Shown here piece after piece: positions 1-64,000 of a stretch of DNA of 64,000 nucleotides. Both the position numbers and the translations under genes were made by a program. Origin of the DNA: Escherichia phage P1; sequence record AF234173.1; one strand, written 5' to 3'. Position 1 is the first letter of the stretch. The number at the start of each line of letters is the position of its first letter. The notes below the pieces were generated by a model. The model was not told where the DNA came from and searched no databases. It saw nothing but the letters and a program-made list of their open reading frames with translations.

Positions 1-376
1 CAGGGAAAATCCGATACAACGGGTTAATGAACGAGTCGCCATGCGTAACCATGACGTTGAAATGCCACAGTCGCTCTCCTTTACCCATATATTCAGTGGG
101 TATGTACAACCATTCACTGTTTTCGCCCTGTTCAGCCGACGCCAGACAACGTTGTTCGCCTTCAATCACTGTCGTCGGCTTCTGAACATCGCGGATCCAA
201 TATCTGACCGTTGCGCCGCGCAAAAACGGGAATTTAGACCGGTACTTGAACGGCACCCGGATGAAACCCGGTTTAATTTCCACATCACCAAGTTCTAAAT
301 GCGTGATGTCCTTGCGTTTTAGCAAATAGCGATCGGCTAAGGCTAACGCAAGAACGCATACACCCCAGCCAATCAT
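1..376 (-). CDS. hypothetical protein with N-terminal signal/anchor, partial (3' end lies beyond window start)
   Basis: Minus-strand frame reads MIGWGVCVLALALADRYLLKRKD... with no stop down to position 1; its ATG overlaps the stop of the upstream ORF (ATGA). Not in the ORF track because it is open at the window edge. Confidence 0.4.
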   Translation of the reverse strand, partial: MIGWGVCVLALALADRYLLKRKDITHLELGDVEIKPGFIRVPFKYRSKFPFLRGATVRYWIRDVQKPTTVIEGEQRCLASAEQGENSEWLYIPTEYMGKGERLWHFNVMVTHGDSFINPLYRIFP

Positions 377-702
377 TTCCCGCCTCCCTTTTTCACCAAA
401 CTTGTAAGAACATTCAGAATGCTATCGATATTCACTCGTTTCATCCCTGAAATCACCTCATGACCGTTATTGCTGGCTATCGTTACCATTAAGTACGTAA
501 TTGATAACTCCCAGCCCTCGTGTTGCCCCAATAGGTACGCCACCGCGCCAGCTGTCACTGCAACAAAGATCTCCGTAACCAATCCCAACAAATTGCCAGA
601 CTGGCGACCGTCTCGGACATCCATCAGGAACGTGCCTATCCCACCAATTACTGAAAGCAGGAGCGCAATAGCAACTGGAGCTAATTCCTGTGTGTCAAGC
701 AC
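373..702 (-). CDS. small membrane protein, holin-like (109 aa)
   Basis: ORF track; hydrophobic segments separated by charged loops and a charged C-terminus, resembling lambda-S-type holins. Confidence 0.35.
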   Translation of the reverse strand: MLDTQELAPVAIALLLSVIGGIGTFLMDVRDGRQSGNLLGLVTEIFVAVTAGAVAYLLGQHEGWELSITYLMVTIASNNGHEVISGMKRVNIDSILNVLTSLVKKGGGK

Positions 703-769
703 AAGTTCCCTCCTACGTTGTCAGGAGGTAATGGTATGCAAAGTAACTTCTCAACCGGTCATTTGTTGC

Positions 770-1051
770 TTAAGAGGCATTTCTATTGAGGTACGAATCA
801 ATAATCCTTTGTAACTTTTCAAGAATGAGCCTGTTATTGATGCTGCAAATAATAGTCACGCAATTCTGAAGACTTTCATCCATACCCTTATATTCCGCGA
901 AATACATGCCTATAAAGCCTGCAAGTACGGCAGCAATACACTCGGCCATCAATTGCCTGCATGACGCTTCGTAACGTTTTTCACAAACCCCATTCAGAAA
1001 CGAATGCACCCCGCCAAGGATGGAGAGGAGCATTATTGTGAAATCACACAT
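770..1051 (-). CDS. small membrane protein (93 aa), possible holin/antiholin-like
   Basis: ORF track; two hydrophobic segments; AT-rich gene. Confidence 0.3.
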   Translation of the reverse strand: MCDFTIMLLSILGGVHSFLNGVCEKRYEASCRQLMAECIAAVLAGFIGMYFAEYKGMDESLQNCVTIICSINNRLILEKLQRIIDSYLNRNAS

Positions 1052-1178
1052 AACTATTTCCTTAATAGTGAATTAAATATCATTGGGAAACGGTATGTAC
1101 TTTGTGATTTCCACACATACTGGTTTTTGTTAATTAAAATCCGCAGCTTGCTATAAATAACGATAGTGAGCAGAAAAT

Positions 1179-1739
1179 ATGCTAATAGGCTATGTACGCG
1201 TATCAACAAATGAACAAAACACTGCTTTACAACGAAACGCTCTTGAAAGCGCAGGATGTGAGCTAATTTTTGAGGACAAGGCGAGCGGCAAAAAGGCTGA
1301 GCGCCCTGGGTTAAAAAAGGTACTCCGTATGCTTTCCAGAGGTGATACCCTGGTCGTATGGAAGTTAGACCGTCTTGGGCGCAGCATGCGTCACTTAGTT
1401 GTGCTGGTGGAAGAGCTGCGTGACAGAGGCATTAACTTCCGGAGTCTCACTGACTCCATCGACACCAGTACACCAATGGGGCGCTTTTTCTTTCACGTAA
1501 TGGGGGCGCTGGCAGAAATGGAACGTGAGCTTATCGTTGAACGTACACGCGCTGGACTTGATGCAGCTCGCGCAGAAGGTCGTATAGGTGGGCGTCGGCC
1601 TAAATACCAAGAAGAAACATGGCAGCAAATGCGGCGATTGCTGGAGAAGGGCATCCCCCGTAAGCAGGTTGCAATCATCTATGATGTGGCTGTTTCCACG
1701 CTTTATAAGAAGTTTCCGGCGTCATCATTTCAATCCTAA
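1179..1739 (+). CDS. cin: serine-recombinase DNA invertase (Cin/Pin/Gin/Hin family)
   Basis: N-terminal GYVRVSTNEQ catalytic-serine motif, resolvase fold, C-terminal HTH; lies directly beside an invertible segment. Confidence 0.93.
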   Translation: MLIGYVRVSTNEQNTALQRNALESAGCELIFEDKASGKKAERPGLKKVLRMLSRGDTLVVWKLDRLGRSMRHLVVLVEELRDRGINFRSLTDSIDTSTPMGRFFFHVMGALAEMERELIVERTRAGLDAARAEGRIGGRRPKYQEETWQQMRRLLEKGIPRKQVAIIYDVAVSTLYKKFPASSFQS

Positions 1740-1753
1740 ACCTTGGTTTAAGA
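1728..1753. promoter_or_regulatory. cix-like crossover site, left (TTCAATCCTAAACCTTGGTTTAAGAG)
   Basis: Imperfect palindrome with AAACC-TT-GGTTT core matching gix/hix/cix sites; spans the cin stop codon; sequence identity with the right repeat starts at its centre. Confidence 0.6.
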
Positions 1754-2340
1754 GAACTCGGTACCAGCGGTGAAAAGATCCCCCTGTTGAGCACGGCTAA
1801 CACATGGAGTGCACGCCAGACTTTCAACGGCGGGATCACCGGGGCGCTGACAGGGAACGCCGATACCGCAACGAAATTGAAAACAGCCAGAAACATTAAT
1901 GGCGTCAGGTTCGATGGTTCTGGTGACATTAATATCAATACTCTGGTATCGCGCGGTCGCGTAACGGCCCTGGAGGCGAATGCACAGGGAACATCCGGGA
2001 TTCAGCTGTATGAGGCATACAACAATGGCTACCCTTCCCCCTATGGCAATGTGCTTCACCTTAAAGGTGCCACCGCTGCTGGCGAAGGTGAGTTATTCAT
2101 TGGCTGGAGTGGCACGAGCGGTGCCCATGCGCCCGTACATATCCGTTCGCGGCGGGATACTGATTCTGCCAACTGGTCTGAATGGGCGCAGGTCTATACG
2201 TCAAAAGATTCAATTCCCGGCGTCAATGCCAAAGGGGATCAGGATACCTCTGGTAATGCGGCTACAGCGACCAAGTTGCAGACAGCATGTACTATCAACG
2301 GTGTCTCGTTTGATGGTTCTAAAAATATTGAGCTAACGGC
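1741..2340. repeat. left arm of ~0.6 kb inverted repeat flanking the invertible C-segment
   Basis: About 190 aa of ORF 1787..3301 are identical to residues of the 1016-aa minus-strand tail fibre; nucleotide identity runs from ~1741 to ~2340 and diverges after GAGCTAACGGC. Confidence 0.85.
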
Positions 2341-3301
2341 TGAAAATTTAAATCTTGAGCGAACAGTAGAATTAGCCGCTGGGTCATTGCAGAAAAATCA
2401 GAACGGCGCGGATATTCCTGGAAAAGATACCTTCACAAAAAATATTGGTGCATGTCGCGCTTTTCACAGTTCTATTAGTACAGGTGCAGGGAACTGGACA
2501 ACGGCACAATTGATTGAATGGCTGGATTCTCAAGGGGCATTCAATCACCCATACTGGATGTGCAAATGTTCATGGTCGTACGGCAATAATAAAATTATAA
2601 CCGATACTGGCTGTGGAACTATTCATCTTGCAGGTTGCGTTATTGAGGTTATGGGTAATAAAGGTGCCATGACCATCCGTGTAACAACACCAAGCACTTC
2701 CAGCGGTGGCGGAATCACTAACGCTCAATTCACTTATATTAATCATGGTGATGCTTACGCTCCTGGCTGGCGACGAGACTACAACACGAAAAACCTGCAA
2801 CCTGCATTTGCTTTAGGGCAGACAGGAAACAGGGTTGCAAATGATAAAGCTGTTGGCTGGAACTGGAATAGCGGTGTTTATGATGCAGACCTAAAAGGCG
2901 CATCAACATTAATTCTTCATTTCAATATGAACGCGGGTAGCTGCCCGGCTGTACAATTACGCGTGAATTATAAGAACGGCGGTATTTATTATCGTTCAGC
3001 GCGTGATGGTTATGGATTTGAGGCTGACTGGTCAGAGTTTTACACCACAACCCGCAAACCCTCTGCGGGGGATGTTGGTGCATATACGCAGGCAGAATGT
3101 AACTCAAGGTTTATTACAGGTATTCGCCTGGGCGGTCTGTCATCTGTCCAGACATGGAATGGCCCCGGCTGGTCTGACAGGTCAGGTTATGTCGTTACGG
3201 GTTCAGTTAACGGGAACCGTGATGAATTAATTGATACAACACAGGCAAGGCCAATTCAGTATTGCATTAATGGGACGTGGTATAACGCGGGGAGTATTTA
3301 A
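1787..3301 (+). CDS. alternative tail-fibre C-terminal cassette (Sv'-like), silent in this orientation
   Basis: Shares the repeat-encoded segment with the expressed fibre, then diverges into a different C-terminus; no ATG of its own (track start is TTG inside the repeat). Confidence 0.75.
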   Translation: MSTANTWSARQTFNGGITGALTGNADTATKLKTARNINGVRFDGSGDININTLVSRGRVTALEANAQGTSGIQLYEAYNNGYPSPYGNVLHLKGATAAGEGELFIGWSGTSGAHAPVHIRSRRDTDSANWSEWAQVYTSKDSIPGVNAKGDQDTSGNAATATKLQTACTINGVSFDGSKNIELTAENLNLERTVELAAGSLQKNQNGADIPGKDTFTKNIGACRAFHSSISTGAGNWTTAQLIEWLDSQGAFNHPYWMCKCSWSYGNNKIITDTGCGTIHLAGCVIEVMGNKGAMTIRVTTPSTSSGGGITNAQFTYINHGDAYAPGWRRDYNTKNLQPAFALGQTGNRVANDKAVGWNWNSGVYDADLKGASTLILHFNMNAGSCPAVQLRVNYKNGGIYYRSARDGYGFEADWSEFYTTTRKPSAGDVGAYTQAECNSRFITGIRLGGLSSVQTWNGPGWSDRSGYVVTGSVNGNRDELIDTTQARPIQYCINGTWYNAGSI

Positions 3302-3303
3302 TT

Positions 3304-3837
3304 ATGATGCACTTAAGAAATATTACAGCTGGCAACCCTAAAACAAAAGAGCAATACCAGCTAACGAAACAATTTAACATCAAATGGCTTTATACAGAGG
3401 ATGGAAAAAACTGGTATGAGGAACAAAAGAATTTCCAGTATGATACGTTGAAAATGGCCTATGACCACAACGGCGTTATTATTTGTATTGAAAAGGATGT
3501 TTCAGCAATTAATCCAGAAGGCGCAAGCGTCGTTGAATTACCTGATATTACAGCAAATCGCCGGGCTGATATTTCTGGTAAATGGATGTTCAAAGATGGC
3601 GTAGTGGTAAAGCGAACTTATACCGAGGAAGAGCAGAGGCAACAAGCGGAAAATGAAAAGCAAAGTCTGCTACAGCTCGTCAGGGATAAAACCCAGCTAT
3701 GGGACTCACAGCTACGGCTGGGTATCATTTCCGCCGAGAATAAGCAGAAATTAACCGAGTGGATGCTCTTTGCGCAGAAAGTCGAATCCACAGACACCTC
3801 CAGCCTACCAGTAACATTTCCCGAACAACCTGAATGA
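3304..3837 (+). CDS. tail fibre assembly chaperone (Tfa/U'-like)
   Basis: 177 aa; paralogous to ORF 3866..4393 (shared ...[12 protein letters not shown]...GKWMFKDG...); follows the fibre cassette. Confidence 0.8.
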   Translation: MMHLRNITAGNPKTKEQYQLTKQFNIKWLYTEDGKNWYEEQKNFQYDTLKMAYDHNGVIICIEKDVSAINPEGASVVELPDITANRRADISGKWMFKDGVVVKRTYTEEEQRQQAENEKQSLLQLVRDKTQLWDSQLRLGIISAENKQKLTEWMLFAQKVESTDTSSLPVTFPEQPE

Positions 3838-3840
3838 GAC

Positions 3841-3860
3841 AAGGCCCGATAGCGGGCCTT
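3841..3860. terminator. hairpin between the convergent chaperone genes
   Basis: AAGGCCCGATAGCGGGCCTT stem-loop followed by a T-run on the + strand. Confidence 0.5.
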
Positions 3861-3865
3861 AATTT

Positions 3866-4393
3866 TTATTCAGGCTTTTGTGGCCATTCAGGATTTGCCG
3901 TATCCACACGGCTGACCAGAACACTGTAGCGTTCCCATGCTTCCAGTCGTGTGCGTTCCTCGTCTGTTGCCATATTCAGCCTGACAGCGCGTTCCAGCGG
4001 CTGGATGACTGATTCAGCTTCGGAAAGCAATGCGGCCTTTTGTGATTCGGCTTGTTGTTGCTGTTCGTCTGCCGTATAAATCCGTTTAACTACAGCTCCA
4101 TCCTTAAACATCCACTTTCCTGAATCATCAGCGCGGCGGTTGGCTGTTATGTCGGGAACCTCAACGACGCTAAAACCTTCAGGGTTAAGCGTGGAGGCAT
4201 CTTTGGTGATGGCGACAATAATATTATTTTCATCGTAAACAATCTTTATGGTGTCTGGTTGAAAGTTTTTCACTTCCTCATACCAGTTTTTTCCGTCTTC
4301 AGACCACAACCAGATTACGTCAAAATTCTTTGTTAATTGGTATTGCTCTTTTGTCTTTGGGTTTCCTGACCTGATATTTTTTAAGTGCTGCAT
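3866..4393 (-). CDS. tail fibre assembly chaperone (Tfa/U-like)
   Basis: 175 aa paralogue of 3304..3837; immediately downstream of the expressed fibre gene. Confidence 0.8.
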
Positions 4394-4396
4394 AAT

Positions 4397-7360
4397 TTAC
4401 ACCTGTGCGACGTTATACCATATGCCATTGATGTATTTTTGTATCGGCCTGAAGCTAGCTTCATCATCGCCATCAACTTTACCAATAATCCTTAATCCGG
4501 TAAGTGCGTGTCCGGCTATTTCATAACGCCCTCCACGCGCCATCAATTGAACAACACGTGTGCCAAGTCGGACATCTCTCACATAGCGTGAGTCAAAATT
4601 GCCATAATTTCCGGGAATAATTTGCGCACCGCAAAGCCAGTTACCGTTATTGTCCATGTACGCCTGACCATCGGTGCCATTGGCTGTCCTTGAGTTATTA
4701 ATCATGTAGATGCCAAATTGCTTGTTCCCCAGTCCACCTATCATGAACTTTCGGTCGGCGTGATTCTGGCGAAGTAACGCCTGAGCGCTATCAGTGTTAA
4801 CTATATTTTTCCCAAAGATAGCGTTGTTATCGCGCATCTGAATCCACATACCATTACTGCTGTTAATAGCAAAACGGTCTGAAAGTGTCTCCCCTGAAAC
4901 ATTAAGGCCACGCCCCATCGAAACAGCGCCAGTAGCGTTATTAATCCATAATGGCCTTAATCCGTTATAAGTCCCCATGTTGTCACCGGAGTTTGTCAAC
5001 ATGAAGTATGTATTTGAACCATCATTACGAATAAAGAATCCGTAATTACCATAAGCAATACGTAGGCCGTTTGCTGATTTTGATATGACTTCGCCATTTA
5101 CAATGGCATTGACAAGAACATACAAAGCATCCCATTTAAGATTCATCAGGTCTTTTGTTGTGGTACTTTGTTTGCTTCTCCATTTGAAATATTCATTGCC
5201 GTTGTCGCCTGTTTCAAACCACATGTATGAATCAGTATCGCTGTCGGCATCATTTTTAAAACCAATCTTCGCCCAGTCAGTATTCCGAATCCAGGCAAGG
5301 ATTGAGTCGTTTTCAAAAGTAAGTCCACCGGACAAGGTATCGCCTGTCTTTTGAACCGCGTTATCAGCCTTGTTTACCGTTTCCTGTAGATTTAAATCTT
5401 CCGCCGTTAGCTCAATATTTTTAGAACCGTCAAACGAGACGCCGTTGATAGTACATGCTGTCTGCAACTTGGTCGCTGTAGCCGCATTACCAGAGGTATC
5501 CTGATCCCCTTTGGCATTGACGCCGGGAATTGAATCTTTTGACGTATAGACCTGCGCCCATTCAGACCAGTTGGCAGAATCAGTATCCCGCCGCGAACGG
5601 ATATGTACGGGCGCATGGGCACCGCTCGTGCCACTCCAGCCAATGAATAACTCACCTTCGCCAGCAGCGGTGGCACCTTTAAGGTGAAGCACATTGCCAT
5701 AGGGGGAAGGGTAGCCATTGTTGTATGCCTCATACAGCTGAATCCCGGATGTTCCCTGTGCATTCGCCTCCAGGGCCGTTACGCGACCGCGCGATACCAG
5801 AGTATTGATATTAATGTCACCAGAACCATCGAACCTGACGCCATTAATGTTTCTGGCTGTTTTCAATTTCGTTGCGGTATCGGCGTTCCCTGTCAGCGCC
5901 CCGGTGATCCCGCCGTTGAAAGTCTGGCGTGCACTCCATGTGTTAGCCGTGCTCAACAGGGGGATCTTTTCACCGCTGGTACCGAGTTCTCTTAAACCAA
6001 GGTATTGGATAACAGCAAGAATGCTTGTTTTGGCCAGAATATCGCGACCAACTGACGTTAAGTCAGTCTGAGAAACAGTGTCTGTACCGGTAAAGTACGG
6101 CAATTTATTTGCGCCTGTCGCAAGACCAGCAAGCGCGGTTAAAGTTGCATCAAGTGGCTGTTTCCCTGCCAGCGCATTTGTCATTGTTGTCGCAAAGTTC
6201 GGGTCATTGCCCAGTGCTGCTGCAAGCTCATACAGGGTATCAAGAGCTTCAGGTGATGAGCCGACCAATGCAGAGATAGCAGCCCGTACGTAAGCAGTCG
6301 TAGCGATCTGCGTATTGTTTGTGCCCTGTGCAGCCGTAGGCGCAGTAGGGACACCCGTTAATGCAGGGCTTGCCAAAGGCGCTTTGAGAGCCAAGGCATT
6401 GTTGATAGTTGTGCTGTAATTCGGGTCGTTATTGATCGCAGCCGCTATTTCTTTCAGCGTATCCAGTGTGCCAGGCGCACCGTTGATAAGTGCAGTTATA
6501 GCTGCCTTAACAAAGGCTGTATTTGCGATCTGCGTGCTGTTTGTACCTTGCGCTGCCGTCGGCGCGGTTGGCGTTCCTGTCAGACTCGGGCTTTCTATTG
6601 GCGCTTTGGTATCAGCCAGATCTTTTATAGACTTAACAGCTTTAGGGGTAGCCGCCATTGTTTCGCTGTCGCTGTTAGTTGCGCTACTGAGCTGAACTAA
6701 TCCCTTTTGCGTTGTGCTTGCATCCTGTGCCGTATACTTGCTTTTCGCCAGATCGTAGGCTTTTTTAACTGCCAGCGAACTTGCAGCAACATCACTTCTG
6801 GTACTGGTTACAGAGTCTGAAATATCAATGCCGATCGAGCGGTTGATACGCTCGGATGTATCAATCATCTCCTGGGTAATGGCAGATACACTAGCAGGGA
6901 TATTCACCGTACAAACAAGCAGCTCCCCATCTCCTAACTGATATGAATCGGTATAGGTTCTGGCAACAAATTCAGCCGCATGAATATGTGACGCGGTATT
7001 CACCTGGTAGGTATCTTCTCCAAGGAGGTATCTTCCCTTCAGCACAATTGCATATTTCTTGCCTGCACTAAGTGCAAGAGAAATATCCTTACGTTGCTGA
7101 ATAGTTACCTGGTAAAATTCACCAATATCCACCGACGCCGCGCCTGCGGTTTTATCACCATCCACTGAGGTAATTAACAGGTTCATCCCACCGCCAGGCT
7201 TAGGTAAGAAACCGGCATAAAATCCCGGGTCAACAATCCCCCTGAATTTTCGGTTTAGCGCGGCTGACAGATATGGTTCGTGGTATTGCACATCGGCCAC
7301 CAGAGCCAACGACTCGGATGATGGGTAAGTAACCGATGTAACAACTGTAACGTCATTCAT
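4397..7360 (-). CDS. tail fibre protein (constant N-terminal part plus currently joined variable C-terminus)
   Basis: Long ORF (track 4397..7447); likely true start is the ATG at 7360 preceded by AAGGAT; contains the right inverted repeat and internal tandem repeats. Confidence 0.85.
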   Translation of the reverse strand: MNDVTVVTSVTYPSSESLALVADVQYHEPYLSAALNRKFRGIVDPGFYAGFLPKPGGGMNLLITSVDGDKTAGAASVDIGEFYQVTIQQRKDISLALSAGKKYAIVLKGRYLLGEDTYQVNTASHIHAAEFVARTYTDSYQLGDGELLVCTVNIPASVSAITQEMIDTSERINRSIGIDISDSVTSTRSDVAASSLAVKKAYDLAKSKYTAQDASTTQKGLVQLSSATNSDSETMAATPKAVKSIKDLADTKAPIESPSLTGTPTAPTAAQGTNSTQIANTAFVKAAITALINGAPGTLDTLKEIAAAINNDPNYSTTINNALALKAPLASPALTGVPTAPTAAQGTNNTQIATTAYVRAAISALVGSSPEALDTLYELAAALGNDPNFATTMTNALAGKQPLDATLTALAGLATGANKLPYFTGTDTVSQTDLTSVGRDILAKTSILAVIQYLGLRELGTSGEKIPLLSTANTWSARQTFNGGITGALTGNADTATKLKTARNINGVRFDGSGDININTLVSRGRVTALEANAQGTSGIQLYEAYNNGYPSPYGNVLHLKGATAAGEGELFIGWSGTSGAHAPVHIRSRRDTDSANWSEWAQVYTSKDSIPGVNAKGDQDTSGNAATATKLQTACTINGVSFDGSKNIELTAEDLNLQETVNKADNAVQKTGDTLSGGLTFENDSILAWIRNTDWAKIGFKNDADSDTDSYMWFETGDNGNEYFKWRSKQSTTTKDLMNLKWDALYVLVNAIVNGEVISKSANGLRIAYGNYGFFIRNDGSNTYFMLTNSGDNMGTYNGLRPLWINNATGAVSMGRGLNVSGETLSDRFAINSSNGMWIQMRDNNAIFGKNIVNTDSAQALLRQNHADRKFMIGGLGNKQFGIYMINNSRTANGTDGQAYMDNNGNWLCGAQIIPGNYGNFDSRYVRDVRLGTRVVQLMARGGRYEIAGHALTGLRIIGKVDGDDEASFRPIQKYINGIWYNVAQV
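5406..6005. repeat. right arm of ~0.6 kb inverted repeat of the C-segment
   Basis: Reverse complement of 1741..2340; mirror ORFs 5684..5995 (+) and 1748..2059 (-) are identical. Confidence 0.85.
5988..6013. promoter_or_regulatory. cix-like crossover site, right
   Basis: Reverse complement reads TTATCCAATACCTTGGTTTAAGAGAA, a close match to gix/cix sites, at the outer edge of the repeat. Confidence 0.6.
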
Positions 7361-7371
7361 CAAGCATATCC

Positions 7372-7806
7372 TTATGCTGTAGTCGTGTTTATGGCCATAA
7401 CTGCGGTATATGTTTTGCCCACATACAGCGAGTCTTCCTGGACACAAATAATGGCGATTGGCTTGTTCTCGTTATCCAGAACAACCAGAGTGTTGAATGG
7501 GTAGTTTTTCCCTTCCTGCAACTGGCTTTGATCAAGGTCCATTCGGACAGTAATTATCCCGCCTGAGTAGGTTGGGACGAGGTTGATGGTGCAAAATTGA
7601 CTGGTCAGTTCTGCCAGTTCGAAAGCCTTTGGCAGTTCTCCAATCTCATAAGTGCCATCTCCTTTCTTAGTAACCAGCGAACTGGTACCGAAAACGGCCT
7701 TGCTGATTAAAAATCGAGAGCCTTTGTTAATGGACGATTCAGCGCGCCGCTGATAGTAATAGTCCAACAACTGACTCTTATAGAGGTTTGTTGAGACGTC
7801 AGACAT
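7372..7806 (-). CDS. tail/baseplate protein
   Basis: 144-aa ORF directly upstream of the fibre gene in the same operon. Confidence 0.5.
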   Translation of the reverse strand: MSDVSTNLYKSQLLDYYYQRRAESSINKGSRFLISKAVFGTSSLVTKKGDGTYEIGELPKAFELAELTSQFCTINLVPTYSGGIITVRMDLDQSQLQEGKNYPFNTLVVLDNENKPIAIICVQEDSLYVGKTYTAVMAINTTTA

Positions 7807-7884
7807 GATTTTCCCTAATCAATGTTGTGAAGCCTCATTGTAAGATAAGTAACTTGTCACCCCGCCCTGCGGACGGGGTGATTA

Positions 7885-8724
7885 TCAGGCATCACTATCC
7901 AGCAGCAAATCATCTGCGCGGGTGCGATCAAACGTAGGCGTTGCTTTCACAATAGTGCCGCCCGGCGTTGCAGTGATCGGAGCGCTAATCGACGTAACTC
8001 CAGTAAGCGAAGTTGTATCCGAAGTTTCAAACCAGCAGTACGCTTTTTCGGTATCAGAAATCTCGTTCAAAGTGATCATGTCGGCGTGTTCATTTACAAC
8101 AACCGACAAATAGAGCGTAAGCCCATCAAACACTATATGCAGTGGCAGTAGAGGCTTTACGAACTGATTAAACTTTCTGAGAATTTCTTCTGTAATTGCG
8201 GACTGATCTATCGTGCCAGTAATACCCATTGTCCTGGCCAGGTCGTTTATGGGAATACTGATCATCCCTCTGGAAGTCAGAAACATCTCGCCGAATGTGC
8301 CGCCGGTAGTCTCCAGTGTGCTTTCTGGTATTAGAACCGTGCCATAGGGATGACGCTCAAGGTCCACCGGTGCATATATCGGATCCCATAAAACAGAAAT
8401 ACCGTTAAATTCGCGGTAAATTGTCTGGTTTATAGGGCGTTCAGTCCCCTTAAAGTGAATCTCATCAAGACGCTGTTGTAACAACATCGGAACGGAAGAT
8501 GAGTTCGACGTTCTGATAGTAAAGAACTGGCCAAGTTCATTTGTCCTGGTCTCCAGATCCTCCTTGCTCATGGAAAAAATAGACTTCCGGTTGGTAATTC
8601 GCTCCAACCATGGGTCAACAAAGGTATCCATCATTGACTGAACCAAATCAGCCAATGATTTATAGAGCAATGACTTTTGCTTAGCTGATGTAAGCCGGTG
8701 ATTAAACCAGGAACGCTGCATCAC
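7885..8724 (-). CDS. baseplate protein
   Basis: 279-aa ORF, 4-bp overlap with the upstream gene. Confidence 0.45.
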   Translation of the reverse strand: MMQRSWFNHRLTSAKQKSLLYKSLADLVQSMMDTFVDPWLERITNRKSIFSMSKEDLETRTNELGQFFTIRTSNSSSVPMLLQQRLDEIHFKGTERPINQTIYREFNGISVLWDPIYAPVDLERHPYGTVLIPESTLETTGGTFGEMFLTSRGMISIPINDLARTMGITGTIDQSAITEEILRKFNQFVKPLLPLHIVFDGLTLYLSVVVNEHADMITLNEISDTEKAYCWFETSDTTSLTGVTSISAPITATPGGTIVKATPTFDRTRADDLLLDSDA

Positions 8725-19414: not shown

Positions 19415-20215
19415 ATGCAACAAACATTCAATGCGGATATGAATATATCAAACCTTCATCAAAATGTCGATCCTTCAACCACTCTGCCCGTTATTTGTGG
19501 TGTTGAAATTACGACCGACCGCGCTGGCCGTTACAACCTTAATGCTCTACACAGAGCGAGCGGACTCGGTGCCCATAAAGCGCCAGCTCAATGGCTAAGA
19601 ACGCTGTCAGCTAAACAGCTCATCGAAGAGCTTGAAAAAGAAACTATGCAGAATTGCATAGTTTCGTTCGAAGGCCGTGGCGGCGGCACTTTTGCCCATG
19701 AATTGCTCGCTGTGGAGTACGCAGGCTGGATTTCTCCCGCGTTTCGGCTGAAGGTAAACCAGACATTTATCGACTATCGAACCGGAAGATTACAACCTGC
19801 TATTCCGCAGAGTCTCCCTGAAGCTCTCCGTTTGGCTGCCGACCTGGCAGAGCAAAAGCAACGGCTGGAGCAAAAAATGCTTATGGATGCACCTAAAGTC
19901 GAATTCGCTGAACGCGTTGCTACCGCCAGCGGGGTTCTAATCGGCAACTATGCCAAAGTGCTCGGCCTGGGCCAAAACTATCTCTTCACCTGGTTGCGTG
20001 ATAACGGAATTCTGATCGCAACCGGTGAACGCAGGAACGTCCCCAAACAAGAATACATATCTCGTGGGTATTTCACCCTTAAAGAAACCGTGATCGATAC
20101 AAGCAATGGAAGCAGGATTTCTTTCACGACTCGTATAACCGGCAAAGGTCAGCAGTGGCTGATGAAGCGATTGCTTGATGCTGGTGTGCTGGTACCTGTC
20201 GCGGCAACGCGCTAA
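19415..20215 (+). CDS. kilA: KilA-type protein (KilA-N plus antirepressor-like C-terminal domain)
   Basis: 266 aa; C-terminal ~140 aa closely paralogous to the Ant C-terminus; followed by repL. Confidence 0.75.
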   Translation: MQQTFNADMNISNLHQNVDPSTTLPVICGVEITTDRAGRYNLNALHRASGLGAHKAPAQWLRTLSAKQLIEELEKETMQNCIVSFEGRGGGTFAHELLAVEYAGWISPAFRLKVNQTFIDYRTGRLQPAIPQSLPEALRLAADLAEQKQRLEQKMLMDAPKVEFAERVATASGVLIGNYAKVLGLGQNYLFTWLRDNGILIATGERRNVPKQEYISRGYFTLKETVIDTSNGSRISFTTRITGKGQQWLMKRLLDAGVLVPVAATR

Positions 20216-20244
20216 CAGACGTAGTAAGAACCACCAGCATTGTA

Positions 20245-21090
20245 ATGCTGGCTAAAGTCACTTTCCTGAGCTGTATAACGATGAGCGATTTTACTTTTTC
20301 TGGCTATGAATTGGCCTGCTTTGTAACACACTCCGGTCTATCCCGTAGCGCCGGGCATATCCTGTCGCAATGTGCAAATCTCGCGGCAACAACCAGTGAA
20401 TACTTCATTCACAAGCCTCACCGCCTGATCGCGGCAGAAACTGGTTATAGCCAATCAACCGTCGTTCGTGCATTCCGTGAAGCTGTAAACAAAGGAATTC
20501 TGTCTGTAGAGATTGTTATCGGCGATCACCGTGAACGTCGCGCTAACCTGTACCGGTTTACACCATCCTTTTTGGCCTTCGCACAACAAGCCAAAAATGC
20601 GCTGATAGAAAGCAAATTAAAGATCTCTTCAGCGGCAACCAAGGTTAAAGCTGTTCTCGCTAAGACATTGGCTTTATTTAATTTTTTATCCACACCCCCA
20701 TGTCAAAATGATACCCCCTCCCCCTGTCAGGATGACGTGGCAATAAAGAATAAGAAGTCACAAGTTAAAAAAACAAAAAGATCAGTTTCCGGCGGTGCCG
20801 GAACAACCAGCCTCAAAAAATTGACTTCATGGATCGCTAAGGCAAAAGCAAAGGCTGACAATCTGCGGTTATCCAAAAAACGCACTCAAAAACATGAGTT
20901 CAAGCAGAAAGTAGAGGCGGCTGCGCGGAAATATGCTTACCTGAAGAACAAGCGTTCGCCTGATATTGGCGGGATATCAAACTTCGATAACCTACCGCAT
21001 TGCATGACGGTAAACGAAGCTCTTAATGCGGTTTTAGCCAAAAATAAAGATAACGAACAATGGGGTATACCGGCAGGATTCAGAGGGTAA
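20245..21090 (+). CDS. repL: lytic replicon initiator RepL
   Basis: 281 aa downstream of kilA under the Op53-like operator; Lys-rich C-terminal half. Confidence 0.75.
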   Translation: MLAKVTFLSCITMSDFTFSGYELACFVTHSGLSRSAGHILSQCANLAATTSEYFIHKPHRLIAAETGYSQSTVVRAFREAVNKGILSVEIVIGDHRERRANLYRFTPSFLAFAQQAKNALIESKLKISSAATKVKAVLAKTLALFNFLSTPPCQNDTPSPCQDDVAIKNKKSQVKKTKRSVSGGAGTTSLKKLTSWIAKAKAKADNLRLSKKRTQKHEFKQKVEAAARKYAYLKNKRSPDIGGISNFDNLPHCMTVNEALNAVLAKNKDNEQWGIPAGFRG

Positions 21091-21093
21091 TGA

Positions 21094-21110
21094 ATTGCTC
21101 TAATTATAAC
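21094..21110 (+). promoter_or_regulatory. degenerate C1-operator-like site
   Basis: ATTGCTCTAATTATAAC, about 12/17 match. Confidence 0.3.
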
Positions 21111-21258
21111 CATGCATACTTTCAACACCTCTAGTTTGCCATGAGGCAAACTCATAGGTGTCCTGGTAAGAGGACACTGTTGCCAAAACTGGACGCCCCA
21201 TTATTGCAATTAATAAACAACTAACGGACAATTCTACCTAACAATAAGTGGAGTTAAC

Positions 21259-21963
21259 ATGTTGAACCGAAGAACATTTAATGTATTCTGCGATGAATCC
21301 TGTCACCTACTAAATGATCATAATAAAGTCATGGTATTGGGTGCGCTTTGGTGTCCCGGCACTATCACAAAAAAAATTGCTAGAGACATCAAGGAATTAA
21401 AATTAAAACACAATCTAAAACCTGATTTCGAAATCAAGTGGACTAAAGTATCTGCGTCCAAAGTTGAATTTTACTTAGATGTCGTAGATTACTTCTTCAG
21501 CAACCCTGCATTGCGCTTTAGAGGTGTTGTTGTTCCTGATAAAGAGCAACTGGACCATGCTCGATTCCATCAAGATCATAATACTTTCTATTATAAGATG
21601 TTTTTTTATGTCTTAAAAAACATAATAGAAAGTAACAACACATACAATATCTACCTAGATATAAAAGATACTTTAGGTATTGAAAAAATTGAGAAATTAA
21701 GAGGGGTTCTTCACAATGATCGCTATGATTACAATCATGAGTCGATAAACAGAATTCAACATATACGATCTCATGAAGTGCAGCAATTGCAGCTAACGGA
21801 TCTTTTCATTGGCGCGTTAGGCTACGTTCATCGAGGAATGAATAGCAACGCGGGAAAAATCCAAGTCATAAACAGAATAAAATCACATACAAACAGGGAG
21901 TTACTAAAAAGTACTCTTCCAACAGAAAGTAAATTTAATATTTTCGTGTGGGAGGCTCGCTGA
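21259..21963 (+). CDS. DUF3800-like protein (234 aa)
   Basis: N-terminal FCDESCH motif typical of DUF3800; AT-rich; two palindromes in its promoter region. Confidence 0.55.
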   Translation: MLNRRTFNVFCDESCHLLNDHNKVMVLGALWCPGTITKKIARDIKELKLKHNLKPDFEIKWTKVSASKVEFYLDVVDYFFSNPALRFRGVVVPDKEQLDHARFHQDHNTFYYKMFFYVLKNIIESNNTYNIYLDIKDTLGIEKIEKLRGVLHNDRYDYNHESINRIQHIRSHEVQQLQLTDLFIGALGYVHRGMNSNAGKIQVINRIKSHTNRELLKSTLPTESKFNIFVWEAR

Positions 21964-22427
21964 TGCTTCAAATGCCAGATTTATTGTACTTCAATGGAAG
22001 TTGGCAAGAGTATATAGACGATGTATATGATGTTGTTAGAGAAGATATTTTAATATCTAATATAACGTTTAAGGGTCTCCCTGTTCGATTACGTTATTCA
22101 CCGGAATATAATGGGAAAGAATTCGGATTTTGGCATTTAGTATCAGAGGGAAAAATAGAAGAAGAACGTATACCCGATCTTGAACGGTGCAAGCGAATTC
22201 GCTGGATCGCGCACATGATAAGGAATTATAACCATTGCGATATATCATGTTGGTCTGAAAGACGAGGACCAACTGAAGAGTGGGTAATCTGGAATGAGTG
22301 TGAAAACTACGTTGTTGTGCTATCCGCACGTAGAGACTATTGGCTTCTCAAAACAGCCTATGTTGTAACCTATGACAGTAAAATCAGAACACTCAAACAA
22401 AGCAGAAAAAGAGCACTTGGGACATAA
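21963..22427 (+). CDS. hypothetical protein translationally coupled to the DUF3800-like gene
   Basis: ATG overlaps the upstream stop (TGATG) with GGGAGG 6 nt upstream; track lists 21948..22427. Confidence 0.5.
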   Translation: MLQMPDLLYFNGSWQEYIDDVYDVVREDILISNITFKGLPVRLRYSPEYNGKEFGFWHLVSEGKIEEERIPDLERCKRIRWIAHMIRNYNHCDISCWSERRGPTEEWVIWNECENYVVVLSARRDYWLLKTAYVVTYDSKIRTLKQSRKRALGT

Positions 22428-22432
22428 AAAGC

Positions 22433-22465
22433 TGAACCCGACACATATTGCTATGTATCGGGTTC
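22433..22465 (+). terminator. putative hairpin terminator after the two-gene operon
   Basis: CCCGACACATA...TATGTATCGGG stem-loop. Confidence 0.35.
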
Positions 22466-22592
22466 GATCGCTCTTTCTACACATGGTAGATGAGTAATGC
22501 AAATCTAACCGATCTACTTTAGCTTTTCAATAGCTAGCTATAACTTTCCGCACATATTCTTCTGATAATTCCGGGAGAGCGGTTGGGTTTTT

Positions 22593-22889
22593 TCATGCTT
22601 TTCTGCGCAGAGAAGCACACTTATTCAGCAATAATAAGTGCAATTCTTTGTTATCACTAAGTATTTCTACACACCAATATCGTAACGTGTTCACTTCAAG
22701 TGTAGCCAGCACCTTATGTCGAAAAGCCCCCTCCCCTACACATAACGATGGCTGACATTCTGCTAAGGCACATAACCATGTATTGGCATCATAGAGAATC
22801 CAATAATGCTCCTCGGAAATAGTTTTGCATCCAATTATTTCGAATCTTCGTTCTATCGTTTCAGGAGAGTATGAAAAATCAATTTCCAT
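22593..22889 (-). CDS. hypothetical protein (98 aa)
   Basis: ORF track; AT-rich. Confidence 0.4.
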   Translation of the reverse strand: MEIDFSYSPETIERRFEIIGCKTISEEHYWILYDANTWLCALAECQPSLCVGEGAFRHKVLATLEVNTLRYWCVEILSDNKELHLLLLNKCASLRRKA

Positions 22890-22972
22890 AATATGCTCAA
22901 AATTTCGCTATATTGACATGATTTAAGCACAAAAAAGCTCCCGAAGGAGCTTTAAAATACAAGGGATGACTC

Positions 22973-23482
22973 TTAATCCCACTCAATCCAGTTGTAGACG
23001 ATACGAAGTGACGGGCGCACAGCAGCAGTCACATCTTCGGTACTAAAGTCGATTGCATCACTGTAGATTTTGCAGTCCAACATTTCAATTGTTGTAGCAG
23101 CTTTTGTCACAGCGTTAACCCCGGAAGATTTGGATTCAGGGGTAGCAGCCATCGTGATATCAACATAGTCCTTCGCCGCAATGCGATCCTTGATGAACTG
23201 AAGAATATCGCCTTCGATAGTCTCCACGCACTGGACCTGGATTTCCCCAGAGTTTCGAATTGGTCCGTGCTGGTTGAACTTCACACCATTCGGACCATAG
23301 TCCTCCACATCCTCGCGGGTCATTTCAGGAATTTGCGACGTGCGAACCAGTACGCTGATATCTTCATGGCCTGCAAAAGTGAGCAGGAATTCAGAAGATA
23401 CCAGTCGTTCGCCTTTGGCCGCGTTGGCAGTATAGCGGCCCTTAATAAATTTACGGTTTCCCTTAGTGTTATTGTGCCCCAT
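22973..23482 (-). CDS. tail tube-like protein (169 aa)
   Basis: Size and composition typical of contractile-tail tube proteins; upstream of the sheath gene. Confidence 0.45.
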   Translation of the reverse strand: MGHNNTKGNRKFIKGRYTANAAKGERLVSSEFLLTFAGHEDISVLVRTSQIPEMTREDVEDYGPNGVKFNQHGPIRNSGEIQVQCVETIEGDILQFIKDRIAAKDYVDITMAATPESKSSGVNAVTKAATTIEMLDCKIYSDAIDFSTEDVTAAVRPSLRIVYNWIEWD

Positions 23483-23493
23483 ATAAAATCCTT

Positions 23494-24075
23494 TTACTGG
23501 AACGCCCGAACAATATCGGAGCTGTTATATATCGAAGAACCGGTCAACTGGAGGTTGACGGTGTTTTTCAGGAAATATCCATTACTGTCCCTTGGCGCAT
23601 CGAGATCAAAACTTAAGTCCTGGATGGCGACATCGGTGATGTTGATCCGGCGACCAATGTTTAGCGTCACGCGCTCCGGGATTCGACCACCAACATTGGC
23701 CGCTTTTAGTTCCGGGCTAATCATGGCTGTCAACGCGGCGATAGCGCCTGAAACTTCAATGAATGGATTGTTCAAAGCAATGAAAGTTACAGGCAGCGTG
23801 AACGTCGGCGGAGTCCCCCCTTCCCAAACCATTAAGCTATTCCAACGGGCAACCGACGTTGTTTCAGTACGTACTTGCACAAAACCACCCAGAGCACCAG
23901 AAACAGATCCCATGGACATACCGGTAAACGGCGCTTCCCAATTCTGGGCCATGTTCATTGCCGCTCCCTGGCTGATATATCCGGTAACCTGGTACTGAGA
24001 GTTCGTTAAAGTAACTTTCAGATATGGCGATACACCGTCAGCCTGGCTGTAAACCCCATAAGCTATAGGAGCCAT
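23494..24075 (-). CDS. tail structural protein (193 aa)
   Basis: ORF track; structural operon context. Confidence 0.4.
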   Translation of the reverse strand: MAPIAYGVYSQADGVSPYLKVTLTNSQYQVTGYISQGAAMNMAQNWEAPFTGMSMGSVSGALGGFVQVRTETTSVARWNSLMVWEGGTPPTFTLPVTFIALNNPFIEVSGAIAALTAMISPELKAANVGGRIPERVTLNIGRRINITDVAIQDLSFDLDAPRDSNGYFLKNTVNLQLTGSSIYNSSDIVRAFQ

Positions 24076-24110
24076 TCAAGTTAAAGGCCGGAGTTCCCCG
24101 GCCTCCTCCT

Positions 24111-24926
24111 TTAGCCAAGGCGCTTACGGCGCAGTTTCATTGACTTTTTGCGGGCAAGTTTTGCCGCGCCAGTCTGGGCTTTTCGACGCGCTTTTTTTAG
24201 CGCCGATTTTTGAGCCGCAGTCAGACGTTTTTTACGCAGGCGTTTACGGATGAGTTTGATCTCACCGTTACGAACAACCTTCTTAAATGCTTCAGTCAGC
24301 ATTTCATCAGAAGTGCCAGCAACAACAAACGCCGCTTCCAGTTCGTCGCGGTCGTCGCTATCTAAACTAGCGATAGAGGCACCAACATCAGCAGCAGCGT
24401 CATCGTCTTCATCGTCAGCCAGTGCTTCGATCAGGTCATCATCTACACCGCATGCTGCGAGGAAGTCAGCAACATTTGCCCATGCTTCGTTATAGGCATC
24501 GTCCTGTTCTTCTGTAACTTCGGAGTCGTCGTCGTCAGAGATACCAGCGATAGCTTGAACGAAACCATCAAGGGAGTCGAAAGTCAGATCACCGCTATCA
24601 GCCCAGGCGAAAACGGCGTCGGCCGCATCACTCAACGCATTCTGCATAGCACTTCGATTTGCAGCTTCCAGAATCATCTGGTGCGCCTGTTCGACGGTCC
24701 ATTCTTTACCTTCTTTCCCTTCCAGGATTTGCTCAGGAGCCTGGTCAGGTGGAACGTTCTCGTTAATCTGTGCCGCCGGTTCCGGATTATTATTAATAAC
24801 TGGATCTGTTGGCGGTTGTGCGCTTGCTCGGGCAGACTCCATCAGCTGCACAGGATCAGAGTTCAAAGCGAAACGGGACAGTCCATTCCCCAAAAATGCC
24901 CCGGATTGAAAAAAGTTTTTGCTCAT
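24111..24926 (-). CDS. acidic protein with Lys/Arg-rich C-terminal tail (271 aa)
   Basis: ORF track; composition consistent with a scaffold or internal virion protein. Confidence 0.4.
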   Translation of the reverse strand: MSKNFFQSGAFLGNGLSRFALNSDPVQLMESARASAQPPTDPVINNNPEPAAQINENVPPDQAPEQILEGKEGKEWTVEQAHQMILEAANRSAMQNALSDAADAVFAWADSGDLTFDSLDGFVQAIAGISDDDDSEVTEEQDDAYNEAWANVADFLAACGVDDDLIEALADDEDDDAAADVGASIASLDSDDRDELEAAFVVAGTSDEMLTEAFKKVVRNGEIKLIRKRLRKKRLTAAQKSALKKARRKAQTGAAKLARKKSMKLRRKRLG

Positions 24927-24935
24927 TGTATTCCC

Positions 24936-26525
24936 TTACTTAATAAGCAGCGGTACGCCCTGGATACGACGGGCTACGCCAGTCGGGCAGCAGGCCCAGA
25001 CTACTTCCCATTTATCGAATTCCGCCTGCGTAACTTTCAGCACATACGGTTCTGTACCGTCAGCATCAGGATCACGAGGAGCCACCAGAGCGCCGGAGGC
25101 GACAAAGCGATCTAAAAGTTTGGTCATCCCTTTAGTCAGGCCAGCCGCAGTAATACCGTCCGGGCTATGCTTCATCTGTCGGGCTAACTGGACAAAGAAA
25201 CGGCTGATTGCATTCATCAGGGATGGGACGTGCTGGAAGTGCAGATAGTTATCCTGCGTGCAGCAAGTTAAAGCATCGTCGATGATCATCTGGCCAGAGG
25301 TGCCAACAGATACTTTATTGAGACGGCCCTTGACCATTGCTTCTTCGTCCGGGGTATCTTCCGGATACAGCGGTTGAATTGACGCACGAGCAATGACGGC
25401 ACGTTCTTCACCAGCCGGTGAGTAATGCCAACCACCGACATCAGAGTTTTTCTTGACGCCACGAGCTTTCGCCGCATACGCCACGCCAGACAGACCAAAG
25501 ACCACACGGGATTGGGTCCATTTGTCTTTGCAGGAGAACGGGTAGTGATAGACAGAACAGCTTACATAATCGGTACCAAGTAAACCGGTATCCTCAACAG
25601 CTGGTAGTGCTTCTGCGTACGTTAATGTCGGTTTGACATCAAAGAAGCCATCAATCAGGCGATCTGCACAGATTTTACCTAATGCGGTGATAGCCGCATT
25701 GTCATAGCAGCCCAGGCCAAGAACAGCGGTGTACATGTACGGCGCATTGTTCAGCACTTTCACCGCACGCAGGTACGCAGCGGTTGAGATTTTCGACTGA
25801 TCACCGTTGGTACCACCAGTGAACGCCAACGATTTTTTATTTGTTACTTTCGCCGTCGAAATCAGCTCTTCATTAACAACCGCGCGCAGATATTTAGAAC
25901 GGGCTTCCAGAGCCGTAGGCAGATAACACAAGCGGCCCATGTCATCTTTCGCTTCTTCCGCCAAAGACACAGTGTGTGTCTCCAGGGTCGTTACCACACC
26001 GAGCGAAGTCGTCTGGGTCAGTTTTAAGAGGAAGCGTTCATTACCCGCGCTGTCCGCTGTTGCCGTTTCGATGGTTAACTCACGGGTAGGTGAAATACAC
26101 GGATCACCATCATCAACGTAGATAGCAAAGGCTTCGCCACTATCAAGTTCAATTTCAGAACCGTATGGCAACGCACTGTAAGCCGGTTCGCCTGATTCAT
26201 CGAACATAATAATCGGGAACTTCGCATCATCCGGAACAGCGCGAACAACGTAACCAGACGTTTGCTGAATAGCTTCGTATACATGGCGAATTGGTTCGAA
26301 CTGTGAGCCGGAAGACGGCTTCAGCGGTTCGCCGAGAACATCTTCGTAATTGGACTCAGTAACCGCAAGAACAGTAAACGGCTTGCCACGCGCAAATACG
26401 CCAATACCAGCCCACAAGCTGCTATTTAATGCAACACCGGTAGATAACGTCGCATCGGCATTGATCGGGCTAACCGCGACGCCGGATGCATTACCTAATG
26501 ACTGTTGAATTGAATATTGAGACAT
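24936..26525 (-). CDS. contractile tail sheath protein
   Basis: 529 aa; position before the head gene and par locus. Confidence 0.65.
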   Translation of the reverse strand: MSQYSIQQSLGNASGVAVSPINADATLSTGVALNSSLWAGIGVFARGKPFTVLAVTESNYEDVLGEPLKPSSGSQFEPIRHVYEAIQQTSGYVVRAVPDDAKFPIIMFDESGEPAYSALPYGSEIELDSGEAFAIYVDDGDPCISPTRELTIETATADSAGNERFLLKLTQTTSLGVVTTLETHTVSLAEEAKDDMGRLCYLPTALEARSKYLRAVVNEELISTAKVTNKKSLAFTGGTNGDQSKISTAAYLRAVKVLNNAPYMYTAVLGLGCYDNAAITALGKICADRLIDGFFDVKPTLTYAEALPAVEDTGLLGTDYVSCSVYHYPFSCKDKWTQSRVVFGLSGVAYAAKARGVKKNSDVGGWHYSPAGEERAVIARASIQPLYPEDTPDEEAMVKGRLNKVSVGTSGQMIIDDALTCCTQDNYLHFQHVPSLMNAISRFFVQLARQMKHSPDGITAAGLTKGMTKLLDRFVASGALVAPRDPDADGTEPYVLKVTQAEFDKWEVVWACCPTGVARRIQGVPLLIK

Positions 26526-26585
26526 AACTTTCCCTGTTATGCGCCCCGCACGGGGGCGCTATGTTAAACGGAGAACTTCCCCTGA

Positions 26586-28313
26586 TTACTCAGAGTCACC
26601 GGCATCAATCGTGTCGCCGCTAATGAAGTTAAGCCCGCCTTTTTTGGCCATTGTCAGCGTTACACGAGTGAAGTAATCAGCGCCGTTGCGTGGGTGCATA
26701 TCGTTGATAGCCGAACCCCACAGCGTGGTACGGTTGACCAGCGCCGGAGTGGTCGGATGCTGGAACGGGATGGCCGGGACAGCATCACCAGTCACGAAGC
26801 CTGCTTTACCCGGATTTTCATCACGGACGTAGCACAGCACATCCATCGAGCTGAACTGAATGTTCTCTGTCGTTAAGTTCTTACAAATACCAGCAGGTAC
26901 TTCGTACACTTTCACGTTACCGAACAGGGTACCGATGTAGTGAACATACGGAGTCTGGATATAGTCTTCGGCTGGCTGGAAGAAATCCTTCGGCAACTGT
27001 TTGAAGAAAGATGCTGCATCAGCACCAGCAAACATCCCCATCGCACCAGAAGATTTAACGCGCTCAATAATGTCGCGATATACAGTCTGGAATTTGCCAC
27101 GAATGATGGTTGCCCATACATCAAAGGACTGGTTAACCGGCAGAGCGATGTCAAAGGTGTCGGTCGCAAGAGTGCGCCAGATCATGATGCGAAGACGCAG
27201 CATATCCTGTTCATGAGACAGGTATTCCTTCAGGGTGCGGAACTGTAGGGAACCCAGGTCCAGACCAAATTCACGCTGTGCTTCATACGCCGCCTGTACC
27301 GTGTGCTCAGCCGCGATAACGAACTGACTTGGGAACAGGGTGTATTTCTTCATTTCGTGGTTGATCAGCGGGATCAGCTCAGGAGCGGCTTCAATATTGA
27401 TTTCCGTCTCAATTGCGATCTCAGTGCCTTTATCCGGCGCTTTGGAGAACGACAGGGCAATCTGACCAATGTTGTAGTTCAGAGAGCAGGTAACAGTGAT
27501 TTGCTCACCAGCAGCATTAGTAAACGAGTGAAGTAGGCTGCCGGAACCGTTATCAACAACAGACTTAATACGGTTAACGTAGATGTTAGTGCGACCTTTT
27601 CGGATTGGTACATTCTGGCCTTCGAAGTCTTCCATCTTGAAGGTTGCGGTTTTGCTGGTGCCATCGGAGCTTGCCACCAGCACATAGCGGCGACGTAACT
27701 GGCTGTACACACCGACGGATTGCATGTCCAGAACATCACCAGCAGCATAAGAACCAAAAGATGAACCTGCCACGTTAAAGACTTCATAGATGTCGGACTG
27801 GTCACGCGTAACCGGAATGAAGGTACACGCATCAGCGGTAGCTGCCCCCAACTGAACAGGCAGGATCATCGCGAGGAATAAAGGCAGACGCATAACACCG
27901 TCAGAAACGCTCATCATCTCTGCTGCGACAGATTCCAGCATCGCTTTATTAGTGGCATCCATGCTATTGCGGGTGGACTCTATCAGGCAGTTTTCCAGCG
28001 TCTGGTGGCAGGAGGCCAGAATTTCCGGACGCGGCATAGATTTATGTGCTGCGGCGTAGTCAGCCAGTGCACTTGCCCACGCTGTAGCGATTTGAGCGGT
28101 GGCATTATCAGAGATACCCGCAAAAACCGGGTCTTTACGTGCAGCTTCAAGGATAGATGCGGCACGCGCGGCATCATCTTTAATGAATTGGTTATCAGTA
28201 CCGAACTGCGCAGTGCTTGCCCAGCCAAGCACAGCTTTAGAGCGTTTTGCGATATCTGCAATACGATTCTGGTATTCGCGTAAGTTACTCAATTTACTCT
28301 TCCTTAAACACAA
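26586..28313 (-). CDS. putative major head protein
   Basis: 575-aa ORF between sheath gene and parS, the position of P1 gene 23. Confidence 0.45.
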   Translation of the reverse strand: MCLRKSKLSNLREYQNRIADIAKRSKAVLGWASTAQFGTDNQFIKDDAARAASILEAARKDPVFAGISDNATAQIATAWASALADYAAAHKSMPRPEILASCHQTLENCLIESTRNSMDATNKAMLESVAAEMMSVSDGVMRLPLFLAMILPVQLGAATADACTFIPVTRDQSDIYEVFNVAGSSFGSYAAGDVLDMQSVGVYSQLRRRYVLVASSDGTSKTATFKMEDFEGQNVPIRKGRTNIYVNRIKSVVDNGSGSLLHSFTNAAGEQITVTCSLNYNIGQIALSFSKAPDKGTEIAIETEINIEAAPELIPLINHEMKKYTLFPSQFVIAAEHTVQAAYEAQREFGLDLGSLQFRTLKEYLSHEQDMLRLRIMIWRTLATDTFDIALPVNQSFDVWATIIRGKFQTVYRDIIERVKSSGAMGMFAGADAASFFKQLPKDFFQPAEDYIQTPYVHYIGTLFGNVKVYEVPAGICKNLTTENIQFSSMDVLCYVRDENPGKAGFVTGDAVPAIPFQHPTTPALVNRTTLWGSAINDMHPRNGADYFTRVTLTMAKKGGLNFISGDTIDAGDSE

Positions 28314-28424
28314 GGCACTTGTGTGAATCCCTTTTCGGAAGAGATTTTATTGAAAGTCACTTGTTGACTTTCTCGTGACAAGCAATTTTTTTATTTTTTT
28401 CGGGAGGAGGGGAGGAAGGTAAAA

Positions 28425-28515
28425 TCCAAGGTGAAATCGTGGCGATTTCACCTTGAAATTTTAGAGTAATTTACTTTAAAAACAGTCAGTTAATAGTGAA
28501 ATTTGAATGGCGAAA
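28425..28515. promoter_or_regulatory. parS partition site (ParB box A/B motifs flanking an AT-rich IHF-type core)
   Basis: GTGAAAT / TCGCCA motifs arranged around an AT-rich core, directly downstream of parB. Confidence 0.8.
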
Positions 28516-28517
28516 GT

Positions 28518-29519
28518 TTAAGGCTTCGGCTTTTTATCGAGGCTCTTTCTAAGGATATGCCCAATCATCCTGTCGAGTTCTTCCTGTAACTCTTTTGAGA
28601 GTCGATTAAACTCATAAGAAAATGCACGGCCTTTCACGCGCTTCCTTGCAAAGCGATCCTTGTCCTCAAATTTCCATAATTCAGTAACTACGGACTTATC
28701 TTTAGAACCTTTATCCGTGAGTAGTGAGGCTTCCTTTGTTATCAAGCGCAGGATTTTATTTTTAACTTCATCTTCGGCCATTTCTTCAATGGATAAGATG
28801 TCGTTTATTTCCGGGGATATGTTTTGAATAAGCTGATCAAACTCTAAATTCTTGTTCCCCATTTCGTCGCCAACAGCACAAAGCGTTTTGTAGTCCGAAA
28901 AGGTTAATTCCGACTGCACAGGGAAAAGGGCGACTAATTCTTCCGGAGCACTCGCTGCCTGGAGAGCACGCGTGACCTTCGCCTGAGACAGCCCTTCTTT
29001 GGCTGCAATATCCTTCTGACTCATCCCATCATTTTTCATTCGCATCAAACGCAGACCTATTTCTCGAATGCTGTGCTGCAATGCTGTCTGAACGTCTTTC
29101 GCTAAATTTTGCGCTTCCTGAACGCTGATCTCCTGGTCCGTGACTAAAACCCGCAACCCTACGTTCTCTAAGATGGCAGAAGCTCGACGCCGGGAACCAT
29201 CCAAAATTTCAATTTTCCCTGTAGCCCGTCTAACACCTATTGCAGGGTAAAATTGCTGATGCTTAATAGTGCTTCGGATACTTTTTAATGATTTTGGCGT
29301 AAGAGATGCCTGGTCACGCCCGTTGTTATGCTGATCAACAAAGGTATCGCTTTCTACCTGGTTCGGAGGTATTACCTCTTCAATAAATGTGGCCTGGCGA
29401 CCAGTTGATAACTTGAATACCTGCTCGACTCGATCGCCAGAGGCTGAAGAACTATCAAATCCGCTTAATATTGAAGGATTAAGGGTTCGCCCAATTGTTG
29501 GTCTGTTTTTCTTTGACAT
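28518..29519 (-). CDS. parB: partition protein ParB
   Basis: 333 aa; ParB N-terminal and HTH region; parA-parB-parS arrangement. Confidence 0.9.
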   Translation of the reverse strand: MSKKNRPTIGRTLNPSILSGFDSSSASGDRVEQVFKLSTGRQATFIEEVIPPNQVESDTFVDQHNNGRDQASLTPKSLKSIRSTIKHQQFYPAIGVRRATGKIEILDGSRRRASAILENVGLRVLVTDQEISVQEAQNLAKDVQTALQHSIREIGLRLMRMKNDGMSQKDIAAKEGLSQAKVTRALQAASAPEELVALFPVQSELTFSDYKTLCAVGDEMGNKNLEFDQLIQNISPEINDILSIEEMAEDEVKNKILRLITKEASLLTDKGSKDKSVVTELWKFEDKDRFARKRVKGRAFSYEFNRLSKELQEELDRMIGHILRKSLDKKPKP

Positions 29520-29535
29520 GGGGGTTTCTTACTCC

Positions 29536-52986: not shown

Positions 52987-53493
52987 TTGAGTATTTTCAA
53001 TAAACACGCACACCCGGAACGTCCGTACATCGTCATAGTAGATATTGATGGGACGATATCAGAGGCAACGGAAGACAGGCTGCATTTACTTCCACCACCT
53101 GGCAAAGGTGCATTAACAGAGCACTGGAACGAGTTTAACCTTGCCTGTGACACCGATACTCCCATCACTCCAGTTATTGATATGGTGCGCCAGTTATTTA
53201 ACGTTTACACGGTCTGGTTTGTAACCGGGCGCTGTGAGATCGCAAGGGATAAAACACGAGCCTGGCTGCGGAAGTACGTAACAAACGGGGCTGAGCCTTT
53301 GCTATCTATGCGTCCTGCCACCGATGACAGAAATGACGGCCCAGCAAAGATTGATCTCCTTAAGAAAATTGGTCTAAGTAAAATCGCGTTCGCGCTGGAA
53401 GATAAGATTGAAGTGGCGCGTGTTTTCAGGAGGCACGGCGTGCTTACGTTAATGGTCAGGGAGTATGAAAATGCGCTTCTTCATCAACAATAA
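52987..53493 (+). CDS. pap: HAD-superfamily phosphatase
   Basis: DxDGT motif (VDIDGTIS) near the N-terminus. Confidence 0.7.
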   Translation: MSIFNKHAHPERPYIVIVDIDGTISEATEDRLHLLPPPGKGALTEHWNEFNLACDTDTPITPVIDMVRQLFNVYTVWFVTGRCEIARDKTRAWLRKYVTNGAEPLLSMRPATDDRNDGPAKIDLLKKIGLSKIAFALEDKIEVARVFRRHGVLTLMVREYENALLHQQ

Positions 53494-53509
53494 TTGCTCT
53501 AATAAATCT
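53493..53509 (+). promoter_or_regulatory. C1 operator-like site
   Basis: ATTGCTCTAATAAATCT, overlapping the pap stop. Confidence 0.65.
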
Positions 53510-53591
53510 TGATTTTTAAAACAGAGAAAGTGAAAATAAAAACATGCCGCAAGGCGCGGCATGTTTCCAATCAATCACAGGAGCTGAAAAT

Positions 53592-53678
53592 ATGAACACG
53601 GCATTCAAAATCATTATGGCCGCGATCTATTTCTGGCTGTTCTCTATCACTTTTGGCGGCATCGTCGCGCATGGGTAA
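53592..53678 (+). CDS. 28-aa hydrophobic peptide
   Basis: MNTAFKIIMAAIYFWLFSITFGGIVAHG with AGGAG 8 nt upstream. Confidence 0.35.
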   Translation: MNTAFKIIMAAIYFWLFSITFGGIVAHG

Positions 53679-53687
53679 GGGGGATGC

Positions 53688-54617
53688 ATGAAAGGCGAAG
53701 TGAAAGAGCGCGGCATGATTTTCAACGATGAGATGGTCCGGGCCATCCTCGAAGGAAGGAAAACGCAGACGCGGCGGATAATGAAAAATCAGCCTGCGGA
53801 AGTTGGTCCAGAAGCACCAGTGATGGTTAGAAAAATTGGTGCAGGTTTTCAGTGGTACGGGGCTGATGGTGTAAGCAGTGTTTTCAATTGCCCATTTGGT
53901 ATCGTCGGCGATCGAATTTGGGTTCGTGAAACATGGGCGATATTAGGCAATGAGGATGGTTGCAGTGTGGACTGGAACGACAACCTTTGTCGTGGCGATG
54001 AGAAGAACGCAGCAAGGATTTATCGGGCCAGTTGCGAGCAAAAACCTGGTGATTACGGCTTATGGTCGATACCCGATGATGCCGACTGGAAACCTCACAC
54101 TGTGAATGAAAAGTTTGATGGTGGGTGGCGTCCATCAATTCACATGCCGCGATGGGCATCACGCATTCTGTTGGAAATTACCAACGTGCGCGTTGAACGG
54201 TTGAACGATATCAGCGAATGCGATGCAAGGGATGAGGGCGTTCCGCCTGCTGGAAGTTTGCTTCCTGATCACCCGGGAACATTCCTTACTCCCAAGGGGG
54301 ATTTCGCAATGGCCAAGGTTGCGTTCCAGCGCCTGTGGGAATCCATCTACGGCGAAGAAAGCTGGAGTGCTAATCCCTGGGTTACGAGGCTGGCAACTAT
54401 CCGGACATTCCGGATAGTTCGGTGCCAGCGAAAGGAAAGGGCGTCCCCGGTGAACGTATCCGAATTAAGCCGCATGTTTATCGCGAACTGGTTAACCGCC
54501 TCCACGATACAGCGGTCAAGTGTGCTGGCACCCAGCAATTACGAGAAAGAATTAGCCGTGTTTTGGGCGACGTTATTACGCCAGATCATCATAAACAAGC
54601 CGAGAAAAGTGACCTAG
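53688..54617 (+). CDS. hypothetical protein, ASCH/PUA-like N-terminus; 3' part overlaps another frame
   Basis: N-terminal MVRAILEGRKTQTRR; after about residue 240 the frame looks non-genic while ORF 54422..54757 looks coding. Confidence 0.45.
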   Translation: MKGEVKERGMIFNDEMVRAILEGRKTQTRRIMKNQPAEVGPEAPVMVRKIGAGFQWYGADGVSSVFNCPFGIVGDRIWVRETWAILGNEDGCSVDWNDNLCRGDEKNAARIYRASCEQKPGDYGLWSIPDDADWKPHTVNEKFDGGWRPSIHMPRWASRILLEITNVRVERLNDISECDARDEGVPPAGSLLPDHPGTFLTPKGDFAMAKVAFQRLWESIYGEESWSANPWVTRLATIRTFRIVRCQRKERASPVNVSELSRMFIANWLTASTIQRSSVLAPSNYEKELAVFWATLLRQIIINKPRKVT

Positions 54618-54757
54618 AAAGGTGTCACCTTGAGGCGGCATTAAACATTAAGCCGGGGCATACGCTTGGCATTATCGATGCTCTGTTGGTTCATAAGATG
54701 GCCATGGCTTTATTGCCGTTGGTGGATGCTGGCGATACAAGCGAGGGTGAAGTATGA
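54422..54757 (+). CDS. hypothetical protein (111 aa), or frameshifted continuation of the preceding gene
   Basis: ORF track; coding-like composition. Confidence 0.35.
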   Translation: MPAKGKGVPGERIRIKPHVYRELVNRLHDTAVKCAGTQQLRERISRVLGDVITPDHHKQAEKSDLERCHLEAALNIKPGHTLGIIDALLVHKMAMALLPLVDAGDTSEGEV

Positions 54758-55116
54758 GAGTTGCAGATCACATCAAACACCTTGAAAGAATTATCGAAAA
54801 CGGTGAACTCTTAAGAGATCAGATGAGACGCACGGCAGAAGTCAGAGAGGCGATAATCCGCAGTCAGGCTGGTAAATTAAAGCAATTGTCAGAGATTAAC
54901 GCGCTATACAAGAACAGACGTAACCGGGCGGCGCTGCGGCTTCAGAAAGCACGTAATGAAATTAAATTGGTGGAGGCAAAACTGAAAAAACAGATTCAGC
55001 GTTACGATCAGCAAGATGCTTTTTATGCCGCCATCAAGGCGGCTGCTAATGAAATAGGCATCTGGAAGTTGCTGGTGGAGAAAGCAAAGACGAAGTTAAA
55101 TGCCAACGAAAGCTGA
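54754..55116 (+). CDS. coiled-coil protein (120 aa)
   Basis: ORF track; charged helical composition. Confidence 0.45.
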   Translation: MRVADHIKHLERIIENGELLRDQMRRTAEVREAIIRSQAGKLKQLSEINALYKNRRNRAALRLQKARNEIKLVEAKLKKQIQRYDQQDAFYAAIKAAANEIGIWKLLVEKAKTKLNANES

Positions 55117-55191
55117 ACTACAGGTACCCACCAGCACATACAGAAAATGATTGTTTCCACATCAAGGAGATTTTAATGTTTCACTGAAACA

Positions 55192-55329
55192 TTAAGTAAG
55201 CCAGTGCATAATTCCATTTTTTACTGACCTTAAAAGCAAAATCAAAACGATGATGAGGATAATAGCCAGAATCTGGCTAATAACAGGCGCATCTAAAAAT
55301 GCACTCAGGAACTGAAAAAAAGCAGTCAT
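55192..55329 (-). CDS. 45-aa hydrophobic small protein
   Basis: Hand-translated MTAFFQFLSAFLDAPVISQILAIILIIVLILLLRSVKNGIMHWLT with AAGGA upstream. Confidence 0.3.
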   Translation of the reverse strand: MTAFFQFLSAFLDAPVISQILAIILIIVLILLLRSVKNGIMHWLT

Positions 55330-55766
55330 TAAGGTGGTTCCTTGTCAAATGTAAAGGAGCACTTGCTCACGTTGACGTAGAAACCCAACCCTTATATAGT
55401 TGGATTCGGTGAAAGAAAGTCGTTAACGTGAGCTTACGGCACATGTTTTCGGAACAACATCAGGGAACGGCTAATTCCTTGATGCGGGTGGGGTCTGTAA
55501 TGCAGACCCTATCTATTAACGTCATGATTGCATCTCAAATTTTCTCCTTATCTTCATTAATCAAAATTCATTTCATTTGTGAAACATCACAATATTTAGA
55601 AAATGGCCCTCTTGCAAGTGCATAACTTTGTGGATAAATCAGGAAGAAAAAAGTTGATTCTGCGCACGGCAAGGCAGATAAGCTGTGCACAAAAATCAAT
55701 GGGAGAAGAAAAAAAATTAAAAGTTACTTTGCTGGTTAAATAATAGTCGTTACTCAATTATTCTGG

Positions 55767-56030
55767 ATGGGATTTGATATGTACGATTGGAATATTGCAG
55801 CTAAAAGTCAGGAAGAACGGGATAAGGTTAACGTTGATCTGGCTGCCAGCGGTGTGGCGTACAAAGAGCGATTGAACATACCTGTCATAGCTGAACAGGT
55901 AGCCCGCGAGCAACCAGAGAATCTGCGCACCTATTTCATGGAACGGCTACGGCACTACCGGCAGTTAAGCCTCCAGTTGCCAAAAGGGAGCGATCCGGCA
56001 TATCAGAAAGATGATGCCGTAAAGAAATAG
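55767..56030 (+). CDS. hot: homologue of DNA polymerase III theta subunit
   Basis: [43 protein letters not shown] aligns with E. coli HolE. Confidence 0.85.
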
Positions 56031-56036
56031 CGGTAG

Positions 56037-56609
56037 TTAACCGTTTTGAACTTCTCGTATCCTGGCAATGACAGCTTCATGCTGGGCTTGGATAGCGGCT
56101 TTTTCGTTTTCAAGTCGGGCAATAGACATCTCTAATTCTTTGCTGTACCAGGCGAGTTGGGCCAGGTTCATCCGGTTGTGGTCGAGAGTTGGAGACACTT
56201 CGACGCGCTCCCTTTCTTCCTGCTTTAATGAGAAGAGATTCATCTCATCCCTTGAGGAAAATTCAGCAACAATTTCTTGTTGATGATCCGGTCGCTGCGG
56301 CATCCTCGCCAGTATAAATGGCGGTTCTTTTGAAAACATGAATGTCGGCTGTGACCGTGTTTTCACCCATCTAGCCTGCTGTCTTTCGGCAAGTTCACAG
56401 GCTTCATCATAGTTATTTGCCAAACCAAGCACGGATGGACGGTCCCACGCGCCACCATTCAGACAATAAACAACAATTTTCCCGTCATGTTCTGTAACCC
56501 CATAGGGATGGTCCCACCAGGCGTCCAGCTGAGCTTTAGAGCGTTTCTCGTTAGGAGTGCAGTCAAAATTTTTGGGCAATACAGGATCGAGAGGAATGCG
56601 ATTAGGCAT
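56037..56609 (-). CDS. hypothetical protein (190 aa)
   Basis: ORF track; divergent from humD. Confidence 0.45.
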   Translation of the reverse strand: MPNRIPLDPVLPKNFDCTPNEKRSKAQLDAWWDHPYGVTEHDGKIVVYCLNGGAWDRPSVLGLANNYDEACELAERQQARWVKTRSQPTFMFSKEPPFILARMPQRPDHQQEIVAEFSSRDEMNLFSLKQEERERVEVSPTLDHNRMNLAQLAWYSKELEMSIARLENEKAAIQAQHEAVIARIREVQNG

Positions 56610-56744
56610 AGCTAATTCCTTATTAACTGATTGGCAACGAGGTTACGCTGATCCGTTGGTGATGAATAGTAGCAAAGCGCACAAAATCATCAGCGGTTGT
56701 TGATGTACGTAACGCGTTTGCACCAAAGGTGTCTCTTTAATGTG

Positions 56745-56764
56745 TACTGTATAAATGAACAGTA
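56745..56764. promoter_or_regulatory. LexA box (SOS operator)
   Basis: TACTGTATAAATGAACAGTA matches CTGT-N8-ACAG, 20 bp upstream of humD. Confidence 0.85.
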
Positions 56765-56783
56765 TTATTGAGGTGAAAACGCT

Positions 56784-57173
56784 ATGGGCTTCCCTTCTCC
56801 TGCGGCGGATTATGTTGAAAGCCGAATTTCTCTTGATCAGCAACTAATCAGGCATCCATCAGCAACCTACTTCATGCGGGCAGCTGATAGCCATCACCGT
56901 GAGGGAATATTGCAGGGTGCTTTGCTGGTGGTTGATTCCTCGCTTACTCCGGTTGATGGTTCTCTGCTTGTGTGCGCTATGGAGGGTGAATATCGCATAA
57001 AGAGATACCGAAAGTATCCGCGCCAGCACCTGGAGGATTTAAGCACCGGGAAGAAAGAGGCGTTACCAGTAGATGACGATGGTTACACGTGTAGTAATGC
57101 TGTTTTTGGTGTGATCACTCATGTCATCAATGATGCCCGGAGTGGAGAGTTTGATGATTGTCCGGTCATTTAA
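56784..57173 (+). CDS. humD: UmuD'-like protein
   Basis: 129 aa aligning with the C-terminal (post-cleavage) part of UmuD. Confidence 0.8.
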   Translation: MGFPSPAADYVESRISLDQQLIRHPSATYFMRAADSHHREGILQGALLVVDSSLTPVDGSLLVCAMEGEYRIKRYRKYPRQHLEDLSTGKKEALPVDDDGYTCSNAVFGVITHVINDARSGEFDDCPVI

Positions 57174-57239
57174 GCTGCAAAGTGCTGGTGCTTTATGCCT
57201 GTGAAGTTTATAATTGTGTACACATAACGAGTACACGAG

Positions 57240-57467
57240 GTGTTTATGCAATCCATTAACTTCCGTACCGCGCGCGGCAACCTTTCTGAAGTGCTCAACA
57301 ATGTTGAAGCCGGGGAAGAGGTTGAAATCACCCGCAGAGGCCGTGAGCCAGCAGTAATTGTCAGCAAGGCTACTTTCGAAGCCTACAAAAAAGCGGCGCT
57401 GGATGCTGAATTTGCATCCCTGTTTGACACCCTGGACTCCACCAACAAGGAACTGGTTAACCGATAA
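57240..57467 (+). CDS. phd: antitoxin Phd
   Basis: [73 protein letters not shown]. Confidence 0.95.
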
Positions 57468-57847
57468 TGAGGCATATATCACCGGAAGAACTTATTGCGC
57501 TTCATGATGCGAATATAAGCCGCTACGGCGGCCTGCCGGGAATGTCTGATCCGGGTAGGGCAGAGGCCATTATCGGGAGAGTTCAGGCCAGAGTTGCCTA
57601 CGAAGAGATCACCGACCTTTTCGAAGTCTCCGCCACCTACCTGGTGGCTACAGCGAGAGGGCATATATTCAATGATGCCAATAAGCGTACCGCGCTAAAC
57701 AGTGCGCTGCTATTTCTACGCCGTAACGGGGTGCAGGTATTTGATTCACCTGAACTGGCAGACCTTACTGTAGGAGCTGCGACTGGCGAGATATCTGTAT
57801 CTTCTGTCGCCGACACGTTACGTAGATTGTATGGTTCTGCGGAGTAG
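57467..57847 (+). CDS. doc: toxin Doc (Fic-fold kinase)
   Basis: 126 aa with [11 protein letters not shown] Fic-like motif; ATG overlaps the phd stop. Confidence 0.95.
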
Positions 57848-58031
57848 ATTAATGGCACGCAAATACAACAAATTGTCCCGTGAAGCGTTAAAGATGCTTC
57901 TTGATGGCGTGAGTCGCCGCAAGGTAAAGCAATACCTGGTTGGTAAGCAAATTGGTGCCAGGACCGCTATTGCTGTGTTATGCCGTCAGGAAATGGTTGT
58001 GCTTAAACAGAGAATGCCGGGCAGCAGATAA
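57831..58031 (+). CDS. small basic protein downstream of doc (66 aa)
   Basis: ORF track. Confidence 0.4.
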
Positions 58032-58058
58032 AGCCCAATCAGTGATTAAAGGTGTGAT

Positions 58059-59102
58059 GTGAAAGCCATAATTACTCCCTTTGTACAGAAAGAGCTTGGC
58101 CTCGCCACGTTCAAAGTGGATCAGGAGGTCAGAAAGCTGGTGGAGGCTGGCCGTAAATTTATTATGGAGCCGGTGCCGCGTGAGTTAATCGAGCACATGG
58201 AAGACGGCCTCGTTGTTACCGAGCAAACCATGGCAACAAATGAGGCATTGCAGCCGTTTTTTAACAGCGATGAACTGTTTCGCCGTATTGGTGGAATTGA
58301 CGCGCTGGTGGCGTGGTTGCGTAGGAAAGAGGGTCAATGCCAGGCCGCAGATCGTAGTTGGTGTGACAACCATATTGTCCACGCTGAACGAGACAATAGC
58401 GCGGTGTTGTTGTGCTGGCATCACGATAACCATTACCGGATGCGTGGTTTTAATGAGCTGAAAGAAACGCTGCACAATAATCGCGTTAACTGGATACTGG
58501 ATGTCGCCCGTCAGGAAATGGGCCTTTCAAATAGCCATGATTTAAGTATTCAGGAGCTGTGCTGGTGGGCTTTCATGCGCAACATGATGCACCTGATGCC
58601 GGAAGAAGTCTGCCGCATATCAATAAATAAGATGAAGGCTACTCCGCAGGATAGCGGACCTCTGAAAGAGGCGGATATTCGCCCGTATGACGATCGCGCT
58701 ACAGCATATGTTCAGATGATGGAAGAACGCTCCGCGCCGATGCGTGCAAAAGTATGCCCTGTGGATGTTGACTCCGACCCAGGTATGGCGCATTTCAAAA
58801 TACCAAAACTTCAATCGCTAAAATTACCTGAGTACATGGACTTTGTTGCTTCCCGTCCATGCTGTGGGTGTGGAGCTGCGGGAGCTGGCGCTCACATTAC
58901 GCCTTATATCGTTCGTCATAGTCGATTATGCGCGCATGACATTTACGCAATTCCTCTGTGCCAGTCATGCCAGCGTGATATTGAGCGTGACCGCTATAAT
59001 TGGGAGAAGACGCACGGTAGGTTGGCGATGCATCAACGATTGTTCTTTGATTACGCGCTTGGAGTGGGCGTTATCACAAGTCATTCGTCGAGTGTTAGAT
59101 AA
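58059..59102 (+). CDS. hypothetical protein with Cys/His-rich C-terminal region (347 aa)
   Basis: ORF track; ...[13 protein letters not shown]...CQSCQ... Confidence 0.5.
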
Positions 59103-59103
59103 A

Positions 59104-59120
59104 ATTGCTCTAATGTATTG
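59104..59120 (+). promoter_or_regulatory. degenerate C1 operator-like site upstream of lpa
   Basis: ATTGCTCTAATGTATTG. Confidence 0.4.
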
Positions 59121-59190
59121 CTATTTCTTTAATCGAGGGTATTATATTCCACGTTGATTAGTTGACATGGGCTAATCAGTAGGTGACAGG

Positions 59191-59643
59191 ATGTTACTTA
59201 ACTGGCAGGGACGCCACTTCATGGAAATAAATCACTCACGAATAACATCGTACGAGATTGCGGATTACATGATCCGCACTAAATCTCTTCTATCAGCGAA
59301 AGAACTCGCAGCAATTCTTGAAAAGGAATACCCGCATCTGGATGTCGATAAGCGCGATGTTTATCTGCGCTTAAAGGCTATCGCTGTGTCTAAGTATTCG
59401 TCTGTTTTGATAGATGACAGTACACGCCCACGTAGATTTCAGATCCACTCTCTGAATCCTGAATTCTTTCGCCGTAGCCGCGCTCCGCGCCGGTTTGATG
59501 AAAAACTCCAGAACGAACTCTATATGACGCAGGACGAAAAGGAACGCCGGGAGCACCAGCCTTGGGTAATGGCGCGTCAACTTTTCAATAAGGTGGCCCG
59601 TCAGCACCGTCATTACGGTAATGCCACATCCGCACGTATCTGA
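59191..59643 (+). CDS. lpa: late promoter activator
   Basis: 150-aa basic protein between an operator-like site and pacA. Confidence 0.6.
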   Translation: MLLNWQGRHFMEINHSRITSYEIADYMIRTKSLLSAKELAAILEKEYPHLDVDKRDVYLRLKAIAVSKYSSVLIDDSTRPRRFQIHSLNPEFFRRSRAPRRFDEKLQNELYMTQDEKERREHQPWVMARQLFNKVARQHRHYGNATSARI

Positions 59644-59728
59644 TTGATTGCTTGCCCGTTCCGGGCCTTTTGACATGTGACTTTCGTTACCCTCGCGTCA
59701 AAAAGAGTTTTTACGAAAGGAAGCATAA

Positions 59729-60922
59729 GTGACCTGGGACGATCACAAGAAGAATTTTGCTCGCCTGGCGCGAGATGGTGGTTACACCATCGCACAGTAT
59801 GCCGCCGAGTTTAATCTTAACCCTAATACCGCACGTCGTTATCTCCGTGCCTTCAAAGAAGACACCAGGACTACGGACAGCCGCAAGCCAAATAAGCCAG
59901 TCAGGAAGCCACTAAAAAGCATGATCATTGATCACTCTAATGATCAACATGCAGGTGATCACATTGCGGCTGAAATAGCGGAAAAACAAAGAGTTAATGC
60001 CGTTGTCAGTGCCGCAGTCGAGAATGCGAAGCGCCAAAATAAGCGCATAAATGATCGTTCAGATGATCATGACGTGATCACCCGCGCCCACCGGACCTTA
60101 CGTGATCGCCTGGAACGCGACACCCTGGATGATGATGGTGAACGCTTTGAATTCGAAGTTGGCGATTACCTGATAGATAACGTTGAAGCGCGGAAGGCCG
60201 CGCGCGCTATGTTGCGTCGGTCCGGGGCCGATGTTCTGGAAACCACTCTTCTGGAAAAGTCTCTTTCTCATCTCCTTATGCTGGAGAACGCCAGGGATAC
60301 GTGTATTCGCCTGGTGCAGGAAATGCGCGATCAGCAAAAAGACGATGATGAAGGTACTCCGCCTGAATACCGTATCGCGAGCATGCTAAACAGCTGTTCC
60401 GCGCAGATAAGCAGCCTGATCAACACCATTTACAGCATCCGGAATAACTATCGAAAAGAAAGCCGGGAGGCGGAAAAGCACGCTTTATCTATGGGGCAAG
60501 CTGGCATTGTTAAGCTGGCATACGAACGAAAGCGTGAAAATAACTGGTCAGTGCTGGAAGCGGCTGAATTCATCGAGGCGCATGGAGGAAAAGTGCCGCC
60601 CCTGATGCTGGAGCAAATCAAAGCCGATCTGCGTGCTCCTAAGACCAATACCGATGATGAGGAAAACCAAACAGCATCTGGCGCTCCATCACTTGAAGAT
60701 CTGGATAAAATCGCGCGAGAACGGGCCGCCAGCCGCCGCGCTGATGCCGCATTGTGGATTGAGCATCGTAGAGAAGAAATTGCCGATATCGTCGATACAG
60801 GTGGTTATGGTGATGTCGATGCGGAAGGCATATCAAACGAAGCATGGCTTGAACAGGATCTGGACGAAGACGAGGAGGAAGACGAAGAAGTTACCCGCAA
60901 ACTGTACGGGGATGATGATTAA
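59729..60922 (+). CDS. pacA: terminase small subunit PacA
   Basis: 397 aa; the pac site lies inside its 5' part; acidic C-terminus; GTG start. Confidence 0.85.
59920..60082. promoter_or_regulatory. pac packaging site (7 TGATCA/G hexamers in two clusters)
   Basis: Four hexamers at 59922-59961 and three at 60051-60080, each containing a GATC Dam site. Confidence 0.9.
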
Positions 60923-62406
60923 TGGCCAGAAGTTGCGTAACGGACCCACGTTGGCGCGAGCTTGTGGCGCTATATCGTTATGACTGGATTGCGGCCGCTG
61001 ATGTGTTGTTTGGGAAGACACCAACCTGGCAGCAGGATGAGATCATTGAGTCCACGCAGCAGGACGGCAGTTGGACAAGTGTGACCTCCGGCCATGGTAC
61101 TGGTAAATCGGATATGACGAGTATCATTGCAATACTCTTCATCATGTTTTTCCCCGGCGCTCGCGTCATTCTGGTCGCTAACAAAAGACAGCAAGTCCTT
61201 GATGGTATTTTCAAATACATAAAGAGCAATTGGGCTACTGCTGTTAGCAGATTCCCGTGGTTGTCGAAGTATTTCATTCTTACAGAAACGTCTTTTTTTG
61301 AGGTGACTGGCAAGGGTGTTTGGACAATATTGATAAAGTCCTGTCGTCCCGGAAATGAGGAGGCGTTGGCTGGTGAACACGCCGATCATCTCTTGTATAT
61401 CATCGACGAAGCGTCGGGTGTGAGTGATAAAGCATTCAGTGTGATAACAGGTGCGCTGACCGGTAAGGATAACCGTATTCTGCTTCTTTCCCAGCCTACG
61501 CGACCTTCAGGCTATTTCTACGATTCACACCACAGACTAGCTATTCGCCCGGGAAATCCTGATGGATTGTTTACTGCGATAATACTGAATAGTGAAGAAT
61601 CTCCGCTTGTAGATGCAAAATTTATACGAGCAAAACTTGCGGAGTATGGCGGTCGTGATAACCCCATGTACATGATCAAAGTACGTGGTGAATTTCCCAA
61701 ATCTCAAGATGGCTTTCTTCTTGGTCGTGATGAGGTTGAGCGGGCGACGCGGCGAAAGGTCAAGATTGCCAAAGGATGGGGCTGGGTTGCATGTGTTGAC
61801 GTTGCTGGTGGCACAGGACGAGATAAGTCCGTTATTAATATCATGATGGTGTCCGGCCAGCGAAATAAACGCCGTGTAATCAACTATCGTATGCTGGAAT
61901 ACACAGACGTTACAGAAACGCAGTTAGCCGCCAAGATTTTCGCAGAATGTAACCCAGAACGGTTCCCGAACATAACCATAGCTATTGATGGCGATGGCTT
62001 GGGGAAATCGACGGCTGATCTAATGTACGAACGCTATGGCATTACCGTCCAGCGTATCCGCTGGGGTAAAAAGATGCACAGCCGTGAAGATAAAAGCCTT
62101 TATTTCGATATGCGCGCTTTCGCGAATATTCAGGCGGCAGAAGCTGTAAAATCAGGGCGTATGAGGCTTGATAAGGGGGCTGCGACTATAGAGGAAGCAT
62201 CAAAGATACCGGTAGGGATAAATTCCGCAGGTCAATGGAAGGTGATGTCAAAGGAAGATATGAAGAAAAAACTCAACCTGCACTCACCGGACCATTGGGA
62301 TACATATTGTTTCGCTATGTTGGCGAACTATGTTCCCCAAGATGAAGTGCTTAGCGTCGAAGACGAAGCGCAGGTTGATGAAGCTCTGGCATGGCTTAAT
62401 GAATAA
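60922..62406 (+). CDS. pacB: terminase large subunit PacB
   Basis: 494 aa; ATPase and nuclease regions; ATG overlaps the pacA stop. Confidence 0.85.
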
Positions 62407-62430
62407 CTCATTAACCATGCCGGATGGAAA

Positions 62431-63282
62431 CTATTGCGCGCTTTCGGGGTTGTCGTTTACTGGCTGCCCCTTCTTAGTTTTGCGGCTGCGCGTAACTGAT
62501 GCGGCTGATTTGACCTTTTTCTCTTCGCGAGTGATGGCAATTTGTTTTTTTACATTTTCAATATCTGCCAGGCGATATATTTTTGCCTGCGGCCAGCGGT
62601 CGCAGATGATCGGTTCTATAGAGTCATAAAGGCTAAATTTTGCTTTCTCAAATTCACCGTTGATGATGATTCCATCTCGGAGAGTTTCATCGCAGATAAA
62701 CACGCAACATAGCGGCACATGGTAACTAACTGATTTGCCATCATTGTAGTTAGGGCTACTGGAAATGTAATGGACGCGCAGCATTGTTTCGCTAAAGCCG
62801 TGTACGCGCATACGGAATTTTTCATCCTCCGGGTACTGCTTCATTAGCTCTTTTGTTGCTTCCAGGTTCTCTATGTATTTCGCACTGTGCTCATTGATCC
62901 CCGCGCTTTTTTGGATGCGAATGTCCTTATCAATCAGATGAATAATGCGGCCAGCGGTCATATTGACGCTGTTCACTGCTTCTGTCTGATAAGTCGTAAC
63001 CTTACGCACACCGCGAAGGATGTTAGGTACAGGATATAAAATAGTCTTTGGGATATTGAGATCTGGGTACTGCTCCAGTTCCCGCGCCATTAATGTCCAT
63101 TTATCAATTTCAGCCTGAATGCTGTCCGTTTCTTTGAACGGCAGAACGACAACCGGGCGAACAGGACGACCGTCGCTGGCGGCATCAACGTGTTGGGCGC
63201 GTGCAACAGCTTTTTTTAGAAAGAGATCCCTGAAGCTGACGAACTCCTGGTACAGTTGTTCGCCGTAGACATAATTTATCAT
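62431..63282 (-). CDS. c1: primary immunity repressor C1
   Basis: 283 aa beginning MINYVYGEQLYQEF; coi and an operator cluster lie upstream. Confidence 0.85.
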   Translation of the reverse strand: MINYVYGEQLYQEFVSFRDLFLKKAVARAQHVDAASDGRPVRPVVVLPFKETDSIQAEIDKWTLMARELEQYPDLNIPKTILYPVPNILRGVRKVTTYQTEAVNSVNMTAGRIIHLIDKDIRIQKSAGINEHSAKYIENLEATKELMKQYPEDEKFRMRVHGFSETMLRVHYISSSPNYNDGKSVSYHVPLCCVFICDETLRDGIIINGEFEKAKFSLYDSIEPIICDRWPQAKIYRLADIENVKKQIAITREEKKVKSAASVTRSRKTKKGQPVNDNPESAQ

Positions 63283-63377
63283 TGATCCTCCTCCAGAATT
63301 GACATGGCCAACAACTCACAGCGGATTACACTGGGAGTTGTTGGCCACCATTATAGAAGGATCCAACGAAAATAATA

Positions 63378-63394
63378 GATTTATTAGTGCATTT
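63378..63394 (-). promoter_or_regulatory. C1 operator-like site between coi and c1
   Basis: AGATTTATTAGTGCATT. Confidence 0.55.
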
Positions 63395-63602
63395 ATTGTG
63401 AGTCTGGCTGGTTAGTGGCCATGAGATATTCGATTGTGTCAGTGAGATCATCCAGGTCGTCTTGGGTGATGCGGTACTCCTGATTGGATATCTTTGAGTA
63501 GTGTTCAGCAATGGCGCGGGCAGCGTCGGTTTCGGCGGGGTCTACAGATAAAGCGTTAGAGCAATGTCTAACGTCGTCGATGGTTGGTGGAATGAAAGCC
63601 AT
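63393..63602 (-). CDS. coi: C1 inactivator Coi
   Basis: 69-aa acidic protein immediately upstream of c1. Confidence 0.75.
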   Translation of the reverse strand: MAFIPPTIDDVRHCSNALSVDPAETDAARAIAEHYSKISNQEYRITQDDLDDLTDTIEYLMATNQPDSQ

Positions 63603-63840
63603 AATTATGCCTCACTGTATTGACAACACAGAGCCTGAAGCTCTGACCTACTGTTTCACCCATGATCCATGCTGGGGTAATCTAACAACATTGCGCTGTG
63701 TGTAAGATGAGCAATGTATAGCTGTAATGCCGTTGTATAAGGTTTCCCTGTTTGCTCATTTCCTTCTGAGCCGCTCTACAACGCTGAAGACACATTAAAT
63801 AGTGAATCCAAAGTCGTATTACGAAACGGCGGCAAAACTA

Positions 63841-63857
63841 TAATTTATTAGAGCAAT
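63841..63857 (-). promoter_or_regulatory. C1 operator (Op99 cluster)
   Basis: TAATTTATTAGAGCAAT, 16/17. Confidence 0.75.
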
Positions 63858-63923
63858 TGTCAAACAACTATGAAAAACAATCCAGTTTTTGGCTGGTGGA
63901 GTGGGATTTTTCTCTCAAAATTT

Positions 63924-63940
63924 ATTGCTCTAATAATTCT
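63924..63940 (+). promoter_or_regulatory. C1 operator (Op99 cluster)
   Basis: ATTGCTCTAATAATTCT. Confidence 0.6.
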
Positions 63941-63983
63941 TGATTTTTATGCGCAGCTGGACGTAAACTCCTCTTCAGACCTA

Positions 63984-64000
63984 ATAACTTCGTATAGCAT
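63984..64000. other. loxP site, first half (cut by window end)
   Basis: ATAACTTCGTATAGCAT = left 13-bp arm plus start of the 8-bp spacer. Confidence 0.85.

Follow-up and report, generated by a model that had tools for sequence, protein, structure and literature searches.

The tail-fibre switch of bacteriophage P1, based on its invertible C segment, is a long-known system whose characterisation dates from the early 1980s. In the reference annotation of P1 (NC_005856), this region is a segment that is inverted by Cin at the sites cixL and cixR; in the C(+) orientation the variable fibre part Sv is expressed, paired with the assembly protein U, and in C(-) it is Sv', paired with U'. Phages Mu and D108 share this logic in their G segment (Gin-gix), in which the constant fibre part Sc lies outside and two convergent Sv-U cassettes lie inside. 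The P segment of e14, with its invertase Pin, and the Hin-hix system of Salmonella belong to the same subfamily of Fis- and enhancer-dependent serine DNA invertases as Cin. Hin is the mechanistic model for the subfamily (PMC3798978) and, unlike the P1 system, flips a promoter rather than a coding C-terminus. Closer to P1, the phages and plasmids P7, D6, RCS47, JL22 and the IncY plasmids in PLSDB have the cin-C-segment architecture in common with it, and many share one or both cassettes. Cassette content nevertheless varies among P1-like phage-plasmids: P7 and RCS47 match best over 54% of the query, at 89% identity, and in some elements cin is truncated or the C segment has been deleted (PMC6906374).

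We analysed a window of 64,000 nucleotides (AF234173.1), in which an initial annotation had placed an invertible tail-fibre switch at 1728-6013. Positions 1000-7600 aligned with Escherichia phage P1 (NC_005856/AF234172) as one collinear piece of 6.6 kb at 99.9% identity, with 5 mismatches to the reference in the 8.6 kb compared; a window position equals the NC_005856 position minus 30481. The reference record lists cin, the enhancer, cixL, cixR, the crossover points, Sv', U', U, S, R and LPs, and the gene order in the window is that of the P1 C segment: cin, cixL, Sv', U', terminator, U, Sv, cixR, Sc and R. The interval proposed initially encloses both 26-bp cix sites (1731-1756 and 5987-6012). 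We conclude that this region is almost certainly the C-segment/Cin host-range switch of P1, here in the C(+) orientation; there is nothing new in the switch itself. The reference is like the window in genes, sites and C(+) orientation, and differs from it by five non-synonymous substitutions in the last 130 codons of S. We found no differences between the two in cin, the cix sites, the repeats, Sv', U' or U.

Table 1. Features of the C-segment region, in window coordinates.
Feature	Position	Strand	Description
P2cin and P1cin	1057-1140	+	predicted sigma-70 promoters upstream of cin; annotated at 31538-31621 in NC_005856
cin	1179-1739	+	serine DNA invertase, 186 aa; annotated; Pfam Resolvase and HTH_7
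Recombinational enhancer	1197-1268	none	in the 5' part of cin; annotated as "enhancer of Cin-mediated C-segment inversion", 31678-31749
cixL	1731-1756		26-bp crossover site, core TT at 1743-1744; overlaps the cin stop codon
IR-L	1733-2368	none	left 0.6-kb inverted repeat, 636 nt, 98% complementary to 5375-6010
Invertible C segment	1744-5999		4256 bp; annotated at 32225-36480 in NC_005856; NZ_CP122833.1 equals the window with this interval reverse-complemented
Sv'	1744-3301	+	silent alternative fibre C-terminal part; frame from 1745, unique part about 2341-3301; annotated Sv prime
U'	3304-3837	+	tail-fibre assembly protein paired with Sv', 177 aa; annotated; Pfam Caudo_TAP, E = 1.3e-35
GC-rich hairpin	3841-3860		8-bp stem, between the convergent U' and U stop codons
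U	3866-4393	-	tail-fibre assembly protein paired with Sv, 175 aa; annotated; Pfam Caudo_TAP, E = 1.1e-37
S	4397-7360	-	tail-fibre gene expressed in C(+), 987 aa; intact ORF; annotated
IR-R	5375-6010	none	right 0.6-kb inverted repeat, partner of 1733-2368
cixR	5987-6012		26-bp crossover site, core AA at 5999-6000; within the S coding sequence
R	7372-7806	-	tail-fibre gene upstream of S, same late operon; annotated; ORF present
LPs	7837-7855	-	late promoter outside the invertible segment; annotated at 38318-38336 in NC_005856; window identical

The invertible segment is bounded by two large inverted repeats separated by 3006 nt. Their extent and complementarity (Table 1) agree with the initial description of two repeats of about 600 bp that encode a common fibre segment: each cassette starts with the same repeat of about 0.6 kb, which codes for about 200 shared fibre residues. 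The two arms differ by 11 mismatches, of which 2 fall in the outer cix half-sites (1737 and 1739) and the other 9 lie within the inner 67 nt (2302-2365), a zone of decaying identity. Palindromic, crossover-like sites had been noted at the outer edges of the repeats, and these coincide with the annotated sites and crossover points: cixL (CAATCCTAAACC TT GGTTTAAGAGAA) is annotated at 1734-1753, within a Cin-binding region at 1730-1760 and with its crossover at 1743/1744, and cixR (TTCTCTTAAACC AA GGTATTGGATAA) at 5990-6009, with its crossover at 5999/6000. Each site consists of 12+2+12 bp, and the two are in inverted orientation. Their central dinucleotides, TT and AA, are reverse complements; because the cores match, religation is possible.

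The recombinase gene directly adjoins cixL. In Pfam searches, Cin matched Resolvase over residues 3-135 (E = 4.6e-51) and HTH_7 over residues 138-181 (E = 1.9e-18), and its N-terminus, MLIGYVRVST, contains the conserved Ser9 in the motif YVRVS(9)T. Cin thus combines the N-terminal resolvase domain with serine and the C-terminal helix-turn-helix of the Hin/Gin/Cin/Pin invertases. Mu Gin is its nearest relative of solved structure (3UJ3 and 4M6F, E ~1e-88). The DNA of cin shows zero differences from the characterised reference gene, and, as judged from its sequence, Cin is an intact serine invertase. The enhancer interval is likewise identical to the annotated P1 enhancer. Enhancers of this subfamily have two Fis sites in the 5' part of the invertase gene; scanning the interval with a degenerate Fis motif gave one strict Fis-like 15-mer (1249-1263). 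A consensus promoter scan did not pick up P2cin or P1cin. Two other types of variation system were considered and rejected. A shufflon, with its Rci tyrosine recombinase and multiple sfx sites, is ruled out by a recombinase of the serine resolvase family and by the presence of one site pair and one large inverted repeat in window positions 1-10000. A diversity-generating retroelement was rejected as well, as no reverse transcriptase is annotated among the features listed around the segment.

Within the segment, two alternative C-termini, each with its own chaperone, converge as had been proposed, with Sv'-U' on the + strand facing U-Sv on the - strand. The assignment of the cassette at 4397-5405 as the one expressed in the present orientation was borne out, since the reading frame of S is uninterrupted from 7360 to 4397. 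This gene comprises Sc (6000-7360) and Sv (4397-5999), with the unique tip at about 4397-5398, and its product matches Phage_fiber_2 repeats and, at residues 696-806, Gp34_trimer; R gave no Pfam match. We likewise agree that the cassette at 2341-3301 is silent and without a start codon of its own: Sv' stays open for 518 aa, matches gp37_C in Pfam and contains no in-frame ATG before 2558. When we inverted positions 1744-5999 in silico, Sc became fused in frame to Sv', giving an intact S' of 972 aa whose first 654 residues are the same as those of S. According to the annotation, LPs drives R-S-U, or R-S'-U' after inversion. The locus thus consists of a constant fibre N-terminus outside the segment and two convergent pairs of C-terminus and Caudo_TAP protein inside it, with in-frame fusion both ways, as in a switch of the Mu G type. 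The two variable domains had been described as unrelated in sequence. This is an overstatement, because the last ~65 residues of the S and S' tips are a conserved stretch and align with 33% identity (E = 1e-6). The two chaperones, U and U', share 56% identity.

Window positions 2385-5388, which hold the unique parts of Sv' and Sv together with U' and U, are about 91% identical to the Mu/D108 G segment. Mu and P1 are unrelated in the constant N-terminal fibre part and in the remainder of the phage. P1 also differs from Mu in its 0.6-kb inverted repeats with their shared fibre residues; the repeats of the Mu G segment are only 34 bp. In e14, pinE is 74% identical to cin in DNA, but the tail-fibre cassettes have no detectable DNA similarity to those of P1.

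A terminator hairpin had also been proposed between the cassettes. The sequence there is AAGGCCCG-ATAG-CGGGCCTT, followed by AATTTTTATT, and a 46-nt fold has -24.8 kcal/mol (z = -7.4) on the + strand, against -19.0 kcal/mol (z = -4.8) on the - strand. The hairpin is present, but a T-run lies 3' of it on the + strand only, which makes it asymmetric as an intrinsic terminator.

If the segment is a working switch, both orientations should be found in nature. We found that NZ_CP122909.1, a pig-derived P1 plasmid, corresponds to the window as it stands, in C(+), with 6 mismatches in 8800 nt. In contrast, another such P1 plasmid, NZ_CP122833.1, corresponds to the window with 1744-5999 inverted, in C(-). 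Over 8800 nt it has 36 mismatches to this simulated inversion, of which only 3 lie inside the segment, and no indels. Both plasmids carry the same Cin protein accession. A census of PLSDB gave 68 plasmids that cover at least 80% of a lydC-cin-IR-Sv' query, the arrangement of C(+), and 21 that cover at least 80% of a lydC-cin-IR-Sv query, the arrangement of C(-). These queries were 2.6 kb long and took 1044 nt from outside the segment, so that the wrong orientation covers only about 60%; shorter junction queries (1.9 kb) did not discriminate, because the repeat and the unique cassette are contiguous in either orientation and alone make up 82% of the query. A single orientation together with an inactive invertase, which the initial annotation had named as evidence against a switch, is thus not what we found: Cin is intact, and both orientations occur among near-identical plasmids.

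These data also bear on the idea that the switch is frozen, with this copy locked in C(+) and the Sv'-U' cassette a decaying relic. A single assembled sequence does show one orientation only, and among public plasmids C(+) outnumbers C(-) by about three to one (68 vs 21). However, the Sv' and U' frames are uninterrupted and the simulated inversion yields a full-length S', cin, the enhancer and both cix sites match the functional reference P1 in every base, and the natural C(-) copies carry the same Cin protein. Particles with S' are, moreover, functional (PMC13172314, PMC10028697). We therefore consider a locked switch extremely improbable.

The plasmid orientations do not by themselves prove catalysis by Cin, because a crossover at cix looks the same as one anywhere in 1740-2301, where the two repeats are identical. 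The inverted product in NZ_CP122833.1 would accordingly fit a second explanation, in which flipping occurs mainly by RecA-dependent homologous recombination between the 0.6-kb repeats, with Cin and cix dispensable or vestigial; a 636-nt repeat at 98% identity is an ample substrate for such recombination. Early work on P1 described rec-dependent inversion in cin mutants, at a lower frequency. The classical result, an inversion rate much lower in cin- recA+ than in cin+ recA- hosts, speaks against this as the main route. Furthermore, Cin is intact and lies directly beside cixL, the repeats stop exactly at 26-bp sites resembling those of serine invertases, with matching 2-bp cores, and the Mu G segment, a homologue with about 91% identity across the central 3 kb, inverts too. 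Inversion is also credited to Cin in the literature (PMC6906374, PMC13172314). Homologous recombination as the main route is thus very unlikely, and we favour site-specific inversion by Cin.

LPs and Sc are fixed outside the 4.26-kb segment, which carries the convergent Sv-U and Sv'-U' cassettes with the hairpin between them. By analogy with the DNA-invertase family, inversion by Cin would proceed as follows. Cin, encoded just outside cixL, would bind as dimers to both inverted 26-bp cix sites, and host Fis at the enhancer inside cin would assemble with the Cin-bound sites into a synaptic complex. Cin would then cut the central dinucleotides with a 2-bp stagger via its active-site serine, and strand exchange by subunit rotation would be followed by religation. 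The inversion joins Sc in frame to the other cassette, and the fibre of the progeny is then S of 987 aa, paired with chaperone U, or S' of 972 aa, paired with chaperone U'. This invertasome mechanism is established for the related Hin and Gin (PMC3798978); Cin catalysis at cix and its dependence on Fis and the enhancer are taken here from the literature and from knowledge of the family.

The suggestion that the two variable domains confer two receptor specificities finds support in published work, on which the assignment of receptors to S and S' likewise draws. Inversion of the C segment by Cin alters host range (PMC6906374). S is reported to bind the LPS outer core and S' the O-antigen (PMC13172314), and phage in the C(-) state adsorb to E. 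coli O3 as well as to Shigella flexneri 2a and 5a (PMC10999674); adsorption of C(-) phage to Shigella flexneri and E. coli O3 is also supported by a further study (PMC10028697).

The differences between the window and the reference are concentrated at the tip of S. Over the 64 kb, the window and the P1 reference differ at 12 bases. Five of these differences lie in a 332-bp stretch of the S tip, and each of the five is non-synonymous (reference to window: T859A, R948I, E961K, D967E and I969S). Relative to two natural P1 plasmids, two of these changes are private to the window lineage and three to the reference lineage. The cryptic prophage e14 of E. coli K-12, which has Pin and invertible fibre cassettes of its own, was rejected as a gene-conversion donor of these substitutions, since its cassettes are without similarity and only cin and pinE match. 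It is conceivable, though we consider it unlikely, that propagation of P1 in the laboratory has repeatedly exerted selection on the S tip; stocks called "P1" in different laboratories would then differ in adsorption properties. As a separate observation, the window is a laboratory P1 genome and has an engineered MluI/BssHII deletion in dmt.

The P1 C-segment switch now serves as a tool in host-range engineering of P1-based delivery particles. In the biology of the phage, it is a textbook case of programmed DNA inversion, by which the virus hedges its bets between hosts.

We found that window 1000-7600 matches Escherichia phage P1 (NC_005856.1/AF234172.1, 31481-38081) at 99.9% identity in a single collinear piece, and that every element of the switch is named in the reference feature table (window coordinates equal reference coordinates minus 30481). 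The element is the already known P1 C segment, the type example of its kind. A repeat search of window 1-10000 returned a single outstanding inverted repeat, with 636-nt arms at 1733-2368 and 5375-6010 that are 98% complementary and lie 3006 nt apart; the runner-up spanned 40 nt at 75%. Base-by-base comparison of the arms revealed 11 mismatches: two close to the outer edges (1737/6006 and 1739/6004) and nine within the inner 67 nt (2302-2365), over which the repeat grades into unique sequence. Complementarity is lost sharply beyond 1733 and 6010. Each outer end carries a 26-bp site built as 12+2+12: CAATCCTAAACC-TT-GGTTTAAGAGAA at 1731-1756 and TTCTCTTAAACC-AA-GGTATTGGATAA at 5987-6012, the central dinucleotides being reverse complements of each other. 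Because the sites sit at these positions, the interval 1728-6013 that the initial annotation had assigned to an invertible tail-fibre switch is almost exactly right.

Features of the C segment and its surroundings, and single-base differences from reference P1 (substitutions read reference to window)
Feature	Window position	Strand	Details	Source
cin	1179-1739	+	186-aa ORF	reference feature table
Enhancer of Cin-mediated inversion	1197-1268		annotated	reference feature table
Cin-binding region	1730-1760			reference feature table
cixL	1734-1753		crossover 1743/1744	reference feature table
Invertible C segment	1744-5999			reference feature table
Sv', silent cassette	1744-3301	+	begins in left repeat	reference feature table
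U'	3304-3837	+	177-aa Caudo_TAP protein, downstream of Sv'	reference feature table
U	3866-4393	-	175-aa Caudo_TAP assembly protein, downstream of S	reference feature table
S, expressed fibre	4397-7360	-	987 aa	ORF and reference feature table
cixR	5990-6009		crossover 5999/6000	reference feature table
R	7372-7806			reference feature table
Late promoter LPs	7837-7855			reference feature table
S-tip difference	4455		I969S
S-tip difference	4460		D967E
S-tip difference	4480		E961K
S-tip difference	4518		R948I
S-tip difference	4786		T859A
Other difference	11376		sit; NC_005856 41857	reference feature tables
Other differences (<200 bp)	23674, 23684, 23871		pmgG; NC_005856 54155, 54165, 54352	reference feature tables
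Other difference	38532		just upstream of tRNA-Asn; NC_005856 69332	reference feature tables
Other difference	46993		gene 25; NC_005856 77793	reference feature tables
Other difference	53121		pap; NC_005856 83921	reference feature tables

The invertase gene is intact. The cin reading frame ends inside the left site, its stop codon (1737-1739) falling within cixL, and the protein combines a Resolvase catalytic domain (E = 4.6e-51) with an HTH_7 domain (E = 1.9e-18) and carries the active-site motif YVRVS(9)T. Among solved structures, its nearest relatives are 3UJ3 and 4M6F, both of Mu Gin invertase (E ~1e-88). Across cin, the enhancer, the cix sites and the repeats, the window shows no DNA difference from reference P1. 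We also observed that cin is transcribed towards the C segment (+ strand, 1179-3837), and found no terminator-like site between cin and Sv'-U'. Read-through from the cin promoters could transcribe the "silent" cassette, in either orientation, at a low level; U' starts at an ATG of its own.

The S gene spans the right site and right repeat and encodes Phage_fiber_2 repeats and a Gp34_trimer domain (residues 696-806). The Sv' frame is open for 518 codons (1745-3301, + strand) and matches gp37_C, with no in-frame ATG before 2558. The window is in the C(+) orientation, in which the variable part Sv is joined to the constant part Sc, as initially called. When 1744-5999 was reverse-complemented in silico, Sc fused in frame to the other cassette, yielding a 972-aa protein identical to the present 987-aa fibre over residues 1-654. 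Since Sc is 1361 nt long, the crossover falls within a codon; the frame is preserved on inversion because both sites share the same phase within the common repeat.

We next consider whether both orientations occur in nature. PLSDB was searched with 2.6-kb queries, each comprising 1044 nt outside the segment (lydC-cin), the repeat and ~930 nt of unique cassette, in the native C(+) and the simulated-inverted C(-) forms. At a threshold of at least 80% query coverage, 68 plasmids matched C(+) and 21 matched C(-). Two plasmids of Belgian pig-faeces E. coli isolates provide a direct pair that encodes the same Cin protein accession: NZ_CP122909.1 differs from the uninverted window by 6 mismatches in 8800 nt, and NZ_CP122833.1 differs from the window with 1744-5999 inverted by 36 mismatches in 8800 nt (3 inside the segment, no indels), versus 2214 against the native form. 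In NZ_CP122833.1 the annotated full-length fibre gene (2919 nt, matching the 972-aa S') adjoins U'. With cin DNA matching the reference and both orientations present among plasmids, the picture is not that of a single orientation with an inactive invertase, against which the initial annotation had set its reading. A frozen switch is likewise contradicted: the silent cassette is intact, and C(-) relatives exist.

Other plasmids in the census pointed to further arrangements. Two from Escherichia albertii, NZ_CP099904.1 (132.6 kb) and NZ_CP099870.1 (122.7 kb), appeared in both the C(+) and C(-) lists with four matching places each, which suggests that each replicon carries two P1-like cin/C-segment loci, differing either in orientation or in cassette content. 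In NZ_CP099881.1 and NZ_CP099909.1, also from E. albertii, window 700-3300 matched in two pieces over ~3.85 kb, and an IS3-like ISEc52 transposase is annotated within the matched region, which points to an IS insertion somewhere in the lydC-cin-Sv' stretch.

Any crossover within 1740-2301 gives an identical product, and the plasmids therefore demonstrate inversion, not which enzyme made it. Recombination of the 0.6-kb repeats by RecA is a physically plausible route, probably with a low-level contribution, but it leaves unexplained both the intact invertase and the presence, at the repeat ends, of sites of exact serine-invertase build. Published work identifies the invertase as Cin, which alters host range (PMC6906374). 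For the relatives Hin and Gin, invertase dimers at both sites come together on an enhancer bound by Fis, at a branch in the supercoiled DNA, and cleavage through serine linkages is followed by one subunit rotation of 180 degrees and then religation (PMC3798978); by analogy with these close relatives, Cin would follow the same invertasome model. A serine recombinase with a single site pair fits neither a shufflon nor retroelement-type diversification. Over its central 3 kb (window 2385-5388), the C segment shares ~91% identity with the Mu and D108 G segment, which is the classical homology linking these switches.

The point of convergence of the two cassettes is marked by a GC-rich hairpin, AAGGCCCG-ATAG-CGGGCCTT (3841-3860), with a fold of -24.8 kcal/mol (z = -7.4). 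The proposed convergence around a hairpin terminator held, except that a T-run, AATTTTTATT, follows the stem on the + strand only; on this basis the U' transcript would end at what resembles a canonical intrinsic terminator, and the S-U transcript expressed at present would meet a weaker one. In C(+), the S-U transcript reaches the stem without a U-tract (3841-3870), and after inversion S'-U' would reach the canonical terminator; antisense read-through into the silent cassette may thus differ between states.

The two variable tips had been described as unrelated. This is correct for most of their length, as BLASTP found no other significant match between the unique tails, but not for the last ~65 residues, which share 33% identity (E = 1e-6) including the common end ...RPIQ..ING.WYN... 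At the DNA level this shared C-terminal end shows up as the 40-nt, 75% inverted repeat I2 (3248-3287/4411-4450). U and U' are 56% identical. With this minor correction, the initial observation is confirmed and its interpretation supported.

Apart from a 319-bp deletion in dmt (junction at window 37744-37750; ~NC_005856 68232-68550), the window is collinear throughout with P1 record positions 30482-94800. The junction, ACGCGC, is a hybrid of the MluI (ACGCGT) left and BssHII (GCGCGC) right breakpoints of the reference, indicating that the deletion was engineered and that the window derives from a laboratory strain of P1; we take it to be that of the "dmt-delta-MB" strain (AF234173), whose sequence was submitted together with the reference genome. 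Among the 12 base differences in 64 kb, five, all non-synonymous, lie within 332 bp of the S receptor-binding tip (4455-4786), against a chance expectation of ~0.06 per 332 bp. Set against two natural P1 plasmids, the window alone departs at 4455 and 4480, and the reference alone at 4460, 4518 and 4786. This clustering suggests that the S tip came under selection during laboratory passage. Sequence comparison ruled out the K-12 e14 prophage as a gene-conversion donor of these substitutions.

Sc is common to S and S', which differ in Sv versus Sv'; U and U' aid the maturation of the fibre, and R serves to attach it (PMC13172314). S recognizes LPS outer core sugars and S' recognizes O-antigens (PMC13172314), supporting the two receptor specificities initially proposed. 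Adsorption of C(-) phage has been documented on Shigella flexneri 2a, on S. flexneri 5a and on E. coli O3 (PMC10999674; also PMC10028697).

Follow-up and report, generated by a model that had tools for sequence, protein, structure and literature searches.

Relation to described systems

The DUF3800-I to -XI, drum and skipping-rope motifs are structured RNAs that lie beside a DUF3800 gene in either orientation and often carry a terminator of their own (PMC5737381). How DUF3800 proteins and structured RNAs are connected has been a puzzle since 2017. Here, a window of 64,000 nucleotides of Escherichia phage P1 (AF234173.1) was analyzed, in which the annotated yet uncharacterized gene pair rlfA-rlfB is accompanied by a predicted small-RNA (sRNA) gene. 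Judged from its homologues, the conserved unit is a swappable module of three parts: an RNase H-like protein (RlfA), a small partner protein (RlfB) and an RNA of ~70 nt. Like the Weinberg DUF3800 motifs, the rlfAB sRNA is structured, has its own terminator and adjoins a DUF3800 gene; unlike them, it has a second conserved protein partner, RlfB. Viral copies of the sRNA adjoin DUF3800-VII, DUF3800-VIII and drum RNAs, but the Rfam models match those neighbours and not the rlfAB sRNA. DUF3800-I, -VII, -VIII, -IX and drum are the motifs confirmed in Rfam, and the separation from other DUF3800 motifs rests on these.

Two groups of defence loci also place a DUF3800 domain beside a structured non-coding RNA, as the rlfAB locus does: retron type VII, in which DUF3800 is fused or linked to a reverse transcriptase, and loci with the TPR-DUF3800/Csx32 accessories of Cas12a2, Cas12a3 and Cas13. 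Partners of the reverse transcriptase, TPR or Cas kind are absent from the rlfAB module, and QxxD, a motif missing from retron-linked DUF3800 proteins (PMC7736814), is retained in the RlfA subfamily. The two proteins correspond to PDC-M04 of PADLOC, an unvalidated candidate system that is defined by two proteins only; the RNA falls outside its definition.

Like PrrC in prr (EcoprrI), cassettes of the rlfAB type can be nested in type I restriction-modification loci: in 32 of 80 species they have hsdS on one side and hsdR on the other, in the order hsdM/hsdS, cassette, hsdR and all on the same strand. PrrC is an anticodon nuclease, and the weak fold matches of RlfB likewise include tRNA-targeting toxins. 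A sequence or domain relation to PrrC is lacking, a dedicated RNA is present, and the P1 cassette is neither beside a type I system nor nested in a type I restriction-modification operon.

The ToxIN nuclease, as reportedly described by Blower et al., is held by its cognate RNA, and phages are said to escape it with a pseudo-ToxI. The likeness of rlfAB to ToxIN lies in the proposed logic only, a nuclease checked by a cognate RNA and phages that escape with the RNA alone. In type III toxin-antitoxin systems a tandem-repeat antitoxin RNA precedes an endoRNase toxin gene and is co-transcribed with it, whereas the rlfAB RNA is a single downstream unit, made from a promoter of its own and mostly in convergent orientation to the protein genes. 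In addition, rlfAB has two proteins, and no ToxN-like fold was found in them.

The rlfA-rlfB gene pair

The sequence of the window equals that of phage P1 (AF234172 / NC_005856; 100% identity), and therefore the gene pair is rlfA/rlfB, as the original prediction had suspected. The protein-coding genes of the module are:

21259-21963, plus strand: rlfA, 234 aa, DUF3800 family, RNase HII-like fold
21963-22427, plus strand: rlfB, 154-aa partner protein, translationally coupled to rlfA

The earlier description of an AT-rich, coupled pair directly after repL was borne out in each of its parts. The repL stop codon is at 21090 and rlfA starts 168 nt after it. The TGATG overlap is formed by the rlfA TGA (21961-21963) and the rlfB ATG (21963-21965), which have the A in common, and the ribosome-binding site GGGAGG (21950-21955) is located 7 nt 5' of the rlfB ATG. 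The GC content of 21200-22400 is 0.33-0.39, compared with 0.44-0.52 for repL and 0.48-0.53 for the tail genes. The same prediction had called the locus a two-gene operon; the coupled pair stands, but the unit is not complete without a third, non-coding gene just 3' of rlfB. A literature search on rlfA/rlfB, PDC-M04, DUF3800 and Op55 returned no functional study, no paper that mentions or experimentally tests PDC-M04, and no demonstrated activity for any protein of the DUF3800 family.

RlfA matches Pfam DUF3800 (PF12686) with 54.2 bits (cut-off 21; E 3.5e-14) over profile positions 1-148 of 149, and the FCDESCH motif from which a DUF3800 protein had been proposed occupies residues 10-16. The invariant residues of RlfA include D12, E13, D134, D137, Q178 and D181. 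Among 28 homologues (52-88% identity), D12-E13 and Q178-L-T-D181 are invariant, so that both the N-terminal DE and the C-terminal QxxD motif described for DUF3800 (PMC7736814) are present. RlfA was found to have an RNase H fold, and its top-ranking fold matches come from RNase HII and HIII rather than from transposases or integrases. Four invariant carboxylates map to beta1, the strand 127-133 and the helix 175-191. A sequence search of RlfA against PDB chains gave nothing significant. Judged by sequence and predicted fold, RlfA is a putative DUF3800 nuclease of the RNase HII kind in which the acidic residues of the active site are intact.

RlfB is a small protein rich in arginine and histidine, translated in tandem with RlfA, and its invariant residues are F56, H58, R69, R75 and W81. 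The original prediction recognized no domain in it, in agreement with the lack of a Pfam or NCBIfam match for RlfB; the Pfam scan of 28 RlfB relatives was negative as well. Against PDB chains the best profile match had an E-value of 1.3 and single sequences gave 0.13 or worse, and hhalign assigned a probability of 0.07 to a relation with E. coli RelE. Sequence and profile searches (Pfam, PDB, hhalign) thus gave no relation to RNase toxins of the RelE/ParE or colicin D type. By Foldseek, toxins of the RelE/ParE and colicin D type (BECR fold) were matched weakly, with a best E-value of 0.08; colicin D and CdiA-CT, both of them tRNA-targeting toxins, are among the weak matches. A PHROGs search returned families of unknown function and a 'replication protein' label; this label and that of 'oxidoreductase' are unsupported.

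A small-RNA gene downstream of rlfB

The third gene of the module lies on the opposite strand and comprises the following features:

22495 to ~22426, minus strand: predicted sRNA gene, ~65-70 nt, unannotated, identified by covariance model, covariation and fold
22471-22494, minus strand: 5' hairpin of the sRNA, followed by a linker
22434-22465, minus strand: terminator hairpin of the sRNA, whose UCAGCUUUUU tail reaches the rlfB stop codon
22502-22530, minus strand: sigma-70 promoter of the sRNA found by promoter scan, -35 TTGAAA (22530-22525) and -10 TAGATT (22507-22502)

The promoter is near-consensus and the predicted transcription start is at ~22495. The covariance model R1 gave a single match in the P1 window (73.4 bits, E 2.7e-15), and the fold of the P1 sRNA has a z-score of -6.8. 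In the alignment, 96.3% of the cells can pair, compared with 41-51% when the partners are slid, and compensatory changes were observed in 17 of the 22 pairs; the score of the real alignment was reached by none of 500 shuffles. The same structure was predicted independently by RNAalifold. Because 99 G-U but only 13 A-C cells were counted, the transcribed strand is the minus strand. The promoter boxes stand at a constant distance in 79 loci; of these, 42 reach 9/12 or more, whereas shuffles would give 3.8 and the opposite strand has 1 of 80. Three viral contigs carry the sRNA in flipped orientation, with a promoter of its own retained, TTGACA-17-TATACT. Together, these data establish the existence, strand, structure and promoter of an sRNA gene, with the transcript itself predicted. 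The function of the plus strand as an element of the rlfB 3' UTR was rejected on the basis of the G-U/A-C counts, the minus-strand promoter and the flipped copies. A small ORF within the RNA, suggested by an SD-like GAAGGAG followed by ATG in some copies, was also rejected, as the ATG is not conserved.

The covariance model found 87 matches, one per locus. The sRNA is present in all 78 genome loci whose sequence continues beyond the B gene, from many phyla, and a search of the P1-like loci without rlfAB found none; its linkage to the two proteins is obligatory. Rfam 15 contains no family matching the P1 element at E-values up to 10, nor one matching a typical copy or any of 20 other loci at the gathering score. 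Altogether the Rfam scans covered the P1 region and 51 related loci, and a family for the sRNA was never found. The gene is annotated in no P1 or RefSeq record examined. It is the component missed by the original prediction and is new to P1 annotation: a predicted sRNA gene in one of the best-studied phages, conserved in the majority of bacterial phyla and tied to two uncharacterized proteins.

The 5' hairpin and the linker, both outside the terminator, are the most conserved parts of the sRNA. From Enterobacteria to Bacteroidota and Patescibacteria the single-stranded parts of the RNA hardly vary, and it has no variable segment. Antisense control of translation was rejected, since the 5' part of the sRNA pairs with the start regions of rlfA and rlfB no better than do shuffled sequences (mean z of duplex energies over ~70 loci -0.14 for rlfA and -0.02 for rlfB). 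As the sequence is near-invariant across phyla and there is no pairing signal at the translation starts, we infer that the RNA probably acts via protein and not by antisense pairing. An alternative is a minimal RNA-guided nuclease: RlfA, which is PIWI/RNase H-like, would be directed by the sRNA, with the aid of RlfB, to a nucleic acid of complementary sequence. The obligatory RNA partner and the recurrence of DUF3800 proteins beside systems using crRNA or retron RNA are in keeping with this. However, with nearly invariant single-stranded parts and no variable segment in the RNA, any guide target would have to be universal, and MID- or PAZ-like domains are absent; we consider such a guide function unlikely.

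The cassette as exchangeable cargo of P1

The conserved genes lie within a larger P1 block that also includes pmgF, and its left boundary falls in an operator for the C1 repressor:

21105-22930: variable cargo cassette between repL and the bplB terminator
21094-21110, plus strand: C1 operator Orlf/Op55, annotated in AF234172, at the 3' end of repL
22593-22889, minus strand: pmgF, 98 aa, GenBank annotation, member of a PHROG of unknown function

The block consists of the leader, rlfA, rlfB, the sRNA gene and pmgF. By blastn, homology to RCS47, phi456, Ro157c2YLVW, MH422554, 673R5 and SJ46 ends at 21104 and restarts at 22931. The slot corresponds to variable region 5 in PMC9603915, and in other P1-like phages it is occupied by IS cargo or by a gene annotated MokW, which we read as hok/mok-like. 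The gene pmgF is absent beside the rlfAB homologues elsewhere and thus belongs to the P1 cargo but not to the conserved module.

The degenerate C1-operator-like site noticed earlier is present, as Orlf/Op55 of the P1 GenBank record. Its sequence, ATTGCTCTAATTATAAC, agrees with the consensus at 12 of 17 positions, the left 11 exactly, and so has more than three mismatches. Only these left 11 nt (21094-21104) are common to P1-like phages with other cargo, while the right half varies with the cargo, and both blastn and the junction sequences place the breakpoint between backbone and cargo at 21104, within Op55. On this sequence evidence, the C1 half-operator belongs to the repL backbone.

Among 517 E. 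coli genomes with a P1-type repL, 121 carry rlfAB. In a CRISPRi knockdown study the efficiencies of plating (EOP) of P1 were 1.3 and 0.88 (PMC10695390). Because of this distribution and these EOP values, rlfAB is exchangeable cargo outside the lytic replicon, and it appears not to be needed for lytic growth: the genes do not travel with repL as parts of the P1 lytic replicon (kilA-repL-oriL) would, and the EOP stays at ~1. It could still be argued, following the original idea of a 'replication-linked function', that rlfAB is an accessory of lytic replication, with RlfA acting as an RNase H on RNA primers or R-loops at oriL, together with kilA-repL under C1. The position directly after repL/oriL and behind Op55 would fit, as would the RNase HII-like fold of RlfA, and a P1vir RNA-seq preprint reports that rlfA/rlfB behave as early lytic genes and groups them with the early replication genes. 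Against this stand the presence of rlfAB in a minority of the repL genomes, the unreduced plating after knockdown and the backbone origin of the operator half-site. The module also occurs in chromosomal type I operons, ICEs and lambdoid prophages without a P1 replicon, and a dedicated sRNA is left unexplained. A replication accessory is thus quite improbable.

Homologues and their genomic contexts

The locus was compared with hundreds of other genomes. With PADLOC-DB v2.0.0, RlfA was identified as PDC-M04A (E 1e-95) and RlfB as PDC-M04B (E 1.3e-51), both over the full length, and the two genes are adjacent, in A-B order and overlapping at start and stop, as defined for PDC-M04. Genes for type I restriction-modification lie within 3 kb of the module in 35 of 80 species. 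Further copies adjoin a reverse transcriptase and a prokaryotic Argonaute, and others prophage or ICE integrases; one context is a lambdoid moron. The suggestion of a defence or exclusion function agrees with both the PADLOC matches and these contexts, and defence remains a candidate function.

The module bounds are sharp and reproducible, from 2 nt 5' of the rlfA ATG to the 5' end of the RNA. Such bounds, together with the many unrelated contexts, could reflect a selfish mobile cassette in which RlfA, by its RNase H fold, works as a homing enzyme or DDE-like transposase and the element end is marked or served by the RNA. There is precedent for this: omega-RNA serves TnpB elements, and the IS605-orfB RNA motifs of Weinberg reportedly proved later to be element RNAs. 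However, the RlfA fold is closest to RNase HII/HIII, genomes carry a median of one copy, and the copies are nested in defence loci and not scattered, which makes a mobile element very improbable.

Orphan RNA copies in viruses

In 83 of 109 informative viral loci, the full-length RNA was found without RlfA or RlfB. The viral loci without RlfB number 94 when 11 uninformative ones are included, and in 41 of these there are tRNA genes within 1 kb; all 95 tRNAs near orphan RNAs are co-oriented with the RNA. Other orphan RNAs adjoin DUF3800-VIII, DUF3800-VII, drum or abiF RNAs, and the nearest ORFs do not encode DUF3800 proteins. Tandem copies of the RNA are confined to the orphan phage arrays. The orphan phage RNAs may have a role of their own that has nothing to do with RlfAB.

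That rlfAB is an ordinary two-protein toxin-antitoxin or defence pair followed by a bidirectional terminator alone is scarcely credible, for although the hairpin 22434-22465 is scored as a terminator and in P1 has convergent genes on either side, the conservation peak (5' hairpin and linker) is outside it, the promoter is conserved at a fixed distance, flipped copies bring their own promoter, and phage tRNA arrays contain orphan and tandem copies.

Possible function of the module

The reading that we prefer, at roughly even odds, is that the very widespread three-part module, of which the P1 cargo holds a complete copy, acts in abortive infection or addiction through a nuclease or toxin under the control of the RNA. 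An abundant sRNA would bind RlfB and/or RlfA and keep the nuclease silent. A phage that shuts off host transcription or degrades RNA would cause the sRNA level to fall and the nuclease to be released, and the loss of the P1 plasmid might have the same consequence. Phages could respond with decoys, copies of the RNA without the two proteins. To P1, the module would be of use in competition with other phages or in plasmid maintenance.

The upstream C1 operator and the early lytic expression in P1vir count against the defence reading. They imply that RlfA/RlfB may be off in lysogens, which fits poorly with a defence that protects the lysogen.

More tentatively, the module could be a ubiquitous ribonucleoprotein immune or addiction system in which the RNA restrains a nuclease and its toxin-like partner, often as a guard in type I operons, and which phages counter with decoys. 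The tRNA-rich jumbo-type and SPbeta-like phages would then be among those using RNA decoys, and the phage arrays of tRNA and non-coding RNA would be anti-defence 'decoy RNA' islands.

If the RNA is indeed a nuclease off-switch, the module would be a new and very widespread defence of the RNA-antitoxin type, often within type I operons, and would provide a first function for the DUF3800 family and for the RNA motifs of the DUF3800/drum type. The orphan RNAs of phage arrays would be a new class of anti-defence decoys, with a bearing on why large phages carry such arrays. As a copy is present in P1 and E. coli, the question of DUF3800 and RNA is directly testable by standard genetics. The RNA component is overlooked by the PADLOC definition of PDC-M04 and by annotation pipelines.

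The region upstream of rlfA

The leader between Op55 and rlfA contains three further features:

21133-21152, plus strand: palindrome 1, AGTTTGCC-ATGA-GGCAAACT, 8-bp arms and 4-nt loop
21158-21177, plus strand: palindrome 2, GTGTCCT-GGTAAG-AGGACAC, 7-bp arms and 6-nt loop
21204-21232, plus strand: PrlfA, predicted sigma-70 promoter, TTGCAA-17-GACAAT, GenBank annotation, weak match

The two perfect palindromes predicted originally are real, and palindrome 1 is longer than first stated. The 'dedicated regulation' deduced from the upstream features is not supported, because homologous cassettes elsewhere begin 2 nt 5' of the rlfA ATG; moreover, the half-operator is part of the backbone. Op55 lies ~110 nt 5' of the predicted PrlfA, and a promoter scan found no promoter over it; PrlfA itself was not recovered by a scan requiring 9 of 12 matches. 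Both palindromes are 5' of the predicted promoter and are confined to the P1 lineage, and they were rejected as conserved regulatory sites. About 1% of the dinucleotide shuffles of the 154-nt leader yield two palindromes of this size. In P7 and JL22, one arm of palindrome 1 is mutated without compensation, and in palindrome 2 of P7 one pair is compensated, one is a wobble and one is broken.

Identity and annotation of the rlfAB locus

Megablast matched positions 20900-22950 to phage P1 (AF234172 / NC_005856) with 100% identity and to phage P7 with 97%. Subtracting 30481 from a coordinate of the P1 record gives the window coordinate, and the features annotated there identify the gene pair as P1 rlfA/rlfB, as the original prediction had suspected.

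Features of the rlfAB region (window positions; all except the last are annotated in the P1 record)
21094-21110: C1 operator Orlf/Op55
21204-21232: promoter PrlfA, predicted
21259-21963: rlfA
21963-22427: rlfB
22593-22889: pmgF, convergent, the next gene after rlfB
~22495 to ~22426, minus strand: predicted small RNA (sRNA) transcript, terminator hairpin at 22465-22434

All the statements of the original prediction about the sequence were correct. The two genes overlap at TGATG, with GGGAGG 7 nt 5' of the rlfB ATG, and they lie in an AT-rich block in which the GC content falls to 0.33-0.39, compared with 0.44-0.53 in the flanks. The FCDESCH motif forms residues 10-16 of RlfA, for which the HMM check gave Pfam DUF3800 (E 3.5e-14), while RlfB, described as lacking a recognisable domain, had zero Pfam or NCBIfam matches. 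Both palindromes lie where they had been placed, the first with 8-bp arms (21133-21152); among dinucleotide shuffles of the 154-nt leader, about 1% hold two palindromes of this kind. The C1-operator-like site is the annotated Op55, which matches 12 of the 17 consensus positions, the left 11 exactly. A second AT-rich block lies upstream (16000-17600, GC 0.30-0.37), where the P1 record annotates simABC (superimmunity), another published variable region.

rlfAB is cargo of P1-like phage-plasmids

The rlfAB pair is cargo and not part of the replicon. P1-like phages without rlfAB are homologous to P1 up to 21104 and again from 22931. The left breakpoint falls within Op55: ATTGCTCTAAT after repL is common to all rlfAB-less P1-like phages compared, and the left 11 nt of the operator are universal in the compared P1-like phages, with the following six bases varying with the cargo. 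The backbone/cargo recombination breakpoint of P1-like phage-plasmids is thus inside a C1 operator (21094-21110). Between repL and the bplB terminator, RCS47 carries an ISEc46 tnpB and an unknown 198-aa ORF (L002 6349-8453), MH422554 a gene annotated MokW (L018 5169-5324), which we read from this annotation as hok/mok-like, and 673R5 and SJ46 other small ORFs; in phi456 the slot is nearly empty. Among 5426 complete E. coli genomes, 517 had a P1-type repL and 121 had rlfAB; E. coli also has copies in which rlfA or rlfB is truncated (P0023, P0024, P0041, P0109). In published comparisons, rlfA-rlfB-pmgF is one of eight low-GC regions that vary between P1-like phage-plasmids (PMC9603915, PMC6906374). 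The leader with the two palindromes is confined to the P1 lineage, the palindromes being partly eroded in P7 and JL22, and the homologous cassette of an Enterobacter prophage starts 2 nt 5' of the rlfA ATG.

A conserved small RNA gene follows rlfB

DNA homology between P1 and the Enterobacter cassette extends to 22495, 68 nt beyond the rlfB stop codon, and in more distant loci this tail is 83-85% conserved compared with about 70% for the genes. We collected the sequence 3' of the RlfB homologue (B gene) from 80 species-level genomes of many phyla, among them Enterobacterales, Methylococcales, Sphingomonadales, Desulfobacterota, Nitrospirota, Chloroflexota, Planctomycetota, Verrucomicrobiota, Bacteroidota, and Patescibacteria. 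The same element was found throughout, on the strand opposite rlfB: 5'-(G/A)CUCAUCUACCAUGUGUAGAAGGAGUAACG, a GC-rich hairpin, and UCAGCUUUUU. Its two-helix structure, recovered independently by RNAalifold, was paired in 96.3% of 900 alignment cells, against 41-51% when the 3' partners were slid by 1-3 columns. Compensatory changes were seen in 17 of 22 pairs, and both sides had changed in 105 cells compared with 23 in shuffles; none of 500 shuffles reached the observed values. The alignment held 99 G-U cells and only 13 A-C cells, which places the RNA on the strand opposite to rlfB. In copies from Marinobacter, Vreelandella, Pseudidiomarina, and Cellvibrio (L070, L089, L090, L092, L093, L103), about 14 extra nt are inserted into the apical loop of the 5' hairpin.

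Aligned at the start of the RNA, the upstream sequences contained TTGA(c/t)T at -36 to -31 and TATAxT at -13 to -8, with a purine at -1 in 74 of 79 loci. A promoter score of at least 9 of 12 was reached in 42 of 79 loci, where shuffles predicted 3.8 and the opposite strand gave 1 of 80. The P1 copy has TTGAAA-17-TAGATT (22530-22502) as its promoter, which a generic promoter scan also found. Three viral contigs have the RNA on the B-gene strand, about 100 nt downstream and behind its own TTGACA-17-TATACT promoter, and we therefore conclude that it is an independent gene.

We built a covariance model on 45 sequences; it recovered 87 copies, one per locus, including all 78 genome loci that reach past the B gene. 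Its single match in the 64-kb window was at 22425-22495 on the minus strand (73.4 bits), and P1-like loci without rlfAB gave zero matches. The P1 record has no RNA feature at this site, nor does RefSeq annotate one in the E. coli matches listed. Eleven unrelated RNA motifs of unknown function have been described beside DUF3800 genes (Weinberg et al., PMC5737381); the sRNA fits this theme, but no family of Rfam 15 matches it. In a further 53 E. coli genomes the match, at 80-90% identity on the chromosome (H124-H135), covered just the RNA, the first 70 nt of the query, and not its promoter; no ncRNA is annotated at those matches listed.

RlfA and RlfB

The PADLOC check proposed with the original prediction returned full-length matches of RlfA to PDC-M04A (E 1e-95) and of RlfB to PDC-M04B (E 1.3e-51). 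PADLOC lists PDC-M04 as a 'phage defence candidate', and we found no paper naming or testing it. RlfA has more than 5000 relatives and retains 52-66% identity between distant phyla. D12, E13, S14, C15, H16, D134, D137, Q178, and D181 are invariant, with D12-E13 and Q178-x-x-D181 matching the published DE and QxxD motifs of DUF3800 (PMC7736814). The literature contained no DUF3800 member with demonstrated activity.

The RlfB family (about 160 aa, invariant F56, H58, R69, R75, and W81) evolves fast, forming 1777 clusters at 50% identity. A Foldseek structure search found nothing significant and a profile comparison with RelE was negative. 'RNase-toxin-like' is a weak lead and not a result. Relatives are named 'oxidoreductase' (NCBI) or 'replication protein' (PHROGs, RefSeq); domain and structure searches support neither name. 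In two Methylomonas loci (L008 10699-10872, L010 5112-5591) RlfA and the sRNA are intact but the RlfB gene is split, encoding 57 aa, and L010 has an additional called ORF of 100 aa.

Genomic context and orphan RNA copies

Of the 80 genome loci, 35 had type I restriction-modification genes within 3 kb, and in 32 of these the order was hsdM/hsdS, cassette, hsdR on one strand, reminiscent of prrC within the prr type I locus. In individual loci the cassette adjoins an integrase in an Enterobacter prophage and in an E. coli ICE at guaA, forms a moron of reverse orientation in a lambdoid prophage of Serratia, and in a Bacteroidota island has hsdMS and a reverse transcriptase on one side, hsdR and a prokaryotic Argonaute on the other. 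The island (L015 5183-18062) reads hsdMS, reverse transcriptase, DUF3800, B gene, sRNA, hsdR, unknown, PIWI-domain Argonaute, helicase. Such contexts classically mark defence or addiction cargo. Several genome loci (L036 3859-4250, L052, L063, L065) have tRNA or tmRNA genes, typical integration sites of mobile elements, a few kb from the module.

Scanning IMG/VR for the RNA itself, by its 5'-hairpin pattern, gave at least 120 loci. Among the 120 matches listed, 26 had adjacent RlfB and RlfA, 83 had room for both yet lacked RlfB, and 11 were uninformative; no RlfA-like gene occurred anywhere in the 94 RlfB-less loci. A tRNA gene lay within 1 kb in 41 of these 94, all 95 such tRNAs sharing the strand of the RNA, and near none of the 26 copies with rlfAB. 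The full-length model matched in 30 of 30 orphan loci tested, some in tandem. Rfam placed a DUF3800-VIII RNA directly beside the orphan in 6 of 31 loci, a DUF3800-VII, drum, or abiF RNA in three others, and, elsewhere in orphan loci, ROOL RNA and large arrays of tRNA genes, one array also containing a tmRNA gene. The closest ORFs in five orphan loci were YonK, DUF6847, and unknowns, with no DUF3800 protein. Two SPbeta-like contigs (L168 717-840; L174 3764-3888) carry two tandem sRNAs followed by a DUF3800-VIII RNA, with no DUF3800 gene nearby. In L162, L183, L178, and L228 the orphan lies co-oriented within arrays of 20-30 phage tRNA genes, that of L162 also including a tmRNA gene; ROOL RNA occurs in L170, L173, and L177.

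Proposed function

Three genes make up the module, encoding an RNase HII-like protein, its partner protein, and an sRNA; it is cargo in P1 and embedded in defence loci elsewhere, and many phages carry its RNA alone. The protein genes (P1 rlfA, rlfB; PADLOC PDC-M04) and a general DUF3800-RNA association (2017) are already known. Judged by the literature and Rfam 15, the specific sRNA partner, which is near-universal and lacks annotation even in phage P1, appears to be new, as do the three-part definition of the module and the predominance, among the matches listed, of orphan copies in phage tRNA/non-coding-RNA arrays.

The loop, bulges, and linker of the sRNA are near-invariant between phyla, a variable guide-like segment is absent, and pairing with the start regions of rlfA or rlfB gave no signal; a protein-binding RNA is therefore favoured. 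We give about an even chance to a model in which the constitutive sRNA would bind RlfB and/or RlfA and hold the predicted nuclease inactive. The RNA would fall when a phage induces shut-off or the P1 plasmid is lost, and the freed nuclease would cause abortive infection or post-segregational killing; phages may counter by expressing the sRNA themselves. A phage counter-RNA would have precedents in pseudo-ToxI and in phage tRNAs by which anticodon nucleases or PARIS are neutralised. Given Op55 and the early lytic expression, RlfA and RlfB may be silent in lysogens, which weighs against the model, as does the weak toxin assignment of RlfB.

Retron reverse transcriptases, Cas12a2, Cas12a3, and Cas13 recur as DUF3800 neighbours; that the module is a minimal RNA-guided nuclease is nevertheless unlikely for an RNA of near-invariant sequence. 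Still less probable is a helper of lytic replication. The P1 record describes rlfA and rlfB solely as 'possibly associated with lytic replication'; knocking down rlfA or rlfB by CRISPRi left P1 plating unaffected, with EOPs of 1.3 and 0.88 (PMC10695390). A selfish mobile cassette, for which the variety of its contexts might speak, is slightly more doubtful again, given the nesting in type I loci. Finally, a plain two-protein pair followed by a terminator is very improbable, and the same-strand viral copies about 100 nt past the B gene, with their own promoter, indicate that the RNA is neither a terminator nor a 3' UTR.

Follow-up and report, generated by a model that had tools for sequence, protein, structure and literature searches.

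The overlap between pmgT and pmgU of Escherichia phage P1 is, with high confidence, the scar of a deletion of about 5–7 kb that joined fragments of two genes. Coordinates refer to the window, the whole 64-kb stretch of DNA that was analysed. By megablast, positions 53500–54800 match Escherichia phage P1 (AF234172 and NC_005856) at 84300–85600 with 100% identity, so the window is the final 64 kb of P1, and the record coordinate is the window coordinate plus 30800. Three plus-strand genes are annotated in this region of the P1 record, each with the label ‘putative morphogenetic function’: pmgT (53688–54617, 309 aa), pmgU (54422–54757, 111 aa, GTG start) and pmgV (54754–55116). The record also places pap, the C1 operator Op88 and two predicted promoters upstream of pmgT. 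The frame of pmgU is −1 relative to that of pmgT and is open from 54374, and the two ORFs overlap by 196 nt. The stop codon of pmgU overlaps the ATG of pmgV (54754), which has its own GAGG Shine-Dalgarno sequence and is an intact gene downstream of the scar, matching PHROG 4403 over its full length (1–120 of 120) with 96–100% identity in relatives. Searches of Pfam, NCBIfam and PDB sequences gave no match for PmgT, PmgU, PmgV, the intact homologues or a small ORF that precedes pmgT, and the PHROGs search matched families of unknown function only.

The junction lies at 54382–54383, where two nucleotides (TT) are common to both parental flanks. Using blastn, 53400–54383 aligns to 6901–7884 of the Salmonella plasmid pATCC10729_02, and 54382–55200 to 13594–14411 of the same plasmid, with the two segments overlapping by 2 nt. 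P1 lacks the 5,711 bp of pATCC10729_02 that lie between, comprising about ten genes (DUF1382, two Ead/Ea22-like genes, DUF551 and several hypotheticals). In the four-way DNA alignment at this point, P1 reads CCCTGGGTT followed by ACGAGG, the left parent, a 241-aa gene (pATCC10729_02 7189–7914), reads CCCTGGGTT followed by TGGGTA, and the right parent reads GGGTAGCTT followed by ACGAGG. Most P1-like plasmids and phages match up to 54382/54383 and then again elsewhere in the same record, with homology resuming at 54382 in 31 of 41 loci, and in almost all P1-like relatives the ASCH-fold gene stands 5.0–7.2 kb upstream of the gene that contains the pmgU stretch. To the right of the junction, identity to P1 does not exceed 98% in any sampled relative, and the exact arrangement of the parent was thus not found. 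The first-pass annotation had considered that homologues might show two separate genes, with a simple indel accounting for the overlap; the genes are indeed separate, but about ten others fill the 5–7 kb that divide them, and the difference is a large deletion, no simple indel.

Left of the junction, the homologous portion of annotated pmgT is a 5′ fragment of an ASCH-fold gene, codons 1–232 (53688–54383, plus strand). The intact forms in P1-like relatives are 241–246 aa long, and P1 is without their last 9–14 codons, which encode the conserved terminal strand WVIEFKR; in almost all P1-like relatives the ASCH-fold product is 224–260 aa long and terminates in NPWVWVIEFKR. Among the best 120 homologues of PmgT residues 1–232 that cover the query, almost all are 213–261 aa in length, apart from two P1-type clusters, at 318 aa and 312 aa, and a single protein of 305 aa that carries an additional Pfam domain. 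Consistently, 27 aligned family members (224–261 aa) end 9–21 residues past P1 residue 232, and PHROG 874 spans only residues 1–234 of PmgT. Alignment of 28 sequences shows W231 and V232 to be invariant, and W233, V234 and F237 to be nearly so, with P1 departing after V232. Family residues 233–241 are replaced in P1 by unrelated sequence, leaving the terminal strand missing and the ASCH domain incomplete.

The rest of annotated pmgT, codons 233–309 and the stop (54384–54617, plus strand), is an out-of-frame read-through tail. Residues 233–309 have no homologue in the PHROG 874 profile or the 27-member family alignment. The codon-usage score of the tail (54384–54614) is −0.01 in the pmgT frame vs +0.124 in the pmgU frame, and among relatives 16 of the 29 polymorphic sites in 54384–54617 are third codon positions in the pmgU frame and hence second positions in the pmgT frame. 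Codon usage and the phase of polymorphism thus both indicate that the tail is not evolved coding sequence in the pmgT frame. Two observations of the first-pass annotation are borne out by these measurements, namely that the final part of the ASCH-like gene looks non-genic (this applies to its last quarter) and that the overlapping frame at 54422–54757 looks coding. Every element it described is present in the sequence where its coordinates place it.

The PmgT family has the ASCH β-barrel fold, and some NCBI records call its members ‘ASCH domain-containing protein’, with no Pfam family, the ASCH model included, reached at E ≤ 0.1 by either the P1 or the intact protein. Unlike ASCH proteins such as YqfB of E. 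coli, the family has neither a Pfam ASCH match nor a PDB sequence match, and at about 240 aa it carries a conserved, Cys-containing insertion of ~75 residues (82–156). The residues essential in YqfB, an N4-acetylcytidine amidohydrolase (Lys21, Thr24 and Arg26), have the same spacing as K25-x-x-T28-x-R30 of the PmgT family, where all three positions are invariant or nearly so and are kept in the P1 copy. This shared spacing suggests that the intact PmgT family may be a hydrolase. In the AlphaFold2 model of an intact homologue, residues 231–239 form a confident core strand of the ASCH barrel. With the same homologue set, the P1 product is modelled with a pLDDT of 44.7 and a pTM of 0.32, vs 62.5 and 0.60 for the intact homologue, and this poorer model weakly supports a loss of PmgT function. 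The model of the 309-aa P1 product does draw a strand at residues 231–240, with a pLDDT below 50, as in the tail, so we draw no conclusion on whether the tail replaces the lost strand.

Two further features of this gene were observed. The insertion at residues 82–156 (window 53931–54155) is highly conserved, with the pattern LGNEDGC..DW...ARIYRASCEQ...WSIPD...W.PSIHMPRWASR; C92, C116 and H152 are invariant, the AlphaFold pLDDT is 30–40, and the segment may be a metal-binding or partner-binding module. The P7-type allele, Upf86.8 (193 aa; P7 2419–3000, loci L083–L089), has the first 55 nt and a terminal WVIEFERIQ in common with pmgT and is 47% identical between them, which indicates from sequence that the pmgT-type gene is itself mosaic.

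Right of the junction, 54384–54757 (plus strand) is the 3′ fragment of an EaA/Upf89.5-like gene, as judged by comparison with 41 relatives and by a RefSeq partial call. The pmgU equivalent is the C-terminal 111–113 aa of ORFs of 216–538 aa in all 41 non-P1-type relatives (the PmgU homologue search itself returned 46 candidates of heterogeneous gene-caller lengths). In these 41 relatives the parent frame is open for at least 88 codons upstream of the pmgU stretch, vs only 16 codons in P1-type copies, where the stop that closes the frame belongs to the sequence of the left parent. The GTG at 54422 is an internal Val codon of the parent gene, in the context PDSSVPA, and has only a weak GGA as a Shine-Dalgarno sequence. 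The right parent is a 224-aa protein in pATCC10729_02 and a 432-aa protein (Upf89.5) in P7, which share 95% identity across the final 163 aa. P1 ‘PmgU’ is equivalent to the C-terminal 111 residues of both, at a DNA identity of 95–97%; both are complete genes with N-terminal regions of their own, whereas P1 holds only the 3′ 374 nt. A gene of phage JL22 that matches Upf89.5 is annotated EaA, and the Upf89.5/PmgU family has no Pfam match, with its matching PHROG families listed as unknown function.

The truncation of both ORFs also bears on the direction of change. If the compact arrangement of P1 were ancestral, the other P1-like elements would have gained an insertion here, as might be expected at a known cargo-exchange hot spot of P1-like phage-plasmids (PMC9603915) where some relatives have a type IC hsd locus instead. 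An insertion, however, leaves unexplained why both ORFs of P1 are cut short when compared with families that are also found outside P1-like elements: WVWVIEFKR still closes the product of the ASCH-like gene in its 29 non-P1 contexts, and the PmgU-like module is always C-terminal in longer proteins. We consider an ancestral P1 arrangement extremely unlikely and favour the deletion.

In the deletion that we propose, illegitimate recombination would have removed a block of accessory genes of ~5–7 kb from the C1-controlled Op88 operon, with the left breakpoint 9–14 codons short of the end of the ASCH-fold gene and the right breakpoint within the EaA/Upf89.5-like gene, 124 codons ahead of its stop. 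The two ends would have been joined at the TT dinucleotide with their frames differing, so that translation of the first gene, once past codon 232 at 54382/54383, continues in a wrong frame of the 3′ part of the second. Because of this difference in frame, ribosomes on the ASCH gene would lose the conserved last β-strand and read 77 meaningless wrong-frame codons up to a chance stop at 54615–54617. The correct frame of the second gene would survive as a promoterless 3′ remnant without its own start, which annotators appear to have opened at an internal GTG, giving rise to the name pmgU. The 28-codon ORF ahead of pmgT is a separate, conserved feature of the backbone, the first ORF of the operon, probably translated as a small membrane peptide.

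The P1 junction is rare. It was found in 2 of 80 IMG/VR loci encoding a PmgT relative, in 5 of 990 PLSDB plasmids, and in 7 of 204 complete E. coli genomes matching either flank. The carriers are natural isolates from humans, pigs and a calf, together with an E. albertii from a crane. An identical junction in independent natural isolates means that it is neither a sequencing error nor a laboratory artefact of P1 stocks, and we interpret it as a rare derived allele. A change of frame in the middle of a gene is the classic signature of an indel error, and a sequencing indel was among the explanations first put forward; the change is nevertheless a multi-kilobase junction and not an indel of 1–2 nt, and it recurs unchanged in the independently sequenced human, pig, calf and crane plasmids and in two IMG/VR contigs, which leaves a sequencing or assembly error in the P1 reference next to no probability.

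A programmed frameshift had also been proposed; as a −1 ribosomal shift it would yield a PmgT–PmgU fusion protein, and the geometry would allow it, with the pmgU frame at −1 relative to pmgT, open from 54374 and overlapping by 196 nt. The predicted slippery site near 54400–54430 is nonetheless absent: 54300–54617 contains neither an X_XXY_YYZ heptamer in the pmgT frame nor any homopolymer run of five or more. The overlap is confined to the near-clonal P1 lineage, and in relatives the two coding regions are kept in different genes 5–7 kb apart, so a fusion would have no evolutionary history and would link two proteins that nowhere else occur joined. We regard programmed frameshifting as having a negligible likelihood. 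The third proposal, an eroding gene, came nearest, with the cause very probably being a large deletion that joined two genes.

The deletion reading agrees with an existing automatic annotation. Plasmid pEH09-18-41_2 (NZ_CP063505.1) is 100% identical to P1 across the region, and there RefSeq (PGAP) calls two adjacent partial pseudogenes, one ‘missing C-terminus’ (window 53688–54383) and one ‘missing N-terminus’ (window 54377–54757). The reading as two partial pseudogenes is thus already known through an automatic pipeline applied to identical DNA, and the pipeline gives no account of the DNA that was lost. Unlike PGAP, AF234172, NC_005856 and later papers still give pmgT and pmgU as two genes that overlap, under the label ‘putative morphogenetic function’.

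The fate of the two fragments after the deletion was also considered. In a CRISPR interference study (PMC10695390), which cites earlier work that agrees, pmgT, pmgU and pmgV scored as nonessential, and consistent with this, we infer that both fragments would be non-functional or nearly so. In seven or more natural P1-type copies both ORFs are open, with no further decay, so it is conceivable that the truncated ASCH protein, or the remnant, still has some function. The P1-type copies differ only at third positions in pmgT codons 69–168 and at two non-coding sites upstream of the small ORF, and because they are so similar, their open frames say little about selection.

Both genes might alternatively be functional as they stand, with a 309-aa PmgT that has acquired a new C-terminal extension and a 111-aa PmgU, started at GTG 54422, that serves as a stand-alone recombining module. 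The open ORFs of all P1-type copies examined fit such a view, as does the retention of the putative K25/T28/R30 motif in the ASCH core of P1. The PmgU-like module is found on several different N-terminal regions, as would be expected if it acts autonomously, and gene callers give PmgU versions of 100–195 aa elsewhere. Against this, the tail has no homologue and its codon usage and substitution phase are those of a wrong frame, the P1 protein is missing a near-invariant core strand, and its AlphaFold2 model is much poorer than that of the intact homologue, which is weak evidence. The only possible Shine-Dalgarno sequence for GTG 54422 is GGA, and all three pmg genes are nonessential (PMC10695390). 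Taken with these points, two functional genes are improbable, although less so than frameshifting, an error or an ancestral P1 arrangement, and a deletion scar flanked by two gene remnants is the preferred explanation.

The scar lies downstream of a small ORF that is not annotated in the P1 record. This ORF of 28 codons runs from the ATG at 53592 to the TAA at 53676–53678 (plus strand), and its product, MNTAFKIIMAAIYFWLFSITFGGIVAHG, is a single-pass hydrophobic peptide with a GRAVY of 1.30 overall and 2.08 over residues 7–26. As the first-pass annotation had noted, it has a strong ribosome-binding site, AGGAG, which lies 8 nt upstream of the ATG. Among the 483 ATG-initiated ORFs of 20–40 aa that the two strands of the window contain, no other combines a strong Shine-Dalgarno sequence with a GRAVY of at least 1.3. 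Across 59–62 P1-like loci the Shine-Dalgarno sequence is invariant and 8 of the 87 sites of the ORF are polymorphic, whereas the preceding 80 nt have about 19 such sites; the common variants are synonymous (33 occurrences) and the non-synonymous ones are seldom seen (6), with none at second positions. We consider the small ORF a probable gene for a small membrane protein.

The first-pass annotation described the peptide as a leader that precedes an ASCH-like gene, but its distribution does not support a partnership with that gene. All 51 loci with a P1 backbone carry the small ORF, and none of the 29 loci in which the ASCH-like gene belongs to another element does, so the small ORF is part of the backbone and not a leader of that gene. 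The conserved block ends at 53682, 4 nt past the stop of the small ORF, whichever of three contexts lies downstream: pmgT-type sequence, the P7 type, with only its first 55 nt in common with pmgT, or a type IC hsd locus in which hsdR is convergent. A role as leader or attenuator of the ASCH gene was rejected on account of these three contexts, the convergent hsdR among them, and of the absence of the small ORF from the 29 non-P1 contexts. The RNA of 53560–53700 folds no better than shuffled sequences (z −0.47), with no attenuator-type structure across the small ORF.

Database entries annotate the small ORF as 28 aa, as 44 aa or as ‘membrane protein, partial’. The 44-aa form, which starts at ATG 53544 in some PGAP annotations, was rejected since a 2-nt indel in a hairpin loop breaks its frame in hsd-type relatives, in which the 28-aa ORF is kept. 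A small-peptide database search for distant relatives returned near-identical sequences only. The peptide resembles the type I toxins and small membrane modulators of phages and plasmids in being a small (28 aa), hydrophobic, single-pass peptide with a strong Shine-Dalgarno sequence on a mobile element. The likeness is one of general form; unlike for a type I toxin–antitoxin pair, no antisense RNA, Rfam family or sequence relative was found for the small ORF, and the promoter scan found no minus-strand promoter-like site.

A fuller reading, to which we give slightly less than an even chance, is that the small ORF is a gene missed in the annotation of P1: as the leading cistron of the Op88 operon under C1 repression, it would produce a single-pass membrane peptide upon induction, be retained in all P1-like phage-plasmids whatever cargo follows, and be translationally coupled to the next gene. 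Coupling is proposed because the stop of the small ORF lies only 9 nt before the next ATG, that of pmgT in P1. In a bolder variant of this reading, the truncated ASCH protein of P1 would retain activity.

The control region of this operon is formed by Op88 (OpmgT; 53493–53509, plus strand), the C1 repressor operator, and the predicted promoters P2pmgT and P1pmgT, which Op88 overlaps (−10 at 53532–53537), all placed from the annotation of AF234172 and NC_005856 with the offset of 30800. The promoter scan missed the annotated PpmgT promoters, and a literature search on Op88 and the sequence of the small peptide gave nothing relevant. Between the predicted promoter and the small ORF, the terminator scan identified a GC-rich hairpin at 53537–53569 (core stem CATGCCGC/GCGGCATG), with fold energies of −20.5 kcal/mol on the plus strand and −23.4 kcal/mol on the minus strand (z about −3.9). 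On the minus strand a 15-bp stem is followed by the T-run TTTTCACTTT, the textbook shape of an intrinsic terminator, and on the plus strand only UUUCC follows the stem. In relatives the loop varies, with substitutions and a 2-nt indel. In those relatives with a convergent hsd locus, the hairpin would stop hsdR transcripts once they had passed the small ORF in antisense. The Rfam scan of 52900–55300 gave only a sub-threshold GcvB match at 53536–53619 on the minus strand (19.2 bits vs a gathering threshold of 42, E 0.23), which is most likely a chance match driven by the terminator hairpin and U-run.

The small ORF also leaves a trace outside P1-like elements. An 84-bp piece corresponding to 53599–53682, approximately the body of the ORF, occurs in many IncF conjugative plasmids (3001–3084 in loci L004, L005 and L009) as an IS1-truncated remnant, placed between the end of IS1 and the 3′ end of a type IC hsdR. 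The position of this remnant, adjoining hsdR, suggests that the IncF plasmids may have acquired their hsd locus from a P1-like element.

The block from pmgT to humD is one of eight hypervariable regions of P1-like phage-plasmids (PMC9603915), and other rearrangements of the region were seen. In some P1-like phage-plasmids (loci L006 and L008) the small ORF is followed by a type I (HsdR family) restriction locus, from 2761 onward on the minus strand. As the hsd locus stands in place of pmgT-type genes, the site can be regarded as an exchange point for defence and accessory cassettes. In the laboratory P1 derivative OP279344.1 (‘del res del mod’; locus L090, 3689–4550), homology to P1 stops at 54335 and resumes just before phd; this is a viable phage in which a different, larger deletion takes out pmgU through humD.

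A deletion scar of this kind, in a region already known to be variable and in so familiar a phage, is nothing unusual, and the main value of the finding is for annotation. P1 is a reference phage, and ‘PmgT/PmgU, putative morphogenetic function’ still appears in recent papers, where the label pmgT stands for an apparently truncated ASCH-fold protein with a nonsense tail, and pmgU for what is very probably a gene remnant. Four homologues from Klebsiella, Kluyvera and other Enterobacteriaceae carry the database name ‘morphogenetic protein’, apparently copied from the putative label of P1 pmgT. As a small-protein gene that annotation may have missed, the conserved small ORF is a modest candidate. 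The site itself lies within a cargo hot spot (PMC9603915) that holds Ead/Ea22-like, DUF551 and DUF1382 genes or a type IC restriction system, a context that is useful for the engineering of P1 and for the study of accessory genes in phage-plasmids.
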